Source: a virus (lineage: Duplodnaviria; Heunggongvirae; Uroviricota; Caudoviricetes). Taken from it: a DNA stretch of 14,615 nucleotides. A model generated the notes under the pieces. It did not search any database, was not told where the DNA came from, and saw only the letters and a list, made by a program, of their open reading frames with translations. This document shows positions 1-14,615 of this stretch, in pieces (positions within the stretch are counted from its first letter, which is position 1; every line of letters begins with the position of its first letter). The position numbers were made by a program, and so were the translations under genes. The stretch is taken from the IMG/VR virus record IMGVR_UViG_2534681763_000008. One strand, given 5' to 3'.

Positions 1-708
1 ATAATTACGGCTCACCTGCTGGCTGCCGAACTGCTCCGAGTCCACCTGCACGCCGACCAGTGCCGTGTTCGGGTAGCACTGTTTCACATCGATAATTTCG
101 GTGTATGACGACCAGAGCGTTTTGTTCTGCAGCTGGTCTGTGGTGCTGTCCGGCGTCATCCTGCGCATCCGGATATTAAACGGGCGCGGCGGCAGGTTAT
201 CCACCACCACCGAGGCCAGATACTGTGAAGTGGTTTTGCCCTTAATGGTGATGTCTTTTTCTGTCACCCAGCCACCGTTACGTTGTATCTGAACCAGCAG
301 GCGGACTTCCGATGGATTCCTGTCCCCCTTTGAGGTGGTTTCCACCAGTGCCTGCACGCCGAAAGTAAAACGCAGACGGTCGATGTTTGCAGACGTGATG
401 GTCCGGGTGATCGGCGTGTCATATTTCACTTCTGTACCGAGCACCGTCTCGGAGCCGGAGGATTCAAATCCCTCCGGCGGTGTCTGCTCCTGCTCACCGG
501 CCCGGAACACCACCGTGACGCCGGATATATTGGTATTCCCCTCACTGTCCAGCACCGGCGTACTGTTCAGCAGCACGCTTTTTAATCCATCCACCGGACC
601 TTCAATCGGCCCTTCACTGATGGCATCGATCACACTCAGCAGCTGCGTGGACTTCAGGTTATCCTTCGCTTCGCGCGGGGTATGCCCCTTACTGCTGCCT
701 TTACCCAT
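1..708 (-). CDS. J: Tail tip / host-specificity protein J, N-terminal 236 codons; 5' end of gene only, continues past window start
   Basis: Minus-strand ATG at 708..706 with GGAG 8 nt upstream; frame open to position 1 (708 nt = 236 codons). Translation begins MGKGSSKGHTPREAKDNLKSTQLLSVIDAISEGPIEGPVDGLKSVLLNSTPVLD, which I recognise as the lambda gpJ N-terminus. Not in the ORF track because there is no stop in the window. Confidence 0.85.
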   Translation of the reverse strand, partial: MGKGSSKGHTPREAKDNLKSTQLLSVIDAISEGPIEGPVDGLKSVLLNSTPVLDSEGNTNISGVTVVFRAGEQEQTPPEGFESSGSETVLGTEVKYDTPITRTITSANIDRLRFTFGVQALVETTSKGDRNPSEVRLLVQIQRNGGWVTEKDITIKGKTTSQYLASVVVDNLPPRPFNIRMRRMTPDSTTDQLQNKTLWSSYTEIIDVKQCYPNTALVGVQVDSEQFGSQQVSRNY

Positions 709-730
709 TCGTCATGCTCCATAAACGACA

Positions 731-750
731 AAACCGCCCGGAGGCGGTTT
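731..750 (-). terminator. Stem-loop in the I-J intergenic gap (AAACCGCC-CGGA-GGCGGTTT), T-rich tail on the minus strand; possible weak intrinsic terminator or RNA stabiliser
   Basis: Perfect 8-bp inverted repeat with 4-nt loop seen directly; on the minus strand it is followed by TGTCGTTTAT. Sits between I stop (771..769) and J start (708). Confidence 0.25.
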
Positions 751-768
751 CACATAAAACATTTTGCA

Positions 769-1411
769 TCAGCGACCAATCACCACAACCTGACCACCGT
801 CCCCTTCGTCTGCCGTGCTGATCTCCTGAGAAACCACCCGTGACCCCACGCGCATTTCACCGTACAGAACAGGCAGAACATTGCCCTGGGCAACCATGTT
901 ATCCAGTGAGGAAAAATAGGTGTTCTGTTTGCCGTTATCTGTACTGGCTGCCGTGGACGTCCTGGCTTTCGGTGCCAGCATCTGCGCCACACCGCCCAGG
1001 ATCATACTGGCACCGAGAGAAAACAGCAGATTACTCGCCATAATTCCTACCCACAGGGTTCCACCATGCCACCGCCATAACAGCCGCCCCCAGCACAGCC
1101 TGAAATACACCGCCACTTTTAGCTCCCGCCAGACGCGGCACGATATGGATCACGGCACCATTTGCCAGCGGCTCATTAAGACGGGCAGATAATTCGGTTT
1201 CACCTGCATCACGCCCGGCAATGCGCACCTGATACCAGCCGTCGCTCAGCTTCTGACGAAACGCCGGGATCTGTGTGGCCAGCGCCCGGATGGCTTCGGC
1301 CCCCGTTTTCACACGAAGGTCGATGCGGCGGCCAAATCGTTGCAAATCCCCGTAAAGGCAGATGCGTGCCATGCCCGGTGACGCCAGAGGGAGTGTGTGC
1401 GTCGCTGCCAT
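769..1411 (-). pseudogene. I: Tail assembly protein I homolog, split into two overlapping ORFs (1031..1411 and 769..1116) by a frameshift
   Basis: N-terminal ORF starts MAATHTLPLASPGMARICLYGDLQRFGRRIDLRVKTGAEAIRALATQ; C-terminal ORF ends LFSLGASMILGGVAQMLAPKA...GEMRVGSRVVSQEISTADEGDGGQVVVIGR. Both match lambda gpI as I recall it. End coordinates 1411 and 1116 are in different frames; the frame change falls near the GGG run at about 1050..1054. Confidence 0.75.
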
Positions 1412-2052
1412 TTGTCGGTATACCTCTCTCGTTTGCTCAGTTGTTCAGGAATATGGTGCAGCAGCTCGCCGTCACCACAGTAAATGGCGGCATGATTCGG
1501 CACCGATGAACCAAAACAGCACAGCAGCACATCGCCCGGCTGCGCCGCTGACAACGGCACCTGATACAGCCCTGTGGCCTCCAGATTATCCAGATAGAGA
1601 TTCTGACCGTGACGCCACCAGTCATCCCCGCGATGAAAATCCGGCATCTCAATCCCCGCCAGATGATAAGCATCCCGGAACAGCGTGTAACAGTCCGTCA
1701 CCCCGTGCTCAAAGCGCCGCCCGGTGAGATGCGGCACACAGCGGAATTTATGAATCGTCCCCCGGCAGACCAGCCACCACGGCAAATCACTCTGCACCTG
1801 CAGCCGCCGGTCGGCCTCACTCAGCCAGGGCAGACCACCGGGGTGGCTGTGGACCAGCGCCACAATCTCACCCTGCATTTCTGCCTGCAGCCAGTCCTCC
1901 GGCGACATCCGGAAATACGCCTCCGGCTCACCGGAGATATTCACGCAGGGAAAATATCTTTCCCCCTCCGGCGTTCTCACCACGAAGCCGCACGACTCCG
2001 CTGGCGCACATCGCCGGGCGTGCGCCAGAATCGCTGATTCTGTCTGTGTCAT
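1309..2052 (-). CDS. K: Tail assembly protein K (JAMM/MPN metalloprotease motif plus NlpC/P60-like C-terminal region)
   Basis: ORF 1309..2127; preferred start is the internal ATG at 2052..2050 (MTQTESAILAH...), just after the L stop. JAMM motif HSHPGGLPWLSEAD seen in the translation. Overlaps the I start by 103 nt. The lambda annotation, as I recall, uses a later Met (here about 1908) giving 199 aa. Confidence 0.85.
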   Translation of the reverse strand: MTQTESAILAHARRCAPAESCGFVVRTPEGERYFPCVNISGEPEAYFRMSPEDWLQAEMQGEIVALVHSHPGGLPWLSEADRRLQVQSDLPWWLVCRGTIHKFRCVPHLTGRRFEHGVTDCYTLFRDAYHLAGIEMPDFHRGDDWWRHGQNLYLDNLEATGLYQVPLSAAQPGDVLLCCFGSSVPNHAAIYCGDGELLHHIPEQLSKRERYTDKWQRRTHSLWRHRAWHASAFTGICNDLAAASTFV

Positions 2053-2056
2053 GGGA

Positions 2057-2752
2057 TTACTGCGAAAGTTTGTTAATGGAAAGGAAGCCGCCAAAGTTGC
2101 CGACGTTATTGCGAAACTTACAGCCACTCAGGCATTTGCTGCATTTATCCTTCGTGATATCGGACGTCGGCTGGTCATATTCATCCGCGACAGCCGGACC
2201 GCTATAACCGCACTCATCACCGCGATAGGTCCAGGTGCAGGTGTTGGCCAGCATGATACGTCCCGGAAAAACAGCGCCATCCGTTTCCGTCGGCGTGGAC
2301 AGTACAAAGGAGGCACTGACCGCGCTCAGTTCGCTGCACTGCTCGATGCGCCAGCGGCTGATCACCTCCTGCTCCGGATCGGCTCGCTGTTTCCGTTGAC
2401 GAAGTTCACCGCATCCAGAAAACGGGCGTAAACCTTACGCCGACCACCGTTCCGCCGACCAGACTCTGCAGTCTTCCGCCATCCCGGTGACCATGCCGTA
2501 CAGGTTAGAAACCGTCAGCGTCGGACGGGCAGCACTGCCCTTACCGTTCAGTTCAAATCCCGTCCCCTGAATGGGGTATGCCTGATACTGCCGCCCCTGC
2601 CAGGTGACCGGCTCACCTTTTTCGTTCTGCTCATTACAGAAAAAATAACGTTCACCACCGACCTCTGTCAGATCGATTTCCCAGAGCACCACCTGGGCTG
2701 ACTGAGTAAGGCGTGTCGTCTCATGATGTGTTTCCTGTGGAATATCCTGCAT
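2057..2752 (-). pseudogene. L: Minor tail protein L homolog, disrupted: two ORFs (2435..2752 and 2057..2365) separated by a region readable only by changing frame twice
   Basis: N-terminal ORF MQDIPQETHHETTRLTQSAQVVLWEIDLTEVGGERYFFCNEQNEKGEPVTWQGRQYQ... and C-terminal ORF ISRWRIEQCSELSAVSASFVLSTPTETDGAVFPGRIMLANTCTWTYRGDECGYSGP...FLSINKLSQ match lambda gpL. Between them QSLVGGTVV and RKVYARFLDAVNFVNGNS are encoded in the other two frames. In-frame TAA at 2437..2435. Confidence 0.8.
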
Positions 2753-2761
2753 CAGGGCCTC

Positions 2762-3091
2762 CTATGCCACGACCTGTTCAAAATCTGCCGTTATGGTTAC
2801 CCACAGCGCCCCCACGCTTGCCGACCATTTACGACAAACCACCCTGATCGGCTTCCAGTCATAAGGTGGCGTCCACTGAAATGCGCGGACGCCACCGTGC
2901 CGTTCCAGAAAGGCTTTCAAAGATGGGTGTTCACATTTACGAACACGTATCGTCACGCTGTAAGTCGACAACTGGTTATTCAGTCCCGCCGCACGACGCT
3001 GTTCATAACCATCGCCCAGCTTCACTGTCACCACTTTCGGCTCTGATACCACATTCATATCCGGGCGCACTTTCCAGTGAAACGTCTCCAT
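2762..3091 (-). CDS. M: Minor tail protein M
   Basis: 109 aa, METFHWKVRPDMNVVSEPKVVTVKLGDGYEQRRAAGLNNQLSTYSV...FEQVVA; same length and pattern as lambda gpM. Start ATG shares its A with the H stop (TAATG at 3093..3089). Confidence 0.9.
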   Translation of the reverse strand: METFHWKVRPDMNVVSEPKVVTVKLGDGYEQRRAAGLNNQLSTYSVTIRVRKCEHPSLKAFLERHGGVRAFQWTPPYDWKPIRVVCRKWSASVGALWVTITADFEQVVA

Positions 3092-6000
3092 TACCGATAT
3101 GCTCCACTTAACCGACCACCATCACGGGCCTGCTGTTGCATAAAGTCCGCTGCCGCTTTTTTCCCAAGGTCATAAACCACCTTCAGGGCAGCCGGACCTA
3201 TCTGCCCGTTCGTGCCATCGTTATTGATCTCGATGTTGTACTGCGGGGCAAACATCGCCATACCTGAACCACCAATATCCGCCACAACCCCCAGCTTACC
3301 GTCAGCACCACGACGCAGTGGCAGAATGGCTTCAGGTCCAGCTTCCCCCATCACACCCGCGCCTTTTGCAAAAGCAAAAAACGTCGGACGGTTAACCACC
3401 GTGCCACTGTAGCGACTCAAATCAGCCGACTGATAAACACCGCCATCAGCATTGGCTACAAAATCAAAAGGCAGCGCGGAAGCAATACCTTTTACCGCTT
3501 TCATTAAAGCTATCTGAGCCATGATTCTGGACATATCTGACAGCACAGAAGAGGTGAAGGATTTGAAATTGAGTTTGCCTGTAGTACAGAATGTCGCCAG
3601 CCAGTCACTCATGCTACTGAACGCAGACGTGAACAACTGTTCCACTGTCCCGGCTGTGTTATCCGCTTTCTCAGTGACATTCTGGAGTGCACGCAGGACT
3701 CCGTTTTTCCAGTCACCCTGAGCAATTTCAAGCTGTTGCCAATAACGGCGATTCTCATTCAGTTGTCGGTTCAGGCTCTCCGTCAGCGCCTGCTCGGCCT
3801 TTCTGTAGTCATCCGTGTTATATGTTCCTTTCTGCTCACTATCCCGCCTCAACTGCTCCAGCTGTTGCTGGTATTTCTGGCGAAGACTCAGTTGTACCTG
3901 ATATCGCTGCCGCTGCTGATCACCCATACCCACCGTGGCGATATCCAGGTCATGTTGCTGGCGCTGAGCGCGCTCTTCTTCAGCCAGTTGACTGGTCAGC
4001 TGAATTGTTTTTTTCTTCAGATCGTTGAGTGCCGTCTGTTTCTGAAGCTCCTGCTGTTTTACATCCAGCAGCGTCAGTGCCTGAATCAGTTCATCTTTAC
4101 GGGCCAGCACACTCTTTTCATCTGCCGTCAGTTTTTTCCCGTCCAGATCGCTGATGCGCTGCTGCAGAGCCAGAAGCTGTTTATGCGCTTCTGTCATCCT
4201 GTCAGTGGCAATGCCTGCTGACTGTCTTGCAGCAGCAATCTGTCCTTCCACCTGTGCCTGTTGCTGACTGTACTGCAGCAATAACCGGGTGGCCTCATCA
4301 TTACGGGTTTCGCGTGTTTTTTTCTTACCGGATGCCAGGGCTTTCTCGTAACGTTCATTTTCACGTTGTATCGCCGCATCCCTGACAGCCTGATCGGCGT
4401 ACTGCATGGCATTAATACGCGCAATTTCACGCTGATGTCGTGCTGCTTCCGTTTCATTCATCCGGTTCAGTGCAGCATTTTCAGCATTACGGCGTTTCTG
4501 TTGCTCCTGATAATTCCGCTCTGCCTGCTCTTTTGCATCCTGCAAATCCTTCTGGCGTTTTTTCTCCTGAAGCTCGTTAAGACGCTGCTGATCGTACTCA
4601 ACCTGAGAAGATGATGCCGTCCAGGGGAGTCTTTTCGCCCGCGACACTTTCTCCTGTAAAGCGGAAATCTGTTCATCCAGCGAGTCTTCACGACCAATAT
4701 TCATGGCCGCATCCCAGAAACGACTCCATAAATCAGACAGATACTTCAGCGTACTGCCCAGCGCATTGAGGTTATTATCAATATCCGCAGTACGCCGACC
4801 GGTTTCCTCTGCCAGTGCAGACATGGCTATCCGTGCCGCATCACTGGACCGCCCCTGTTCCCCAAGGACGCGTATCTGCTCAAGCTGAGTGGCAGTAAGA
4901 AAATGCAGCTCATTGTCCAGAGCCTTCGCGGCATTTACAGGATCATCCTTCAGCCGCTTAAACTGACTTATGGTATCGCTGACCGACTGGCCAACCGATC
5001 GCTCCATCTGTGCGGCAGCTCTCGCCACCATACCGATATCGTTTCCACGAAATGCACCACTCCCCACCACCTGAGCCAGCGCACCGGCTGCAGCATGTTG
5101 CGTGATACCATTCCCGGAAATAGCACGACTGAGCGTCCACAGCTGCCCGGCAGTGACTCCGGCATAATGCCCCGTCAGCGACAACTGGCGGTTAAATTCT
5201 TCCCCCTCCTTCTGACCGTCATACCAGGCTTTACCCAGACCATAGACGGCCGCGGCAATACCGCCAATAACCCCGCCCAGCATCATGCCTTTCGGTGACA
5301 TCAGTGTGTCTATCCATCCGGCACGGTTAGCCAGCGTTATCCCGGATCCCCTCAGCGCACCTAAATTGCCGCGAGCCAGTTCACCTATCAGAACGCCTAT
5401 CTCCTGGCGGGCCGCTGCACTTTTCAGACCCAGCGAATGCGTGGCTTTTCCTGCCTGCTCCATTTTGCGGATATACACTTCTGCAGCACTGCTTACCCCC
5501 AGCTGGGCAGCCTTAGCACGAAGCAACTCAGAAGAAGAAAGATTCTGGCGGGTTGCCTGCTCTTTAAGCTGACGGATAAACGCCACTTTCTGTCGGGTAG
5601 CCTCTTCCTCAGCCTGTGTAAGAACACGGGTTTTCGCCGTAACCTCAGAAATCAGCGCCAGATAATCCTGCTGACCAATCCCGCCACTGTTTCTGGCCTG
5701 TCGGATCTGCTGCTGAATACGCTGTAATTCCTGCAGCCCCGCACTGGCCTGTTTCACACTGTCAATCTGACGATAAAACGCAGCAGCCGCTTTATCCTGA
5801 GCCTCCGCCAGAGCCATGGCCTGCGCCTGTTCATCGCGCATTTTCTGGCTCAGCGCCTCCATGCGCTGGCGGGTTTTCTCCACCTCGCGGGCCATGCGTT
5901 CATGAGCCTGTGCGTTCTTCTCCACCGTCTGCGCATGGACGGAGGCGGCTGTTGCAGCCGAAGAAGCCGCCTGCGTTGTCTGCCGGGCGGCCTGAGTCTG

Positions 6001-6147
6001 ACGCTCCATAAAACGCTGCATACGGGCAGAAGACCGTTCTGCATCGCTGGCGGCACCATTCAGAAGGTTTTTGATACGGGGAATTTCATTTTTAAACTCT
6101 GCCGCATCAATCCCCAAATCAATGACCAGGTTGGCTATCTGGTCCAT
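3091..6147 (-). CDS. H: Tail tape measure protein (lambda gpH-like C-terminus)
   Basis: ORF 3091..6177; preferred start ATG at 6147..6145 (MDQIANLVIDLG...) with GGAGGT 7 nt upstream. Long Q/E/R/A-rich coiled-coil-like middle, hydrophobic segment MMLGGVIGGIAAAVYGL, C-terminus INNDGTNGQIGPAALKVVYDL...DGGRLSG as in lambda gpH. About 1018 aa. Confidence 0.9.
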   Translation of the reverse strand: MDQIANLVIDLGIDAAEFKNEIPRIKNLLNGAASDAERSSARMQRFMERQTQAARQTTQAASSAATAASVHAQTVEKNAQAHERMAREVEKTRQRMEALSQKMRDEQAQAMALAEAQDKAAAAFYRQIDSVKQASAGLQELQRIQQQIRQARNSGGIGQQDYLALISEVTAKTRVLTQAEEEATRQKVAFIRQLKEQATRQNLSSSELLRAKAAQLGVSSAAEVYIRKMEQAGKATHSLGLKSAAARQEIGVLIGELARGNLGALRGSGITLANRAGWIDTLMSPKGMMLGGVIGGIAAAVYGLGKAWYDGQKEGEEFNRQLSLTGHYAGVTAGQLWTLSRAISGNGITQHAAAGALAQVVGSGAFRGNDIGMVARAAAQMERSVGQSVSDTISQFKRLKDDPVNAAKALDNELHFLTATQLEQIRVLGEQGRSSDAARIAMSALAEETGRRTADIDNNLNALGSTLKYLSDLWSRFWDAAMNIGREDSLDEQISALQEKVSRAKRLPWTASSSQVEYDQQRLNELQEKKRQKDLQDAKEQAERNYQEQQKRRNAENAALNRMNETEAARHQREIARINAMQYADQAVRDAAIQRENERYEKALASGKKKTRETRNDEATRLLLQYSQQQAQVEGQIAAARQSAGIATDRMTEAHKQLLALQQRISDLDGKKLTADEKSVLARKDELIQALTLLDVKQQELQKQTALNDLKKKTIQLTSQLAEEERAQRQQHDLDIATVGMGDQQRQRYQVQLSLRQKYQQQLEQLRRDSEQKGTYNTDDYRKAEQALTESLNRQLNENRRYWQQLEIAQGDWKNGVLRALQNVTEKADNTAGTVEQLFTSAFSSMSDWLATFCTTGKLNFKSFTSSVLSDMSRIMAQIALMKAVKGIASALPFDFVANADGGVYQSADLSRYSGTVVNRPTFFAFAKGAGVMGEAGPEAILPLRRGADGKLGVVADIGGSGMAMFAPQYNIEINNDGTNGQIGPAALKVVYDLGKKAAADFMQQQARDGGRLSGAYR

Positions 6148-6448
6148 AACGCACACCTCCGGAAATACCTTCTCCAAGATGCATCAGTTCTTCGTCCGTT
6201 CGCTCCGGTATCCCGTTCTCTTCCGGTAAAAGGCTGAAATCAGCCACCGCAGCATCACTGCTGCCGGACACCATTCTCACGATCAATGCCTTCAGCGAGG
6301 CAAACTGCGCATCCATCCACACATCACTGAAGCTCTGCATCCGGAAATAATCGCCCCACTCACCAAGCTCAGTGGCCGACATTTCCGACAGCATCCGCCG
6401 CCAGTCTGCCCGCCGGAACTCCCGGGCAAGCCGCATGACAAACTGCAT
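6119..6448 (-). CDS. T: T portion of tail assembly chaperone G-T (expected to be made as a G-T fusion by -1 frameshifting)
   Basis: ORF in the -1 frame relative to G, immediately downstream. The T frame is open upstream of its ATG back to 6481, overlapping the last 8 codons of G. Gene order V-G-T-H as in lambda. Confidence 0.75.
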   Translation of the reverse strand: MQFVMRLAREFRRADWRRMLSEMSATELGEWGDYFRMQSFSDVWMDAQFASLKALIVRMVSGSSDAAVADFSLLPEENGIPERTDEELMHLGEGISGGVRYGPDSQPGH

Positions 6449-6456
6449 TTCCCGCG

Positions 6457-6843
6457 TCAGGACTTTTCCGGCGTCAGCGCCTCATGCTCATCATCCCCGG
6501 CATTATCAATGGCCCCCATACCGCTCAGCGACAGAACCATCTCCGCCCCCGCACCCAGGGCATCATACGACCATGTTGTAATAACGGATGCGCAAAGCGT
6601 CTCTACATCCTTAGACTGATCCGCATTCCACAGTGAGCGGGAAACCAGCCAGGCATTGATATCCATCCCCATCCGCAGAAAAGCAATCTGTCGTTCAGCC
6701 TCCGGCAGTTCTCCCTCCCCGGCATCAAACTTTGCCGTTCGCTGCTGAACAAACGCCAGATATTCAATTCTCTGCAGCCCGGACAGCTCACTGAGCACCA
6801 CGGACTGTTTTTCATAATTAAACGTGCCCTGTTTCAGAAACAT
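6457..6843 (-). CDS. G: Tail assembly chaperone G
   Basis: ORF 6457..6885; preferred start is the second of two tandem ATGs (6846 and 6843), giving MFLKQGTFNYEKQSVVLSELSGLQRIEYLA..., like lambda gpG MFLK...LSELSALQRIEHLA. GGTGGAG upstream. Confidence 0.85.
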   Translation of the reverse strand: MFLKQGTFNYEKQSVVLSELSGLQRIEYLAFVQQRTAKFDAGEGELPEAERQIAFLRMGMDINAWLVSRSLWNADQSKDVETLCASVITTWSYDALGAGAEMVLSLSGMGAIDNAGDDEHEALTPEKS

Positions 6844-6859
6844 CATGTTCTCCACCTGC

Positions 6860-6883
6860 AAAAAAGCCCCGGATAACCGGGGC
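6860..6883 (-). terminator. Intrinsic-terminator-like hairpin between V and G: GCCCCGG-TTAT-CCGGGGC followed by TTTTTT on the minus strand
   Basis: Perfect 7-bp GC stem (6866..6872 / 6877..6883) with 4-nt loop and a 6-nt T run (6865..6860) on the transcribed strand, 14 nt before the G start region. Confidence 0.5.
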
Positions 6884-6903
6884 AAATGATGAGTATCGTC
6901 CTG

Positions 6904-7647
6904 TTAACCTGCGGCGCTGACAGCCACCGTAGCCACTGCCACAAAATCGCCGTCAGAAGTCATGCCCACAATGCTGACACTGCCCTGCTTCACGCCTTTC
7001 ACCGTGGCCACAAGCCCGTTCAGGGTCACCGTGGCAGTCTGTGGATCTGTCGAATGCACACTGATCGCTTTGTCACTGGCTCCGTCAGGTTTTACTGTAA
7101 AGGTCAGCGTGGTGGTTGCTCCCACTTTTACACTGGCAGATGCCGGTGCCACCGTCAGCCCGGTAACGCCCACGGTTTCAGTGCCTTCCTCTGCCAGATA
7201 CGGACGCCCCACACCGCTGATTTTCACGGTGCGGGTCATCACGTCTTTTGAGGCAATGGTTTTACCCAGTGAACTCAGCCAGCCACGGAAAACATCAACA
7301 GTACCGTTGGGATATTTGATACGAAACGCGCAGACTTCACCGGAGTCGAACAACTGAACCAGTTTTTTCTGCCCGCTGTCCCCCGGACGCCAGGCCAGCG
7401 TCGCCGAAGTATCACCGACGGATTTCTGCCCCTGGGTTGTCGTTTTCCAGTCTGCATCTTCATCATCGAGATAAGTGTCATCTTCTGCATCAGCGGTCAT
7501 TTCGCCAGGTTGCAGATCCTTCACCATCGCAAGACGCAACCAGTCAGTGTCCGACAAAGGGTTCGCAAACGCATCGCCGTTGCCGGTATACATCCAGAAC
7601 GTCGTTCCCGCACCTTTCGTTTTTGCCAGTGGATTTGGTGTGGTCAT
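6904..7647 (-). CDS. V: Major tail protein V, with C-terminal Ig-like region
   Basis: ORF 6904..7722; preferred start ATG 7647..7645 (MTTPNPLAKTKGAGTTFWMYTGNGDAFANPLSDTDWLRLAMVKDLQPGEMTA...) with AGGAGG upstream; matches lambda gpV. 247 aa. Confidence 0.9.
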   Translation of the reverse strand: MTTPNPLAKTKGAGTTFWMYTGNGDAFANPLSDTDWLRLAMVKDLQPGEMTADAEDDTYLDDEDADWKTTTQGQKSVGDTSATLAWRPGDSGQKKLVQLFDSGEVCAFRIKYPNGTVDVFRGWLSSLGKTIASKDVMTRTVKISGVGRPYLAEEGTETVGVTGLTVAPASASVKVGATTTLTFTVKPDGASDKAISVHSTDPQTATVTLNGLVATVKGVKQGSVSIVGMTSDGDFVAVATVAVSAAG

Positions 7648-7657
7648 TACCACCTCC

Positions 7658-8059
7658 TTAATTCGTGTACGTGATCTGGTACGTGATTTCCGCCATCGCC
7701 CAGGTGGCCATCTCATTATCACGTTGATAGTTAAAACCGAGTGGGATCAGGGTGTCGATGAGTCCGGAAAGTGCCGGTATATCATTCAGGGCCGGGAAAA
7801 TGGTGCTCTCCATCCACATATCCAGCTCTGAATCCGGTGCCTGTGCCCGGATGAAGACAGCAATATGCAGAACAGCCTGCCAGTCATCTTCATCCGTCAT
7901 TTTTCCGGTGTACTGAGCATCACTCAGCCACACTGCCACGGCAGGCAGTTCCTGCGCATCAACAAATGCCGGAAGCCCGTCAAAAAACGTGGCGCTGTCT
8001 CCACACTGTTTCCGAAGGCGTGCTAGTACGACCTGGCGGATTTGTGTATGTCGGTTCAT
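7658..8059 (-). CDS. U: Minor tail protein U (tail terminator)
   Basis: ORF 7658..8071; MNRHTQIRQVVLARL...ATFFDGLPAFVDAQELPAVAVWLSDAQYTG...DSELDMWMEST...IPALSGLIDT matches lambda gpU. Preferred start ATG 8059..8057 overlaps the Z stop (ATGA); alternative start at 8071. Confidence 0.85.
   Translation of the reverse strand: MNRHTQIRQVVLARLRKQCGDSATFFDGLPAFVDAQELPAVAVWLSDAQYTGKMTDEDDWQAVLHIAVFIRAQAPDSELDMWMESTIFPALNDIPALSGLIDTLIPLGFNYQRDNEMATWAMAEITYQITYTN

Positions 8060-14615: not shown

Follow-up and report, generated by a model that had tools for sequence, protein, structure and literature searches.

The window analysed here is the entire contig AQEC01000066.1 (14,615 bp) of the draft assembly GCA_000356065.2, from E. 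coli 2729250, as exact matches to its K protein and to the 90-aa C-terminal product of I show; we found no literature on AQEC01 or on this strain. It carries a lambda-like head and tail module whose genes all lie on the minus strand, in the order terminase remnant, portal, protease/capsid fusion, tail genes, H, M, L, K, I, and the start of J. One end of the contig falls inside J and the other inside an IS66-family element, both of which are typical repeat-bounded ends. The start of this element (tnpA, 14306..14615, plus strand) abuts and truncates the terminase gene, and only the endonuclease domain (GpA_nuclease) of gpA remains (13025..14305, minus strand), the ATPase domain being missing. 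At least five complete ETEC genomes share this lesion; their gpA is annotated with its N-terminus missing and adjoins IS66 tnpA. Hence, the prophage is genuinely defective.

Gene I lies between K and J and overlaps K, as judged from the gene calls and from the annotation of relatives and of lambda. Its N-terminal fragment (1031..1411, minus strand; 126 aa) opens with an ATG, starts MAATHTLPLASPGMARICLYGDLQRFGRRIDL and, in frame translation, reads MAATHT...AVAWWNPVGRNYGE, terminating at a TAA (1033..1031) after five off-frame codons (RNYGE). The C-terminal part (769..1116, minus strand; 115 aa, from a GTG) occupies the next frame, which is open from 1116 to the stop at 771..769 and translates as ...GIMASNLLFSLGASMILGG...VVVIGR, also given as ...GIMASNLLFSLGASMILGGVAQML...GGQVVVIGR. 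The GenBank calls are shorter: the N-terminal piece is a 93-aa product (1031..1312, ENA50369.1), and the C-terminal piece begins at the first ATG of its frame (1041..1039; 90 aa, ENA50367.1). The 126-aa piece matches the Pfam family Lambda_tail_I (PF06805) with 87.5 bits (cut-off 23.8) over residues 14–97, and an exact look-up of this ORF returned no record.

Both pieces are collinear with lambda gpI (NP_040599.1, PF06805), with 81% identity over the N-terminal domain and 78% over the C-terminal plug and β-strand part. The window and lambda also share the L-K-I-J gene order and the same 103-nt overlap of K and I. However, lambda gpI is encoded in one frame, whereas in the window no continuous ORF spans the N-terminal domain, the hydrophobic segment and the C-terminal plug/β region; two frames are used instead. 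The pattern is that of one gene in two frames, not of chance ORFs. The initial annotation had placed the two halves of a gpI homolog in different frames that overlap at 1031..1116 (86 nt), which agrees with the ORF list, Pfam and the lambda alignment. It had also proposed alignment to intact I homologs as a check, and in lambda, as in thousands of homologs, gene I is encoded by one ORF.

Over its full length, the window is 99.4% identical to five complete ETEC genomes, ETEC-2265 and 120899 among them, and in all five I, K and L are intact; the lesions are therefore not common to independent assemblies of the same lineage. The intact I of these relatives (ETEC-2265, 120899 and 2013C-3264) is WP_000741576.1. 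The differences are distributed very unevenly along the window. From 2520 to 14615, which includes the same IS66-truncated terminase, the ortholog in ETEC-2265 differs by 2 SNPs and no indels (99.98% identity). The remaining stretch, 313..2519, which covers the N-terminus of J, all of I and K and most of L, holds all but 2–3 of the differences from the closest complete genomes, with ∼96 differing columns against ETEC-2265 that include all four frame-breaking length changes. In other words, the paralog-shared 2.2 kb holds four frame-breaking changes, and the 12 kb of unique sequence holds none.

The boundary of the deviating stretch coincides with a change in the similarity among the co-resident prophages of the lineage. 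Over 313..2519, the co-resident lambdoid prophage copies are ∼90–100% identical, and the deviation from the ortholog begins at 2519, where the identity between copies climbs from ∼0.6 to ≥0.9; paralog identity stays at or above ∼0.9 from ∼2500 to beyond the contig end. Strain 120899 carries a third lambdoid copy, with a lambda-type I. Within window positions 1..2800, each polymorphic column matches copy 1, 2 or 3 of 120899, these reference copies being taken from that related strain and not from 2729250, and the exceptions are the three deletions in L described below. The anomalies are thus confined to sequence that is highly similar to other copies in the lineage, the deviating bases are all found in a paralog, and the indels fall on columns that vary among paralogs. 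The N-terminus of J (313..664) follows the third ETEC-lineage copy, which has the lambda-type module, rather than the ortholog, save at 5 sites; natural J alleles reach 99.1% identity.

Natural I alleles differ in a hydrophobic middle segment, by which a type A, a type B and a longer lambda type can be told apart. The type-A segment reads ...AWWNP[VA]GWLGA...SGMYAAGASMILGG, and the type-B segment, ...AIWMPGVGIMASNLLFSLGASMVLGG, is 6 nt shorter. At the DNA level, type A has 1 nt more than type B at one place (+1) and 5 nt more at another (+5), and these two length differences compensate for each other. The segment measures 37–39 aa in A and B alleles and 47 aa in lambda, and across natural alleles the H1/H2 segment of gpI ranges from 33 to 47 aa. 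Several natural sequences (P0011, P0103, P0039, and L017 at 6160..6860) are in-frame hybrids or deletions in H1/H2, comprising B/lambda, lambda/A and shortened forms. Alleles are shuffled and vary in length especially often in the hydrophobic H1/H2 segment, within which the break in the window appears, from the alignment, to fall.

The sequence of the window is type A through ...GGAACCCTGTGGG and then type B from TAGGAATTATGGCG..., and the frameshift arises because it has the +1 nt of type A but not the +5 nt. The anatomy of the break can be described as a series of patches on the minus strand. An island of type-A sequence at 1053..1070 (copy 1, haplotype X), which encodes AWWNPV and carries the extra 1 nt, is at most ∼25 nt long and has type-B sequence on either side. 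It is followed by a type-B patch identical to copy 2 (1012..1050) that encodes GIMASNLLFSLGASM and lacks the extra 5 nt of type A. At the junction between them (J2, 1050..1052), where the frame is lost, GGG is the sole sequence common to the type-A upstream and type-B downstream parts. The hybrid 49-mer at this junction is GCTGTTATGGCGGTGGCATGGTGGAACCCTGTGGGTAGGAATTATGGCG, with ...GGAACCCTGTGGGCTGGCTGGGTGCC... as its type-A and ...ATATGGATGCCGGGGGTAGGAATT... as its type-B counterpart. A second type-B patch lies at 1076..1098 (AAVMAV); where it meets the next type-A patch (J1), the common sequence is limited to GCGGT (5 nt). The segment that contains J1 and J2 is ∼41% identical between the A and B alleles. 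Two further type-B patches were found at 1244..1270 (4 sites, in the N-terminal domain) and at 841..889 (4–5 sites, in the C-terminal part). One natural intact phage gene also has the downstream B-to-A join, LFSLGASM followed by ILGG.

Taken as a whole, gene I of the window equals a natural haplotype with a type-A I (haplotype X) plus exactly four patches identical to copy 2 of 120899, and it has no private bases relative to these two sequences. Haplotype X is widespread, with 100% matches in many complete genomes. The resulting mosaic switches eight times in 643 nt, and two of the switches occur at 3–5 nt of shared sequence. WP_000741576.1, the intact ETEC type-A I, lacks the type-B patches and is identical to the window outside them; its variable segment, WWNPVGWLGAAAVSGMYAAGASM, is 5 nt longer than that of the window overall, and in frame.

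The initial annotation had attributed the split to one G too many in a GGG run. Deletion of one base from the plus-strand CCC at 1050..1052 does restore a continuous protein, of 213 aa, as predicted. A simple slip of a G run in an otherwise normal gene is not supported, however: the repaired protein, ...AWWNPVVGIMASN..., is not a natural allele, and the break joins two alleles.

Gene L (2057..2752, minus strand) is broken by three 1-nt deletions, after plus-strand positions 2383, 2441 and 2470 (GGATCGGCTCGCTG, TTACGCCGACCACC and CTCTGCAGTCTTCC, plus strand), all within 90 nt (2383..2472). Since the net change is −3, the reading frame of L recovers after 29 garbled codons, a stop among them, and GenBank calls two pieces of 105 and 102 aa. 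At the columns of the three deletions, the copies have G/A/T, T/G/G and G/T/G, and no deletion lies in a run longer than 2; the chance that three of three random sites would hit polymorphic columns is 0.0005–0.0014. Thus, three of the four frame-breaking changes in the window lie exactly on paralog SNP columns and outside homopolymer runs. The 102-aa C-terminal product of L with an internal start (P0166) is recorded from 85 contigs, including complete chromosomes, so L is called as a fragment in many other assemblies as well.

Gene K (JAB and NlpC/P60 domains; 1309..2052, minus strand), between L and I, is intact. Compared with three independent metagenome contigs, it differs at 2–4 of 744 nt and at no amino acid, and on sequence grounds it is a genuine natural allele. 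It follows that the window and its ETEC relatives differ in part by real allelic variation, and the idea that the whole of 313..2519 is blended was rejected for K.

Searches for the junction elsewhere gave no match. The junction region (985..1125) has no match above 90.8% in 5,426 complete E. coli genomes, and a hybrid with 1–6 bases at the junction was found neither in complete E. coli genomes nor in GTDB genomes, JGI metagenomes or IMG/VR; the J1 join is likewise absent from IMG/VR. Among 11,061 I-gene places in 4,375 complete E. coli genomes, not one has the split frame; a plasmid collection contained no closer I allele, and the hybrid of AWWNPV and GIMASN is present in none of the 120 protein clusters that best match the repaired protein. 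Among ∼15 billion proteins, AQEC01000066.1 is the sole recorded source of the 93-aa and 90-aa I products and of the 105-aa L fragment. The best natural matches for the two halves of I reach only 96.8% and 93.7%, compared with 98.1% and 100% for two independent natural alleles from metagenome contigs that served as controls.

Some measures proved uninformative. Against the same three references, natural alleles need 12–14 parent switches, so mosaicism by itself does not identify an artefact. In 80% of 2:1 columns the window goes with the majority copy, versus 60–71% for the copies themselves. Neither fine mosaicism nor a majority of three copies was therefore retained as proof of an artefact. 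Comparison of 12-mers with the 120 cluster representatives missed known natural segments; being too coarse, it was not counted as evidence.

The mosaic anatomy, its uniqueness and the positions of the indels were observed directly. As to their cause, we infer that the frameshift in I and the lesions in L are probably a chimeric consensus of paralogous prophage copies, that is, an error of assembly and not biology. This reading is supported by the confinement of the lesions to the paralog-like stretch, their placement on SNP columns, the 3–5-nt junctions and their absence from relatives that are 99.98% identical. In the proposed sequence of events, the contig is anchored in the unique prophage sequence (2520..14615) and then enters the L-K-I-J tail module, of which this ETEC lineage has at least three copies, ∼90–100% identical. 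Within that module, the assembler may have blended reads or sub-assemblies of different copies, producing in gene I a type-A allele with four type-B patches. The consensus would have moved from A to B between the +1 and +5 differences, such that +1 alone was kept and the frame was lost, and the same blending could have dropped single bases of L at columns where the copies disagree. A consensus drawn from a mixed-copy pile-up can drop a base and can switch columns anywhere. An overlap-consensus step on a few long sub-reads would yield exactly such ties.

Collapsed or chimeric consensus sequences of near-identical repeats occur in draft assemblies, as a matter of general knowledge rather than as a curated family. 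The window resembles them in that the affected stretch is paralog-similar, lies near a contig end and has odd bases that paralogs explain; it differs in that the stretch includes K, whose sequence is that of a clean natural allele. If the chimeric-consensus reading holds, the true gene I of strain 2729250 is probably the intact type-A allele of its closest complete relatives.

The main alternative is that gene I is a real recombinational pseudogene, the tail module of this defective prophage having been patch-converted from co-resident lambdoid prophages in 2729250; the frame would then be shifted by one exchange placed between the two indels that compensate each other in the I alleles. We regard this as unlikely, although it is not without precedent. 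Mosaic, decaying lambdoid prophages undergo relaxed homologous recombination, and lambdoid and defective prophages readily exchange diverged DNA via phage Rad52-like recombinases (PMC3945230). The window resembles such prophages in being defective, with an IS in its terminase, and in having a mosaic tail module. Natural alleles are themselves finely mosaic, in-frame hybrids occur in the same variable segment (P0011, P0103, L017), one of the joins is present in the natural phage gene noted above, and all donor bases are present in the co-resident copies of the lineage. Real decay of a tail gene would also be tolerated, because the prophage is already defective, and with no intact terminase there is no selection against the lesion. 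Against this, the junctions of the window lack the flanking homology expected of such exchange: J1 and J2 share 5 and 3 nt within a ∼41%-identical segment, which fits neither RecA- nor Red-type recombination. Eight switches in 643 nt, together with a second donor for J, would be needed in a lineage otherwise 99.98% identical to its relatives, and those relatives have none of the changes; nor was the junction seen in any other genome searched. Recombination also leaves unexplained why the L deletions sit on paralog-polymorphic columns, since correction of heteroduplex mismatches would choose either base and not drop one. Were the junction real, microhomology-mediated template switching or patchy gene conversion among three co-resident lambdoid prophages might have produced it, a route that we consider rather improbable. 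Recombination on this scale would mean that ∼2 kb of a defective tail module was rewritten in a very short evolutionary time, and that an out-of-register exchange in the hypervariable H1/H2 segment inactivated gpI. A real junction would illustrate, in a modest way, how exchange between prophages can inactivate a tail tip gene in a dead prophage.

Two other readings were weighed. The gene could be a true in-frame A/B hybrid in which an extra G was introduced into the GGG by homopolymer sequencing error or by replication slippage; removal of one G, or addition of two, gives an ORF of 213 or 214 aa with the Pfam domain. Slips do occur in gene I, as P0137 (NCBI, a 1,175-bp contig) has a type-B I with an unrelated frameshift in a G5 run after QAVLG. 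A run of three is nevertheless a weak site for slippage or error, and the in-frame hybrid that this reading requires, with 1–6 junction bases, is in none of the collections searched and not among the best 120 clusters; because the chimeric context and the L deletions are also left aside, we consider it very unlikely. The frameshift in P0137 reaches the same off-frame stop, after ...GRNYGE. A programmed +1 ribosomal frameshift, or two normally separate genes, would rest solely on the 86-nt overlap of the two frames and is scarcely credible: gene I is one ORF in lambda and in thousands of homologs, the split is conserved nowhere else, and the sequence CCT GTG GGT AGG, on inspection, has no slippery motif for +1 re-pairing. 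Rfam gave no match in the window.

The chimeric-consensus reading bears on how the record should be used. The initial annotation had counted three disrupted morphogenesis genes in this prophage. The terminase lesion stands, its IS66 truncation being found in complete genomes, and it is the only disruption of a morphogenesis gene corroborated as a genuine defect, while the lesions in I and L are private to the draft contig. On the most likely reading, the record contains a split of gpI that the organism does not have. More generally, frameshifts in prophage tail genes of draft assemblies of poly-lysogenic E. coli should not be equated with gene decay without read-level support.

Two further features of the tail region were recorded. 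At the G/T junction, lambda has the slippery heptamer GGGAAAG, whereas the window has CGGAAAAG; the 3′ end of G (6457..6475, minus strand) reads ...CCG GAA AAG TCC TGA, and T (6119..6448) is a separate ORF in the annotation of RefSeq relatives. The intergenic region between I and J (709..768) contains a perfect GC-rich hairpin at 733..752, AAACCGCC-TCCG-GGCGGTTT, with a predicted fold energy of −21.5 kcal/mol (z-score −3.1) and a T-rich tract 3′ of it on the gene strand. It is kept in all six of the aligned alleles, bar one loop base in one phage, and its sequence is terminator-like.

Follow-up and report, generated by a model that had tools for sequence, protein, structure and literature searches.

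Three single-base gaps in gene L of an Escherichia coli prophage contig: a probable merged consensus of two prophage copies rather than a pseudogene

The minor tail protein gene L in the stretch of DNA analyzed here (the window; 14,615 bp, corresponding to one whole contig of a draft Escherichia coli genome) is interrupted by three missing bases. Judging by comparison with related prophages, these gaps are very probably an artefact of a short-read draft, in which paralogous prophage copies collapsed into one consensus, and not the trace of a biological pseudogene. This verdict is based on the chimeric alternation of alleles in the affected region and the point at which that alternation sets in, on all three gaps falling at sites that vary between the paralogs, on the lack of any private substitution, on both parental genes being intact, on the uniqueness of the lesions, and on the method by which the genome was assembled.

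By exact-protein match, the window was identified as contig AQEC01000066.1 of assembly GCA_000356065.2, the draft genome of E. coli 2729250. In Table S1 of PMC5469772, this strain appears as a CS5+CS6 enterotoxigenic E. coli (ETEC) of ST443 from Bangladesh (run SRR446724), and the same table, together with the methods of that study, gives Illumina HiSeq 2000 sequencing with 100-bp reads and the Celera Assembler for its genome. The contig record lists three samples with the contig, and the exact-protein look-up returned one contig under one accession. Both termini lie in repeats, with an IS66-family element in the terminase gene at one end and gene J at the other. On the basis of the open reading frame (ORF) list, Pfam matches on the called genes, and the annotation of the ETEC-2265 prophage, the minus strand carries a lambdoid head-tail module, in which the terminase fragment is followed by the portal gene, a ClpP-protease/capsid fusion gene, head-tail joining genes, the genes Z, U, V, G, T, and H (3091 to 6147), M, L, and finally K, I, and the start of J. 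The features relevant here are as follows:

14309 to 14615, minus strand: end of the IS66-family element (ISCro1-like), inside the large terminase gene; phage matches begin at query base 308
13025 to 14305, minus strand: large terminase gene, 3' fragment, next to the IS66 end
2522 to 14308, minus strand: single-copy part (5' L, M, H, T, G, V, U, Z, head genes, portal, and terminase 3' fragment), which follows copy 1 (see below) only
2762 to 3091, minus strand: M, tail module
2057 to 2752, minus strand: L (lambda gpL homolog, minor tail protein L) as recorded, 696 nt versus 699 nt in intact genes
2435 to 2752, minus strand: N-terminal L ORF of 105 aa, a called gene (ENA50376.1) ending in CRVWSAERWSA before the stop codon
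2057 to 2365, minus strand: C-terminal L ORF of 102 aa, a called gene with an internal GTG start
1012 to 1070, minus strand: second frameshift, in tail assembly gene I, at a chimeric join

ETEC relatives that carry the IS66-family element match the contig from query base 1. The same insertion in the terminase gene (annotated in the relatives as tnpA, tnpB, and transposase) is found in ETEC-2265, 120899, 103605, 204446, and 504237, all of which are complete genomes of related ETEC strains. With its large terminase gene interrupted by this element, the prophage is truly defective, regardless of what the lesions in L and I represent.

That the interrupted gene is a homolog of lambda gpL, as stated in the original prediction, was confirmed by precomputed matches to PF05100 (Phage_tail_L) on both of its ORFs and by the gene order M-L-K-I-J, which it shares with lambda; once the three bases are restored, the length is equal as well. 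L sits between M and K, the order H-M-L-K-I-J being the same in the window and in annotated relatives, and its DNA is 97 to 98% identical to genes annotated as "phage minor tail protein L." Whereas lambda gpL is undivided, the record holds no single L ORF of about 232 codons and splits the gene into 105 and 102 aa, a split that, on the alignments presented below, we attribute with considerable confidence to assembly. At the level of the sequence, every statement of the prediction held up. The two L ORFs do share one frame (2752 − 2365 = 387 = 3 × 129), and a three-frame translation of 2366 to 2500 showed the gpL peptide passing from frame A to frame B, then to frame C, and back to frame A: frame A reads YGMVTGMAED followed directly by CRVWSAERWSA and a stop, the second frame supplies LQSLVGGTVV, the third RRKVYARFLDAVNFVNGNS, and frame A is taken up again at ADPEQE. 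The TAA at 2437 to 2435 ends the first ORF, and the net change in length is indeed −3 nt (696 versus 699 in intact relatives). Alignments to four intact relatives, to ETEC-2265 across the whole contig, and to ten more L genes yielded exactly three gaps and placed the 1-nt losses at 2472/2471, 2442/2441, and 2384/2383, in agreement with the prediction; in terms of the relatives, one C of GAC-CTG, the A of GTC-AGG, and the C of GAC-GCC are missing. A minor amendment concerns the bases anticipated at the gaps: the closest relatives have GAC-CTG and GTC-AGG rather than the lambda-type ATG and CGG, the latter two being the alleles of a second, co-resident prophage copy.

The contig is not uniformly different from its relatives. 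Compared with the ETEC-2265 prophage (NZ_CP023346.1), the region from 2520 to 14615 contains two substitutions and no indels, while 1 to 2520 contains everything else: 76 substitutions, a complex indel in gene I, and the three gaps in L, which are the sole 1-nt indels of the entire contig. Likewise, several complete E. coli genomes match the upstream 12 kb at 99.98% identity, whereas the top match to 1 to 2520 among such genomes reaches 96.8%. Because the differences are confined to 1 to 2520 and the rest is nearly identical to ETEC-2265, general sequence noise can be excluded; poor sequence quality overall was accordingly ruled out, with only two substitutions in 12 kb and no further 1-nt indels relative to ETEC-2265.

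A search with gene I showed that related strains carry a second lambdoid prophage, located in 120899, for example, at 4.757 Mb; strains 120899, 602354, 103605, 204446, and E1779 all have this second copy (copy 2). Copy 2 of 120899 encodes a lambda-type gpL, whereas copy 1 is of the type of phages cdtI, mEp460, and Tritos. The L-K-I-J regions of the two prophages are 93 to 99% identical; M and the 5' part of L are much less alike, at 55 to 80% identity (55 to 65% in M). From a three-way alignment of the window and the two tail modules of 120899 (copy 1, L018; copy 2, L017), the copy-2 sequence thus being taken from related strains and not from 2729250 itself, we scored the informative columns:

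2522 to 3099, minus strand: 185 informative columns, of which 185 match copy 1, 0 match copy 2, and 0 match neither; no private substitutions
662 to 2521, minus strand: chimeric zone (3' L, K, I, and start of J) with 161 informative columns, of which 86 match copy 1, 72 match copy 2, and 3 match neither

Across the chimeric zone, the consensus switches between alleles 21 times without a single private substitution, and the three columns at odds with both copies are exactly those of the missing bases in L. The outcome was unchanged when four reference copies from three strains were used (adding copy 1 of ETEC-2265 and a copy-2-like 46-kb element of E1779); what remained unexplained then was confined to the gaps in L and to ten substitutions in J (313 to 661). 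The alternation starts abruptly, with the final copy-1-only informative site at 2522 and the first copy-2 allele at 2519, and this onset coincides with a jump in copy-1/copy-2 identity per 100 nt, a window equal to the read length, from 55 to 80% to 93 to 95%. Over most of 1 to 2500, the identity between the copies is at least 93% per 100 nt; K and I contain a few patches of 54 to 82% identity, where the consensus sides with either copy 1 or copy 2.

The three missing bases themselves also point to the paralogs, as each falls in a column at which the two copies differ:

2471 to 2472, minus strand: missing base 1; GA-CTG in the window, GACCTG in copy 1, and GATATG in copy 2 (column C versus T)
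2441 to 2442, minus strand: missing base 2; GTC-GG in the window, GTCAGG in copy 1, and GTCCGG in copy 2
2383 to 2384, minus strand: missing base 3; GCGA-GCC in the window, GCGACGCC in copy 1, and GTTATGCC in copy 2

At the third site, E1779 has an GTTAAGCC-type allele, with A. With variable columns making up 6.0 to 8.6% of the region, and with the two-base run at site 1 taken into account, the probability that three out of three gaps would land on copy-1/copy-2 variable columns by chance is approximately 2 × 10^-4 to 6 × 10^-4. The three positions are also polymorphic across 145 more L-bearing contigs from metagenomes and the Genome Taxonomy Database (GTDB), the base being there wherever the position is covered; at site 2, for instance, approximately 90 of these contigs have C, approximately 54 have A, and none lacks the base. 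Both parental L genes, that of copy 1 (e.g., NZ_CP023346.1, 1285391 to 1286089) and that of copy 2 (e.g., NZ_CP025916.1, 4756122 to 4756820), are intact and encode 232 aa, and L is annotated as full length in all close relatives.

These patterns are consistent with the following course of events. Like its close ETEC relatives, 2729250 would hold at least two lambdoid prophages with similar L-K-I-J regions; that this strain itself has both copies we infer from the copy-2 alleles in its contig. An overlap-layout-consensus assembler could keep the copies apart up to 2522 (minus strand), past which point the 100-bp reads of both would be pooled in one multiple alignment, with contributions from two prophages and, in J, probably from three. 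A vote taken per column or per variant block would then mix alleles of the two copies in a patchwork, and a gap might have been the outcome at three of the variable columns, with the loss of one base each time. The particular assembler step behind a gap call at a column with two or three alleles is likewise something we infer, and one site counts against a collapsed consensus here: site 2 is an isolated A/C mismatch, at which a simple majority vote should give A or C. Most likely, and as far as the aligned copies allow us to tell, both L genes are intact 232-codon genes in the real genome. The situation otherwise resembles collapsed-repeat errors in its near-identical copies, in its alternating alleles without private changes, in its onset at high identity, in a contig that ends in repeats (IS66 and gene J), and in frameshifts that occur in the merged zone only. 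Such errors usually appear as a mosaic of substitutions, whereas here three variable columns also became gaps.

As an alternative, the gene might have undergone genuine pseudogenization, the prophage having died through the IS66 insertion in its terminase gene and L having suffered three independent 1-nt deletions under relaxed selection. The insertion is common to relatives with complete genomes, which makes relaxed selection on L plausible, and E. coli assemblies often contain a disrupted L, the cause being a nonsense mutation, a 7-nt duplication, or a lone 1-nt deletion. However, the relatives with the same insertion, only two substitutions away over 12 kb, have kept an intact L; three deletions combined with zero private substitutions in 1.86 kb do not resemble the spectrum expected of neutral decay; and independent deletions would have had to hit paralog-variable columns three times out of three (P of 2 to 6 × 10^-4, as above). 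Moreover, the lesions are unique to this contig. Among approximately 15 billion proteins, an exact look-up found the 105-aa L ORF on one contig only. In 5,426 complete E. coli genomes, a 131-nt query covering 2365 to 2495 found no genome carrying any of the three deletions, the best match being 131/134. A 24-mer containing the second deletion had no matches in GTDB representatives or in metagenomes, while an adjacent conserved 24-mer from the window was found on 25 contigs (GTDB) and at least 120 contigs (metagenomes), all of which have the base. In short, none of the complete genomes, proteins, or 145 L-bearing contigs places one of the lesions in a relative or an independent assembly, and the case that the original prediction had named as refuting it, intact relatives sharing exactly this sequence, did not materialize either, as no relative has it. 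We consider pseudogenization improbable, and the claim that L was broken by three mutations is not supported, the region instead being a column-by-column mix of two paralogous prophage copies.

The other broken L genes deserve a closer description. The 102-aa C-terminal L product is also called on at least 85 other contigs, and we aligned eight of the ten contigs shown with this product (L007, L008, L010 to L012, and L014 to L016). As in the window, the same 102-aa ORF remains in these real E. coli L pseudogenes, and in all eight, L is broken by a differing upstream lesion, none of which is one of the window's three. Since different upstream breaks leave this same ORF, it arises as a nonspecific by-product whenever L is broken further upstream, and a shared ancestral pseudogene was ruled out, the 105-aa ORF being unique and the aligned 102-aa examples carrying other lesions upstream. 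An identical GAG-to-TAG nonsense codon (at about position 2990 of each locus) is shared by L007, L011, and L014, and the same 127-aa gene call is present in L009 and L013, which are outside the alignment (also at about position 2990). A 7-nt GTGAACT(T) duplication is common to L010 and L016, L015 has a GGA-to-TGA change, and L008 and L012 have one 1-nt deletion each, at different places. Thus, real-looking L pseudogenes carry a single lesion each and recur in independent E. coli assemblies, with several of the lesions themselves recurring, whereas the L gene in the window has three, unique and all at sites that differ between the paralogs.

The chimeric zone could also be a real recombinant, in which gene conversion between co-resident prophages created a true L-K-I-J mosaic and mutagenic heteroduplex repair dropped bases at three mismatches; such an event, itself very improbable, would leave a fine-grained true mosaic in which L and I are inactivated. 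Every allele in 662 to 2521 that is not a copy-1 allele is indeed a copy-2 allele, and mosaicism among a few lineages is also seen in natural L genes. However, 21 switches in 1.86 kb, some only 3 to 5 nt apart, are unlike homologous exchange, the mosaic is present in no complete genome (with the best match to 1 to 2520 at 96.8%, versus 99.98% elsewhere in the prophage), and we know of no repair pathway that removes exactly the mismatched base. Gene I provides a further argument. Its two copies differ by two compensating indels, of 1 nt and 5 nt, inside a patch of 54% identity, and the window combines the state of copy 1 at the first of them (A at 1060) with that of copy 2 at the second (CTGGC absent at 1050), so that the reading frame is shifted. 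At this join, the copies have only GGG in common, and a switch there can be made by a vote over columns but should not be made by homologous recombination. The resulting fragments of 93 and 90 aa (ENA50369.1 and ENA50367.1 in GenBank) occur on this contig only among approximately 15 billion proteins. The frameshift in gene I is therefore of the same artefact class as the lesions in L. A differently frameshifted gene I fragment of 93 aa (P0032), with the same out-of-frame GRNYGE tail before its stop, was found on a 1,175-bp NCBI contig, which hints that this hypervariable patch is often misassembled or broken.

Besides mutation, the original prediction had allowed for a stretch of low sequence quality. 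This came nearer to the truth in locating the problem in the sequence rather than in the phage, although low-quality base calls do not account for it, since each missing base sits at a site that varies between copy 1 and copy 2. Local errors of this kind, that is, platform indel errors in a thinly covered stretch without any involvement of paralogs, would fit three same-direction indels within 90 bp, which do resemble a bad stretch. Yet the data are Illumina reads, with a low indel rate, the contig is without further 1-nt indels, only one of the three sites is a two-base run, and random errors would not all land on paralog-variable columns, which leaves this possibility extremely improbable. 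Homopolymer or platform errors were ruled out, given the Illumina data and two of three sites lying outside runs. Finally, programmed translational recoding across the three shifts, with only the net length change of −3 nt to recommend it, was rejected on sequence grounds, as it needs three successive +1 shifts at non-slippery sites (GAC/TGC, GTC/GGC, and CGA/GCC, with no slippery heptamer at any of them) and passage beyond an in-frame TAA, and all relatives encode the peptide in one frame.

With a collapsed consensus as the most probable origin of the gaps, the locus offers no new biology, L being an unremarkable homolog of lambda gpL in a lambdoid tail module of the usual kind. What it does illustrate is that, in short-read overlap-consensus drafts of E. 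coli strains with multiple lambdoid prophages, the tail genes common to these prophages may merge into a chimeric consensus, whose frameshifts (here in L and I, as in ENA50376.1, ENA50369.1, and ENA50367.1) mimic prophage decay. Such contigs would inflate counts of pseudogenes, "defective prophages," and recombination mosaics. A comparison with the paralogous copies in a finished close relative separates an artefact of this kind from the real, single-hit lesions in L.

Three additional observations concern neighboring or related sequences. First, the ten substitutions in J (313 to 661, minus strand) that match neither copy are found in other E. coli J genes, with a best match of 98.9%, which suggests that a third co-resident copy of J fed the consensus near the end of the contig. 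Second, the copy-2-like element of E1779 (L164; NZ_LR883007.1, listed as "plasmid 2" of E. coli L5_E1779, an ETEC lineage-5 reference strain) is a circular, lambda-type prophage sequence of 46,243 bp and may represent an excised or replicating phage genome; RefSeq marks its H, K, and J genes as frameshifted, flags that may reflect residual long-read indel errors. Third, the lambda-type L 24-mer was also present in L139 to L163 (e.g., L141, L151, and L158), low-coverage contigs of approximately 48.4 to 48.5 kb or small fragments, within genomes of unrelated taxa including Pseudomonas, Shewanella, Neobacillus, Oceanobacillus, Bradyrhizobium, and Kitasatospora; these matches look like phage lambda control or ligation DNA contaminating the assemblies.

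What the first reader, a model, noticed from the sequence alone, without database searches (positions are those of the whole stretch)
6446..6484. G-T overlap: 22-nt window for the conserved -1 programmed frameshift, with a non-canonical slippery motif
The T frame is closed by a TGA at 6484..6482 and G ends at 6459..6457, so a -1 shift producing G-T must occur within 6460..6481. That stretch contains CCG-GAA-AAG (G GAA AAG at 6469..6463) rather than the lambda G GGA AAG I recall. A GGGAAAT string lies just after the G stop but is outside the G frame. T also has its own ATG at 6448 with only a weak, close ribosome-binding site.
Basis: partly seen in the sequence, partly recalled or inferred. Interest (0 to 1): 0.45.

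Follow-up and report, generated by a model that had tools for sequence, protein, structure and literature searches.

The report
Lambda-type G-T tail chaperone frameshift site
This is the well-known -1 ribosomal frameshift site that joins the two tail-assembly chaperone genes (G and T) of a lambda-like E. coli prophage; its G GAA AAG signal looks unusual next to lambda's but is the commonest form in this gene family and is already annotated as the slip site in phage N15.

Summary
On the minus strand, G (Pfam Phage_TAC_2) ends at TGA 6459..6457. The T frame (Pfam Phage_tail_T) is the -1 frame of G and is open from 6481. The overlap is 22 nt and holds G GAA AAG at 6469..6463.

The window is 99-100% identical to mEp460/cdtI-type lambdoid phages, and this segment occurs in 1846 of 5426 complete E. 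coli genomes.

The motif is not an oddity. Across 160 related loci T is always in the -1 frame of G. Of 51 distinct junctions, 41 carry GGAAAAG at the homologous Lys codon, and only 6 carry lambda's GGGAAAG. The N15 GenBank record labels GGAAAAG "slippery sequence for -1 translational frameshift". Gifsy-2, with the identical CCG GAA AAG TCC TGA junction, is annotated as a frameshift hybrid.

The heptamer's first G is a synonymous third-codon position. It is G in 41/41 junctions, across six different codons, which argues for selection on the nucleotide sequence.

ATG 6448 aligns with an internal Leu in most relatives and has a background-level ribosome-binding site. An invariant Glu lies upstream of it in the T frame.

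No downstream RNA structure was found. An upstream GAGG is only weakly suggestive as a stimulator.

Verdict: real, ordinary and already known. The only gap is annotation, because databases list T as a separate 109-aa protein.

The parts
6457..6846 (-). Gene G, the tail assembly chaperone and the frame-0 product. It is 129 aa from ATG 6846 or 128 aa from ATG 6843, with stop TGA at 6459..6457.
   Evidence: Pfam Phage_TAC_2 (PF06894) scores 1.8e-39 and phrog_42 scores 6.6e-52. It is annotated gpG in RefSeq E. coli and as minor tail protein or tail chaperone in mEp460, cdtI and Ayreon.
6119..6481 (-). T reading frame, the -1 frame of G. It has 120 sense codons and the stop at 6121..6119. It encodes the T domain of the predicted G-T fusion.
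   Evidence: Translation is. Pfam Phage_tail_T (PF06223) scores 5.1e-15 and phrog_39 scores 8e-43. phrog_32165, a 290-position G+T fusion-type family, matches both G (profile positions 1-119) and T (positions 136-252).
6463..6469 (-). Slippery heptamer G GAA AAG, in G-frame phase. After the -1 slip the tRNAs sit on GGA AAA and the next codon read is GTC (6463..6461).
   Evidence: The sequence is. The same heptamer sits at the homologous Lys codon in 41 of 51 distinct junctions. It is annotated 'slippery sequence for -1 translational frameshift' in N15 NC_001901. Heptamer position 1 equals position 2 in 51/51 junctions.
6460..6481 (-). The 22-nt stretch open in both the G and T frames. It is the only place where a -1 shift can yield G-T.
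   Evidence: In relatives the window shrinks to 13 nt (L151 Providencia, L134 Edwardsiella). The shared part is the heptamer plus 3 nt upstream.
6482..6484 (-). TGA that closes the T frame upstream.
6480..6483 (-). GAGG, a Shine-Dalgarno-like tetramer 10 nt upstream of the heptamer. It is a possible weak dnaX-type stimulator and remains unproven.
   Evidence: The sequence is. An SD-like motif 6-17 nt before the motif's second base occurs in 16/51 junctions against a 17.7% background (p about 0.012, not corrected for relatedness), with a peak at this spacing. The criteria follow PMC4066793. Caveat: the position is fixed by a near-invariant Glu codon.
6446..6448 (-). In-frame ATG in the T frame, used by gene callers as the start of a 109-aa 'T'. 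It is most likely an internal Met of the fusion.
   Evidence: This position is ATG in only 6/51 junctions. It is CTG, CTT or CTA in 34 and an Arg codon in 11. The anti-SD duplex is at background level with 0 spacing. Invariant Glu133 of the fusion lies upstream of it.
6866..6883 (-). GC-rich hairpin followed by a T-run between the major tail gene V and G. It looks like an intrinsic terminator or attenuator ahead of G-T-H.
   Evidence: The same place is annotated as a rho-independent terminator in mEp460 and Ayreon, and as a putative terminator in N15.

Best explanation
The finding is the -1 programmed ribosomal frameshift site of the lambda-type tail assembly chaperone pair G/GT, in an mEp460/cdtI-like lambdoid prophage of E. 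coli.

Most ribosomes translate G to TGA 6459..6457 and release gpG (128-129 aa). A small fraction slips back one base with tRNA-Glu on GAA in the P site and tRNA-Lys on AAG in the A site. tRNA-Lys re-pairs perfectly on AAA. tRNA-Glu re-pairs on GGA with its first and third positions intact and a G.U pair in the middle. Translation then continues with GTC (6463..6461) in the T frame to the stop at 6121..6119. The product is a 241-242-aa G-T fusion reading ...ALTPEK|VLTREMQF....

By analogy with lambda, the G part binds the tape-measure protein and the T part recruits the major tail protein. The low G-T:G ratio would be set by the slip frequency.

What is shown here: the reading-frame anatomy, family membership, gene order, and conservation of the frame relation and of the heptamer. 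What is inferred: that the slip happens, its frequency, and which tRNAs move.
For: 1. Family: G matches PF06894 and T matches PF06223.
2. Gene order is V, G, T, H, as in lambda.
3. T lies in the -1 frame of G in 160/160 related loci from phages, IMG/VR and GTDB genomes.
4. Of 51 distinct junctions, 41 have GGAAAAG, 6 GGGAAAG, 2 GGCAAAA, 1 AAAAAAG and 1 GGGAAAA, all at the same Lys codon. That Lys is invariant in the protein alignment (K128).
5. The codon before GAA ends in G in 41/41 junctions, across GCG, CCG, CTG, TTG, GTG and ACG. In the same genes only 41% of Ala/Pro/Leu/Val/Thr codons end in G. Heptamer position 1 equals position 2 in 51/51. That is what P-site re-pairing requires.
6. AAG is used although AAA is the commoner Lys codon in these genes (138 against 245).
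7. The shortest overlaps (13 nt) leave only the heptamer plus 3-6 nt.
8. The T-frame protein sequence is conserved from the slip site onward (GK[V/A]..E[L/M].F..LARE). Invariant E133 and F136 flank the window's Met134.
9. The N15 record annotates GGAAAAG as the slippery sequence. Gifsy-2 has the identical CCG GAA AAG TCC TGA junction and is annotated 'part of G+G' frameshift hybrid protein'. Phage 21 carries a joined CDS.
10. For lambda, about 4% frameshifting at GGGAAAG and a required high gpG:gpGT ratio are reported in PMC3296357 and PMC5009743.
11. A_AAG is by far the shiftiest tetramer in E. coli (PMC4066793).
Against: - No experiment exists for this phage or, as far as I could find, for any GGAAAAG junction.
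- In a reconstituted E. coli system, AUG GAA AAG served as the 'unfavourable' one-tRNA control and gave mainly 0-frame product (PMC6924986).
- A_AAG without a stimulator was barely above background in vivo, at 0.147% against 0.112% (PMC4066793).
- No downstream structure is predicted here (z = 0.01).
- The slip frequency may therefore be well below lambda's 4%.
- All public records of this clade annotate T as a separate gene starting at ATG 6448.
Confidence: 0.85

Rival explanations
1. T is made as a separate 109-aa protein from ATG 6448. This could happen by weak direct initiation or by termination-reinitiation of ribosomes that finish G at TGA 6459..6457, 8 nt upstream. On this reading no frameshift is needed in this clade.
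For: - An in-frame ATG lies 8 nt after the G stop.
- It is retained in all members of the mEp460/cdtI clade sampled.
- Every public annotation uses it. The 109-aa protein is deposited on at least 1000 contigs, while the exact fusion sequences are absent from the protein collection.
Against: - The position is ATG in only 6/51 junctions and is Leu or Arg elsewhere. This includes the closest outgroups Gifsy-2 (CTT) and a Citrobacter prophage (CTG).
- The RBS is at background level with zero spacing.
- T-frame residues upstream of the Met are conserved, including an invariant Glu.
- The clade keeps the heptamer and the -1 overlap intact.
- From my own knowledge of Levin et al. 1993, which I could not read here, lambda T is not made on its own.
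- This route could coexist with the frameshift rather than replace it.
Confidence: 0.08
2. The G-T fusion is made, but by a single-tRNA slip rather than tandem slippage. tRNA-Lys moves from AAG to AAA, either in the A site or in the P site while the next codon awaits decoding. tRNA-Glu re-pairing would play no part.
For: - A_AAG alone is the most shift-prone tetramer in E. coli, and even C_AAG shifts at 0.93% with a strong stimulator (PMC4066793).
- PMC6924986 treats GAA to GGA as a second-position mismatch.
- Two junctions (GGCAAAA in Kluyvera and Ewingella) have a P-site codon that cannot re-pair well, and they have the G stop directly after the heptamer.
Against: - The first base of the heptamer is a synonymous site. 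It is G in 41/41 GGAAAAG junctions across six codons, and position 1 equals position 2 in 51/51. A Lys-only slip does not predict this.
- GAA is used, never GAG, in all 41.
Confidence: 0.2
3. The upstream GAGG (6483..6480) acts as a dnaX-type internal Shine-Dalgarno stimulator that compensates for a weaker heptamer in this clade.
For: - GAGG lies 10 nt before the heptamer, within the 6-17-nt range shown to stimulate (PMC4066793).
- The same tetramer at the same spacing occurs in Gifsy-2 and in prophages of four other genera (L108, L109, L122, L153).
- 16/51 junctions have an SD-like motif against 17.7% expected.
Against: - The spacing is fixed by a near-invariant Glu codon (GA at 98% and 96%). 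Only the choice of GAG over GAA and the next base are free.
- The p-value of about 0.012 ignores shared ancestry.
- Most GGAAAAG junctions (N15, phi80 and HK225 types) have no such motif.
- GAGG overlaps the T-frame TGA, so it may be incidental.
Confidence: 0.3

Closest known systems
Phage lambda G/GT -1 programmed frameshift (Levin, Hendrix & Casjens 1993; Xu, Hendrix & Duda 2004, 2013, 2014; cited via PMC5009743 and PMC3296357)
   Same: - The same two protein families, at 35% identity over the whole fusion.
- The same V-G-T-H gene order.
- T in the -1 frame, overlapping the 3' end of G.
- The slip at the same aligned Lys codon.
- No predicted downstream structure.
   Different: - The heptamer is G GAA AAG rather than G GGA AAG, so the P-site tRNA is tRNA-Glu rather than tRNA-Gly. 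The single G.U pair after slippage falls at the middle codon position rather than the third.
- The overlap is 22 nt rather than 61 nt.
- The G stop is 3 nt after the heptamer rather than 15 nt.
- The T part has one GGVRY motif rather than two.
Phage N15 genes 14/15 (NC_001901), and the HK225, phi80 and mEp213 types
   Same: The same heptamer, GGAAAAG, is explicitly annotated as 'slippery sequence for -1 translational frameshift' in the N15 record. The proteins are homologous.
   Different: The preceding codon is GCG rather than CCG. The G stop is 15 nt downstream. There is no upstream GAGG. Protein identity is about 37%.
Gifsy-2 prophage of Salmonella (STM1039 / STM1041.1n)
   Same: The junction sequence CCG GAA AAG TCC TGA is identical, and GAGG lies 10 nt upstream as well. 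The fusion is 54% identical. It is annotated as 'part of G+G' frameshift hybrid protein'.
   Different: It has no ATG at the position of window 6448 (CTT instead), and its overlap is 28 nt.
E. coli dnaX -1 frameshift (A AAA AAG with an upstream SD and a downstream hairpin)
   Same: The A-site codon is AAG, read by tRNA-Lys(UUU). An SD-like sequence lies about 10 nt upstream.
   Different: No downstream hairpin is present. The P-site codon is not Lys. The product is a longer fusion rather than a truncated protein. The genes are not homologous.

Membership tests
Lambda-type G/GT tail assembly chaperone with conserved -1 frameshift | The upstream ORF is a gpG homologue. | tested here: met
   PF06894 Phage_TAC_2 scores 1.8e-39, covering residues 2-122 of 129. 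phrog_42 scores 6.6e-52.
Lambda-type G/GT tail assembly chaperone with conserved -1 frameshift | The downstream ORF is a gpT homologue. | tested here: met
   PF06223 Phage_tail_T scores 5.1e-15 with full profile coverage. phrog_39 scores 8e-43.
Lambda-type G/GT tail assembly chaperone with conserved -1 frameshift | The pair lies between the major tail protein gene and the tape measure gene. | tested here: met
   The ORF order on the minus strand is 7722..6904, G, T, then 6177..3091. The matching annotations in mEp460, cdtI and RefSeq E. coli agree.
Lambda-type G/GT tail assembly chaperone with conserved -1 frameshift | T is in the -1 frame of G and overlaps its 3' end, with the T frame open across the G stop. 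| tested here: met
   The overlap is 22 nt. The -1 relation holds in 160/160 relatives.
Lambda-type G/GT tail assembly chaperone with conserved -1 frameshift | A slippery heptamer lies in the overlap, in G-frame phase. | tested here: met
   Strict X XXY YYZ is not met, because GGA is not three identical bases. However G GAA AAG is the family's majority heptamer (41/51 junctions). It is annotated as the slip site in N15. It allows A-site re-pairing that is perfect and P-site re-pairing with one G.U pair.
Lambda-type G/GT tail assembly chaperone with conserved -1 frameshift | A G-T fusion protein is made at a low ratio to G and is required for tail assembly. | not testable with these tools
   This needs proteomics or genetics. 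The exact predicted fusion sequences are absent from the 15-billion-protein collection. That reflects annotation practice, not biology.
dnaX/IS911-type stimulated -1 frameshift signals | An SD-like element lies 6-17 nt upstream of the motif. | tested here: inconclusive
   GAGG is present at the right spacing. Its enrichment across relatives is weak and is confounded by a conserved Glu codon.
dnaX/IS911-type stimulated -1 frameshift signals | A stable downstream hairpin or pseudoknot lies 5-9 nt after the motif. | tested here: not met
   The 88 nt downstream fold no better than shuffled sequences, at -33.2 against a mean of -33.2 kcal/mol (z = 0.01).

The most novel reading that the evidence does not exclude
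The most novel reading concerns the heptamer itself. In vitro work used G GAA AAG as a poorly slippery one-tRNA control (PMC6924986). Yet it is the predominant natural G-T frameshift signal in Enterobacterales, and its first G is held invariant at a synonymous site.

If that conservation reflects function, tRNA-Glu(mnm5s2UUC) re-pairs in the P site through a second-position G.U pair. In that case both slipping tRNAs are 2-thiouridine-modified. This class of phage would then be more sensitive than lambda to the host Tus/MnmA thiolation state. In some clades it may also rely on an upstream GAGG to reach the required G-T:G ratio.
Probability: 0.35. Interest if true: 0.3.

Novelty: already known. 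Interest (0 to 1): 0.1.

Why it matters
It matters little as a discovery. The G-T frameshift is a textbook case of recoding, and this heptamer variant is already annotated in N15 and implied in Gifsy-2.

The practical value is for annotation. This exact segment sits in about a third of complete E. coli genomes (1846 of 5426). There, and in the mEp460, cdtI, Tritos and Ayreon phage records, T is listed as a free-standing 109-aa protein and no G-T fusion is recorded. The chance Met codon at 6448 hides the frameshift from gene callers.

A minor mechanistic point is worth a simple reporter test. The majority natural heptamer, G GAA AAG, is one that in vitro work treats as poorly slippery. The pattern of synonymous-site conservation nevertheless suggests that P-site re-pairing still matters.

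Tried and rejected
1. Downstream stimulatory RNA structure. I folded 6462..6375 and it scored no better than shuffles. Rejected.
2. Heptamer frequency as evidence. GGAAAAG occurs 4 times in the window against 2.27 expected, so mere occurrence carries no weight.
3. Upstream SD-like stimulator. The enrichment is nominal (16/51 against 17.7%). The spacing peak is explained by a near-invariant Glu codon. Kept only as a weak rival.
4. GGGAAAT at 6453..6447 as a slip site. It lies after the G stop and is out of phase. Rejected.
5. Other slip sites inside the 22-nt window. There is no other in-frame Z_ZZN.
6. Independent T from ATG 6448. It has a background-level RBS and the ATG is not conserved outside the clade. 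Unlikely as the sole route.
7. Literature. Xu et al. 2004 (Mol Cell) is not held, so I could not check whether it lists or tests a GGAAAAG junction. One malformed search and one malformed find call returned errors. A text search for GGAAAAG with 'slippery' and 'phage' returned only the in vitro EF-G paper.
8. Looking for an already deposited fusion protein of this clade. None was found by exact look-up.

Full report
**Observation**

The genes here run on the minus strand.
- G ends ...GAG GCG CTG ACG CCG GAA AAG TCC TGA, with the stop at 6459..6457.
- The T frame reads TGA(6484..6482) GGC GCT GAC GCC GGA AAA GTC CTG ACG CGG GAA ATG(6448..6446)... and runs to a stop at 6121..6119.
- T is the -1 frame of G, and the stretch open in both frames is 22 nt, 6481..6460.
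- G GAA AAG occupies 6469..6463 in G-frame phase.
- GGGAAAT (6453..6447) lies beyond the G stop and in the wrong phase.
- Lambda itself has GCG GGA AAG at the homologous place.

**Identity of the genes**
- G matches Pfam Phage_TAC_2 (lambda gpG) at 1.8e-39. The T frame matches Phage_tail_T at 5.1e-15.
- One PHROG family of 290 positions matches G with its first half and T with its second half, as expected for fusion proteins.
- The neighbours are the major tail gene upstream and a 1028-codon tape-measure ORF downstream.
- The 801-nt G-T segment is 97.9-99.8% identical to phages mEp460, cdtI, Tritos, Ayreon and others.
- It occurs in 1846 of 5426 complete E. coli genomes, often at 100% identity.
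- None of the records inspected joins G and T. PGAP and the phage authors call a 109-aa T from ATG 6448.
- That 109-aa protein is deposited on at least 1000 contigs. The predicted fusion sequences are not in the 15-billion-protein collection.

**Comparison of junctions**

I collected 160 loci with both a G and a T homologue:
- 16 loci from annotated phage records.
- 80 from IMG/VR.
- 63 from one-per-species GTDB genomes.
- The window itself.

T is in the -1 frame of G in all 160. The loci collapse to 51 distinct junction contexts. The last in-frame Z_ZZN-ending heptamer before the G stop falls at the same aligned Lys codon in all of them.

| Heptamer | Distinct junctions |
|---|---|
| GGAAAAG | 41 |
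| GGGAAAG (lambda, 21, some Stx phages, Edwardsiella) | 6 |
| GGCAAAA | 2 |
| AAAAAAG | 1 |
| GGGAAAA | 1 |

It is found in prophages of Escherichia, Salmonella, Citrobacter, Enterobacter, Klebsiella, Kluyvera, Kosakonia, Providencia, Sodalis and others.

It is also already on record. The N15 GenBank entry carries a misc_feature 'slippery sequence for -1 translational frameshift' whose seven bases are GGAAAAG. Gifsy-2, whose junction CCG GAA AAG TCC TGA is identical to the window's, is annotated as part of a frameshift hybrid protein. A recent prediction tool lists several motifs other than XXXYYYZ among annotated tail-chaperone frameshifts (PMC10274946).

**Evidence that the heptamer is under nucleotide-level selection**
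- The base before GAA is the third position of the preceding codon. In the 41 GGAAAAG junctions that codon is GCG, CCG, CTG, TTG, GTG or ACG. These encode five amino acids and all end in G.
- Only 41% of Ala/Pro/Leu/Val/Thr codons in the same genes end in G.
- Heptamer position 1 equals position 2 in 51/51 junctions. That is exactly the condition for the P-site tRNA to keep its first-position pair after a -1 slip.
- Glu is always GAA. Lys is AAG in 48 of the 51 junctions, although AAA is the commoner Lys codon in these genes.
- Flanking positions vary freely, with a major-base frequency of 0.3-0.8, against 0.82-1.0 inside the heptamer.
- These counts are not phylogenetically independent. Even so, six different codon types all ending in G are hard to obtain by descent alone.

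**Where the shift happens**

In a Providencia prophage (L151) and an Edwardsiella prophage (L134) the overlap is only 13 nt. The part shared by all overlaps is the heptamer plus 3 nt upstream. Within the window's own 22 nt there is no other in-frame Z_ZZN.

The predicted fusion has 128 G residues and 114 T residues, reading ...ALTPEK|VLTREMQF.... It aligns end to end with the lambda, N15, phi80, Gifsy-2 and Stx-phage fusions. The slip-site Lys is invariant. An invariant Glu and an invariant Phe (E133, F136) flank the window's Met134.

**The ATG at 6448**
- It corresponds to Met134 of the fusion.
- That codon is ATG in only 6 of 51 junctions. It is CTG, CTT or CTA in 34 and an Arg codon in 11.
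- Its best pairing with the 16S 3' end is -4.3 kcal/mol with zero spacing, and 37% of random 20-mers on this strand reach -4.0. The tape-measure start scores -10.8 kcal/mol at 6-nt spacing.
- It is therefore most simply a Leu-to-Met replacement inside a conserved E-[L/M]-x-F segment that happens to give gene callers a start.
- Re-initiation after the G stop, 8 nt upstream, cannot be excluded as a minor extra route.

**Mechanism**

Shown: the frame anatomy and the conservation. Inferred: the tandem -1 slippage itself.
- tRNA-Lys(UUU) moves from AAG to AAA, a perfect re-pair.
- tRNA-Glu(UUC) moves from GAA to GGA. The first and third positions are kept and the middle pair becomes G.U.
- Lambda's G GGA AAG also leaves a single G.U pair, but at the third position.

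Published data temper expectations of efficiency.
- A_AAG is by far the best tetramer in E. coli at 5.6%, but only with a pseudoknot. Without a stimulator it is barely above background (PMC4066793).
- In a reconstituted system AUG GAA AAG gave mainly 0-frame product and was used as the poorly slippery control (PMC6924986).
- Lambda needs only about 4% frameshifting, and its gpG:gpGT ratio must stay high (PMC3296357; PMC5009743). A low-efficiency site is therefore compatible with function.

Stimulators:
- The 88 nt downstream fold no better than shuffles (z = 0.01).
- Upstream, GAGG (6483..6480) lies 10 nt before the heptamer, inside the range shown to stimulate -1 shifts.
- The same tetramer at the same spacing recurs in Gifsy-2 and four other genera.
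- SD-like motifs are nominally enriched, 16/51 against 17.7%.
- The spacing is dictated by a nearly invariant Glu codon, and most GGAAAAG junctions lack the motif. I rate this only as a possibility.

**Comparison with known systems, and novelty**

By every testable criterion this is a member of the lambda G/GT tail-chaperone frameshift family. Its heptamer is the N15 type, and its exact junction is shared with Gifsy-2. The untested criterion is the existence of the fusion protein.

Nothing here lies outside what is known. What remains is an annotation gap that affects thousands of genome records. There is also a modest mechanistic question about how well G GAA AAG slips in vivo and why its first G is conserved.

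Interest is low.

Noticed in passing
window 6866..6883 (minus strand): A 7-bp all-GC hairpin (GCCCCGG TTAT CCGGGGC) followed by TTTTTT lies between the major tail gene and G. It is annotated as a rho-independent terminator in mEp460 and Ayreon, and as a putative one in N15. It probably attenuates G-T-H expression relative to the major tail protein.
   Followed up: partly
window 6145..6160 (minus strand): The tape-measure gene starts at ATG 6147, 29 nt before the T stop. Its strong SD GGAGG (6160..6156; -10.8 kcal/mol at 6-nt spacing) is encoded inside T's conserved C-terminal GGVRY motif, whose G230, G231 and R233 are invariant in the alignment. That motif may therefore be constrained at both the protein and the RNA level.
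   Followed up: no
window 6843..6848 (minus strand): G begins with tandem ATG ATG. The phage records use the first (129 aa) and RefSeq PGAP uses the second (128 aa). The GGAG upstream is 2 nt from the first and 5 nt from the second, which favours the second.
   Followed up: partly
loci L137-L149, L156-L159 (GTDB genome contigs): Short or low-coverage contigs (coverage about 0.7-2.7 where the contig name gives it) are filed under unrelated taxa such as Kitasatospora, Oceanobacillus, Neobacillus, Paenibacillus, Leeuwenhoekiella, Chromatium, Tardiphaga and Enterococcus. The L137-L149 contigs give the same match score as phage lambda. In all, 17 loci share lambda's exact overlap sequence, though I did not check which ones they are. 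These are most likely lambda DNA contamination of the assemblies. E. coli-like prophage segments also appear in MAGs labelled Bacillota and Geobacteraceae (L098, L128), probably through mis-binning.
   Followed up: no
loci L105, L107 (Kluyvera, Ewingella) and L135 (Providencia): Rare junction variants CTG GCA AAA TAG and ATG GGA AAA TAG have the G stop immediately after the heptamer. In GGCAAAA the P-site codon cannot re-pair well. That suggests a single tRNA-Lys slip helped by the adjacent stop codon (a 'shifty stop').
   Followed up: no
window 6119..6448 and public protein databases: The 109-aa 'phage tail assembly protein T' called from ATG 6448 heads a cluster of 1148 members and is seen on at least 1000 contigs. 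The predicted 241- and 242-aa G-T fusions are absent from the collection. This is a systematic annotation gap for the clade.
   Followed up: yes
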